Below, in pieces: positions 1 to 64,000 of a stretch of DNA of 64,000 nt. Origin of the DNA: Nageia nagi (Eukaryota > Plantae > Pinophyta); assembly GCA_050084985.1 (NCBI GenBank), contig JBITNC010000002.1:14818001-14882000 (forward strand). The letters are read 5' to 3'. The translations under genes were made by a program, and so were the position numbers. Position 1 is the stretch's first letter; each line of letters starts with the position of its first letter. The notes beneath the pieces were generated by a model. It searched no databases, had not been told where the DNA came from, and saw only the letters and a list, made by a program, of their open reading frames with translations.

Positions 1-438
1 TAAAATCCATATATGTTTTTTTAGTTATTGTAATTTACCTTTTTACCCAAAAACAAAAATTACATTATATTTCAATTAATTCCACTTTCATTTAACATTT
101 TTGCGATTAGATTTCGCAAAGACTTTGCAACACAATGAAATATGTAGCATCTCTGTATCAAGAACGTGTCTTTCGCCTGCACTTAAAATACCTTGGAAAG
201 GGTCATCCTCCAACTGGAGTAAGGCACTTCGGAAAAAAGAATATGGAGAAGTTTCTCGAATTCTTCTTAGAGAGTGATTTTCTACAATGTCACCCAACGA
301 GTGACGCACTCAGAAACACTGAAGTCAATTCTTAGATAAGGTAGCAATCTTTCACCGACGTTACCACCACGAACGCTTAAAAACTGCATTGTCTCGCCTA
401 CAATCAGAGGCCTCCTCATTTTCCCCTGTTATGTAAAA

Positions 439-2841
439 ATGCACAGTAAAGATCGGGTAGCGTTCTCATACGTTTGCTTCCCTGCTTTGATTCTGACTCT
501 GCTATTGGTTCCTCTAAATTCTAACGTAGACGGTGTTGCTGACACCATCATCGCAGGAGCACATCTCACGGCCTCAGAAACCAGGGTTTCCAACAATGGC
601 ATCTTCAAGCTGGGTTTCTTCAATTTGCAAGATACCAACAAATGGTATGTGGGTATTTGGTATGCTCAAGTCCCACAGCAGACAATCGTATGGATTGCAA
701 ACAGAGACAAACCCTTGCACAACGCCTCTGCCGTCTTTGGTCTCACAGAGGACGGTGGACTTGCGCTCTCTCAAGGGGACTCTGTCATCTGGTCCACAAA
801 TGGGACGAAAGAAGCTTCTTCTGCAGTGATAACAGATACAAGTAATCTGGTTCTGATGAGTGCGGAGAACAAGTCTCAAATTGTTTGGCAAAGTTTTGAC
901 ACTCCGGGAAATGTATGGATGCCCGGGATGAGGATTATGTTTGACCGGATTCTGAGTTCGTGGAAGTCCAGCAGGGATCCGAATCCGGGCCTCTTCAGCC
1001 TCCGCATAGATCCGTCCGGTGAGGATCAGATAGTGCTGATGTGGAACAGCTCCGTCACCTACTGGGAATCCGGAATCTGGAACGGCAAATCGTATACCCT
1101 AGCTCCGCTTACAATACCCAACATTCGGTACAATTTCAGCGTTGTTAGTGACGGTGATTCCAAATATATTCATTTCTCTGTGGATCCTCTTCTCACATAT
1201 CTGTCGCAATTCATCATGATGGTTGCAGTGTCAGGCGAAATCAGAATGTTCTTCTTGCGGGACAACACAACGTGGACCCTTTTCTGGTCGCAACCGGGAA
1301 AACAGTGCGCCGTTTATGCGGGCTGTGGAGCCTATGGACTATGCAATCCACGTAACGTTCAATCCTGCAACTGTCTCGACGGTTTCAAACCCATAGATAA
1401 TGAAGCATGGGAGTCCCAGGAATGGTCAGCCGGATGTAAGCGGATAACTGCACAAGATTGCCAAGACGGTAACCGCAAAGGGTTCCTGCAGCTAACCAGT
1501 GTATCTACTCCACCTGGGGCGATCGCATCCCAAAGGCCGATGACAGCGGAAGAGTGCAAGAAGGTTTGTCTCAGCGATTGTTCCTGCACTGCATACTCTC
1601 ACGGTACTAATATTAATTGTCAACTGTGGTACAATGACCTGTTCAATCTATACGAGGAAACCTCCAACGGTTCGCCCCTATTTGTGAGAGTAGCCGCCTC
1701 TGATCTGCCGAAATCATCTTCCAGAAATCACAAGACATATGTTGTAGAAGCAGCGGTAGGCGTCGTTGTGGGACTGGCCGCGATTTCTGCCGTCGTTTTT
1801 GCAGTTCTCTTACGACGGCGTAGATCATTTACAAAGTCGGCGGATTATGGCGCTTCAGCGGCTCTTACGATTTTCAGCTACAAACAGCTGCAGGTTGCGA
1901 CCCAAAATTTTTCGGAGAGGTTGGGAGGCGGAGCATTCGGGTCTGTGTTCAAGGGCACTCTCCGGGACAAGTCTCTGGTGGCGGTGAAGATATTGGAAGG
2001 GACGACCCATGCTCATCTAGAGAAGCAGTTCCGCACGGAGGTGAGCACTTTGGGGATTATACAGCATGTGAATTTGGTTCGACTGCGGGGATTTTGCTGC
2101 GAGGGCTTAAACAGATTGCTGGTCTACGACTGCATGCCTAATGGTTCCCTCAATACTTTTCTGTTCCACGAATCGAATGTTTTGGACTGGAAGACGCGAT
2201 TTCGAATCGCTTTAGGAGTTGCCCGTGGCATCCTCTATCTGCACGAGGAATGCAGAGATTGCATTATCCACTGTGACATCAAACCGGAGAACATACTGTT
2301 GGACTCCGACTTCTGCCCGAAGGTTGCCGACTTCGGGCTGGCGAAACTGGTGGGAAGAGAGTTCAGTAACGTTTTGACAACCGCGAGAGGGACGAGAGGG
2401 TACCTGGCACCCGAGTGGTTATGCGGGCTGCCCATCACTCCCAAAGCCGATGTTTACAGCTTCGGCATGACTCTGTTTGAAATAATTGCAGGGAGAAGAA
2501 ACATAGATGGGGATGCAGATTCCAGTAAGGTGTTCTTTCCCGCTTGGGCGGTATCTGAGATAAGCAAAGGGAACTTTATGGGTGTGGTTGACAAGAGGAT
2601 TGAGAATGATGCGGAGCGTGAGGAGGTAAGGAGGGCTGCGATAGCGGCAGGGTGGTGCATTCAGGACGAGGAGGACGATAGGCCGTCGATGGGTGAGGTG
2701 GTGCGGATAATGGAAGGCACTGTAGATGTGTCTGCGCCGCCCCTTCCAAGGTCCATTCGGAACATGGAAGAGACAAGCAGCTTCTTTTTCCCTTGGGATA
2801 AAACTGAAACGGATAATCGATCTGACCCCACTCCAAGTTAG
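439..2841 (+). CDS. G-type lectin S-receptor-like serine/threonine kinase (SD-2 type, non-RD), intronless, 800 aa
   Basis: Uninterrupted 800-aa ORF. Contains a signal peptide, B-lectin (FKLGFF...WYVGIWY...VWIANRDKP...WQSFDTP), S-locus glycoprotein region, EGF-like (CAVYAGCGAYGLC), PAN/apple (CKKVCLSDCSCTAY), a transmembrane helix, and a kinase domain with LGGGAFGSVFKG, VAVK, HCDIKPEN, DFG and GYLAPEW. Confidence 0.96.
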   Translation: MHSKDRVAFSYVCFPALILTLLLVPLNSNVDGVADTIIAGAHLTASETRVSNNGIFKLGFFNLQDTNKWYVGIWYAQVPQQTIVWIANRDKPLHNASAVFGLTEDGGLALSQGDSVIWSTNGTKEASSAVITDTSNLVLMSAENKSQIVWQSFDTPGNVWMPGMRIMFDRILSSWKSSRDPNPGLFSLRIDPSGEDQIVLMWNSSVTYWESGIWNGKSYTLAPLTIPNIRYNFSVVSDGDSKYIHFSVDPLLTYLSQFIMMVAVSGEIRMFFLRDNTTWTLFWSQPGKQCAVYAGCGAYGLCNPRNVQSCNCLDGFKPIDNEAWESQEWSAGCKRITAQDCQDGNRKGFLQLTSVSTPPGAIASQRPMTAEECKKVCLSDCSCTAYSHGTNINCQLWYNDLFNLYEETSNGSPLFVRVAASDLPKSSSRNHKTYVVEAAVGVVVGLAAISAVVFAVLLRRRRSFTKSADYGASAALTIFSYKQLQVATQNFSERLGGGAFGSVFKGTLRDKSLVAVKILEGTTHAHLEKQFRTEVSTLGIIQHVNLVRLRGFCCEGLNRLLVYDCMPNGSLNTFLFHESNVLDWKTRFRIALGVARGILYLHEECRDCIIHCDIKPENILLDSDFCPKVADFGLAKLVGREFSNVLTTARGTRGYLAPEWLCGLPITPKADVYSFGMTLFEIIAGRRNIDGDADSSKVFFPAWAVSEISKGNFMGVVDKRIENDAEREEVRRAAIAAGWCIQDEEDDRPSMGEVVRIMEGTVDVSAPPLPRSIRNMEETSSFFFPWDKTETDNRSDPTPS

Positions 2842-3073
2842 CCCAGAGATCAAATTTCACAAGCAGGACAGTTTTCAAAGACTTTTTCATATTCTTTAAT
2901 AATGCAAAATTAGTTTAGTTTTATGATTAATTGTTTTTTTTTATTGGACAAGTTTTAGTTTTGTTTTAGGATTTTAGATATTTTCATTTGTTAGAGGTGG
3001 GGGAGAGTTTTCACTTATCCTTATTTTTTCAACCCTTCTAGCTTGCTTTCATAGATTAAATTATTTATAAATA

Positions 3074-3378
3074 TTAGCTTAGATATCTTAATATATATTT
3101 GCAAAACGGTGAGACATATTAATTTTGAGGTACATATATCTTTCATAAAACATCATAACGAGTTAAAATAGATACTTCAAGATTGATACTTCTCGGTACT
3201 TTGTAGATTTTAATGTTATTAAGGTAGTTTAGAATATAACCTTTCAAAGGATAAGATTTTAAGCCCTATATGACAAGTGAAAGCTCTTTGACGATATTGA
3301 TGCATCAATTTCGATCCTCCAATGTAAACAAAAGAAAGTGTTATTTGAACCTTGAATAAATTCTTTTGTTGTATGTAA
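3074..3378 (-). mobile_element. Old non-autonomous mini Helitron-like element of the same family as 3381-11287
   Basis: 3074-3228 aligns by eye with the terminal foldback 3381-3537 (ttagcttagatat vs ctagctttgatat; aaaacggtgagacatatt vs aaaacgtcgagagatatc; ttgatacttctcg vs atgatatctctcg). 3352-3378 matches the large element's 5' end (11261-11287) at 25 of 27 nt. Minus-strand ends are TT (likely decayed TC)...CTAA|T. Confidence 0.7.
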
Positions 3379-3379
3379 T

Positions 3380-3537
3380 ACTAGCTTTGATATAACCCCT
3401 TATATATCAAAAAACGTCGAGAGATATCATTTAGAGGCGCGTATCTTGGATATAGCAATACCAAGAAATGAGATAGGCACCTCGAAATGATATCTCTCGA
3501 CGTTTTTTGATATATAAGGGGTTATATCAAAGCTAGT
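3380..3537. repeat. Long inverted repeat (53-bp perfect arms) at the 3' terminus of the Helitron-like element
   Basis: 3380-3432 is the exact reverse complement of 3485-3537. The stem extends imperfectly inward (agaggcgcgtatct / agataggcacctcg), and a small cttgg...ccaag pairing is possible in the loop. Confidence 0.97.
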
Positions 3538-3718
3538 GGCATCCATCATCGCATGATTATTGAATTATAATATTAAGAGATACAATACAAATGCAAATAT
3601 TATTTTAAAAATAATGTTTAACAAATGAATATGACTCATACATAAGGAGTCATTGACAAATAATATTGAGTAAGATTTAAAAAAAATCAAAATTAATCAT
3701 AGTAATATTGATTTTTGG

Positions 3719-6539
3719 CTACTCCAAAGATTTGAGTCTTTCTTCTTCAGCTTTCCTTTGCACAACTCCTTTTCCTGATTTCAATTTTGCATAATGATCA
3801 TATGGAAACGGTGCTAAAATTCTAAGTCCATCCAATGCTTTGATGCGAGATATAGCAACAAATGTTAAACCTTGCCTTCCCCTTTCTCCAATATCTATTG
3901 TTGCTTTATTAAGTGTCAAACCTTGTGATTTATGTATTGTTAAGCCCCAAGCCAATCGTAATGGAAGTTGACGTGTTCGACCTCTTTCTATAGGTATAAT
4001 TGGAATAGCTTTATCTTCAAGTGAACATCCTGTAAAATGATCAAATTCTACCATAACATATGTTGGTAGATCAGGTGGAGAATTCCCTGGTTTGTATACA
4101 ATTTTTCTAACATATCCCAAAGCACCATTAACAAGTCCAGCTTCTATCCATAAGTTAGATGTTAGCATAACTCTTGCATTATTTGCAATTAATAACTCAA
4201 TTTCAAGCTCTTCACTATCACCCCCTCCTTGTTTTGTGCTCCCTGATTTTGTTGCAATACTACGTGCTACTGGAAAATTTAACTTGAGTAGTTGTAACCT
4301 ATTATGATAAAAAATATTTCATTAGTTAGCAATATATTAATATTATATCAAAATTTAGCAAGTAATTCAAAATTCAAAAAAATGGATTTATTTAAAATAA
4401 ATTCATACCTGTTATGATTATGCACATTTTCATTAGTTGCAAATAGATGAATATTCTGATCAAAATCATCCCTTGTAGCCGGATCTAGATTTGAATTTGT
4501 TCTTGTCATCAATAATTTCCAATCATCTTTAGTTGGATTTGCATCCCTTAAATTAATTAAAAGTTGACGAAACTTTTTTTGATCTTCACTCTCTCCTTCT
4601 TGTCGAAATACTCTATCTAATGTTATAACAGTTGTGAACTTTTGCCATAATAATCTTGCATGTCTATCAGTGGCATATGGTGGTCTATCCATAACAGGTG
4701 GTAACTGTCCTAAATCACCTACTAAAATGATTGACCTACCTCCAAAACATATATTTGATTTTTCTGGAAAACCTTCTCGAAGGCGATAATCTATGTGTTC
4801 CAACATTTTCTGCCCTATGAAGCTCATTTCATCAATCAATATATATTTTACATGTTTCATATCTTCTTGAAAAGTATTTAATCTTGATCCCTCTAATTTA
4901 TCAAAGTTTGTGATAGGAATTCGAAGTGATCCATGGATTGTAGTGGCACCAATGTTGAATGCAGCAACTCCAGTAGGTGCAAGTAAAAGAAGGGGAGAAT
5001 GTTTTATAGATGGTAAGTCTTGAAATGCTTGACGAAGTGCTCCAATTAGATACAATTTTCCTGTTCCTGCTGTTCCTTGAATTATCATATATAAAGGGTC
5101 TATATGTTGTTCCTGATTATAATGTGTCATTATTATATCATATGCTTGTTTTTGTTTCATGCTAAGGCTCTCATATAGGTAATTTAAAGGGGCATCATCA
5201 TCAATAAATGCACCATTTTGTTTCATTCTGGTTATCCAATTTATTGCTTTTTTTTTGTATTCTTCTGATATATATTCATTATCCCATTGTGCTTGTCTAT
5301 CAACATCCCTTCTACCAAGCATATCTATTTCTGTCCTTGTAAAGTGATTTCCACGATGTAATTGGGCTATAATTTCCCATTCATTCTCTATAGTGTTCTG
5401 ATGAACTGTTCGTTCATCATCATCTTCTGAATCATTGTGATATTCTTGTTCTGTATTTTGGATATTATTCATTCTCTCAATATGCCAAGGCCTATAGTTG
5501 AATGCCTCCCAATTTGTTATGATTGTGCTATCATCAACCCCGATATCTCTTTCTATATTTCTAAATGGCTTGTAAAGTAACAACTCTGACCAACAAAATT
5601 CAATAAATTTTTCCGATTCTTTTTCAGGAATGGTCGTAAAACATGGCCATGCCCTCACAATAGCTGCATTTTTTCTAGTGCTCCATTTCAACTCACTTCT
5701 TCGTCTTGGATTATATGTCCATGATCTAGCTGCATCAATAAGTGAGATAGTTTCCATCATACATGGTCATTGAATATATCCATCAATTAAAGACTTACCA
5801 TTTCTTTCTGTTTCTTCTTCATCAATATTTTCCACCTCCTTGAAAACTTTTCGTCCAACATTTAGAGAAATAAAAACTCTACTACATTCAACCAATGGAA
5901 GCTCTAATAACATATGACATGTTTCTTGTGCTCCTATATCTCTCTCAATAATTGTTTCCGTTAGAAGACACCTATATGCTCTTGTTGCTAAATCATCATC
6001 ATTTTCTAAATTTGTAATTCGCATCAACATGTCTTGATAGGTTTCTGAACTTTTCTCAGCCTTAGTAGCATATTTAGCAATATAATTGATAACAGCATGC
6101 TTTGATAGAACAGGTTGCCAATCTACATTTGCTCTCCATAACTGTAATATATGTTTATTATGTGTATTGACTCGATCATCATTTCTTATTGGTTCATACT
6201 TTTTATCTTTGGTTTCTGGATCTTCATATAATTTGGATCCATCTAAAGATAAAGGCCATGGTGCATTATACCTATAAAAAGAAAAATTAGTTTAACATAA
6301 AGGATGATGAATTTAAAATTATAAATATATATAAGTAGTCATAAGTATTTACCTACAAACCATCTTTCCTCTTTTCTTGCGTAAGCATGCACCTTCTCTA
6401 CATACAGTGTGACGCTCAACACAATTGAGAATCTCTTCATAATCAAGATCTAAGTCTACTTGATCAAGTTGACGTGTATTCCTCAAACATGGGTGTTGAT
6501 TAATATTTTGAAGAAGCTGTGAAATATATACAATGGTTA

Positions 6540-6575
<36 letters not shown>

Positions 6576-8916
6576 TTAAAACATAAAATTAAAAAAATAG
6601 ATACTTTATGCATACCTGTATATTTCGTTGATGTGGGTCTCCTCGAGGATTCCATGCATGCACAATATTATCAAAATATGTTTGTGCTTTTTTCACTTGT
6701 TCTTCACTTGTCCAATCTAAATTATCCATGTTTGGAGCTCCCTCTATCCATAGAAAACCATGCACATGTGGAGATCCCCTATGTTGCCATTCATATCTAC
6801 ACCAATATTCTTTGACTTTCATTCGTTTTTGCAATACCTCTTTATGAAAAATTGTATTTCGTAGATGCATGTAATGAGCTACAATATGTGGGTAATCAAT
6901 AATATTTTATCTTCGCCATTTTTGTGCTTCTCTTGAATCAGATGGTGATGTTCCTGGCATCAACGCATGAAGGTCAGGCCAATACATATCAGCTGCACTT
7001 AAAGTGAAAAAAATGGTTGGAGATCCAATTTGATGTAATAAATCACTTAATTCAGCACGACTCTTCATCCAATAAAATCTTGTGCCTCTTAATGTAGATC
7101 TAAAACGCATTAAACAATCTGCTAAATGTGATTGGGGAATATTATCCATGTGTTCTCGCAATTCATGGATTGTAGTTGGCAAATCTTGAAGACTCTTCTT
7201 CACAAACACTGCTGAAGAATTCTGAGCACGATGTCTCATTATCATGTTCATTATGAAATACCTAAATCTTGGATGCTTTCCAAAATGTTGATCTCTATAT
7301 CGTAATAAATGTTTTGCAAATTCATGAAGATAAACTTTTCTATTTCTTGGTTCTATCCAATCACAGTTTCCATTTGGGAATAATGTTGGAAATGCCATAT
7401 CAAGCAACCCTTCAGTAGTATACTCATTTATAGGAGATGCTCCAATTCTAGGCCAATCAATGAGTGTTATTAGTTCTACATTAGGGTTGTTGACCCATGC
7501 ACGAATTAATTCCATCTCCCTTGGTGCATTGGGTGGTTTACAGGCCATAGATGTTGTGTGATTAATGACGTTTCCTTCATCCATCTCAATTGTTGGACCC
7601 ATTACTACATATTCATTCATATCAGAATTAAACTCCATATGAACAGAGTTTAGAATGTTAAATATGTTTATATCTGTATTAGCTGGGAGATCTCTTAGAA
7701 CATCTTCATCAATTTGCACATCCTTATAAAACTTATCATTTTCTATCTTATACTTCAAAGCTTTAAAGACCCTCTCTTTATTTACTGTGAAATTATAATT
7801 TGTACCATGTTGATCTCTTCTTCGAACAATAATGACTGGTAATTCATTTATAGGATGAGGTAGTACCTTCGCAATTTGTTTCACTTCTTGTGGAAAGCTA
7901 ATTGTATGCCCTTTGTACTTATATTGGCCTCCGGTAGCATGTGTTACTTGTAATATTGGATTGACACGTGCTATCAACATTTCTTCAATTTGTGTTAAGT
8001 TTGATAATTCTGATGGTTGTGATCCAGGATCCATGTGATTTGAGGATGAAAATCGATGAGGAAGAATTTTCTCTTGTCTACATCTATTACATGTCAGACC
8101 TTCAGTAGTAGATAACACCTTCATTCCAGGATAAGATTCTTGGCAAATGTAACACATCGATGGTGATGCAAGTTTTTGTAGTTGAATTCGAAATAAGGTT
8201 TGCATTTCTTTGAAATCTATTTGAATATTTGTATTAGTATGTCCATATGTTCTATTATGATTTGTTTGATTTGCATTCATTTGGAAACCTTCTACATTTC
8301 CTTCTCTTAAACGATGTGTTGGAGGTGTCTCTCCCATTTCAGTTGCTTCATATTGTGTTTGTCTCACCACAATTATATTTCTAGCATTTCTTTCAAAAAA
8401 AGAGGATGCATCGGAAACACTTACGTTATCATGAACATTATTACGATGTATTCTTTCCTCTCTTTGACTATCTTCCTCAGCTCGTCTAGCGCGCTGAAGT
8501 TGGCGGTCATTCGCACGTTTTCTCCTAATCTCCTCAAGTTGAAATTGTGTTTGATTTTCTTGGTTTGTTGTTTGTTGTTCCATATATCTTTGGCGTGCTT
8601 CTTCTCTTTGATCTTCTGATATTTTTGCATGTGTTTCTCTCATTTGTTGAGTGTGTATTGCTCTTTGTTCTTCATTTTCTTCATTGGACATATTAGCACG
8701 AGTTTGTCTCTTTCGTTCAGAATCGATTGCTCTTTGTCGTTGTTTTTATTCATTTGTCATTTCTGCCCTACATTTTGCTCGATTTTCTCTTTGTCTTTGT
8801 CTTTCTCTCTCTTTATCACTTTCAGTCATTCTTTCACATCGTCATCTATTATAATCTCTGTGATATTGTCTATGTTGTTCTAATCTCTGTTGTTCTCTTT
8901 GCTCTTCAGAATTCAT
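3719..8916 (-). pseudogene. RepHel transposase (HUH Y2 endonuclease + PIF1-family SF1B helicase), 4 exons, ~1635 codons, 4 premature stops
   Basis: Exons 8916-6616, 6516-6353, 6271-4409 and 4298-3719 joined at GT-AG introns give one frame of 4908 nt. Motifs: CxxC...CxxC, IEEMLIAR..GGQYKYKGHTISFPQ (DUF6570-like), AFPTLFP, FFTLSAAD, HUH (EWQHRGSPHVHG), Y2 (YIAKYATK), Walker A (GTAGTGK), APTGVAA, IDEMS, GDLGQLPPV and LAWGLTIHKSQGLTL. In-frame stops at 8842-8844, 8746-8748, 6907-6909 and 5767-5769. Confidence 0.9.
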
Positions 8917-10174
8917 TATCTTTGTCACAAATTTACTACAAAAACATAAGAGAATACATCATTATATTTATTTAAATAACAACTTAAAGATATTTACATA
9001 ATTTTCAAGCATTAATATACTTAAATAATTATAATTTTCTAATAACTATTGTTGAACACATCCTAAGATTATTATTAAGATTCATGATATCATCGTCTAT
9101 TATTCAATAAAATGTAATTACATAAAATATCTAAGGAAACCAAAATTTTGATATGCTTTCGCAGAGGAGAATGCCCAGCGATGACTTGTGCCATTTTCTG
9201 GTGGATCTCTCTGCTTGCTCTATGTAGGAAAGTAAATAAAAATTATGTAGATGTATTTCAAGCATAGTGTTGCAATTATCGGATGAATTTGCAGAATGGA
9301 GGAGCTGATTGTTGGTAATAAAATTGCAAGATCACTCTGAATCAAAACTTTTACTTCGCAGGCTTGGCATACATATCCCCCACATTTCCTTCATTACATT
9401 GTCATGGCCACAGCTTTTGGGTATTGGTTTTGGCTTAAGTTGTAGTAATATTTATTGGCTTGATTGTTTATTAATGTAATTGGTGTGTGAAATGCAAAGG
9501 GTTTTTTTGTCATTCAGATTTATATACCCGAACAAGAAACAAATTTATGAGTAAAAACACAAAAAATTATTTGCAGATTGGAGAATGAATTTTCTATACT
9601 CAAAAATACAACATAATCCAATAAATCTATCCATGTATCGATATTATAAAAACTAATCAATATGTGCAAACGAACTTAATAGACCCCAGTTTAGAAGAAG
9701 TACCCAGCTAAACAATCATTAACAACAATTATATTGCTAATTGGAACAGTCCAGAGCACAGTCCTCGCAGTAATTTTTGAGCCAAATGCCTCTGCATGGA
9801 AGCTTAATTGGGACTTCGAGCTTCTCAGTATTGTTTATACGATTCGTTTTGTTGTTATTGAATTTGTAATTTGTTATTTGTTCTAAGTAAATGTAAATTA
9901 GAGGATGTTCATGTTGATTCAGGGAGTATTGTGCTTGGCATTTGCATTCTTTGTGCAAGCGTACTGTATCAGTAAAAAAGGATCTGTGTTCGGGTTGGTA
10001 GATATTCAGTTTCGTAGACTGTGGATCGTAGTTGTTGCGCAAGTCACAGACTAAGCTCTTCACTCTCTGGGGCTAAATTACCTTTCTTATTGACATATCT
10101 GTATCAATTAATTACGAGGGAGCATTTAGAGCTGTTCAGATTCATTAAACCCTAAATTTTTGCACGTCGTAACC

Positions 10175-10930
10175 ATGCAGAAATACCAACCAGATTCAAA
10201 CATCAGTTCTCATAAAACTTTTGAGCTTCAATGGGATTTGTTCCAGAAGCTAATGGGAGACGTCTATGTCATGATCGATGAAATGCAACCTAATTTTGAT
10301 GCAGAAGAATTAATCGAACTTTATAATATCATGTCTTACATTTTTAAACAAACTATTTGTTACAGGTATATCGCAGAGCAAATTTACAAAAAATACAAAC
10401 GTTGTTGTCATTGGGATTATTTAGGACTGGTGGTTTTCCCAGCCTTGGCGAACAAGAGGGGTCGTTATTTTCTGGAGCAATTCAAAAAGAGATGGGAAAG
10501 TTACAGAATAATAGTACAATTCCTTTCAATGACTTTCAATTTTTTGGATGATTACTATGAGATAGGGAGATTTTCAGGAAACTTTATTAGATTTGGCGAA
10601 TCATACTTTCGAGTTATGGTATATGATCAATTCAAAAATAAGGTGAGAGATGCGATGCTTGCAATGATTACTGAAGTTAGAGATGCGACATAATTTTTTG
10701 GGAATTTGGTACAAAGGTTTGTGGAGTTTTATCATCAAATAGGGCCGGAATGTTACAAGGATGATTTTGAATCACCCATGTTAGAGGCCAGTGTTGATTA
10801 CTATGCTATAAAGGTTGGATCATGGCATAAGAAGGTTTACTCTTGTTCAGAATTGATGATAAAGATTGAGGAAACTTTAAAATATAATAAAGAAATAAGA
10901 AATATTACAGTAAAAATATATTTACAATAG
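10175..10930 (+). pseudogene. Intronless cullin-1-like N-terminal-domain gene inside the Helitron-like element (251 codons, one internal TAA)
   Basis: ORFs 10160-10693 and 10706-10930 share a frame and are separated by one TAA (10691-10693). The translation resembles the plant CUL1 N-terminus (QIYKKYK...LVVFPALANKRGRYFLEQFKKRWESYRIIVQFLSMTFNFLDDYY...FRVMVYDQFKNKVRDAMLAMI...YKDDFESPMLEASVDYY...SCSELMIKIEETLK...YLQ). No cullin-homology or neddylation domain follows. Confidence 0.8.
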
Positions 10931-13900
10931 CAGATAATTAACTTACAATAAAATTAAAGTTCTCTTCTGTTTTTACAATCTTTTGTTTCAACTTTGCTTG
11001 TTCGAATTCACTGCATTTCTCGATTGATTTGGGAATGAATTTTTATGATGTTTGATATTCTTCCTTCCATTTATATAATAATTTTTGAAAAGATGTGTCT
11101 TTTAATATTTCAGTCGGCTATATAATTTTAATTTTAAAAAAATTATTTTCCTGCCAATTGTTTAACGGACGGACTCACATGCGACATTTTGCTCCCCCAC
11201 TCCACCCCCCATGCTGCAGCTGTAGAAATGCCTCTCGGTGTAATTATTGAATGGAAGAATTTGAATAAATTCTTTTGTTGTTTGTGATATTATCAAATGG
11301 GAGAATTCTAGTAGAAATGGATATCTCATCTCTTTAGTGATAATTGTTTAGAAATTTTTATATTTATAAATTTAATTATACTGTATTCATTTTTAGAAAG
11401 GTACATTATAAAATATAAATTTTTTATTTTAAACATGAACAAATAATATCATTAACAATTTAAGTGAAAATATAGATCAATTTTATGTAAGTTTTCTTCA
11501 TCGAATACAAAATAAGATCATCTTCTTCATTGTATTTCACATAAATTAATAAAATTTAGGATACTAAGTTTAATAACTTATCAATTAAATTGATAATATT
11601 ACAATTATTATTAACAACCAACTAATATCATGTTGGATAAATACAACTTTTATTAAACAAGAGCTATCACAACCACATTATAATCAACATACACCTTTAC
11701 AATACTCCTCCATGTCAATAAAACACCCCTACTTAACCTGATGTTAGTTGTCCAAATTGAGGGATCTATTTGGAATGTGTTGATTTCTATTAACTCCTAT
11801 AAGAGATAAGATATTAAAGGCAATACCTTCTTGAATCTATGGAATCCACTATATGATAGGGGACTTTATAGCATATCAATTTACCTTTGTATAGAACTCA
11901 ATGATGATAAACTACTTCATTATTTTCTCTAAGAATACACAAGAATGAGTAAATCTTATAATGACTTCACTAATGGATGATATTTTCATGTACCCTCTTC
12001 AATTTCCAATTTTTGTAAGGGTAGGGAAGATAATCCTACAACCATTGGATTAGAGGTCATGAACACCATTTCATTAAGATTCTAGCCTTTCCAATTTTTC
12101 TTCCTTCCTAAAGGATTATAAATATAGAAATAAAATAGTATAGTGCTAATTCATTGTGAAAATCAAAATTGATAATGAATAAAATTCAAAATATACAAAT
12201 ATATAATGTATGTATAGGTTTAAATATAGAGATGATGTGCATAAAATTGATAGCTTGGAGGTAATAATATAGGACATATAAAATGAAAGTGATTAAAGAG
12301 GTTTAGATGTTTATCCTAAATAATAGTAAGAGTCAAAGAAAATCTTGATGATGATCATATATCCTCTCTTTAATGAAATTAATTAATTACCAAAGGATAT
12401 AAATAAGCCATAAAATAATGATTTTGAAGCAGTAATACTAACTATGAAGTGTCATTCTCACTTTTATGTTTATAGGATTTTGAAGATATCTTTTTAAGGT
12501 GTTAGGGGTCTAAAAATGGTGTACGACTAAAATACTTATGTTTTAAGAGCAAGGTACAATAATATTTGCATTATAGGACTAGGGATGTAGAATATTTAGG
12601 TTTTGATCTTGGAGGGATTTTGAAGATGCCAAAGCCCTTTAGAGATATGTGAAGGGGGTTTTAGTATTTTTAGGCCTTCATATATGATATTTGCATCAAA
12701 AATCAAGGGAAAAAAAAAAAACTTATTGATTCATCATGCATAAGATGATAAGAAATATCTTATGATTATAATACCATAAAATATATAAGTATGCCTTCAA
12801 GAGTTGTATCTTATTCCTGAATTGGGGGAGGAAGGGTATTTATATGCTTTTTCATTCAAATTTGATATGATCTTGATATTACACTTTTCTTAAATAAATA
12901 TGCTACACTATTGAACATTGCATAAAAATGATCTAAGGATGCAGAGAATGATGATACTTTGATTTATCTTACCCTTATAATAATACTATAAAATAGATGT
13001 TAAATGTTAAATATGAAATAATTGAACATGCCAAGATGTGATTGGAGACCTATCCTTAGGTTGAGAAGGATATATGAAAGTTTGAATGAGCTAATTCTTT
13101 TATTAGTTAACTATTTTTCTTTTCATTTCTTATCATCATTTTAGTTGAAGCAAATAATTCAATGAAAAATGAATGAGCTTTGCAAAATAAAGTAAAATTT
13201 GGAAGAGTTTAATTACCTATAATATTATGGTAGATTTGAAAATCCTTTATATAAATTGATGATATGTAAAGTTCAGTAGCCTATGTTTATCTACTACTCA
13301 TCATATACAAATTATTCACATTTGTACTTCAAGTGCTTGCAAAATAAAAATTAAGAAATTACTCAATAATTCAAAGTTTCAAATTTAATGAGTTTAAGAG
13401 AGATAATCAATCACCAGAAATTGAGATTACCATATACCTTGGAGAAACTAAATATGGGCATAAAAACCCAACAAAAACTCTAATATATGATGAAGATGTG
13501 AATAAAAAAGCTTCCTCCAAAATGCTCTTTGTTATATTATTAATAGGAACAAACTTAAGGCCTCCAAACTCCAATGGTAGTATCTTCTTGATGCTCTCAA
13601 CACTCAAGTAACAAGCTCACAATCTCTCAACAAGAGTTCTCATGCCCAACTAAATCATAGAATTTTACAATTTTCTTATGCATACATTAGCATAACACTA
13701 ATCTTCAAGAGTATACAAATTTACCTATGCAATAATTTTTACAAGCTCGCATAAACTCTCAAATCTCTTTATCTGAATTCTATCTTCTTGGAATTACACT
13801 TCCTTTTTCATAAATACTTCTTCTTTTCTAATCTCTCTTAAATCTCCTTTTATAACTTCAAAGAGCATAAAATTACAATAAAAATAGTTACACCACATTA

Positions 13901-15605
13901 TCCTTGTGATCAAAATCACATTATTCCTCTCCATTTGAAATATTTTATCCCTCCAACAAATTAAATGATGAACAATACATTTATTTTTATGCTTCAAAAA
14001 CATAAAACTCACCTCAATGAAAAAAATACAAAACTTAAGACATAGTTACAAGCCAAAACACCACTAAATACCTCTAAACTACCAACAACGCCATCATTTG
14101 CATATATCCAATAAGATCGTGCCGAGTGACAAGGTAGTTGGGAGAGTTTGAAAAAGTCAAATGACTAATTAAATGAGCACGTCCTCAAGTTTGAAAATGT
14201 CGGCCATCCTCCAACGCAGTCAGTCAACAGCTCTTTCACGCGGTCAAAGACGCTACGTGGGCTCCACCTCCAAGACTCCAGGAGTCCAACACACGTGCTT
14301 CTTCATGCGCTCCGCGTCCCATCACCATGTGTGATGTGGCCCTCTCGGTCTTCAACATGCATCATGTGGGGAAGTGTTATCCCTTCTATGATGTGGTGCT
14401 TGCTTTATGCTGATGTGGCACTTCCAGTCAACATTATGGGTCCCAGTCCATTTGGGTGAATTTTTTTTTGGTTTTAAAATTTTGGAAGCAATAACAAACA
14501 ATGTAGGAAGACATTTTCTTCACCTTTCGAACAATTGAAATTGTGGAATGGAGAGTTAAAATCAAACTTTTGAAACATTTTGTTTTTAATAGACACCCTA
14601 CTTTTATTAGTAATAAATCATGCAATAGAGAAACTTGATAAATTCAATATTAATTATTAAAAACATGATAAAGGTAGTATGGTGTCATAAAAAATGGTAA
14701 CTTCATCATATGATAGTTATCAAAATGATAATTTATTATTGTATTTGATATTTATGTTTAATGATCTTTCAATTTGTGACATTTAAGACCTCAAATATGC
14801 CTCAAGATCAAAATGTAGGCATTTTAGAACTAGTTATCCCAAAAATGCCAATAACCTAATGATATGTTGAAATCCATAAAGTGATATTTCTCATTTGAGC
14901 AATATGATAAACTCAAAATTGTTATGATAAATTCATAATGATATTCTATAATTGATAATGAAGTGTTGATACTTCAAAGTAATATCAAAACATCAAAAAC
15001 TATTATTTCATGAAAATCATATATTTTTAAGCATTTTAACTAATTTGTAAAAAATAAATCTTGAAAAATATAGGTAATCCTATAACCCAGTTGTTTTAGA
15101 AAAGGTCCAAATATCATGAAAAATGATAAGGAGATGTAGAAAATAATCTTAAAAAAAAATCATATTAAAAATATGAAATACTTGAATTGTATTAGTTAGG
15201 TTATGAATAATACCTCTTGATATGTATGATAATCATTGGTTTGGGTAGCTCCTTACTGTTCATTGTTGCCAACTTGTATGCCCTAAACTTCATCTTCTTG
15301 GGATTATCACAAGGATGTTGTTGTTGGTATCTCTTGTAGAGATTAGCCTAAATGCAAGGTGTTGCCTTATTGTCTAGGGAAATGAGGATAACTCTTGCCT
15401 TCAAGCCCTTGTGCTCTTGGGTCTATTAAGAAAGATTCCATATGTTATCTTCTTTCTTTACAAGATACACATACTTATCTAGAAATTCTTCATTAACATA
15501 AGTAGTATAAAAAAAATTCATGTTTATCCCTTGAGGATTGTTACCCTGATTGTATAATAAAACTTAGTTTATACTAAAGTCATAAAAGAGAAAAAAAATC
15601 AATAC

Positions 15606-16113
15606 TGTTAAGAATGGGATGTGATTTCATGATATTGCATGATGCAATGGTGGTGCATTCTCCCTTGATCCTCCTCCATGCATGATCTGTGTAGCTAATT
15701 TGTTAGCATTGGTTGCAATAAAGGGGCAACAACACTCGTGCAAAATTTTGGGGTCTATTTTTGTACTATAACCACTATTTTTGTGTAGAACTAGATGTAT
15801 CTATAAGTAGCAAAATTCTTACTTGTAAAAGCACTCCAGTAAGGAGTAGGAAAGTTAGCGTGTACTGAATCTAAATGGATGCATAATTCATTATAGAATT
15901 CATAGGGAAGAAGAGTGAATTTTGACATGCTAATGTAAGAGAGGATTCTCAATAAAGGACTAAAATATTCTCTGTGGATGTAGCCTACACTAGGTGAACC
16001 ACGTTACATACTATGTTCTCTATTTTGTGAGAGTGCTTTATTGTTTTTATTATAGTTTTTTTAAGTAAGAACATAATTGCTTGAATTTTATAGAAAAATA
16101 ATAGATCCTAACA
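15606..16113 (+). mobile_element. Solo LTR (copia-like)
   Basis: TGTTAAGA...TCCTAACA termini, 5-bp TSD AATAC (15601-15605 and 16114-16118), and an internal GTGGATGTAGCC...GTGAACCACGTTA motif common in plant LTR U5 regions. Confidence 0.75.
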
Positions 16114-18079
16114 AATACAAATCCTAAAGATAAAATAAATGTTAGTTGGCCAAAAATAAGAGTAAACACTTGATTAAATAATGAAAATTAAGAACGGAGT
16201 CAAAATTCAAAAAGATTTTGGGTTGGAAAAGTATGAATATTGATAAATTCAAGCTATATGAATCGTACAATAGAGGAGAAATATATCATGATCATAATTC
16301 AAAACAAGGTATTTAACATGGCTTAATTGTTGTAGTCCTCTTATATATCATACCAATCCTTTGATATGTTTGAAGTATACCTCAAACATGATATCTTAAA
16401 TGGACTTAGTTGTTATTTCAAAACTCTATTATGCCTTATTTATACTTTCATGATCCTATTCCTTTATGATTACAAAACCTATTTAAATAGTATCTCACAA
16501 TCTCTTAATTTTCTACCATTAACATCATGAAACTATTGTCTTCTTTTGACTTTTTTTTTCTAAGAATACATATAGTTTTCCTTATCTAGATATACTTCAT
16601 TTCTAAATCTAAACTTTCGAGATAAGTTGGAAGCTTCTTATTATTATTTTTAATTCAATATTCTATGTCCTAATATGATACCCCTATTATTTTCTTATCC
16701 TCATTATCAAAGTATTGTATCTTCGTATTTAAGGGTTCAATTGGAGTAAGCTATAGGAAAGGTTATGCAACAAATATTAAGATATGATATTAAATCAACT
16801 AATAACCTTTCAATTCTTTACCTAAGATATTTACCATGATAAATAGAGGAAAACATTGATCTATAATATCCTTGAAAGGTAATTTAGAGTGATCAAACCT
16901 AATATTATTATATTGGGGACATTTCCAAGTAACTACATTTATTACAAAGGTGTTTGCATTTAAGTTCATAGCTATTTATTATTTCTTGAATCCTTCAGGT
17001 AAGATATTCTTAAGTCTATAAGAGATCTTCAACAAATTATACAAAGAGATATTACCTTAGGTATTCTTTATTTTATCAATAATATTATATTATTTTGGTT
17101 TAACTGGTAGTTGTACCCTCATTTGTAATAGGTTTCATGACTATTTTTTACTTTCCTCTTTTTTTTTTGGGCTTAAACATCTTGATTAAAAATTCTTACC
17201 TCATACAAATTATATAAATCATCTTTCATGAAATCCCCTATAATATTGATATTCTTATCTTGATTTGAAATGGTTGTTGGACTAACATAATTTCCATTAT
17301 TTATTTACTATTGGATCTTATTCCTTAACTTGCTACACTAATATGTTATGTAATGTTTTAAGTTTGGAATCTTATCAATATAGGTTAACTATTTTCTTCA
17401 ACTACATTTATTACCTTTATCTTTATTTTTTATTGGATAGTGATTTTTCTATTTCCTCTAATATGATTTCCATATTTGATGATTTCAACTTGAAGCAACA
17501 ATTTCTCTCTTATATGCATCATTTATATTAGAGTTTCAAAATATGAATGAATTGTATCATACAAATATGGGTTTATGATTTTGATCAAGGAGATCCATAA
17601 CATATCATTTACATTTTTTCCTCTATTTATGTTGGAATAAAGTTTGATATCTTCTTGAACCTTGGGATATACTTTTGAAGTTTTCATTAATACTATTATG
17701 GATTGAATATAAATCAATTAGGGTTGAAAATTATCATCTAAACTTTGGGTTATTGCACTTAATGGAAATAAATGAATGCAATTATATTTTGGCCACATAA
17801 GGTTGCATGGAGCTAAATGTATGTTATCCATGAATTTTATGAACAAATAGATTAACATGAAATTTGTATACAAATTAAAGAGGCTATTATAAAAAAGGCA
17901 TAGGTGATTGTTATATATATTTATAAATACATAAAGAATGTAACATTTCTCATTTAGATATTAATAAAATGAATATTTCATGGTAGAACTAGCTACTTGT
18001 GGGTTTCTCCTTAAGGTTTTACCCATGTAAATTCAAATTCTATATTACTTAGTTTGAATGGCATATTTATTTCATTGTA

Positions 18080-18960
18080 TGTTATTTGTGAATGCTATGA
18101 TAAACATGTATGCAAAATATGGAATAATACAGAAGGTTTGTGAATTGTTTGGCAAGATATATATTACATATATAGTTGCATATACTAAAATGATAGACAT
18201 GTATGCAAAATATTGCATGAAGTACTATTGCAAGTTATCTAGAGCTCTGTTAGTACTAGGGTTTTAAGGTTGATTGAGTGAAATGAGAGAATGAGCTAGG
18301 ATTTTTTATTTTTATGTGGTTTTAAATGAGCCCACTAGCTTAGATTAATGGCTTATCCTTGATTTCACACCAAAAATAATGCAACAAGAGTCAGTCATGC
18401 TATTAAAGTATTTACAACCCACATCCATTAAACTTGCATGGTTCCATATGTAAGTAGAACACATACAAAGGTTATATTGTAGATGTTATTTCTATGCTTG
18501 ATAATTACATCTGCTTAATACTCTATAGGGACAACATTATCTATTTGTACAAGTATTTATTAACAACATTCCCTTTTTAATAGTGTTATAATGAAATTTG
18601 AAAGCATGCACAATGTCTTTGTGCAAGACTATTTAGATATTGTATTACTTTGCATCATCAATAATCTTTGGAACAATAATGTACAACACAACCTTTGTAT
18701 ATTTTAAATAATGAAGCACTTGGGACCCAACTGTAACATCATAACCTTTGTATGTGTTCTTGCATACAAATTACATGTGTGCAAAATTTGGAAGAAGATA
18801 TGATGCCTTAGAATTGTTTGACAAGATGCCCATAAAAATTGATAAACATGTATGCAAAATATGAAAAACAAGATGCAAATATTATTTCATGGAGTGCAAT
18901 GATTGGAGGATATATAATTCATCGTCCAAGAATTGTTTAATAAGATGCATGATGCAACAT
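18080..18960 (+). pseudogene. PLS-class PPR gene fragments (decayed)
   Basis: Translations NAMINMYAKYGIIQKVCELFGKI, ALELFDKMP and DANIISWSAMIGGY match PPR motif consensus; the fragments are interrupted and frameshifted. Confidence 0.7.
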
Positions 18961-20779
18961 GGATACATTTTATAGTATCAAATATTGAAAGTAATTTTGA
19001 TTTTGAAATAACTAAGAAAATGAATCTTATGGAATGTGCACGATGTCAAATTTTTACCATAAATGAATTATACATAAATAAGTGTCATTTTGCACTTGTA
19101 AAGAATGAGTCCTCTCAAATAATTCAACAATCTTAATTCACTCTATATATTATTCAAGAATTAATAAATCAACGAATTAATATATAAATGAATTATACTT
19201 AAAATCTTTGATCTAATGAATCACTTAAGACCCAACTATAACAACATAATTTAAAGGAATAAGATGAATCCAGATAGCTTCAATTCTTACAAAGATGGTT
19301 CTTAAGTCTGGTATAATCTCTGGAATAGATAATCAAATTGATCGATTGTAACATAGATAAGGATATGTTATTATTGAGTATGAAATCATCCATGTCGTTG
19401 TGAAAGTTGTATGGATTCCTGTTAAAGATGAAGCCTAGATAATTTAAGATAAATTTATGAGATCAAAACTCTTAATAAGAAGGGAATCAAGAAGGCATGT
19501 TTTAAATCACATGAGAGGGTTTCTGTCATGTGAAGTAGGAAGGTTTTCATGAGGGGGTTTTAATTCTGTGAGGAAGTTAAGAATTAATAGGTATCTAGAT
19601 TTGATCCACGATGTAACAAATATTTGTGGGCGATCCATGCAAGGCTATTTTAGGCTCTCGTTTTAGTGTATAAGGGTTTATTTCAGGGCACACAAGCTAG
19701 GGAACTATATGATTCCATCTTTAAGTTAGGGAATGATGGATTCTGATATGTCTTTAAAGCTGGGCATGACATAGATTCATATCTTATGCTAGGTCACAAA
19801 TTATTCAAGCATAGATCAAGGGTACATCTTTCTTTTGTTCTTGAATGAACTCAAAAAAGAAGAAAACACAGGCATTCAAATATTTTTATGCAAGATACAA
19901 AAGTTTAGATATGCAAGAAAAAATGGATTTATTTAAGAAAAACTTGATCTATTCAAGAATTAATTCTTGGATATTTCTCTTCTATTCTTAGAGAAAAAGA
20001 ACACCATCACTACATACGATAAATGGGTCTTTCAATTGGAAGAGTAGGTAACCAAGCTTCAATCAAATATCTCTCCTAGGATCCAAATCATGGAAGAAGT
20101 TACTAGCATATATGTTAAAGTCATTACAAGCTAGGTGGATTAGGAGGATCTTACCTCCAAACTCCAAGATCATTGAGTAGAATAAGTTTCTCTCTCAGCT
20201 GAACAAGAACACTTGTGATAAGTATTCATTGAACAAAGCCAAAAATTAATTGTTCAATAATATTGGGTATAGGTAGTAGCTAGAAATAAGAGTCCTCCTC
20301 CATTTGTAGAGATTACAATAAAAATCACATTTGCAAAAGAGAAAATATGCAATACCAAATCCCTTAACCTTAGGGTTCATGTAGTTCCCAATTTGGCCTA
20401 TGCGCTTCAAAATGGAAACATATTCATCCATGATACTCTTACAATAACAAACATTAAGCTATAAAAATCTTACATTTCTCTTGATTTCATGTTGATCATA
20501 TGTTTTACAAATGTTGAAGAATGTATGATTATTTTATGGACCAAACAAAAATCATTCAATCTTCTTAATAAGATCTATCTAGATGAGGATCTCACAAGAC
20601 TACAACTTGATGATTTGAAAAAATTCATAAAACATGTAGCTGGAGCTTGAAAATCCAATAAATGGGTAGTAATTTATGATCTATAAGATGCCATTAGAGA
20701 CTTCTCTCCACTAGGATGATCCAAGCCTTTACCTATCAAATGAATCTTTGGGTACCATAATGGGGTTAAAAAGGAGATA

Positions 20780-23700
20780 AAGATAGGTTGTTGGAATTGT
20801 AATGGTATGACATGGTCTACCCCTGGCTCACTTACAAAATTAGTGAATGGACATGATATTATCCTCATTTTTGAGACTCATGAGAATCCAGAATGAGCCC
20901 TTCCATCCATTAGTGGGTGCTTTTGGTGGTCCAACTATCATCAAACTACTCATCGCTCAAGTGGAGTTAGAGGTTTGAGAGGAGTAGGTGCTCTTATTCG
21001 AGATGCACTCTAGAGTGTTGTTACATATGTATATTTTGATCCACACTCTATATTTATTTTATTTAAGCTTCATTTTCATCATCCCCTCATAAATATTTTT
21101 ATTATTATTTGTTACTTTCCCCCAATCACATCAATGGAGACCCTTACCATGACCTTTATGAGGATATTACTAAGCACTTAGCTACAAGTGAAATATTATT
21201 ATTGGGATACTTTAATGCTTAGACTAACACTCTATAGGTTCCTCTCCATGACATCACAAAGTATGATATGTAGATTCATGAATTAGACCCCAAGGAACTT
21301 GGCTTTGTTAGGTCCTCCACTTATACACAAACTACTACTTACAAGAAGTATCTTTTAAAATTGGTAGAATCCAATAGATTCATTATCCTCAATGAATATA
21401 TTACTTTCTTGATTCTATAGGGTTTACTTATTTACCACATAGTGATTAAATTAGTACCATGGACTATATTCTTTCTTCCATTGATCTCATTTCTTCCATT
21501 TCTAATTACAAGATCTCTAATCATCGTCCCCCCTTACTGATCATTTTGTACTCTTACTTATTTTTTCTTCTATCACACCTCATATTTCACCTCCTTATCC
21601 CTCCACTCTCTCCCCTTGGGCTATTATAAATGTTGATTACCATTACTCCATTGCTTATACAGGTCATTATCATTAGATTCTATTTAACCCCCTTTCTTTT
21701 CCCAATGTTACTTATCACTCCACTTTTATAGTCCAAGCACTCTAAACATATAATTTGGACTCTTATCCTCATTCAATTCAACCCCCTTGTCATCCTCACC
21801 CCCTAGATTATTTCCCTATATATATTTAGTATGATGAGAAATGAAAATTTTTTCATTGAATACTTAAATATGCCATTCAATTCTCTTTTCATCTTGGTAC
21901 AACTTCTCTTACATACTACAAGATGCTTGTTCAAAAGAAAAAGCATCTATATCTCTCTCAAGGTATACTTGATCTTATACAGTCCCTCGAGTATTATTCT
22001 AATTCTTTTTGATACCCTATCCTCCCCAAATAACATGTCAACAATGAGATTAGTGTTTATAATTGGACCTCCTATGCTTCATCACTCTATACCATCTCTC
22101 ATCAACCTCTTATCAGAGTTCCTCCCCCCTAACTCTTGTCATATTTTCATCACTAAACTTATCAAGCAGGCTATTAGAAAACTTTATATGATGAAATAAG
22201 TATATCTAGATGGGTTACAAACAAAATTCTTAAAGCATGGCATTGAATCACTTATTAGGCCTCTTGCTGATCTCCTCAATCAAACCATTTTCTCAAGTTT
22301 TCCTAATTCATGGATTCAACATATCATTGATTCCATTCACAAAGCAAGGGATCCACATGAACCCAATAACTATAGAACCATTATGATAAAATATATCTTT
22401 ACCAAGCTTTATGCCCCAACATTAGATATGCTTCTATCTCACAAATTGGAGGAGGATGGACATAGGTCTATGGGCTAATATGGTTTTCACCAATACTACA
22501 AGATGTTTATATATTTCATAAAAGCTTTTGATATTATGCCTCGATATTTGGAATTCGAGAGACTTTAGTTGGTTAGCATATCTAGAGAAATTTTTAAAAC
22601 AATTTCTAGATTGTATGAGATAATGATGGGATATTTTCCTTTCTCTTAAGGACCCTTCAACAATATTCTTAGTACCATAGGAATGAAACAAGGTTGCCCC
22701 CTTTCCTCTATACTTTTTGGGATCCTCATAGATGAGCTTGGGTCTTTTCTCTATGTACATATACATGTATATGATGGATGCTTACTTCATAAAGTATTGA
22801 TCTTTATCCTTATTTTTGATGATGATGTTATCATTTTAGCCTCAATTGTTAAAGGACTCCAACATCAATTGGATGCACTAGTTGAGATTTTTACTTTGAG
22901 ATAATTATATATTAACCTTACAAAGACCAAGGTTATGGTGTTTAATACTACCAAGGAGGTTGTATCCCATCTCCAATTCCATCTTCAAGGATGTGTAATA
23001 AATATCACCAACTCCTATGTATACCTTGGAATTTTTTTCACTAGGCCCATATTTCAAATGAAGCCTACCACCTAAGCTCATATTTGTAAGGGACATGCAT
23101 CCATTTCTTACTCAAATGGAGTTTCTTCACAAGTCATTTTCAGGATATCCCAATCCAAATGAATATCTTTGTTACCTTGGTGAAACCAACTATAACCTAC
23201 GGATCAGAGATATAGGTTTCTAGTATTGGTCTGACTGAATGGTCTCATGTTGAATGAGTATAAACTATTTTATTTGGAAATTTATACAGTACAAGCACAT
23301 AATTTCTCACTTTATTATCCTTGTAGAGTTTGGAGCTTCACCTACTTGAATGGATATTATGTCAAGGATCATTACCTATTTGTGTAGGCTTCATATTATG
23401 GAAAATACCCCTTCTAGGTGTATAAGGCACTTGTACCTTGCTTTATGCTATTTGATGACCTTTTCTTTGAATCTCAGGAGGATATAGAGGGGCTAGTATT
23501 TTGGAATATCTATATTTTTAGAAAGTATTCATATCCATATTGATAAAATTCCTCCTTACTCCATTGGATTCCATCAACCATCATCATATAATAAGAAGAC
23601 AAAGATACTTCAAGAGATTTGAAAATACATCACTCTCAATTATACTCATTGCAATTGGATCTCTCTCATTACCCCTCTCCCCAAAAGACATATTTTTATC

Positions 23701-25079
23701 ATGAACATTTTCTTCATATTCAAGATGGTTAGATAGTGCCTCCTCAGTACCTTTAATAGTTTATGACACATGGCTTACAGGTCTCCATTGGGAAGCTCTT
23801 TGTATGTTTCCATTAGCTTTAGGTTGAAATATATCACCATATTTTGAGAGAGGAATGCATATGTATATTTTATTCCTTGGGAGAAGTAGACTTTGCATCA
23901 TTTTATTTTTCATTGTTTGATCTACTATGAGATTCATGGTAGATTGTACTACATATTATATCTATATTTTTTAGTTAAATGAGGACCAACATTGCCTCAG
24001 ACTATATTCTAGAGAAGTAATTCATTTTCATCAACAAAAGAGCTCTCATCAAGGTGCCTCCCACCCACCATAATCTTGACTTATCACAAACTACTTTACC
24101 AACTCTAATGGGTCAATGCAAGAAGTTGGGTCCACTTTATGGCCAAAAAGTGGAAGTATTTCCCTAATTTTTAGGTTTGATCACATTCATGTCAAAATTT
24201 AAAGCACTTATACATGGAATCTTGATGTAGATCATTAGGGTAAAAATGTAGTTCTTTGAGTCTAGTTTTCAAATATATAATTTATTCCAATACGCAGATG
24301 ATAAAAATTGATTTTTGATGGCCATGAATAACAATCAATATTTAAAAAATACTATTACAAGACCATACCATGCACATTTCTGGTATACATAATTTGATCT
24401 AAACTAAAGTTTTTTTTAAATCCTTTTGAGCAAAGATACCTAATACACTAAAGCTTATCTTGGATATTTTTTCATAATTATTTCATGAATATTATTTTTT
24501 ATGGGTCCTAATTGTGATTTTGAAAAATGCTCATGTTTTTCATGCCTAATTTGACTAAATTTATCATTTTTTAAATTATTTTTTTAATTTTATAGAGTAT
24601 TGTCTAAAGACTATCCCATATTTTCTTTTCTTAAAATTCATAAAAAATAAAAATTTATTTTCAAAATTTCCTATGTCATAAAACTTCCTCTTTATGTGGA
24701 CTCATCTTCTTGCACCCACCCTAATAGACCAAGGGAGGATATAGATGTTGGTAAAAAATGACAAGCACTAGATCATCTACACATCAATAAGGTAACTAGA
24801 TCATGTACTAGATGATCTTTGGGACTCTAGATTAGTGACAAGAAGAGAGATCAATAATTTTTTGAATAGTTACTCATAAAAATCCAATATTAGGAGAGAT
24901 TAATATTGAATTATTCCTTATATTTACACTACATGTTTTATACTCTTTATATTTTTTTTGTTTTCTCTTTGGTTGGGTACTTTGGGCCCTTCTACTTGTA
25001 GTGTTCATTATTCTATTTTCTCAATCCTTTGGGTCACTTTTGGCCTACTATGGATATTTATAATATTTCATTTCATTTC
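20780..25079 (+). mobile_element. Decayed LINE (APE + RT + C-terminal zinc-knuckle remnant), RTEX-like
   Basis: Endonuclease start (GCWNCNG...DIILIFETHE), PNNYRTIMI, KAFDIMP, MKQGCPLSSILFGILIDEL, FDDDVII, INLTKTKVMVFN and a REECIC remnant near 23850. A 3' (ATTTC)n-like tail lies at ~25064-25079. Many stops and frameshifts; the 5' limit is uncertain. Confidence 0.75.
24110..24721. mobile_element. Non-autonomous TIR element (MITE) inserted in the LINE 3' region
   Basis: ~26-bp imperfect TIRs: gggtcaatgcaagaagttgggtccac on the left and gtggactcatcttcttgcacccaccc (reverse complement of the left arm) on the right. Flanked on both sides by TAAT. Confidence 0.7.
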
Positions 25080-25094
25080 TAATTGCATGTAGAA

Positions 25095-25955
25095 TAAATG
25101 TATGAAAAATATAGAAGACCAAATGAGATCCAATAATTATTTGACAAGATGTATGATACAAACACAATTTCATATAATGCAATTAGTGGAGGACATGCAA
25201 TTCATTATTATAATAAGGATGTCATTAAACTCTTTTATCTGATGAAGGACTTAGGAAACAACCCTAGAAACATATACTTTATTTTCATTCTATTTGCATG
25301 CAATCATGGTATTGAGCTGCTAGTAAATTTATGTCCCCATATACAAACTATGAGAATATTATATTGCATTGTCATAAAAACTTAAAACTAGATTCTCATA
25401 GCCTTGAGACTCTCCATCTTGAAGGCCTAAAGATCAATCCATCATTTTATGTTTGAGAAAACTATCCACAATTGATCAACTTTGTAATTAATAATTAGTC
25501 ATCTATGAGGGAGCTAGATGTTAATTATCCTCTATTAGTACTTTTGGCTATCACAAAATCTAAAATCTTTGAGATAATTATGATTATTATATAACCATTG
25601 AAAAAACTTATCCTTTAGGCAACCCATGATGCTAACAATGATAAAAGTGAAAATTCAATTCTACAATGATTTTTTAAAAAAGGACCTAGAGAATTTTAAG
25701 CAAATGCAATTGTCAAATGTAAAGCCAAACTTTGTAACCTTTGTTAGCATTCTTCCAGGGTGTTTTATAATGGGAGTTATAAATGAAGGTATACACATCC
25801 ATTAAAGAGTAGTTGAGAATGGTTTTTCATCAAATATTTTTGTTGTGAATTTCCTAATAGATATGTATGTAAAATATGGAACAATAAATAAGGCCTGAGA
25901 ATTATTTAACAAGATGTATGATGTAGACATAGTTTCATTGAATGCAATGATTAGA
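25095..25955 (+). pseudogene. PLS-class PPR gene fragments (decayed)
   Basis: LFDKMYDTNTISYNAISGGHAIH...FIFILFACNHG and FKQMQLSNVKPNFVTFVSILPGC...GIHIH...VVNFLIDMYVKYG...LFNKMYDVDIVSLNAMI, with stops. Confidence 0.75.
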
Positions 25956-26215
25956 ATTCTTTAGTGATAGATGTGAGAATTTTGGTCTATAAGGGTTTCA
26001 AAGATCAATTTATTTTTATATTATTCATGTAATTTGGTTTGTTCTCCAGACACATAACATAAATAAGTTTGTTGTAAAAATATTCATAATATTTATAAAT
26101 AAAAAATAATTAAAATATTTTTAGTAACGATTATATATTTGTAATAACCTTATTTAACATGAACATTTCTCTATTAAAGGACCAACATCTTTTTTATGGG
26201 ACACAACATAATTTA

Positions 26216-27286
26216 CACTACTACATTTTAGCGATTTTGCATCATACAATGCGTCAATCTATAGTCTTATTTAAAAAAAAATGTAGAAATCTTGATGCTA
26301 AGGGTACTTTCAAATAAAGTGTCAATTAATGCATCATTCAAAGCATCATATATTGAGTTATGAGCATCAAATAATTGATGCTATACATGACTCTTTATAT
26401 GTCATGTATGAGTCAAACAATACGTCAACATGATAGGGATGATGGTTTGCATCTTGCAAATAATTTGTCTGTCTTCTCTATGCTTCCATATTTTGCATAT
26501 ATGTCTAATAGGGTACTCACAACCATAACATTCAATAAAAAATTTATTTTAAAGAGTCTTTGATGTATGTCTAAACCCTTTTACAAATCTCTCATTTTGG
26601 TGCATGCTTTGAGGATGCTGGGAAGGTTGAATTCATTTGGTTAGACTACTAGTGGTGTTTATTACATTTGGTAAAATAGTTTCAATGTTTGTTGAGGAAA
26701 ATCGTATCTTTGGTAACCCAAAATTATCATGTTCCATGAGCATACGGTCAAAAACTTCATGGGCATCCACCAAACTTTGAGGTCTTCCTCCACCAAACTT
26801 TGTGGGTGGTTGAAGCATGTAATGCATATTTTTCTTACCATAAAATGCATATACACACTACTATCTATATTCTCCAACTTGTCTTCAACTCCTGCAAACC
26901 TGTATCACTAAAAATATAACCTTGTATCTCTAAAAATACCCTTATAAAGAGCAAACTCCCTTAATTACTCATCAATTTCATCATACCTTCCATTAAAACT
27001 CCACTATTGATAAAGGGAATGCATCAACGATTGATAGCAGATCATGCCATGATTTGTGTGCATGATCTGTACCTTTGTTTTTGTTCTATGTATCACTTGA
27101 TGCATTTCTTGGTGCACTAAAATACGTCAAGTAATGCATCATTCAATGCATCAAGTAATGAGTCAAAAAAATGGTTTTATCTAGATTAACGTAGACATGC
27201 AAAATAATGATACATATTATGTCATGATGTCAAAATACAATTTTATGATGCATCATATGATACAAAATTGCTAAAATGTAGTAGTG
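26216..27286. mobile_element. Non-autonomous CACTA (Pack-CACTA) carrying a PPR fragment
   Basis: TIRs CACTACTACATTTTAGCGATTTTGCATCATA / TATGATACAAAATTGCTAAAATGTAGTAGTG, 3-bp TSD TTA, subterminal tgcatca/tgatgca repeats, and an internal minus-strand PPR fragment. Confidence 0.9.
26450..26780 (-). pseudogene. Captured PPR fragment inside the CACTA element
   Basis: Minus-strand translation gives SLVDAHEVFDRM and PNEFNLPSILKACTKMRDL*KGLDIHQRLFKINFLLNVMVVSTLLDIYAKYGSIEKTDKLF. Confidence 0.8.
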
Positions 27287-27329
27287 TTAGTTCCTTATAA
27301 AAAAATTATTCCTCATCAATATAAAGTTT

Positions 27330-27660
27330 CATGGACTCCAGTGGTTGCAAGATATGCACAAAATTAATTTTTATCAATTAAATAGTAGTTGAAAATGGGT
27401 TTTCATGAAATATTATTGTTGTGAGTGCCCCAATAAACATGTATGCAAAATTTCAAAGAATACAGAAGGCCCATAAATTACTTAACATGGGATCTCTAGA
27501 CAAAGGTATGGACATCCATCGAAGAATAGTTGAAAATGGGTTTTCATATAGTGTTTTTGTTGTGTTTACCTTGGTATACATTTATGCCAAATATCATAGA
27601 AAATATTTGATAAGATGCATGGTGCAAATGTAAATTCATTGACTATAAATCATGCAAATA
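27330..27660 (+). pseudogene. PPR gene fragment (decayed)
   Basis: VVSAPINMYAKFQRIQKAHKL and GSLDKGMDIHRRIVENGFSYSVFVVFTLVYIYAKY. Confidence 0.75.
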
Positions 27661-28965
27661 TAATAAAAAAAGGGTTTTCCTTACTTCTTTTTATAGCTCG
27701 AGAAGATTTTTTACAAGAAATACTATTGTAGGCTATCCAAAGCTCCGTTGGCTAGGGTTTTAGGGTCGACTGAATGAAATGAGAGAATGAGCTTAGGTTT
27801 TCAAATTTTGCATGGTTTCAAATGAGCCTGCCTACCTGCATTAATGGCATGCCCTCAATTTTATGCAGGTTGGTGGCCTCAAAAAGTGAGGTCCATTTTT
27901 TTTTATAATATTAGTTTACAAATTCTTGAAACTAATACGTATTTTTAGCATCGTGAATATGCGACAATATTTTTTTTTTTTTAATTTAGGTTTACATATT
28001 TGCAAAACTAATATGGAAGATTAGTTTTGCGAATATTAGAGATTCACAAAGCTAAAACTACATATTAGTTTTATGAATATGTAGACAAGTTTTTTCATGT
28101 TGGCATATTTGTGAAACTAATATGACATGTTAATTTCACGAATATGAAATTATTTTAGCTAATATGCAAACATTAAAGAACTCGGTTGCTTATTTATGAA
28201 ACTAATATGTAGTTTTAGTCTCACAAATATGTAGTCAAATTTTTTGTAAGATATTATGTCTAACGGAATAGTTTCATGAATATGCTTGAATGCTTGTGAA
28301 AAAATGAACAAAATCTATGAAATTCATCAATCAATGTATCCATATATCAAATGCCCAAAACGAAAAGTCTCTTAATTAGACAACTCCATTAAGATTGAAA
28401 TGACATATCATTTTAAATGATATTTATTTGCAATTAAATGTACATTGTATTTCAATTAATTCAACTTTCACTCAATATCGGTATGATTAGATTTTCCAAT
28501 GACTTTGAACCACATTAAAATATGTGGCATCTTTATATTAAGAACGAGTCTTTCGCTTGGACTTTAAGCCCTTCTTTGTCGGGCATTATTTTGACAATGG
28601 ATACAATTGGCTGTGTTGAGCATCTCTGGAATGAGAACGAGTCTTTCGCCTGCACTTTAAGTCTTTAAGCCCTTCTCTGCCGGGCATTATTTTGACCATA
28701 GATACACTTGAATGTGTTGGCTTTCTTTGAGAGGCATGAAATTTGCGATCCTGCAGCATACCCATTCAATGAAGGAGACTAAATACCTTAGAAAAACTCC
28801 TCCTCCTAGAGTAAGGCACTTTGAAGCAAAGAATATGGAGAAGTTTCTCGAATTCTTCTTAGAGAGTGATTATCTACAATGTTACGCAATCAATGATGCA
28901 CTAAGAAACATTGCATTATCTCGCCTATAATCAGAGGCCTCCTCATTTTCCCATGTTATGTAAAA

Positions 28966-29799
28966 ATGTATAGTCAAGATCGGGTAGCGTTCTCATACGT
29001 TTGCTTCCCTACTTTGATTCTGACTTTGCTATTGGTTCCCCCAAATTCTAAAGTAGACGGTGTTGCTAACACCATCATCGTCGTAGCACCTCTCACATCC
29101 TCAGAAACCAGGGTTTCCAATAATGGCATCTTCAAGCTGGGTTTCTTCGATTTGCAAGATGCCGACAAATGGTATGTAGATATTTGGTATACTCAATTCC
29201 CATTCCAGACAATCGTATGGATTGCAAATAGAGACAAACCCTTGCAAAATGGCTGAACGGTCTTCAGTCTCTCAGAGAATGGTGGACTTGTCCTCTCTCA
29301 AGGGGGTCTGGTCCACAAATGGGACGATAAATTCTTCTTCTGCAGTAATAATAGATACAAGTAATCTGTTTATGAGATCAATAAAGGAAACATTATGAGT
29401 GTGGTTGACAAGAGGATTGAGAATGTTGTGGAGGGGAAGGAGGTCAGGAGAGGTGCCATGGTGGCAGATGGGACATTCAGGACGACGAAGACACGAGGCC
29501 GTCGATGAGTGAGATAGTGCAGATATTGGAACACTGTAGATGCGCTGAGGAAAAAAGTCTTATGTGTTATAATAAGATAAAAGTAAATCCTAAAGTGTAA
29601 ACTTCAAAAAACACCATCTAAGGATGTACAATAATTAGTGTTTTTTTTGTCTTATTGCAATTCACAAGAGAATTACATTATAGATGTGTTTGCATCACCC
29701 ATTCCTAAGTCCATTTCGAACATGAAAAAATTATCTAGCTTTCTATTCTCTTAGGATAAAAGCCAAAGGGAAAATCTTACTAATACCACTTCAACGTGA
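28966..29799 (+). pseudogene. Internally deleted pseudogene paralog of the S-domain receptor kinase
   Basis: 28966-29375 aligns to 439-856 and 29376-29799 aligns to ~2559-2841, with a ~140-bp insertion. There is a premature TGA at 29254-29256. Upstream 28440-28965 aligns to ~60-438. Confidence 0.92.
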
Positions 29800-30110
29800 A
29801 CCAAACACACTTTCATGAATCTTAAGGTTTATGAATTCTTAGGCACCAAGTAAAGCAAACAAGTCCACACTTAGCATTAGGCTTTGTCAACATTTTTTTT
29901 TTTTCTAAACTTTTGCTTGATCTAAATGCTTAGCATGTTGAAGGTGGTCACTTATACATGTGTAGGGTGGGTTCCATTGTAGGTGTCATATGATAGTAAT
30001 TGTTCATGGATTCAAAGCATTGATACTTCTATTTTATTAAACTTGCATGGCTACATGTACATTATACATTAACAAATATAACATTTTTTAAATTAATGTT
30101 TACATATTTC

Positions 30111-30490
30111 ATTTATTCAAATAGTTTAATGGCTTCCTTATTACAACTATTTTTTGTATACCATGTAATCATTACAATCCATGAAATTATTTGTTCATAA
30201 TGCATCTTATTAAACAAAATCCTTATGATCTTACTGCTTTGACATTTTCCATGTATGCCTATAGGGATGTTATCACAATTGTATTGTCTAATTTATAGCC
30301 CATATACTCCATTTATTCAAATAATTTGATGGTTTCCTTGCTACAACCATTCCTTATATACCTTGCAATCATTACATTCTATGAAAATAGTTATTTATAA
30401 TGCATCTTGTCAAAAAAAATCATTTCTATGTGAGTGCTCCCACATTTTAAATACATGTTTATTCGAGTTGTTATCACAATTGCATGCAAA
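30111..30490. repeat. Degenerate tandem duplication, ~200-bp period
   Basis: atttattcaaata...ataatgcatctt begins at 30111 and 30311; gttatcacaattg recurs at ~30268 and ~30470. Confidence 0.7.
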
Positions 30491-33400
30491 ATAAACCCAC
30501 ATATAATTATTTTTGTATGAATTTTCATGCTTCATTTTAAACTTATAAAAGTTTTTTATACAACCAAAATACTTGCAATGGTTATTGCATTTTGTGAGAA
30601 ACCTATTAATTGCATTTTCTAAAAGCACTTGAGATCCTCTAAACCATACTTGTTCTATGCATATCTTATGATAATTGCATTATGTGGAATTATGTATCTC
30701 TATTACATTTTCCTAAAAATATTTTCATCCTTTGTAAGAAACCTAGCCTCATAATATCCTCTAATTATTATAGTGTATGAGATAATTTATTTCTCTTCTA
30801 CATTTTGTTAAACAGTACATGGGCTTTTTGTATGTTCCTAAACTTAGCTTACATGCCTATCAAAGGATTCATCATAATAACATAAGAATGAAAAATATTT
30901 TTTATTATTTTTTTATGCATATCAACACCTTCTTATGATGATGTTGAGTTAGGTAGAATTCTAGAAAAGATGAATTCATTGGGTAGAACACCACTTCCAT
31001 TTCATTGTGTTAAGATATATTCTAGATGCAAGAAGTCTATTGTGTATCATTATGTTTGAAATGAACTAAAGTATAATGTGAAATTTTATCTTTTGTATCC
31101 CTTTTGAGCAAATATTGTATCCTCAAGATTTAATGTGTATTACTGATATTATGATAGGTTTATGATACATTATCTTAACTAATCCCTTGACATGAAATTC
31201 AACCCTAAATATAAAAATATCTTAATCATAGAGAAATCCTAAATATAAAATCCAGCATGGATTTTCTAGCTCTAAGATTTAAGTAATCATATACATGGTG
31301 CATTAGGAGAGATGCTAAATAAAATAGCAAATTAAAGAATATACAATCACTCAATATTGAAATAAAAAGGCTTAAGCTTGTAATTTTAACATGTTTTAAG
31401 TGAAAGTGTATATCAATAGCTTGAGTAATTTAGCATTAATAAGAATGTATATTAAATAAGATGTCCAATAATGTACTAAGTCATCACATACTTCAAGCAA
31501 TTAATATCATAGAAAGAGATGTTCAATAAGATGTACACTTGAATCAAGTGGTATAAATAAAGTGGAGATCATTTACAATCTAAACCAACAACTCACATGA
31601 GTAAATTCTACTAGGTTTGTATGATGAAAACTTGGTAGAATTTTCTCTTGTGGTCTAATCATATCAGTACATCATGTTTTTGAATAAGTAGAATATCAAT
31701 TAGTATAAATACTTGCAACATCCATAATATACTTTCATAACATATTTTTGGTGTATCTAAATATGTATATTAGTATATCCACATAGATCAAATAATATTT
31801 AGATAACATTCATGGTAATACCACTAAAATATATTCATGTCATACTTATGTAATATAATCTAGTGTAATATAATAATATTACTATAATATTCACATCATT
31901 CCTATATAACATAAGATAATATCCTTACGATATGGATGATATATTTACATAGTGTGTTTTAGTTTATATCATAATATTGCAATGTTCATGTCATACTTGC
32001 ATAGCCTAAGTTACATAGCATGTATGAAAATACCCAACAATACTCATGTCTAGTCTAAGCATGTAACAATTTCAAGACTGCAAAACATGTTTACATGACA
32101 ATATCATTGCAATGTTCATATCATTAGTTCATAGTCTAAGTTTGAAATAGCATAATATGTATGCCAACACCAAATTATTTTGAGATCATATTTGAATATT
32201 TAACAATATCAATATAATATATTTATATCATATTAATATAGCATGATTTTGATGTAACATAAAATGAATATTGATATTAATTAATATTCATGTCATATTT
32301 TCATAATTGAAATTTTCATTATGGTATATTCATATAATCTTAAGGTAGCATGGTTTTAGTGAGACTTGACATTATCAGTATAATTATATTCATGACATCT
32401 TAACATAACATGATGCTAATGTAATATAATGTTATCATTATAATTATATTCCTCACTAGACCAAAAGGGACCTTTGGGGATAGCATATACTCACCTATAA
32501 AGTGATTTATGAGCGATTAGTTGATTATCCCCTATGAGCATGTCGCTAAATATCAACTACCTATGGTGGTGGTCAATAATCGCCCATGCATGATCGCATA
32601 AATTGCCACCTAAGGACATATGGAGGTGGTTATTATGATAAAATTGTTGCAAATTTCTAATAGATCGAGATTAACGTGATCCTTGTGCATGAAAAAGAGT
32701 TATCCAAAAAAAGAGAAGGGCACATATTTATCTTCTTAAATTTTGGGGTATTGATAGATAAACTTGAAAATATCAATACACATAATACACAAAAAATTTG
32801 AATTCAAATAATAAATAATGGATCCATATTATAATTATTTAATACAACTAAGTAATGATTTATAAGGCTTTGAAGGTAGTGTTGTAGTTTAATAGAAATA
32901 TTTATAGTATGATAGATTATTTATTTTTGTAGATTGATCCAAAGATGTGAGGGGGGTTAGAGAGGAGTGGGAACATAAAAATATAAGGTGATGAAGGGAG
33001 ATACCAAGTTCAAAACTCTCCTCCCTCACATCATGTGGATATGCTAAAATCTAACTGATGGGTCACCATGCTGGTGTGGATGGGGCTAGGTGCCACTCCT
33101 GGGTGATTTTTAAGGAAGAGACCCCCTAAACACAAAATCTAATTCCTAGAAATTAGCCCCATAAGTGTGGTTTCAACAAAAAAATATTTGCATTATGATA
33201 GGTTATTTATTTTTTATTTTCGATAGAAAGAGTTTTTATTTTTTTATTTATAGTTTTTTCATATGTATGTTCTTGATTCTATCCTTTTTAGAATATTTAT
33301 GTGAATAATACTCTCTTTGCTTTATATTTAGTTTTCATGTTATATGTAACTATCATATGCTAGTTATCATTATTGTACATGATAAATGGGTAAATCTTTT

Positions 33401-35039
33401 CTAAATAATTTTGATGGTATCATTATTATTCTAAATAATGCTATTAAGGTATTATTGGAAATATAAAAAGTAATTGAAACCAAATGAAACTTGCTTTTCT
33501 CTCCTTTTTTTTGGTAAAATAAACACACAAATCTAAACTAAAATAAGAAGCACACACACAAAAAGATGAAAATTAAAGTAAAGTATAAGATGTACAAGTT
33601 TTGAGATTATTTGAAATTAGTTTATATTTTCTTTTAGAAGTCATTCATATGTTCTATGTATGCAAAAAGTTGTACAAATGATTTATAGAGATCATATTAT
33701 ATTAAATTCTAGTTGTGTTTCTATTTTCCAATTTTTTTTCCGATTTTTGTGACTACTCTAATAAATTTCTATTTTTGTGAAAAACTTCATTTACGTATTT
33801 TTGTTTATTAGCAAGTTATTTGAATGAATTATAAATAGTTAGATTTTTCTAAACTTGAAAATTATAGAGCCATTAGTATAGTTTGATATACTTTTGTTTG
33901 TGATTTTTTTTGGAAAATTAATTTCTATTTTTGAGTTTTTTATTGAAAGATGTATTAAAAATAAGAAAGAAAATATGATTATTTTTTTGGTGGTTTGTGA
34001 GATCGTTATTTTCTAATTCCTAAGATAAGGGTTAGACAAAATCAGATACTTAGAAGGATATCTATAGTGGTGGGGGATTTTAGGGTGACTCATGTTCTCC
34101 TGATAGTTAATGAGAAATGTATCACCCTCTCCCTCACCAAATATAATGAGCAATATAAGAACAGATGATTGAGCCCAATTTAAGAGCTAACTCAACTTGT
34201 TTTCTTGTAGTAGATTCCATAGAGTTTTTTTATCAATGGAGATGGTTGATATATTTGATAACAAGCTTGAGATATTGATGACATACATTATCCATCCTAG
34301 AATCACTAAAAATGATAAGTTAAGAGTTATGTAGCCTAAGGATGAAAGTGATCAAGGTAGCCATGGATTAGTTTAGTAAGATATTTTGATATTGGTTGAT
34401 TTTAAACTAATTTGGGTAGATTTTTTGTTACCTAAACTTATAAACTCTTACAATTTTACTTGATCATTTGATCATCTTTGAATAATGAGATATTTTTTAG
34501 GCTATATAGCTCTTAAGATTAGGGTTAGGGTTTAAGATTAGGATATTTTAAGAGGATAATGGTAGAATAAAGTTAATTAAAAATTAACATTATCCTAGCA
34601 TGAGTTATTAATTAGCTTTTTAATTATTTAATTCAAAAAGTACTGATTTATCTTCTAGTGATTTTTATTTAATTATTTTTAATTCTTGATTAATCTTAAA
34701 ACATGAGATTTATCTTTTAATATGATAAGGATGTACATCTTAGCCTTTGATTAATATATTTGTCTTTTTTGTCTCGATAGCTTAGATATTTATGGTGGGA
34801 TAAGATATTTTCATTTATGATCTATTAATTGTTTGATTAATTTTTTGGTTTTTTTTTGTCATTTTTTTAATGTTTATAGATTATATATATTTAACTTATG
34901 GATTTACATGATATTTGATTAATTTAAAGGTTAATTAATTAATTATAGGGAGTGGTATTTAATTAAGATTGATTATTTAATTAATCTTAATTAAGGAGGT
35001 GTAGTTTTTGAGTGTCTACAAATATAATTATTATATATG

Positions 35040-36090
35040 ATTTTTCTTATGGCAAAACATTATCTAATAAATGAGGGTTCTTTTTGTTGAATAATTCAGC
35101 AAGTTTACAATAATCCTATTTATCACTTCTATTTATTCATCAATCTATGCATGATAGGCTTAACTAAAATTTAACTTAGTATTCAATGTATTCCATAAAG
35201 GCCTCCACAAAGGGACTATAATTTAGTATCCTATTTTGACATAATACTTCTTAGTAAATCATGCAATCCTACAATCTCCTTGCAGAATAAGTTACCAACA
35301 TTAATGGTATCATTTATCTTCTTACACAATATAAATTGCATAATCTTAGAAAATCTTTCTACAACCATAAATATACAATCACTCCCTTTATAATTTTTAT
35401 ATAGTCTAATAACAAAGTTCATAGTTACATCTTCTCATTGAGATAATTTAAAGTATTAACTATTCAAAAATGCTTAATTATTTTTCACTTTTCTTTTCCC
35501 TTATCAAATTCTCCCTCATTTGGCCAGTAGGGATATAAAATTTATATCTCTTGAATAAAAAAATATGCATACAAGAAATAATTTAACCAATGGGTAATGT
35601 CCTTCTCAACTAGATTATTACAAGCTTTCCAAGACTCATCAATATTTTTATGCTCCTTTCATGGAATCAAATTTACTCACTTTTACTCTCAATTCTCCCA
35701 ATAATAAGTACATTTTGTTGAAGGCATTTACTACTAAGTTTGATTTTCCATTTCTATACTTCAAAATAAAGGTGTATCCTTAATGATATTAAACCCACTT
35801 AAGATGTATCTAATTTGATTTTATCTACTTGTTGATAAATTATAATGCATAATGCCTTCACTTCTTGAGTTATTGAATAATTTCACATAATTCCTTATCA
35901 TATATTGAGTATTTATTTTTTACCTCACTCAATGTCTCATTTAAGTAAGCAATAAGTTGACTTTCTTGACTTAAAACTCATACATCAATAGAAACTCCAT
36001 TAGCATCATAGTTTACATGGAAAACTTTGTTGAAATCTAGTAGGGCTAGAATTGGTTATTGTATCATATTCTTATTCAAAATCTAAAAAC
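35040..36090 (-). mobile_element. Ty3/gypsy (chromovirus-like) RNase H and integrase remnant
   Basis: Integrase core MNFVIRL...DCIFMVVERFSKIMQFILCKK...LFCKEIVGLHDLLRSIMS; RNase H remnant PILALLDFNKVFHVNYDANG...YSIYDKEL. Confidence 0.75.
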
Positions 36091-37704
36091 TTATTTTAAA
36101 ATTAGCAACATACTGGAAGCTCTCAATCAACCTTTATGCTCCTAATGAAGCTCTCAATCAATATATATTTTAAAGGTGGATTTATTTATCTCTCCCCTAT
36201 GTTGCATGGAGTATCTATAATAATTTCAACATGGTGGAGTTTATGCATGAGAAAGATAAATTAATAGTCATGAAATGGACTTATAGAAAGCATGAGGGTT
36301 AGTTCTTTATGAAAATAAATTAGGGCTTTCATGTATAAATGATTTTTTTGACATCCACATTTCCCTATAACTCTTGGTTCTCCTAGTCAAACTAATAATT
36401 AAGAGAAAATAGAGTATTTAAATAATTATATAGGGTTATTACATCCAATTAAGACTAATTTTTCTTCACCCATTTAGATAGTTTTTCCCCTTTATGGGAG
36501 TTCATCCCTAAATCCTACATATTTGATAAAACTCTTACTTCCTTCTCCATTGAAGCTTATAATTACCTCCCAACAATTTTTCCTTAACACACCATTTCTA
36601 CATCATCATACTTTCCTACTATATATTTGATGAATTTGAAATTTGTTCCAAGATATCATAGCCCTATGGGTGGATTAACTAGTGGATAGATGTCATTCAA
36701 TTGACTTCCACCTTCCTTAGATTTTTAGGCCATAGGATGACCAAATCTTAACATAGGTCCAATGTTGCTCTTAAAATTAAGTTAACTCAAGTAACATGTC
36801 AACTGGAAATATGCCCCTTTAATATAAATATGTAATAATTCCTTGCTTCAATTCATCATCATATTTTCCTTACTAAGCATTATGAATCATGGGGGATTTA
36901 ATTTAAGGTTAAATTATACTAACTCAAATTTGGTAACCAAGTGTCTAAAGAATTATTTTTTCACCTTTGGCCTCAAAATCATACCATGGCTATCAAATCG
37001 ATACATAAAAATGGAGATAATATATCTAAATTATTAGCCATTATGATGACCTTTATCAACCATTATTATCGTGTCTTTCCATCTCCAAAATAATCACACT
37101 AAATTGACCAAGCCCTTCAAGGTTTTCTTAAAGTTATTCCCAACCAACTTTCAAAATCCTAAAAGATTGATAGTGATAGACCATTATTGACCCTTACAAA
37201 CTTATATAAGGCTTATTCCCATATAACCAATGAAAACTCCTAATGGATATATGATTTTCTATGTAAGGCTCTTTAGGATATAATTGACCCTGATGTTCTC
37301 CACATCTATTATTAAGAAATTTAAAATGGTTCTCTTAGGACTATGATATTTAAACAAAGATAATATTATGTTTATCCTTAAGGATGAATCCCAAAATTAA
37401 TCATTAATTAGAGGTAAATCTTTATGCAAGATAAAAAATTCACCATGGAAGTTTTCCATTTTTATAATATTATTGAGTATTGGGGGAGTACCCCTATACA
37501 ATCTAGAAGGTTCTACTTGAGTCCCTTTCACCTCAAGGCCATTTCGAGTCTTGTTAGTGACATCACTGAGCCCCCACCCCCATCCTTAAATTTACAAGTT
37601 GCTTCTCCTTGTCTTACCTAAGAAATATCCTAGAGGATCCTTGAGCCCATCCAAATAATATTCCTTTCTATGCACTAGCCATCACACCAGCCTATAACAC
37701 AAGC

Positions 37705-38270
37705 AAGATTGAGGAGTTATTACTTAACTTTGATCATACAGGAATTTCATCATCTACCAAGGATGAGTTTTGAAGTTTTCAACATAGAATAATGATGATC
37801 AAAATAATTTGATAGATCCTACTTCATAATAGATGCAATTATGATACTTGAGAGTGCATCATTTAATATATTTTTGGTTACACTTTGGATGCAATCATCA
37901 CTCTTTAGAGTTGGAGGTATTTATCTCTACCCAATCATGATAAAAAATCAAGTATGTGTCTCTACCCATTTATTTTTTAAAGTAAATTATTTTATACTTT
38001 TAAAATTTTCAAATTATATATAAAAATATATATATCTTCAAGGGTAAAACATGATGGTTAAATGCTTTGACTCATTTTTATGAGGTCCTAGGTTTGAATC
38101 ACATTGGTTGTTATATTGTGTTGTAGTGTAGCTATGAGTTGACTATGATTTGGCTACAACCATGTTACTATCTATAATCATTAGGTGAATAGTGGAGACT
38201 TTAAAAAATATTTACCCCTACTGACAATCGTAAGAGGGTTCCTAAAATAATTTTCCTCATGTATATATAT
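37705..38270. repeat. Direct repeat copy 1 (~570 bp; copy 2 at ~42907-43600)
   Basis: caagattgaggag...tacccatttatttttt...aggtcctaggtttgaatcacattgg...ggttcctaaaataattttcctcat occurs in both places. Confidence 0.85.
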
Positions 38271-38289
38271 ACATATATAAATTTATTGA

Positions 38290-41200
38290 TAATATTTCCT
38301 TTTGGCACAACATTTCCCCCAAGGCATATAATGTAGCTGAGATATACAAATACGTAGGTTTTGAAAAGTCCATAGGCACTAGGATAGGATGATTGAGAAA
38401 ATAGCATTTGATATCCTCAAAAGGTTTTTGGCATTTGTCATCCCATACAAATTTAACATCTTTTTTCAATAATTATGTAAAAGGTCTACACTAATATCTA
38501 AGTTGGGAAATGAACCTTCTTATCGAATTAATCTTTCCTTGAAGACTCCTTAATTACTTTAGATTATTTTAGGGAGGCATGCTAATGATGACTTTCACTT
38601 TTTTAGGATCTACTTCAATTCCTCTTTTAGATGCTGTGAAACTAAGTAACTTTCCAGAAGCAACACCAAAAGCACATTTTTGATGTTTTAAGTCTAAGTT
38701 TGTACCTTTTCAAAATTTGAAAGACTTCCTCAAGCATCTCTAAATGGTCTGGACCTTGTTTTGATTTCACCAATATATCATCAACATATACCTCAACTAA
38801 TTTATGGATGTGTTCATGAAACATTGACACCATAGCCCTTTGGTAAGCAACACCAACATTTTTTAGTCCAAAGGGCATAACCTTCCAACAAAAATTTCCC
38901 CATGGAGTGGTAAAAGAAGTCTTATGTTGGTTAGTTAGACTGATTAATATTTGATTATAACTAGAAAAACCATCCATAAAAGATAATGCATCATGACCAG
39001 CTATGATATCCACAATCATATCAATATTGGGCAATTGAAAAACATATCTAGGATAAGCATTATTAATATCTTGAAAGTTAGTGCAAATCCTTATTTTTCC
39101 AATTGACTTTGTGATAGGGATAATGTTGGCCATCCAATTAGAATAATCAATTGGTCTAATAAATCCAGCATTCAAATACTTCTCTATTTCTTTCTTGACT
39201 AACAAAGCTTTTGAAGGATGTATTTTTCTTGGCTTTTGCTTGATTTTCTTAATCCCCTTTTTAATTGGTAAATTATGCATAACAAATGAAGGATCTAAAA
39301 TAGGCATATCATTATAATACCAAGAAAAAAAATTATGATGTTCAATGAATTTATTTTGGTACCTTTCTTGTTGTGGTGTAGGGAGGGATACTCCAATTTG
39401 AACCAATATTTTCTCATCAGTGGTCCCAATATTGACATTCACCAATTCTTTAGCTGGGAAGGTAAGCTCATCTTTGTTTTACAATAGATAAGGTAAACCT
39501 TTAATCCTTGTATATCATTTGTAACCTTATTATCTAACTAAACATTAAACCCATCATTGAAATTCACCTCTTAACCAAAATATGCATATTCATTGAGAAC
39601 ATAACTAACTTGCCTCTTTTCATTAGAACTAGGTAATTCTAAATGTGCCCTCAAGTATTCTAAAATATCATCATCCGTATTAAAGCAATCAAATTCTAAA
39701 GGTATAGTATCATCATTCCATAGCTCCCTATCAATATCATCAGATAATTCAATCAAATCGCATTTCTTAACAAACTTAATAAGCCCCAATGCTTATTTAG
39801 TATTTATATCACTACCCAATCTATTTTTAGTCAATTACACTTTTGAATTATAAGGAAATGAAGGCATCCCTTAATCAGACTTTCTTAATCCTCCCCCTTT
39901 GTACTTATAATTTTCAATCATATATTTATGAAAAAAAGGAGATGGAAAGAGTTTACCTATTTTAGTAGTCATTCAAACTTTCATTGATTTGTAAGGATTG
40001 GGTGATAGATACGTGCTAGAGCAAGATCCTTCCCCATCTCTACTATTTTCACATTATTGACAGTATTATGGTAGGAATGCAGGCTGCTAAAGGACCTCCA
40101 TAGATAAAAAATTTGGTTGTCCAAATCTTTAACGAATGTAAATAAGTCCACATTCCCAATTTTGTATGTACCCATTTTAGTTTTTGTAATCTAATTTTAT
40201 TTTTCTATATTTTTTCTTGGTGCACTTTGTTCCAAGGGATCAATCTCATATCTTGGATAAGTCATTGTAAACTCCTCAAAATCTATTGCATTATAGAAAG
40301 CATAAGGCCCTGGATCACCAAGCATTGTATGGACCTCATCCTAAAATTTAAAATTTAATTTTCCATGTACTATATATGGGATTGCATCCATGTCATGAAG
40401 CCAAGGTCTTCCCTATAACAAATTATATGACAACTTAGAATCAACAACCTAAAATTTAGCTATAATTATCCTTACTCCTGTTGTTACCATAATTGTGGCT
40501 ATCCCAACCATTTTTTAGAGGAGCTATCATATGCCCTAATCATGAATGTAGCTTCTTATAATGGAGAGATTTTTATACCTTTTTCTTTGAGTTGAATCAA
40601 AAACTTATGGGAGCATACGTTGATAGCTGATCCATTATCTACCAATGTTCTTTTTATTTTTCATCCATCAATCATAGGTGTAATATATGAGGCTAAACAC
40701 TCATCAAGCAACTCCTTATTAAGCTTTTCATATTTGTAAAAAGAGATAGTATCACATTCCTTAATAGCTCTAAGCTTTTCATATAACATAACAATAGACA
40801 TATTTGTAGGGACTACCTCCTTTTTGAACAAAGCATATAAGATCTCCCTATGTATTTCAGATGTGGATATAAGATTATATAAACTAATCTTAGTAGGAGT
40901 TATTTTTAATTACTCAATCATATTATATATCTTTGGATCATGTGGGATACTTATTCTATAGTGGCTAAATTAGGAGTATGCCTTGGATGTCCTCTTCTTA
41001 ACCCAACACAAACTTCTTTATCCACAGAAATTGTATTCCCCATATTTCCCTGAGTTGCATCTATTTGATCAATTTGATACTTTCCTCCAAAAATAAGATC
41101 CAATATATAATGTTTTGCAAAACTTTGTAGCATGACCCTTCCTTTGATGAAATGTGCAATAAGCATCTGATTTTCCCATAGGAACATTATCATCTTGAGC

Positions 41201-42896
41201 TAATTTTTCCAATGGCTACAATAATCCCTTTTTATTAGATCCCTCATAATAAATCTTGGTTGAATTGGAAAAGTCTACCTCATATCTTTTATAGTGGTAG
41301 ATCTTTGCAACTTGGGTGGAGAAGCAAGTCTATCAGCCATATGTACTATTTTTTCTTCCTTTTTAGCATATACCCTTTTATTCTCTTTATGTAAAGGATT
41401 AGGTGCATACTTGAGCTCCCCTAACTCAAGTAAGACTTTTTCTTTTTTGCAATCGTTCTTGTATTAATGCTCCAAATCCAATATTTTTATTACTAGGAGC
41501 ATGCAAATTGATAATTGGCACGATAGAATCTTTAAATATAGTACAAATTTCATTTTTATCTAATTTGCTTAGAATGGATTTCCATACCTTTTTAAACCAT
41601 GGAATGTACTTTTCTATGGTTCCATTACCCCCTTATCTCCTTGTACATAACTTTGTAACGGTACTTTGCTCTTTGATATTGTGTTTGTATTATCTCATGA
41701 ATATTTTGACCAATGACTTGAAAAAATCAATTGAACCTCTAGGAAAATCATAAAACCACTGACTAGTGTCACCTTTTAGACTCTTTGGAAAGAACTTTGC
41801 CATCAACTCCTCCTTTGATCCTAATTTCAACAAGCACTCCTCCCGAAAGCTAATAAGATGTTGTTTTGGGTCTTGTTCACCACTAAACATCTCAAACTTT
41901 GGGGCCTTATGCTCGAGTGGTAGGGGAAAATTACATATCTCCTTAGATAAGGGTGAAATGAATACACCATCACAGTCCTCTTCACTTTGTTATGGTTTTA
42001 TACTATTCTCAAGATTGGTAAGTTATGCAACTATGATAGGATATGGCATCATCGATGAGCTACCCATACTATTGAATATCTGCATTTTCTTTTCCATATT
42101 ATCTATTATTCTAATAACTTCATGCATAAATTATTCCATTTTTACACTACTAACAGTGCAAAAATAGCTAAAAATACCATTGATAATGTAGATCCATTAT
42201 AGAATTCTCACAAGATCTCACTGGGAGGCTAAGATAAATTGAACAATTGGGTTCACCAAAATCAAGACCTCAAATAATGCATAAATGGTAAATCAAAGTA
42301 CTATTTGTCTACAATATGTTATTGAAGCATATATGAGAAATATGGCATCAAATGAATAATGATAAATAATGTACCTTCATTGTAGTCACATAAATATGAA
42401 ATAATGGAGACCATTCATCAACCATCACATGGTATTCATAAAGATGCACATTTCCAATAGCCTAAAGATACCACATCATTGGTTGCATGGAATAAATAGA
42501 TCAATGAATGGAATAAAAGATATATGAAAGTGACATGAAGGGTTTAACATATCTTTGCAGAGGTAGTGTTACAAAATATTGTTATTGGTAGGATAGAACA
42601 ATCTTGCCTTTGCTAAAGTCTCTCTTAGAATTTCTTATGCCTTTGCATGATGTCTCTTATGTTGCCTTTAATGTGTCTTTATAGCAACATCTTGGTCTTA
42701 TATGATTCTTGAGATCAATACAAATTACATAGTTTAAGGTGTCTTTCTTGATATTTGACACCTTTTACATTGTACAATGGTCCATTACATTTATTACATT
42801 ACCTTGGGTGTATTTTAACCCTTTTTTACAATAAATATAATTGATGCTATAAAATAAATTATTTAATAAGTAATAATTCAATTTTAAGTGTCTACA
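38290..42896 (-). mobile_element. 3'-truncated Ty3/gypsy element (non-chromovirus Athila/Tat-like): LTR start, gag, protease, RT, start of RNase H
   Basis: Minus-strand TGTAGACACTTAAAATTG start at 42896; gag (FSGEQDPKQHLISF...FPKSLKGDTSQWF), protease (LVDNGSAINV), RT (FMDGFSSYNQI, VMPFGLKN, YVDDIL) and FVWDDKCQKPFEDIK. It breaks off at a TA-rich tract. Confidence 0.85.
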
Positions 42897-43197
42897 ATAA
42901 GACAACCAAGATTGAGGAGCTATTGCCTAACTTTGATCATACAAGAATTTCATCATCTACCTAAGATGGGGTTTGAAGTTTTCAACATAGAATAATGATG
43001 ACCAAGAACATTTGATAGATCCTACTTCATAATGGATGCAATTATGACATTTGATAGTGCTTTGTTAGACTTTGAATGCAATCCTCACTCTTGAGAGTTA
43101 GAGGCATTTATCTCTACCCAATCATGATCAAAATCAAGCATGTGTCTCTACCCATTTATTTTTTAAAGTAAATTGTATTATACTTTTAATTTTTTCA

Positions 43198-43233
<36 letters not shown>

Positions 43234-43370
43234 TTAAGTAGTCAACTCGTAGCTATACTACGACACAATATAATAGCCAATGTGATTCAAACCTAGTTTA
43301 AGGAGACAACATGATGGTTAAATGCTTTGACTTATTTTTGTGAGGCCCTTATATATATATATATATATAT

Positions 43371-43590
43371 AAGGAGACAACATGATGGTTAAATGCTTTG
43401 ACTTATTTTTGTGAGGTCCTAGGTTTGAATCACATTGGCTATTATATTGTGTCGTAGTATAGCTACGAGTTGACTATGATTTGGCTATAGTCATGCTACT
43501 ATCCACAATAGTTAAGTGGATAGTGAAGACTTTAAAAAAGATTTACCCCTACTAACAATTGTAAGAGGGTTCCTAAAATAATTTTCCTCA
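43371..43590 (+). mobile_element. tRNA-derived SINE-like repeat between (TA)n tracts (other copies at 38040-38260 and 43300-43346)
   Basis: A-box-like TGATGGTTAAA and B-box-like GGTTTGAATC (decayed GGTTCGAATC) at tRNA-like spacing at the 5' end; multiple local copies. Confidence 0.5.
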
Positions 43591-44059
43591 TATATATATA
43601 TAATTGTCATGAGAGGGTTTTTAGAATAGTTTGTCTCATGATCATCATCATCATTTACCCCTACTGATGATCGTGAGAGGGTTTCTAGAATAGTTTACCA
43701 CATGATCTAAGAACCCTCTCACGATCGTTATTAAAAGTAAATGATGATGAGACAATCGTTATTAAAAGTAAATGATGATGAGACAGTTTATCTTATAATC
43801 ATCATATTTATATAACGATTATGAAAGAGTTCTTAAAACAATTTACTTCATGATCATCATCATCTCTCATTCATATATATATAATTCACGTAATAAACAA
43901 GTATCATCTAACTTTTCAATAATTTCTCATTTCACAATCTGCATTGAGTTAGTTTTCACAATTTATATTGAACTCCACGGGACAGGTCGAGTTTCCAGCT
44001 CAAGGTAGGCACCCTCTATGAGCTGCAATTCTTTGAGTTTAATGCCTTCACTTTTGAAC

Positions 44060-45156
44060 CTATTCACACGTAGAGTACCCCACAAGAGTTTGGTCACGGC
44101 ACCGCCATCCACGGCCGTTACTCCTCTTGCACTGAGAAACTCCATAATCTTGGTTGTCCTCATCTCTTGACATCGTTTGCTGCAATGTCTCCCTCTTGCT
44201 GGCATCATTTCCTGATGTTCTACTTCCATCTTCCGCTTGTCTAATCACTTCGCACTTGCTCCTCCCAAGGTTTGTGTATCTTTTTCGCTTCAATGTAGGC
44301 ACATTTAAATCCCGTTCAAGTCCCATCGAAATGAAAGATCTTTCCAAGCGACCAAAGTTTAGGCAATCCCATTTCATATCGCAGCCTCCAATACCTGACA
44401 AGTCTTCTACTTGAATTCCAATACAACCAATGCCCAATTCATGTCATAAATGAACCAATAGCCAGAAATATATACAAACTTTAATAAATACCTTCTTTTC
44501 TAAGCACCTGGACTTCATTCTCTCCGTTGCTGCCACAAAGAACTCCATGGTGAGGTGTAAGGTTGTCTTATAATTTAACTATGACTAAGAATAGCAACAA
44601 AACACCATGACACCAGCTCGAATCTATTGGCCGTTAACATTAATGTATATAGATATTATAATTTCGTTATACTTTGATTGACTGGCTCATACATTATAGA
44701 AAATGTTGGATGAATGAACACACGATGTAGAGTCCAATCATACCTTATAATTTTGTTCTTATTGCTTATGGGTTTTTCCCACAATGCCTGCACATCAGCA
44801 ACAAAATGCAATCCGTATTACTACAACGAAAATGACGAAAACATTTCTATTAGCCTTCAGAACCAAATGTCTTACTAATAAGTAATATCCCTCTTCCACG
44901 AATCCAATATTTATTTACCATGAACCCAGTTACAAGATCCAAAGTTTACCTCTATTTCATCACTAGAGCGAAGCAATGCTAGCCTCCAATTGCGCTTAGG
45001 GAGCGTGTGAGTGCTTGCAGTATGAGCAGATGTTTGTGGTAGTTGAAGTGTGGCATCTTCGAACTCCCTTTCCTCACTGCCATGGGGATCGGAAGAGTCT
45101 TTCCTATCTGTTAAGGTGGACAATAAATCGGCAAGGGAACGCTTCCGGACCCTCAT
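44060..45156 (-). pseudogene. WRC-domain protein gene (MRIRKR-type, non-GRF), apparently damaged
   Basis: Exon 1 begins MRVRKR at 45156 with a GT donor after 44950. The last exon encodes CKRSNGRGWRCRDQTLVGYSTCE followed by TAG where the final His ligand is expected. Middle exons (~44787-44744, ~44584-44492) could not be joined without a stop. Confidence 0.6.
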
Positions 45157-45790
45157 TTTTCCTCCATTTTCTTCATCCGATTTCCTTGGCTTCACCCAGA
45201 AATTAAAAAGAAAAGCGAATTCATCAACACTCTGATTGATCCCTTTCCTTTCTCTTCACACGAGGAAATCCCGCATGCGGACAAGAGCACCGTGTGGCTA
45301 AAAAGGCCTACGTGCGATTTAATCCTGCTAAATGGCGCTGCCTGTAAGCGTAGGATTTCTGAACACAGATCCCCGAGCATGAAAACCGGTTATCCAGAAA
45401 AAGATAAGGGTACGGATTTCTCTTCTCGAATTTTGGGGTATTGACAGATGAGCTTGAAAATGTCAATACACGTAACACGCAGGAAATTTGAATTCAAATA
45501 ATAGATATTGGCTTCATGTCATAATTATTTAATAAGAACAAGCAATTGTTTATAAGGCTTTGAAGGTAGTGTTGCAGTTTGATAGAAAGATTTGCATAAT
45601 GATAGATTATTTATTTTTTATTTTCGGTAGAAAGATTTTTAATTTTTTCACTTTACTTATGTCATAGTTAACATGTATTGAAAATGCATTGAAAAAAGTT
45701 TCATCTTGATTCATTGTCAATGTGTATTAGATCGAATCATCACACAATATAATCCTTAATATTTAGTGCAACAGATCTAGTAGATCTATT

Positions 45791-48700
45791 TGTTGACTGA
45801 CCTTGCACGATTTTGACCTAGTGCATTTCTCACCTACGTGACTCTGACTTGCGCGCGATTCTGACCAACGCGTTTCTCACCTACGCGATTCCATCTTGCA
45901 CGATTCTAACTTACGCATTTGTCACCTACGCGTTTCTGACCTTAAAACGTGACCGTGTTTCATGGGAGGCTAGGCATTTTGGCAGTACGCCCAGAATAGT
46001 CCAGTTTGTACTTATTTTAGCTCTATAGCTTAGTTTGGCGATCTATTCTGATCTATTCCAGTTCGTAGGAGTTTTGTTTGACTGTCTAGAATAGGTTTAA
46101 ACTACATTTAGAGCATATTTGATGGTTTTGGATATGAGTATAATAAATGTTGAGCCTATCTACTCAACTATCATTTGTCTATATTGAGCTCAGTCCAAGC
46201 TCTATAAAAGCTTTGTAAATTCATGAATCAAATAGAGTGTGATTATTCTCACATTGTGGTATCAGAGCCTCTTGGTCTTTTGGGTTAGAAGAGATTACAT
46301 TGCAAGCATTCTTGCAAGTGTATAGTCCAGTCCTGTCATTTTTTGAAAAATGGCCAACAACAACAATTCACTCCCATTACCAGAATTCCATGGAGATGAC
46401 TATGAGTACTGGTCTATCAAGATGAAGACCTTGCTCATAGGAAAAGGATTATGGGACATTGTTGAGGATGGATACACTGATCCAACCGACTGGTCTACTT
46501 TGGGAGATCAAACCAAGAAAGACATGAAGCAAAATCAAAGGAATAATTCCTTTGCTCTCTACCATCTTCAAGCTTCAATGGGGAATGCAATTTTCCCTAG
46601 GATTGCATCATGCACATCAGCAAAGAGTGCTTGGGAAGCACTGAAGCAAGGTTTCCAAGGGAGTGCTCAAATCAAGCAAGTGAGACTCCAAACCTTGAAG
46701 AGGGATTTTGAAAACATCAAAATGAGGGATGATGAGTTTGTTGGTGACTATTGTGTGAGGGTTAAATCTTGTGTTGACAAGATGAAAACCCTTGGAGAAA
46801 CAATCACCAATGAAGTAGTGGTGAAGAAGGTGCTTAGATCACTTCTCCCCAAGTGGAACCATGTAGCAATTATCATAGAGGAAAGCAAAGACTTGGCTGC
46901 TCTTCCCTATGATACTCTCATTGGTTCCTTGATGAGTCATGAAGAGAGGCTCAAAGACCTCACTCCTTCAGCTGATCAAGCTGATGACAAAGCCTTTGCA
47001 AGCAAGGAAGGTGAATCCAATTCTTCAAGAGGAGGAAGAAGAGAAAGAGGGAAAGCCAAAAGAGGGAGATTCCAAGGAAGAGGAAGAGGTAGAGGAAGGA
47101 CAAGTGGTGACAAGAGTGACAAACAATGTTACTACTGTAACAAGTTTGGTCATTTTGAGAGTGAGTGTAGATTGAAAGCCTCACAAGAAGGAAATAGTGG
47201 AGGTGCCCACTATGGAGAGGAAGAGAATTCCTCTCACTTGTTCATGTCCATGGAAAAGTAAGATGAAAAGGTAAAAGAAGAGACTTGGTTGCTAGATACG
47301 GGAGCATCAAACCATATGACCGGCAAGGGGGAGTTATTTTCTTCTTTAAACAACTCATACAAGTCTAAGATCAAACTTGGATATGAAAATCCATTGCAAG
47401 TTGAAGGCATGGGAGCCATGGAGGTAAGCACCATTGAAGGTCCCAAGAAGGTAAAAGACATCTACTATACTCCAAATTTAAAACACAATTTGTTGAGTGT
47501 AGGCCAAATAATGGAGAGAAATTATAAGCATGTATTTGAGAATGCAAAATGTAAGATTTATGATAAAAATCATGGTAATAGGCTAGTCACTTCAATCCCT
47601 ATGACCAAAAATCGCTTATTTCCTCTCCAATTTGGTAAAAATAATGGTGCTTCACTTGCAAATGTAGCCATTGACAACAAGAGTTGGCTTTGGCATCTAA
47701 GATATGGTCATCTAAATTTTGTAAATTTGAGATTACTAACATCTCAAACTATGGTCTATGGGCTGCCCAAAGTTGAAGATAATAAAAATGAAGTGTGCCA
47801 AGGATGTGCTTTTGGAAAGCACTCAAGAAGCAAATTCCCAAGAGGAGAAGCATGGAGGGCCTCTAAACCCCTACAATTGGTGCATAGTGATCTTTGTTGA
47901 CCTATGCAAACTCTAAATATGGGTAAAAATTCTTACTTACTCACTTTTATTGATGATTTCTCTAGATATTGTTGGATATATTTCTTAAAATCAAAAGATG
48001 AAGTCTTCAAGTACTTTCAAGATTTTAAGAACCATGTAGAAAATCAAAGTGAATGTAAAGTAAAATGCCTAAGAAGTGATAATGGAGGAGACTATTGCTC
48101 TAATGAATTCTTGAAGTTTTGCAAGGATTGTGGAATAAAAAGGCAATTCACATCACCTTATACTCCACAACAAAATGGTGTTTCCGAAAGGAAAAATTGC
48201 ACTATTGTAGAAATGGCAAGGTGCATGCTACAAACAAAAGAATTGAGCAATCAATATTGGGCTGAAGCATCAAGAACAGTAGTGTATATTCTCAATAGGA
48301 GTCCAACCTCAAGCTTGGAAGGTGTCACTCCTTATGAAGCATGGTTTTTGAAAAAACCCAATGTAAGGCATTTTAGAATTTTTGGATGTTTAGCTTATGT
48401 ACATGTACCAAATGCGCTTAGAAAAAAACTTGATGCAAAAAGTGAGTCATGTATTTTCATAGGCTATAGTGAGTCTTCAAAGGCTTATAAATTGTATAAT
48501 CCAAAAACTAGAAAGATTATTGTCTCAAGAGATGTAATTTTTGATGAAGGGGGAGCATGGAGTCATAAAAAACTCTATGTAAATAATCCTCCTCAAGATG
48601 TAAATGCCTCTAATATGCAGCCAAATTAGTCCAATATCAGCCCTCCTCCAAGTCCTCCAAAGGATTCAAGCACTTCTTCAAGCACACCATCTCCAATGGA

Positions 48701-50925
48701 TGAAGACTCTCCAAATCTTGTGAGCAAAGGAAAAAGAATTCTTGCCAATCATCCACCACAACAAATGTTAGACAAAAATTTCTCAAGAAGATACACTAGA
48801 AGTCAAGCAAATGAACTTCAAGATGTTGTTAGAAGACTTGAGAATTTAAAAATGTATGGTGATGAAGATGATCAAGCCCCTAAAGGTGATGTGATCAATT
48901 ATGCTTTGATAACTAGTGTAGAGGTTGAACCTTCTAGTTATGAACAAGCATGTACTAATGATGCTTGGGTGAAGGCCATAGAAGATGAAATCTCTTCCAT
49001 AAAAGGGAATGATACTTGGGAGCTTGTGGAGCCTCCCAAAGGCAAGAAAATTGTTGGTTGTAAATGGGTCTACAAAACCAAATACAATAGCAATGGCACC
49101 ATAGAGAGGCACAAAGCAAGGCTTGTGGCCAAAGGCTTTCTCCAACGATATGGCATTGATTATGAAGAGACCTTTGCACCAGTAGCAAGGCAAGAAACCA
49201 TTAGATTGGTTCTTTCACTAGCTGCCCAAAAAGGTTGGAAAGTAATGCACATGGATGTAAAAAGTGCATTCTTGAATGGGTATTTGGATGAAGAGGTTTT
49301 TGTTGAACAACCTCAAGGCTTTGTAATCCAAGGAAAGGAACATTTTGTATATAAGTTAAAGAAGGCCTTGTATGGCCTCAAACAAGCTCCAAGAGCTTGG
49401 TACTCAAGGATTGATGCGTTCTTCCATCAATATGGATTCATTAGGAGCAAAAGTGAACCTACTCTCTACACCATGAAGCAAGGTAATGATCTCCTACTTG
49501 TTTGCTTGTATGTTGATGATCTTATCTTTATGGGGAGTAACTTCAGCATGAATGATAACTTTAAGAGTTCCATGATGAAAGAATTTGAAATGAAGGACCT
49601 TGGACTCATGCAATACTTCCTAGGCATGGAAGTACTCCAAAAAGATGATGAAATCTTTATTTGCCAATCCAAATATGCCCAAGACATGTTGAAAAAATTT
49701 GGTATGATTGATTGCAAATTAGTACCAACACCAATGGCTCATGGAGAGCTACTTTACAGAGATGATGGCACACCAAAGGCTGATGGGACCAATTTCAGAA
49801 GCATTGTGGGAAGCTTGATGTTTCTCACCAACATAAGACCGGATATTGCACATGTAGTCTCACTTGTTTCAAGGTTCATGAGTGATCCTTCAGAAGCTCA
49901 TTTAAAAGCCACCAAGAGAATTCTTAGATATGTAAAAGGTACTACCAAATTTGAAATCCATTACTCAAAAATGGATATTATAAAGCTTGAAGGGTTTAGT
50001 GATAGTGATTGGGGTAGTAACATTGATGATAGGAAGTCTACATCAAGGAATTATTTCACTCTTGGGTCTGGTTTTGTAACATGGAGCTCTAAAAAACAAA
50101 CTACAGTGGCTTTATCCTCTACTGAAGCTGAATACATAGCACTCACAAGTGCTAGTACTCAAGCCTTGTGGCTTAGAAACGTTCTAAAAAAACTTGGAGA
50201 AAAGCAAATTGGTCCTACTACATTGTATTGTGATAACCAAAGTGCCATTCAATTGGCACTTAATCCAGTCCACCATAGTAGATCCAAGCACTTTGACATG
50301 AAGTACCACTTCATCAGAGATATGGTGGAGAAAGGAGTAATTGAGCTCAATTATTGCAACACTTTGGACAACATTGCTAATTCTTTCACCAAAGGAGTTG
50401 CTAAAGCTCAGTTTATGCTGCTGAGGAGCTTTCTAGTAAGTCCCCTCAGCATTAAGGGGGAGAATGTTGACTGACCTTGCATGATTTTGACCTGGCGCAT
50501 TTCTCACCTATGCGACTCTGACTTGCGCACGATTCTGACCAATGCGTTTCTCACCTACGCAATTCCATCTTGCATGTTTCCCTTGCATGATTCTAACCTA
50601 TGCATTTCTGACCTTAAAACGTGATCGCATTTCGTGGGAGACTAGGCATTTTGGCAGTACACCCAGAATAGTCCATTTTGTACTTATTTTAGCTCTATAG
50701 CTTAGTTTGGCGATCTGTTTTGATCTGTTCCAGTTTGTAGGAGTTCTGTTTGACTGTCTAGAATAGGTTTAAACTACATTTAGAGCATATTTGATGGTTT
50801 TGGATATGAGTATAATAAATGTTGAGCCTATCTACTCAACTATCATTTGTCTATATTGAGCTCAGTCCAAGCTCTATAAAAGCTTTGTAAATTCATGAAT
50901 CAAATAGAGTGTGATTATTCTCACA
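45791..50925 (+). mobile_element. Full-length Ty1/copia LTR retrotransposon
   Basis: LTRs 45791-46253 and 50465-50925 (TG...CA), TSD CTATT, PBS TGGTATCAGAGCC (tRNA-iMet) at 46257-46269, and PPT AAGGGGGAGAA at 50454-50464. Confidence 0.97.
46350..50474 (+). pseudogene. copia gag-pol (gag, zinc knuckle, protease, integrase, RT, RNase H) with three in-frame stops
   Basis: Four ORFs in one frame with CYYCNKFGHFESEC, LDTGAS, HLRYGH...C..C, DDFSR...SDNGG...SERKN, YVDDL and DSDWG...TEAEY. Stops at 47259-47261, 47898-47900 and 48627-48629. Confidence 0.95.
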
Positions 50926-53900
50926 CTATTGGTTGTTCAACATAACATAATTAATATCATATATTTATATAAGTTAAATAAATAAAGTTTAAGATAATAC
51001 CAAGTTTTTGATGTTTTCCATTTTACATTCATCATTCATTGAGGGTTCATCTAATAATCTCAATTGCTAAAGGAATCTCCTGGTTTCTTAGAATTTTCAA
51101 TTGGTTTATGATTATTGATTTGAATTTATTACTATGACAATTTTATCTCCTTTGAATCTTTTAAAGTATGCACATTGTTGATCGGTGGATTAATATGTTT
51201 AAGAACCATTCATATTATTACCATTCTTAAAAGATCTTTCTTGCTTTATGTTTAATAAATTATATTAATTGATAAAATCCTTTACAACCAAAGTATTATG
51301 TATGGTCAAATGGGGTATATCGCTCTTACGTACTGAAAAGATTTAATCAACTTAAAATTATATAACTCTTTATTGTTTGATTATATCAAAGTAATTTTAT
51401 TTATGAATCCTAAAATTGTATCAAATGATTTAAATATATAAATATTGTAAAATAAGGTTATTAGATTAATAACTCAAAATCTAGCACTAAAGATTAACAA
51501 TGATATACAAATATGAAAGAATTTATTTTGATCCTCCTACTTCAATATATTATTATTTTATGGTTTCTCTTAATGTATACAACCTAAATTGACTTAATTT
51601 TTAATAAAAGTCAAGTAAATAGATAACTCTATTATAGTACTTATATACAATTTAAGATATCATTATTCACTTCATTAAACTTGCCTTAATTTTCTCAAGT
51701 ATCTTCATAATTTGCATCATATTTTTTAGTGCTTGTTCCATGTCCTCATCATATAACACTCATCTCATTCCAAAGCACATTCCTATTGAATCAACTTAAG
51801 TTAAATCCACAATTATTGTGTCACTTTAATCATGTAAGTGATGTACTCCATAATTCATTTGGGATTATTTAATAACATTAATATTTCGCTATATTCTTGA
51901 GCATTTGATACATACTCTCTTTATGATCTTCTACATTAGTGCAACCTTCATATATTATGAAACCTCTCACAAAAATGGTCATTCTCTTCATGCTAACATA
52001 TGTTGAACTACTTTGTCTCTAATTGTATCCAAGACTAACTTCATATGATCTCATATTTACCTTACTTTATTTTTCTAGGTCCTTTTATTTTATTGAAATG
52101 GATCTTTTTAATAGCCTTCAAGCTAAATATTATTTGTTGTTTATTTTCACTTTGCCATATTATCAATACTTTCAAGTATTATCTTCTTTTTGTTTAAATG
52201 TATACAATGCTATTTTCTATTCCCTTGCTTTATCCTAAAAATCATAGTACAATCTATAGCTTTATTTGTATTACTTTAAACCAGTATTTTTCTTAGCAGC
52301 TAATCATCACTTACAAGCGAAAATTAGGATTTTAAGATTTTAAAATTGGCTAATATTTGAACCTCTGAAGGGGGGCCATTTGCCCTAAAATTACATGTGG
52401 GTATTAATTCTATGTATCAAATTGTCAAAAATTTAATTTCATTTTTTAATTCTAATTATGATTCACCTATATAGTTGACCTTTACTTTCATAGCTATTCG
52501 CCTTGAAATTATAAAAAAATTATAAATACCACCAATTTCATCTTAACCTCAATTACATACATAAAATATTAAAAAAAATTAAAAATTAAAAACTATGATA
52601 AATAATTAAAATGTATAAACTTTAGAAAGGGGTTTTAATTTGAATGACCTTATGGGGTAAAAATATTAAAAAGAGTTTATTTTAGAGAAAGGATTTTAAA
52701 TTTAGAATTAGCAAAATAAAATTTAATGGTGTTTATTTTATCTCCAGCGCTTGCTTTGGAAAGTTAGGTATCTAGCTTGGTTATTAAAAAAAACTAGGGC
52801 TTTACAAAAAAAAGTCCCTCCTCCATTCGAACCTTAGCCATTTTGCATTGTGTAAGGTTGAGAGAAAGATTTTGGAAGAGGATGGAAGGAAACCCTAGCT
52901 GCCACCATGTTTTGGAAGCCTATGTGTTGTGTTTAGTTGCTATGGATGGGTTTGTGAGCAAGTTTTGAGCCTACAACTCCTACTCTATTCATTGTTTTGG
53001 TGCTACAAATCACATGGGGGCATAAAAAATATGTGATGAGTATTATACCCATGTTGTGGAAGATTTTTGGCACTAAAAATCATGATTTTGGGGATGAAAG
53101 GACATATTGGTGCCATGAGGGAAGGTTGAAAATGAAATCTACCCATCGTGGGAGCTTTTCGACACTTCAAACTTGATTCATAAGGGTCTTTTAGGGGTTT
53201 GATGATCGAAACTTGGGAAAAGGGGTCTTATGGTTATTGGTTTGAGTTGGTCCTCATGTTCATTTTTGAGCTAGGCTGCATTTTGATGTGAGTTCATGAT
53301 TGAACCCTTCCATGTTGATATTTGTTGTGAAAAGTGGCCCTACTCTTGGAAATTATTTCCTGAGTTATGGAAATCATTGCATTTGTTCAAATTATATCAG
53401 TTGAAAAGTTTGACATCATTGGTATTTTATGGATTTTAATCATTTGGCTACTTTTCCATGTATAGGTTATTTGGACTATGTTTCTTTGAGATGGGTTTAT
53501 CTTTTGCTATCAAATTGTAAAATAGATTATGGGCATGTAGTGTTTTTATTATTATGTTATCATTTTGTAATTTGGAGCATTAGCATGATGTGGACTTTAT
53601 ATTTCATTTTCCCTGCATAATAGGGTATAAATTATGAACAAGAATGTAATGGCATCATGTTTATGTGATGAGTTTATCTGCTTATTATTGTTCTTTCATG
53701 TGGGTATTCGGGGAGGATATGAACCATGATTCATGTGAGGTTTTGTCTTTATATGTTTCTTTCCCTTGGGGTTTTCGAGGGACTTCATTATGATACCCTT
53801 CTGATTTCATGTAGAGGTTAACTTTTAGGCCATGTTGGCCATGGTACAATCCTAGACCCTATCTATGGTCGATAAACCTTATAACTGGTAATGAGATATG

Positions 53901-56900
53901 AGAATTGATGAACTGTATGCAAATAAAACTAGAAAATCCTTCACGAGAACTACTTTGAAAATAAAATATCTTAAATTAACCAAAATAATACTTTTTGTTA
54001 ATAATTAGTTGCATGAATGGAGAAGCTGGAAATATACTATTCATTTTGCATATACATGTGGATATATTTTGGAGTGTTGCATACAAGAATCATAAATTAC
54101 TACAATATATGAAGTTATTCTATCATTTCCTTTGGAAAGTTGATTTTGGTAGTTCCCCTTGTATGCATACATTTGCAAGGGTACTACATTGCATGTTGAT
54201 GGTGTTCTAATCTTTACAAAAATTTATTGGCATTTTAGTTGAATCAAATTGAAAAATCTCACATAGTTTTATTTCTTTTTCAAAAATAAATTTTCCATTG
54301 GAGTAATGATTTTTCAGTTATGTTTGTCATTATCTTAATGAACCTTTTCAAAGTTTTACCAAATAAAGATTTTGTAAATGTAAATGTTGTTCTAGATCCA
54401 TAGATGAAATCTTTTTCTATATAATAAACATATAGTTCAATTAAAATGAGCTCTTAGTTGAAATAAAAGTTGGGGATTGATTTGCTTTTTTGTATCAATG
54501 GAATTTATGTTTAAGTTGCCCATATATACATTTAATGATGGAGTAAAGTCAAGTAGTTTTGGGTGTAGTTAAAGTAGGTTCAATTATATTTTGTACATTC
54601 TTCATTAGATAAATAATGAAGTAGATCTCCTTCTGTATATTTTGCATTGTATGTAATAGTTGGAAAAACTATTTAACAACTTAGGACATGAATTAATCTT
54701 ATTGCAACAGTCAATTGATGTATGAATTCATATTTCTATCATGTTCTTTATTATGTTCTGTAATCATTTCTTATTTCTTATTTATATGAGTGGAGAAATG
54801 GATGAAGAGGTATACCATATAACCTTTATATGGTTATAGTGAACATTCTTAATTCTGTTGTTCTAAGTTACTCTTTTTGATGGGTTCCCTAGAAAGATTT
54901 CCATTGTAGAGTTACTATTGTACTAACATAGTAGGATAGTAAGGTTTTAAAGTTTCATTCATGTCTAGTATTTTCTAGCATAAGAATTAGTTTTTGTTTG
55001 ATACTAAAAATGATCATTGGGAATATTAGTTACTTTTGTCATTTATTACTAATACTTCTTTGATAGTTTTTAGGGAAAAAGTAACTATTTCAAATGTATC
55101 AATAACTTGGAACCTAGTGTGTTATCATTATACAATGTACTGTTGTTATCGATTTCTTTAAAACATAAGAGCAATATTATGGCTATGATGTTCCTCTTTA
55201 TGTAGCATTTGTGAGATAGGAGTTATTCATGGAAACCTTACAAGTTGATAGTTGTGATGATAATTTCATTTGAAATATTAGAATCCATAATATTAGTTCC
55301 TCTTAGTGTTAATGTGTGGTTTGGCTAAAGCAAACTATTAGTCATTTGACTTTATTAGAATGTGATATTTGTAGTGCTTAATGATAGTGTTACAAAGTGA
55401 TTGAATCTTACTTCAAAAACAATAGCAATTTCATCACCATGATAAATATTTTTTATTTTATTATGTAACTCATTGGAATATTTAAATAGTGTTGTTGCAC
55501 CTACTTTGTAATGATATATGGTTGGCTAAAACTTTCAGTATTCATTTGTGACTTTGGATTATGACATAAGGACTTAATATTGTCATAGTTTGGATTGGAG
55601 TGTTGGAACTAAAGTAAAGTTAAAAAGACATACTTTAGAAAACTCATTGAGTAATATAATGATTCGTTTGATTTATTTTGTAAGTTTGGGACCTCTTACA
55701 TTTATATTCGTACTTTCTATTGGGTGTACTTTATAAAAGAGAGCAAATAAGTTTGAAACATTTATCTGTGAAAATATGATTGATTATGCTTTCAAATAAA
55801 AAGTAAATAGTAAGTATTTTACCAAAACGTATTATTGCCTTGTGCTTGTGAATTTAATAAGAAAAAGTAAAGGTTGCTTAATCCTTCTTAACCTGAACCT
55901 ACACAACTCCTAACTTGTTTAAAAATAAAAAGGAATTATTCTAATGAATGAATGGTGTTTTTAATACCTTTTAAATTCAATGGTTTGTAGTATTTATCAA
56001 AATTTGTTCTAAGATAAATATATTATTTATGTATTTAATGATTATTTCTAACAAAAATAAGATTCATAATAATATTGTTTCATATTTATTTTGGTTATGT
56101 TGTCTTTAGAATTCATGGATTAGCTTGTATTTTCAAGTATCATGATCCTTTTTTCTTTAAGTGTTTGTAATTATAATATATGTCGCTAATTATATAGTGT
56201 ATTATGTGAAAATTAAATAATAAATTTAGTTAATTATGCTAAATTCCAAAATGATAAAAAACAAATGAAATATTATTAATGTATATGAATGCATAGAAAC
56301 TTTCTACATCATAGCAGTCGTACCTTTTCTACATCACAATTAACATGACAAAGATTCACATTTCATTTCATACCTTTTATTTTGAAGGCTATTTTTGATA
56401 ATAAATTTATTTCACCTTGATTTTCCAATATTTTTTAAGATTTTGTATAAATTTGTCTTTTACCCTACATGTAAATTTTCAAACAATGATGATTTCACCA
56501 TAGTTACTATATGACTTTGGACCATTTTTGCCAAATTTCAAAACTAATTCACCTTAGTTTCTTCGAGTTTTTTTTTGGATCGATCCTTAGGAATAATCTA
56601 GCTTCAAATATGCAAACTCATAGCATGTATATCTTTAGCCTTCAATGGTTTCTATTGCACAATATTTATAGATTGACCTTGAGATTATTGTACATTCCAA
56701 TTTTCTTTAAGAGATTTCAAATTGAACTTTTTACCATCCTTCATAATATAGTATATGTTATTACCTCTATCATGATTAGCCTCACAATCATATTACCGTA
56801 GTTTCCATAGTAAAATATGGTAAGTATCCATGTGTAATTCATCTTAGTATGTACCAATCATAAAGAATATTTTTACTATTATTTGATAATTATGTGTTAT

Positions 56901-59079
56901 TCTTATTGCATCCAAGAGACTTATATGGTATATATATGGTGTGCAAGAGGGATTTAAAATTTGGATGACTTAAAAAAATTTAAAATTATGGATAGTATTA
57001 TTAACAACACAATCTTATAACATTTTATAGATATAAGAAATCGGTTTAGAAATTACTCCTCTTTCATAACTTGACATATTACTTTTTTCAAATTAAATAA
57101 GCTCTTTATAACATTAAATTCTCTCTTTTAGATTGACTACATATATCCAATATATTAAATTCATTAAGTTCTTCTTGATCTATTATGGCTCTTTTATCTT
57201 TCTTTTTTTAAACATTCAAATATTTTATTGCCTATATGGTTATATCTAAGATAAGTGTATGAAATATTTATCCCCTTCTACATGGTTCTTGGGAAGAATA
57301 CTATCCTTTACTTTTTTAATTAGAAGATATTTATTTATAAGACAATATTGATCATTAACCACCTTGTTATTGCCTATGTCTTCTAGTTCTCTTTTGATAC
57401 CAATAGTCTTTCTATTCAAATTTTATTTCTTTTAAAAAGAAATAAATATTATATTTTATATATAATTGCTAATCATTATTACTATTTTAAAGCATAAGTT
57501 TACTTTTGTAGCTTGTTCGCGTAAGGATATGTGTGTTGGAGGTAGGGAGATCTTATGGGCATAGAGGTAGTGAGAGCCTTTGGGCATAACAACAGGGAGA
57601 GCCTTTAGGCATAGAGATAGGGATAGCCTATGGTTATTGGTTGAGAAAAAAAGGGCTTGCGAGCTATGTGCAACAACATCATGTGCTTGAAAAAGATCCT
57701 ACAAGGATGCTTTTACCTTGTGGGGATGGTATAATCGAGAACCTTAAGGGGAACGAAGGAGAGAAGAGAAGTTATGGAGCAAAGGGGTTGCATAGCATGG
57801 GAAGGAGTAATAAGGAACTTAGAGGTATATTTGAAGGGTATTTACAAATATCTTCCCTATGTGTTTTTAGGATATACCTACTAGATGTTTAAGGATACAT
57901 AGGGTCATGAATCCTCTCTAATGTGAAATGGTCATGGAGCTTTATTAATCTTAATTTTTAAACCAAACTAGTTTTTATAAAACCATAACAATTATATATA
58001 TTAAATTCTCTCAAACCATATAAAATATTAGTAATATGGAATTTTTGTATTTAAGAATATTTATTTTAGTTGTTTCTCCTATTTTAAACTATAAATGATT
58101 TGGGATTAACAAAAAAATTATCTTCTGCTGAATTGTTGAAGGTTTAAGGTAAATTTAAAAAATCTTAATATATATGATAAGATCCCATTCAAAACCTTTT
58201 TATTTACCCATAGTAAAAGAATTTAATTATTATCATTTCTCTCAAAATAGAACTCTAATGAGAGATGTACTGTGCTCTAATCCTTCTACTTCTTGAGTGT
58301 TGGTACCATATAGAATCCTATAAAGTTAATGTAGATTCATGTTAAGTGCAATTCCTTCACAAATTGAATGAAATAGATACCCCTCATCATGTATCTTAAA
58401 TCTAAATGTTAAACCTCCCTTTAATAAATAAGATGTTTTACATGAAAAAATAATTTGATAGTTCTTGCACAACATTTACTTGTATTCACTACTCTACATG
58501 AGAAGGCAATATATAGAGGTAATAGGTTATTCTTAAGATGTATAGTATCGTATTTGTAGAGGAAATTAATTTTGGTTAGAGACACTACACTCTCCTACCT
58601 ATTTTTTTGCTTTATTATGTCGATTGTGTTTTTTTTTATTAATGGGTTTATTTTGTATTAATAAAAAATGGGATTTTTGAAAGGTTATCCTAACCTTTTA
58701 CATGTTTAAAACTTTGATTTTAAGTTTTGAAGGAAGTACAAATAACAGAAGTAGTTGAAAAGATAATCAATTTAACATTTACTACTTACCTTTGAATTTA
58801 CCAGTACTACATTTAAAATCCTCCTACCAAGCTTTAAATTTGACATTTGTATGAACGTATTTTGAGATTTTAAATGTAAAATACAACTAATTCAATTTTT
58901 TAAATGTATTGTTTAACAGTGAATTAATTATATATTCTCATCATTTTTATGTTTACTTTCAAATTTTAGTTGTATAATTTTTTATATGTATAAATATTTT
59001 TATATACGGAACAATAGGAATGGAATAAGTAGTCATGTACATGACACAGATGAAATCGGTACTAGTCGAAACCATAGAT

Positions 59080-59590
59080 TGTTGGAATGTATAATGCATT
59101 ATTGTAAAGGTTGTATTAAATCTTCTATGTAAATTCATTAATACTTAAGGGTATTATTTGATACCTTAAGTATTTTAGTGAATATAATAATGTAATTTGT
59201 CCTACACTCCGAGTCATGAGCATGCCCCTTGGGTCAAAGGATGTGCATGTCATGCTTAGGTAATTCAAAGATGATTTTGGCCTATAAATAGAAGGCTCCC
59301 TCTTTGTATTAACACACCAATTATGTGGAGTAAGGTTATGCTATAGGATAGAAGTGTAGGAGTTGAGATTAGGAATATTGTAAGAGAGTTGTGTTTGTGA
59401 GAAGTAAAGTTCTAGTTAGTGGATGTACTCTTAGATGGAGAAACCACTTTACATCTTATGTTGTGAGATTGCTTTATGTATTTGTTAGATGTAATTGCGA
59501 TATTTCATGTGATCTTGGTAGTTTAGGAATTATCTTGGTAGTTTAGGAATTATCTTGTTAGTGTTAGTTCCTTCAAATTGGTATTAGAGC
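59080..59590 (+). mobile_element. Decayed 5' LTR plus PBS of an LTR retrotransposon (internal region lost)
   Basis: TGTTGG start, CCTATAAATAG TATA box, GTGGATGTA motif, ...TTCA end at 59575, followed by a PBS-like TGGTATTAGAGC at 59579-59590. Confidence 0.6.
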
Positions 59591-62500
59591 ACACTTAGAG
59601 GCTCCTCTTTACATCCTTAAGTTGAAAAATCTTCTTCAACTCTCTTAAGAGATCTTCTTCCTTTCAATCTTGAAGTTTTGTTGAGGTAAAGAATAAGAAA
59701 AGGTATAATTACCCTCCTTCTTGGTTATTTTTTTTACTCATTACTGATACTAACATATCTTGTAACATATGTTAGTTCATTTTTTTTCTTTCATACTATG
59801 GTTGAAATAGTGATATAATTTTTTTTATATACTAATTTCTTATGTTAAATGCAATTTTTTTCGCTTAACATATTGTTCTCTTTTATTGAGGAGATTAGTA
59901 TATGAAAATTACAATTTTTTCTTAACATATTGGTCTCTTTTATTGATATTTCATATTTCATTGTTAAGGAGGAGAACTTTTCTTTTCAATAATCTATTTA
60001 CACAAATTGTAAATATATAAGGTGGCTTAACATAAACCTTTTTTTTAAATGTGTATATATATAGATCTATATATCTATATTTCAATCCACCTTTGTATGG
60101 GTGGCCTATATATATAATTGTTTTACAAACAATCACAAATAAATAAAAAAACAAAAAAATAATAACAATGTTTTCAATCAATGATGGTGACCTCCCCTTC
60201 GCTATTCCTCCACCACCACCTCGGTTGGTTCATCTAGCCCTTTATCCATCGCTCTTCCCATGGATGTGCTACATGCACAGTACCATTTCTCCATGCACTA
60301 TGACCCCTCCTCATTGTTGTTCCTCATCCCATCCCTATTTCATGATTTGCAAGGACTTGTTGGTTGTCCCAGGGGATGGTTTATTTTGATCTTACCTCCT
60401 CCTCTAACAAGGCACTCACCCTATGGTTTGATACCTACAATAGGAGGCTTGGCGGGGTTGTATGACATCCCCACGACTACTAGTATTGGTTGGGTGTTGG
60501 AGCATTGGTAGGATTCATTACTCTTTTTAATATCATGTACCCCTTGGTGACATTGGTAAAAATTGTTGGATGGTAGGGGAATGTTTACCCATGACTAACT
60601 GAACAAATCTGTGTCCACATACGATGCCACCATCCTCTTCGATGCTTTGGATTTAATGCCACTACTAATCCCACTAACAGATTCCTAGTCAAATGCATCC
60701 CAACATAAATAGACCATGCAAATTGGATTTCAACTGGGTGGTTTTTAGCATCTACTTATCGATCCTAACATTTTTGCAAGCTATATTTAGTGCACTTCGT
60801 GAGAGTATCCATGCAAATATTATCAACACCTCCTTTATGTGCATACCCATTTATGGTGGTGAATGAGGCCAGTAGCTTTGTTTCGATCCTCATCAACCCC
60901 ACATTCAATTTTTACAATTTAGAGCAACATTCATGAAAGCATGTTGTTGACCACTCCTCGAGACTCCTGTACTACATCCTCCCTAACTCGTGACCTTTGA
61001 CCAATGTAGTAGAATAAGGGACAAGCACACACGTCATGTAGTTTTTTCTTTTCCTTGCATGTGTTAGATTTGTTGTTAATAGCTACCTTATTTTTTTATC
61101 AATGTATCCTTTTTGTTTTTCCACAAATACCTACCTAGTGCCATGATTTTCCATACTACCCCTCGACACTTATTAACTACAACATTTGATACTGGCATAG
61201 CATGAATCATTTGCTAAAAATTGCTCATGCATATTCCACCTTGGTCTATTTGAATGCCCACACCATGGTCTTTCTATGACGTCAATTTTTTACTCACCTT
61301 ATTTTTAACAGCTCTCATTTTTTAAGTAAAAAGGGGAAAGAGCTTATGAGTATTTTACTTAAAATTTTATGCATGCTTAATATTTTCTTAGCACTTAATT
61401 TTTGGTGATAAAAGCTTAAGGACTTAAAATTTAAGTTAAATATTTTTAACTCGAAAATGCATGCTTATGACTTCAAATTTTTGAATATGCATGCTTATGA
61501 CTTAAAAATGCATGATTATGCCTCTTAAATTTTAGTTCTTATGAAGAAATAATGCATGCTTAATTTTTGGATTGATGCATACTTTTTCCAGTTAATGATG
61601 CATACTTATACTTATGAGATTGATGTATGCTCTTATGCAAAGTTAATGGACTTGTGCAAAATAAGGATTGATGTAAAGATATTCTTTAGGGGTTAGTATA
61701 CAAAACCCATTGGACACTTAGGTTTTGAGTTATTGAATGGATGAGTTTTACTTGTGCCCTTTTATGTTTTGCATTTTGATTTATTTGCTTATGCAAACAT
61801 TAAAATGATCAACCCCCTAAAATGAACACATTCGTATGTATAATTCACAACATGACTTGTTTAGGGAGCCATGAGGTGAGGATAGGCAAAATGGAGCCTT
61901 TAAGTTTGATGATCCAAGTGGTGAAAAGTCCATACTGCTTAATTACCTCTAAGTCCTCTGTTGGTCTGGATTGAACTCCAATAGGTGGACAGGTATGTGT
62001 GTAGTGATACCACATATCTACACATCCATTTAGGGATTATCCTAATAACCTAAGAGAATAACTTGAAACTTAATCAAGATTAATAATTTGGTCGATCTAA
62101 TAAACATTAAAACCTTAGAAAATAGCTAGTACTTATCCTTGTGAAATATATTACTGCCCAAGGGGAACTGATTGAGGATTGGTATTACTTGGGCTCCTCT
62201 TGTGTGAGCATCCAAGTGAAAGCCTAATTTTAGACAAGATAAGAAGCCTCAACCATGTCACTCTATATCCAATGGTGTTATTTTTATCCCACATATGTTG
62301 AGCTATAGTGATTTGTTCTATAAGCATGAGGGTTCACTCATCTCTAAAAATGTATATACTTTAAAATTAAGTATTTTATGCACTAACATTATTATATTTT
62401 TTGTACATCATTGTTTACAATGTATTAAAATTATTGTATTTGAGGTTTATCTTGAGAGCTTGGAAATTTATCTAATAAATGATTTAATACAAAATAGAAA

Positions 62501-64000
62501 TAAAAATAATATTTAGTACTTCTAAAAAATTCCACTCACATTCCCAAGTGGATAGCCAAACTAAGTAGAATCATGATCAGAAGAGTTAGAGTTAGAACTC
62601 TCAGGATATGTGATAGGTGAACTAGGTATATGGAATAACGCATCATGAGTAATCAGAGAAAAATGACACCTAATGTTGAAAAATGGGTAGTACACCCATT
62701 GATCCCCTTCTCGCATTCATCGTGAAACATAAATGGAATCTCAATGAAGATCTCATCACCATACTATAAATGCAACAGTATAAGGGTGATAGTACTCATG
62801 AGGATGCAGCATTGCAGGACCTGCATAGTGCAAAAAATGGAAGACAAAAGGTGTCCACAAAATAAAAGGATAATCTTTCATATCCAATTTGAATGATAGA
62901 TAAGTGTGAGTATGAGGTGCAACTACTTGGCATCCTCCAAATGATTGATAAAGCAGATGGCCCATCGATGAAGACTTCGATCACCTTGTATGCAAATAAG
63001 ATTTTTTTGCACAATAGTCTACAGTGTAGTACAAGCACATTGTAAGAATCGACCTTGAATACATCGATAAATAACTTATTATGGAAGATTAGCATGAAAA
63101 CCTTGAAAAATGGTCATATCCATGATGAATAACAAGTGAGTTAGATCTCTTTGAGGGTTTCATACATAAGTGAAAGTAATGGTGAATATATAGAATTACA
63201 AACTAACTAGATCATCGATCATAAATGGGAATATCAAAATGGATAAACCGTGAAAGCATAATAACTAATGTGATCTTTACTTTATTAAAATGTTAGAAAA
63301 TATTTCCACTAACAAAGCCCAAGTGGGTGGCGCTTACAACTTGATTAATACTAGTTTAGTAAATGGTCACTAGAATCCAAAGAAATAGCATCATCTTCAG
63401 ATATGCTAGAATCGGATGTGTCCATTCCTAAAAGATATTGATGTGAAAGAGGTATAAAGTGATAAGAAAAAGAAAATAAATGATATAAAATACGATATCC
63501 ACCTCACCAAATAATGCGAAAAGAGTACATGGATGACCATTGAAGCCTATGATGACGAACTGCCCACGTAATAGTGAGTGGTTCAAAATACTTCTATGGA
63601 TGTAGGGAAGGTGATCCAATGTAGCGTACAAATTGTAAAAGATAGCGATTGAATAGGGTATAAATAATTATACACCATGTCCAATCAGGCCGACTGAGTA
63701 AATGAAATAATCGATGAACATGATCCTCATGATTAAGATGAAAAATCATGCAAATACCATAATAATCATATGGGTACAATTATAGAAATACTATTCATTA
63801 TTGCAATAAAATCTCAAAAATGATCAAAGCATGATTTTTTAAAGTTGCATGAACATTGCGATGCACTATGTTATCCTAAAGATCGCTCGGTAGGGCATAA
63901 AATTGAGACACATCCATGATGGATAATAGTTCAAATCATAAATGCAAAGTATTGAATGACAAGTGAGGGTCATTTACAACTATTTATAACACATATGTTT

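Follow-up and report, generated by a model that had tools for sequence, protein, structure and literature searches.

Helitron-like elements fall into two groups, HLE1 and HLE2, and the type of protein that an element encodes is thought to follow the type of its ends. The one claimed exception to this match is the proto-Helentron, reportedly the work of Thomas and Pritham in 2015. Proto-Helentrons are known from Phytophthora alone; 404 other genomes yielded none (PMC11417382). HLE2 elements as such have been found in six of eight land-plant classes (HELIANO 2024, PMC11417382).

Here, we analyze a locus in the conifer Nageia nagi. The window is the whole 64-kb stretch of DNA studied (64,000 nucleotides). 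From 3381 to about 11248 (possibly 11287), on the minus strand, it probably contains an old, inactivated, autonomous-type HLE2 (Helitron2/Helentron) Helitron-like element of this genome. The features are collected in Table 1.

Among the closest described systems is the proto-Helentron, which likewise has an HLE2-type RepHel protein with DUF6570, a 3' CTAG and no AP endonuclease (PMC11417382). Its host is an oomycete whereas ours is a conifer, and the 3' structure here is a foldback of 157 nt that contains the terminus. A proto-Helentron starts with 5' TT; in the present element a TT stands at 11243–11242, slightly inside the limit defined by reads. The HELIANO re-description gives proto-Helentrons terminal inverted repeats of 12 nt and a stem-loop at the 5' end, neither of which was found in the present element. 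Helitron2/Helentron elements (FoHeli1/2, HelenSM92 of Sphagnum) have the same DUF6570-Rep-PIF1 architecture, a 3' stem-loop and a T after the element; the present element differs in lacking asymmetric terminal inverted repeats and an endonuclease domain, and in having CTAG rather than a T-rich end. Canonical plant Helitrons (HLE1) resemble it in their CTRR-type end (here CTAG) followed by T, in carrying a foreign gene fragment and in a terminal block common to far more numerous non-autonomous copies, but the Rep protein here has DUF6570. A subgroup of plant HLE2 elements (HELIANO subgroup a) also carries cargo upstream of RepHel. That cargo is an RPA gene, whereas the present copy has a cullin-like fragment in place of RPA70.

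A sequence-only reading of this DNA had proposed a possibly undescribed lineage of plant elements. This is weakened by the published HLE2 elements of land plants, but a literature search for a CTAG-foldback end architecture in conifers found no description. The CTAG-foldback end is new; HLE2 in land plants is already known. Taken alone, the copy is ordinary: the element is dead and carries a passenger fragment.

Table 1. Features of the element and its surroundings (positions in the window)
Feature	Position	Strand	Evidence or remark
D2, 3'-side copy	3352–3383	.	Abuts CTAG end
3' terminal foldback (right terminal sequence)	3381–3537	-	157-nt palindrome, CTAG at both ends
RepHel pseudogene (DUF6570, HUH-Y2 Rep, PIF1 helicase)	3719–8691	-	Pfam, splice sites, tblastn with Cryptomeria and Ginkgo homologues
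RepHel exons	8691–6616, 6516–6353, 6271–4409, 4298–3719	-	
RepHel introns	6615–6517, 6352–6272, 4408–4299	-	All GT..AG
FFTLSAAD motif	7011–6988	-	
HUH motif SPHVHGF	6774–6754	-	
Y2 motif YIAKYATK	6084–6061	-	
Walker A motif	5076–5053	-	Walker B also present
Nonsense TAA inside Rep domain	6907–6909	-	Opposite K in P0009, P0020, P0003; contiguous alignment
Nonsense TGA between Rep and helicase	5767–5769	-	Opposite R in P0030, P0021, M in P0009; contiguous alignment
Leader upstream of ATG 8691, common to a subfamily	8692–9144	-	Possible N-terminal extension from ATG 8919
Low-copy internal insert/captured segment, absent from most family copies	9145–10890	.	Depth profile
Cullin-1-like N-terminal fragment, intronless	10175–10930	+	Pfam E 3.2e-10 and 9e-06
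Very high-copy block, probably the 5' terminus of the element (left terminal sequence)	10891–11248	-	Depth gradient, loose ends
39 nt between reads-defined limit and proposed TC; subfamily-specific 5' tip or flank	11249–11287	-	D2 the one argument for element status
D2, 5'-side copy	11261–11292	.	29/32 identical to 3352–3383

The RepHel gene

A single gene encodes the HUH and two-tyrosine motifs of Rep and, after them, a PIF1-type helicase. In Pfam, the open reading frame 8691–6907 matches DUF6570 (PF20209) at residues 210–332 (E 2.8e-28); the match scores 99.4 bits, the cut-off being 24.3. Helitron_like_N (PF14214) is split between this frame and 6870–6589, and PIF1 (PF05970) lies in 5760–4348. 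Introns 1 and 2 coincide with gaps in the RefSeq homologue models. The closest relatives are proteins of Cryptomeria japonica (65–79% identity), then of Ginkgo, then fungal DUF6570 proteins; in an atlas search, the nearest clusters come from rotifers, oomycetes and arthropods and are likewise made up of DUF6570 proteins.

A DUF6570 domain N-terminal to Rep is the proposed HLE2-specific marker (HELIANO, PMC11417382). This marker and the nearest neighbours together point to the HLE2 clade, in agreement with the HLE2/Helentron-type protein suggested from the letters. Counting against the placement is a Herpes_Helicase match that stays below threshold (16 bits against a Pfam cut-off of 27), a domain tied mostly to HLE1 by HELIANO (PMC11417382). 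No piece of RepHel matches the AP endonuclease domain (Exo_endo_phos) in Pfam, and a search of the PDB gave no Helitron transposase match.

The gene is dead, with two nonsense codons at positions where homologues read through. We also considered that these stops might be parts of small introns; this is ruled out, as the homologous proteins align straight across them. The four exons, domains and motifs described for a HUH-Y2 + PIF1 gene of ~1635 codons stand, but its intactness and length do not. The model from ATG 8691 has 1561 codons, and the ~1635-codon reading requires a start at ATG 8919, at the cost of two further in-frame stops.

The 3' end and its foldback

The element ends at 3381, which is followed on the minus strand by a T (3380). 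The letters at 3384–3381 read CTAG, and a second copy, found independently in a metagenome (L001), confirms to the base the end that had been claimed. L001 is 85% identical to the window over 8316–3624; similarity is lost directly after ...CAAAGCTAG followed by T, with unrelated flanks beyond. This comparison of 3' ends consists of the window copy and one other copy. In 2900–3380, past the end, nothing element-like was found besides one copy of a 32-nt direct repeat (D2).

The short hairpin (16–20 nt) that lies 10–12 nt before the end of canonical HLE1 elements is absent. The sole structure is the foldback, roughly ten times the length of such a hairpin, with the terminal CTAG as part of its stem. 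It corresponds to the 158-bp terminal hairpin noticed in the letters: the palindrome at 3380–3537 has arms of 67 nt, 96% complementary, with 24 nt between them. Its folding energy as single-stranded DNA is -67.9 kcal/mol (z -18), and the fold is stable in both copies.

The foldback is conserved in the second copy through compensatory changes. Between the window and L001, two of the 57 consensus pairs are compensatory, three are changed on one side and none is broken; the core of the loop is inverted in L001 relative to the window. Since the HLE2-type protein and the Helitron1-like CTAG 3' end are both present, their pairing is real, and likewise the giant terminal foldback.

The 5' end and the cullin-like segment

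We profiled copy number with contigs from four public runs (X1, X2, X6 and X10). The stretch 6200–9144 is multi-copy in contigs of the four runs, with a depth over 6200–8957 of 54–255 in X1/X2 and 128–7948 in X6/X10. Depth in bins over 9155–10730 is 0–7.4 in all four runs, and contigs there are 93–98% identical. The block 10891–11248, the outermost ~350 nt, is more abundant than any other part of the element. Depth in it climbs outward (513, 5130, 15388 in X6; 110, 513, 735 in X1) and is at background beyond 11322, where the true flank has a depth of 0–0.3 in X1/X2. Contigs diverge on the inner side of this block at 10890–10900, 11039/11046 and 11161. On the outer side are loose ends with diverse flanks at 11246 (7 contigs, X10) and 11248 (8 contigs, X6).

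A canonical TC 5' end after A had been proposed, and these letters do stand at 11288/11287–11286. However, the similarity of other copies ends at 11246–11248, 40 nt inside the proposed TC, where at least 15 contigs leave. The 5' tip to which these copies point reads AATAA-TTACACC... on the minus strand.

D2, on which the sequence-only reading was silent, straddles both proposed ends and is the sole evidence for a 5' end at 11287. It has an exact 21-nt core (0.02 expected by chance), and both copies are preceded by TA and start T(C/T)ACA. D2 would be explained if the element were complete from 11287 to 3381, with A before TC and T after CTAG, and 3380–3352 came from an older, decayed member of the family, arranged head to tail with it at a distance of 2 bp, as the 5' tip of that member. 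Such an arrangement has a precedent in Fusarium, where one HLE2 element is inserted 2 bp from another (PMC5148889). The contigs of the abundant 5' block that leave at 11246–11248 with diverse flanks speak against it, as does the lack of any cluster near 11287 among the loose-end clusters listed. The supposed neighbour, moreover, has no 5' block, no foldback and nothing else family-like. We regard this reading as doubtful.

D2 is not accounted for by the best explanation alone. An end at about 11244–11248 could also be combined with a target duplication of ~45 nt (11292–11247 and 3383–3338), of which D2 would be the remnant, altered since then by three substitutions and one indel. The position of the 3' D2 copy against CTAG fits this, a gapped alignment takes the 5' copy to 11238, past the 11246–11248 limit, and the divergence of D2 (3/32) is compatible with that of the foldback arms (3/67). 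But extending D2 past 32 nt adds only one point of alignment score, so the extension is not significant, and Helitron-like elements are known to insert without duplicating their target (PMC5148889). A target duplication is thus unlikely.

Other properties of the 5' side were negative. Folding of the 5' 160 nt gives no stable structure and does not surpass that of shuffled sequences. Asymmetric terminal inverted repeats of the Helentron type (12–16 nt, 5' tip against the subterminal 3' region) did not turn up: the best inverted matches of the regions at 11287, 11246, 10890 and 9144 to 3381–3700 are no better than shuffles. The 5' block has no similarity to the upstream part of L001 (1–700), to the L001 flank or to L003, and a scan of genome contigs for it gave no match. 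Among the contigs of the four runs we saw none with a direct junction between the 5' block and the RepHel body, so we take the two to belong together from position, orientation and depth gradient.

The depth profile bears on a third reading, in which the RepHel element starts at about 9144 (A then TTTTGG... on the minus strand), 9145–10890 belongs to the host and includes a cullin pseudogene, and 10890–11248 is an abundant repeat unrelated to the element. Ends or divergence points of contigs lie at 9031 and 9144; the family's depth does not extend past 9144, where contigs end exactly, the minus-strand context is A then TT, and L001 is similar only up to ~8907 with nothing common upstream. However, the loose end at 9144 continues identically in X1 and X2, which fits a branch point of a subfamily and not diverse flanks, and in X6 and X10 most copies have already diverged before 8958. 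In low-coverage runs the stretch 9155–10730 was assembled and the true flank was not, so the stretch must itself exist in a few copies. The gradient of depth across the outer block also indicates a terminus on its outer side. A start at 9144 is therefore quite improbable, and we keep the end near 11248 as the preferred one.

Within the low-copy insert, 9145–10160 contains no Pfam families. Farther out, the divergently oriented cullin-fragment reading frame noted earlier is indeed present on the plus strand, as an N-terminal fragment matching positions 14–216 of the 620 in Pfam Cullin (the N-terminal third only). It does not combine the N-terminal repeats with the C-terminal cullin-homology/neddylation region of a full cullin. 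Its homology ends where the high-copy block begins, and its frame has a stop at 10691–10693. The best relatives are named angiosperm 'cullin-1-like' proteins, 29–37% identical (best E 6.6e-19); a length-limited protein search and the PDB gave no match to the fragment.

The idea that the element has its own cullin gene finds no support: the fragment is cut short, has a stop, is only 29–37% identical to its relatives and lies in a low-copy 1.75-kb insert missing in most copies. The cullin piece is a passenger, not a gene of the family. As to its origin, recent capture of a host CUL1 gene is ruled out because identity to anything is at most 37%.

Within the 64-kb window, no other fragments of the element's family were found. 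Viral contigs scanned with Rep, the 5' block and the foldback core gave no match, and an Rfam scan and a tandem-repeat scan were empty. The element adjoins an intact receptor-kinase open reading frame.

Possible mode of transposition and significance

An active family would move in the manner of Helitrons. Rep would nick the 5' end, and the helicase would peel off the strand in the 5'-to-3' direction. Stopping and cleavage would be signalled by the foldback with its basal CTAG, and the strand would then be joined to the target ahead of a T. The abundant 5' block would be the left terminal sequence, common to many non-autonomous relatives. The cullin-like piece may have been picked up by, or inserted into, one small subfamily, between the 5' block and the RepHel body. 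The present copy would be mobile only with enzyme from an intact relative.

More speculatively, conifer HLE2 elements may be a distinct lineage with a CTAG-containing 3' foldback of ~150 nt. Pairing kept up by compensatory change and loop flips between copies would suggest that termination or second-strand priming includes a step that depends on the hairpin, much as in the flip/flop of parvoviruses, and insertion may duplicate tens of target bases. We consider this a long shot, and know of no Helitron-like element that duplicates tens of target bases on insertion.

If the preferred reading is true, the match between protein and ends would have a second exception, and an abundant one, in a conifer family that combines an HLE2 protein with a base-exact CTAG and lacks terminal inverted repeats. 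End architecture and enzyme clade would then not be tightly coupled. Structure-based Helitron finders, which seek short hairpins or inverted repeats, could miss such elements or misplace their boundaries in giant conifer genomes.

RepHel gene and its affinities

The spliced model of RepHel, the DUF6570, HUH-Y2 Rep and PIF1 gene of the element, was searched exon by exon. The four exons proposed in the sequence-only reading, the catalytic motifs and the Pfam domains are all present. Introns 1 and 2 coincide exactly with gaps in the RefSeq models of Cryptomeria japonica homologues and in Ginkgo proteins. Starting from the ATG at 8691, the model comes to 1561 codons; the ~1635 codons initially proposed would require the ATG at 8919, which brings in two further in-frame stops. 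The gene is broken by a TAA and a TGA nonsense codon, both within contiguous homologue alignments. Intron 1 also holds a (TA)15 microsatellite, with similar TA tracts at ~43.2 and ~60.0 kb.

Features in the window
Feature	Position	Strand	Evidence or content
DUF6570	ORF 8691-6907	minus	Pfam, E 2.8e-28
Helitron_like_N, main part	ORF 8691-6907	minus	Pfam, E 6.6e-18
Helitron_like_N, end part	6870-6589	minus	Pfam
PIF1	5760-4348	minus	Pfam, E 3.1e-28
FFTLSAAD motif	7011-6988	minus	sequence read
HUH motif SPHVHGF	6774-6754	minus	sequence read
Two-tyrosine motif YIAKYATK	6084-6061	minus	sequence read
Walker A	5076-5053	minus	sequence read
RepHel exons 1-4	8691-6616, 6516-6353, 6271-4409, 4298-3719	minus	splice sites
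RepHel introns, three GT..AG	6615-6517, 6352-6272, 4408-4299	minus	splice sites
Nonsense codon TAA	6909-6907	minus	K in homologues P0009, P0020, P0003
Nonsense codon TGA	5769-5767	minus	R in homologues P0030 and P0021, M in P0009
(TA)15 microsatellite	6545-6575		
RepSA (pSAM2 replication initiator), Y2 region	5770-6291	minus	weak, E 2e-4, below cut-off
Cullin positions 14-142 and 152-216 of 620	two ORFs, 10160-10930	plus	Pfam
G-type lectin S-receptor-like kinase ORF	439-2841	plus	intact, intronless, 800 aa; B_lectin, S_locus_glycop, PAN_2, Pkinase
Ty1/copia-type coding region	46350-50474	plus	gag, integrase, RVT_2; spread across four ORFs
Separate RVT_1 reverse-transcriptase fragment	38642-39445	minus	

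The closest relatives of the Rep exon are uncharacterised C. japonica proteins (65-79% identity), followed by Ginkgo models and unnamed metagenome proteins, with a fungal DUF6570 protein last. From this order of relatives the host would be a conifer, probably C. japonica or a species close to it. DUF6570 was reported "specifically in the HLE2 clade" (Helentron/Helitron2) and proposed as a marker distinguishing it from HLE1, the canonical Helitrons (HELIANO; PMC11417382). The domain scores four times the Pfam cut-off in RepHel, and its closest neighbours in the atlas are clusters of DUF6570 proteins from rotifers, oomycetes and arthropods, which bears out the earlier assignment of the Rep to the HLE2 type. 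A Pfam search of the pieces found no endonuclease domain, which argues for a Helitron2-like coding type. The sole signal against HLE2 is a sub-threshold Herpes_Helicase match (16 bits versus a cut-off of 27). Searching the PDB yielded no Helitron transposase. On these markers the coding type is Helitron2-like, and the element is a dead HLE2-type Helitron-like copy. The weak RepSA match hints that the Rep domain has prokaryotic rolling-circle relatives.

3' end and terminal foldback

On the minus strand the 3' limit reads CTAG/T (3384-3381/3380). A second, independent and more decayed copy lies on L001, a 7550-bp JGI metagenome contig that is 85% identical to window 8316-3624. Its similarity covers the whole terminal palindrome and ends directly after ...TATATCAAAGCTAG and T; the flanks beyond are unrelated. 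Aligned with each other, the window and L001 prove a 3' end at CTAG/T, the boundary first read from the window. The S-receptor-like kinase ORF ends 540 nt from this terminus.

The proposed 158-bp hairpin is also found, as a palindrome at 3380-3537 with 67-nt arms, 96% complementary and 24 nt apart. As single-stranded DNA it has a predicted energy of -67.9 kcal/mol (-13.4 ± 3.0 for shuffles, z -18), and the foldback persists in L001 (-54.3 kcal/mol, z -12.5). Between the two copies, two of 57 consensus pairs differ in both partners (U-A to C-G and A-U to U-A), three became wobble pairs through a change in one partner and none was broken; one base pair was deleted on both arms. The asymmetric centre lies in opposite orientations in the window (3381-3537) and L001 (6108-6257), with the arms in register. 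A flipped alignment matches in 136 of 158 columns with an identical 36-nt core, versus 128 of 166 unflipped, where the core needs gaps. Only the centre is inverted, because the diagnostic arm mismatches beside the core stay on their own sides (n=2 copies). From these two copies, the inversion looks like a flip/flop state.

5' end and outer block

We aligned contigs from four public sequencing runs (X1, X2, X6 and X10) to window 6200-12100 at 80% likeness or more.

Mean contig depth per zone
Zone	X1	X2	X6	X10
6200-8957 (RepHel body)	53-132	55-255	1004-7948	128-1262
9155-10730	0.2-5.6	0.6-7.4	0-14.7	0-3.5
10731-10927	110	71	513	20
10928-11124	513	1400	5130	406
11125-11321	735	448	15388	1831
Beyond 11322	0	0-0.3	5-19	0.7-1.8

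The points at which contigs stop or diverge are 9031, 9144, 10890-10900, 11039, 11046 and 11161; on the outer side contigs exit at 11246 (seven, X10) and 11248 (eight, X6). Flank consensus agreement at 11246-11248 is only ~0.5, and thus many different flanks are present. We read the RepHel body up to 9144 as the family core and 9145-10890 as cargo present in few copies only; contigs over the latter are 93-98% identical, and low-coverage runs that fail to assemble true single-copy flank do assemble this stretch. We read the outer block as a terminal region that a much larger number of elements, presumably non-autonomous ones, also carry; conservation of the block falls off inward, as it does at the left ends of Helitrons. 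No contig of the four runs joined the outer block directly to the RepHel body within 6200-12100; we infer that they belong together.

About half of the words of the stretch occur even in public runs of only ~200 million letters, which shows that part of the stretch is highly repeated. In four air-metagenome runs 35-49% of the words of 3000-11700 are present, which would fit wind-borne conifer pollen DNA. Among the differences between this copy and others (6200-11321), C>T and G>A dominate (in X6, 144 and 149, versus 67 for T>C and 59 for A>G), and the element body has a CpG observed/expected ratio of 0.48, as is usual for methylated repeats in decay.

The A/TC proposed as the 5' boundary is present on the minus strand (11288/11287-11286), but other copies do not back it as the element start, since they exit at 11246-11248. 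There the minus strand reads AATAA-TTACACCGAGAGG, with TT a few bases inside (11243-11242). We lean towards a 5' end at 11244-11248; a start at 11287 seems unlikely, and what probability remains goes to other positions. The one support for the TC at 11287 is D2, a direct repeat (3352-3383 and 11261-11292) matching at 29 of 32 bases with an exact 21-nt core (0.02 expected by chance) and straddling the two proposed ends. One reading takes D2 for the 5' tip of a neighbouring, older element 2 bp from the CTAG end, as has a precedent in Fusarium HLE2 (PMC5148889), but this supposed neighbour shares nothing else with the element family. The other takes it for what remains of a ~45-nt target duplication: a gapped alignment extends the 5' copy past the limit defined by the reads, but this extension is not significant and Helitrons are not known to duplicate their targets. 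Comparing the regions around 11287, 11246, 10890 and 9144 with the 3' 320 nt gave no Helentron-type inverted repeats better than shuffled sequence, and the 5' 160 nt contain no stable structure.

Cullin fragment and novelty of the ends

A divergently oriented cullin fragment does lie on the plus strand, but not as the accessory gene that had been proposed. The single intronless frame (10175-10930) has an in-frame stop at 10691-10693 and covers the N-terminal third only, its homology ending where the high-copy block begins. Among 1.84 billion representatives nothing matched below 1e-30; the best match has E 6.6e-19 at 29% identity, and identity to any match reaches at most ~37% over long stretches. 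Those of the top matches that carry a name are angiosperm "cullin-1-like" proteins, either truncated or divergent. Given this identity, the stop and the truncation, and with few copies carrying the segment, we reject both a recent host CUL1 copy and a family-wide accessory gene. The piece is a decayed passenger, divergent from RepHel in orientation.

The suggestion of an undescribed lineage is weakened: HLE2 in land plants is already published (six of eight land-plant classes; PMC11417382). The nearest description of these ends is the proto-Helentron, known from Phytophthora only. New relative to the literature searched is the end architecture: in a conifer and without terminal inverted repeats, a CTAG/T terminus, exact to the base, within a 157-nt foldback that is conserved and flips its loop.
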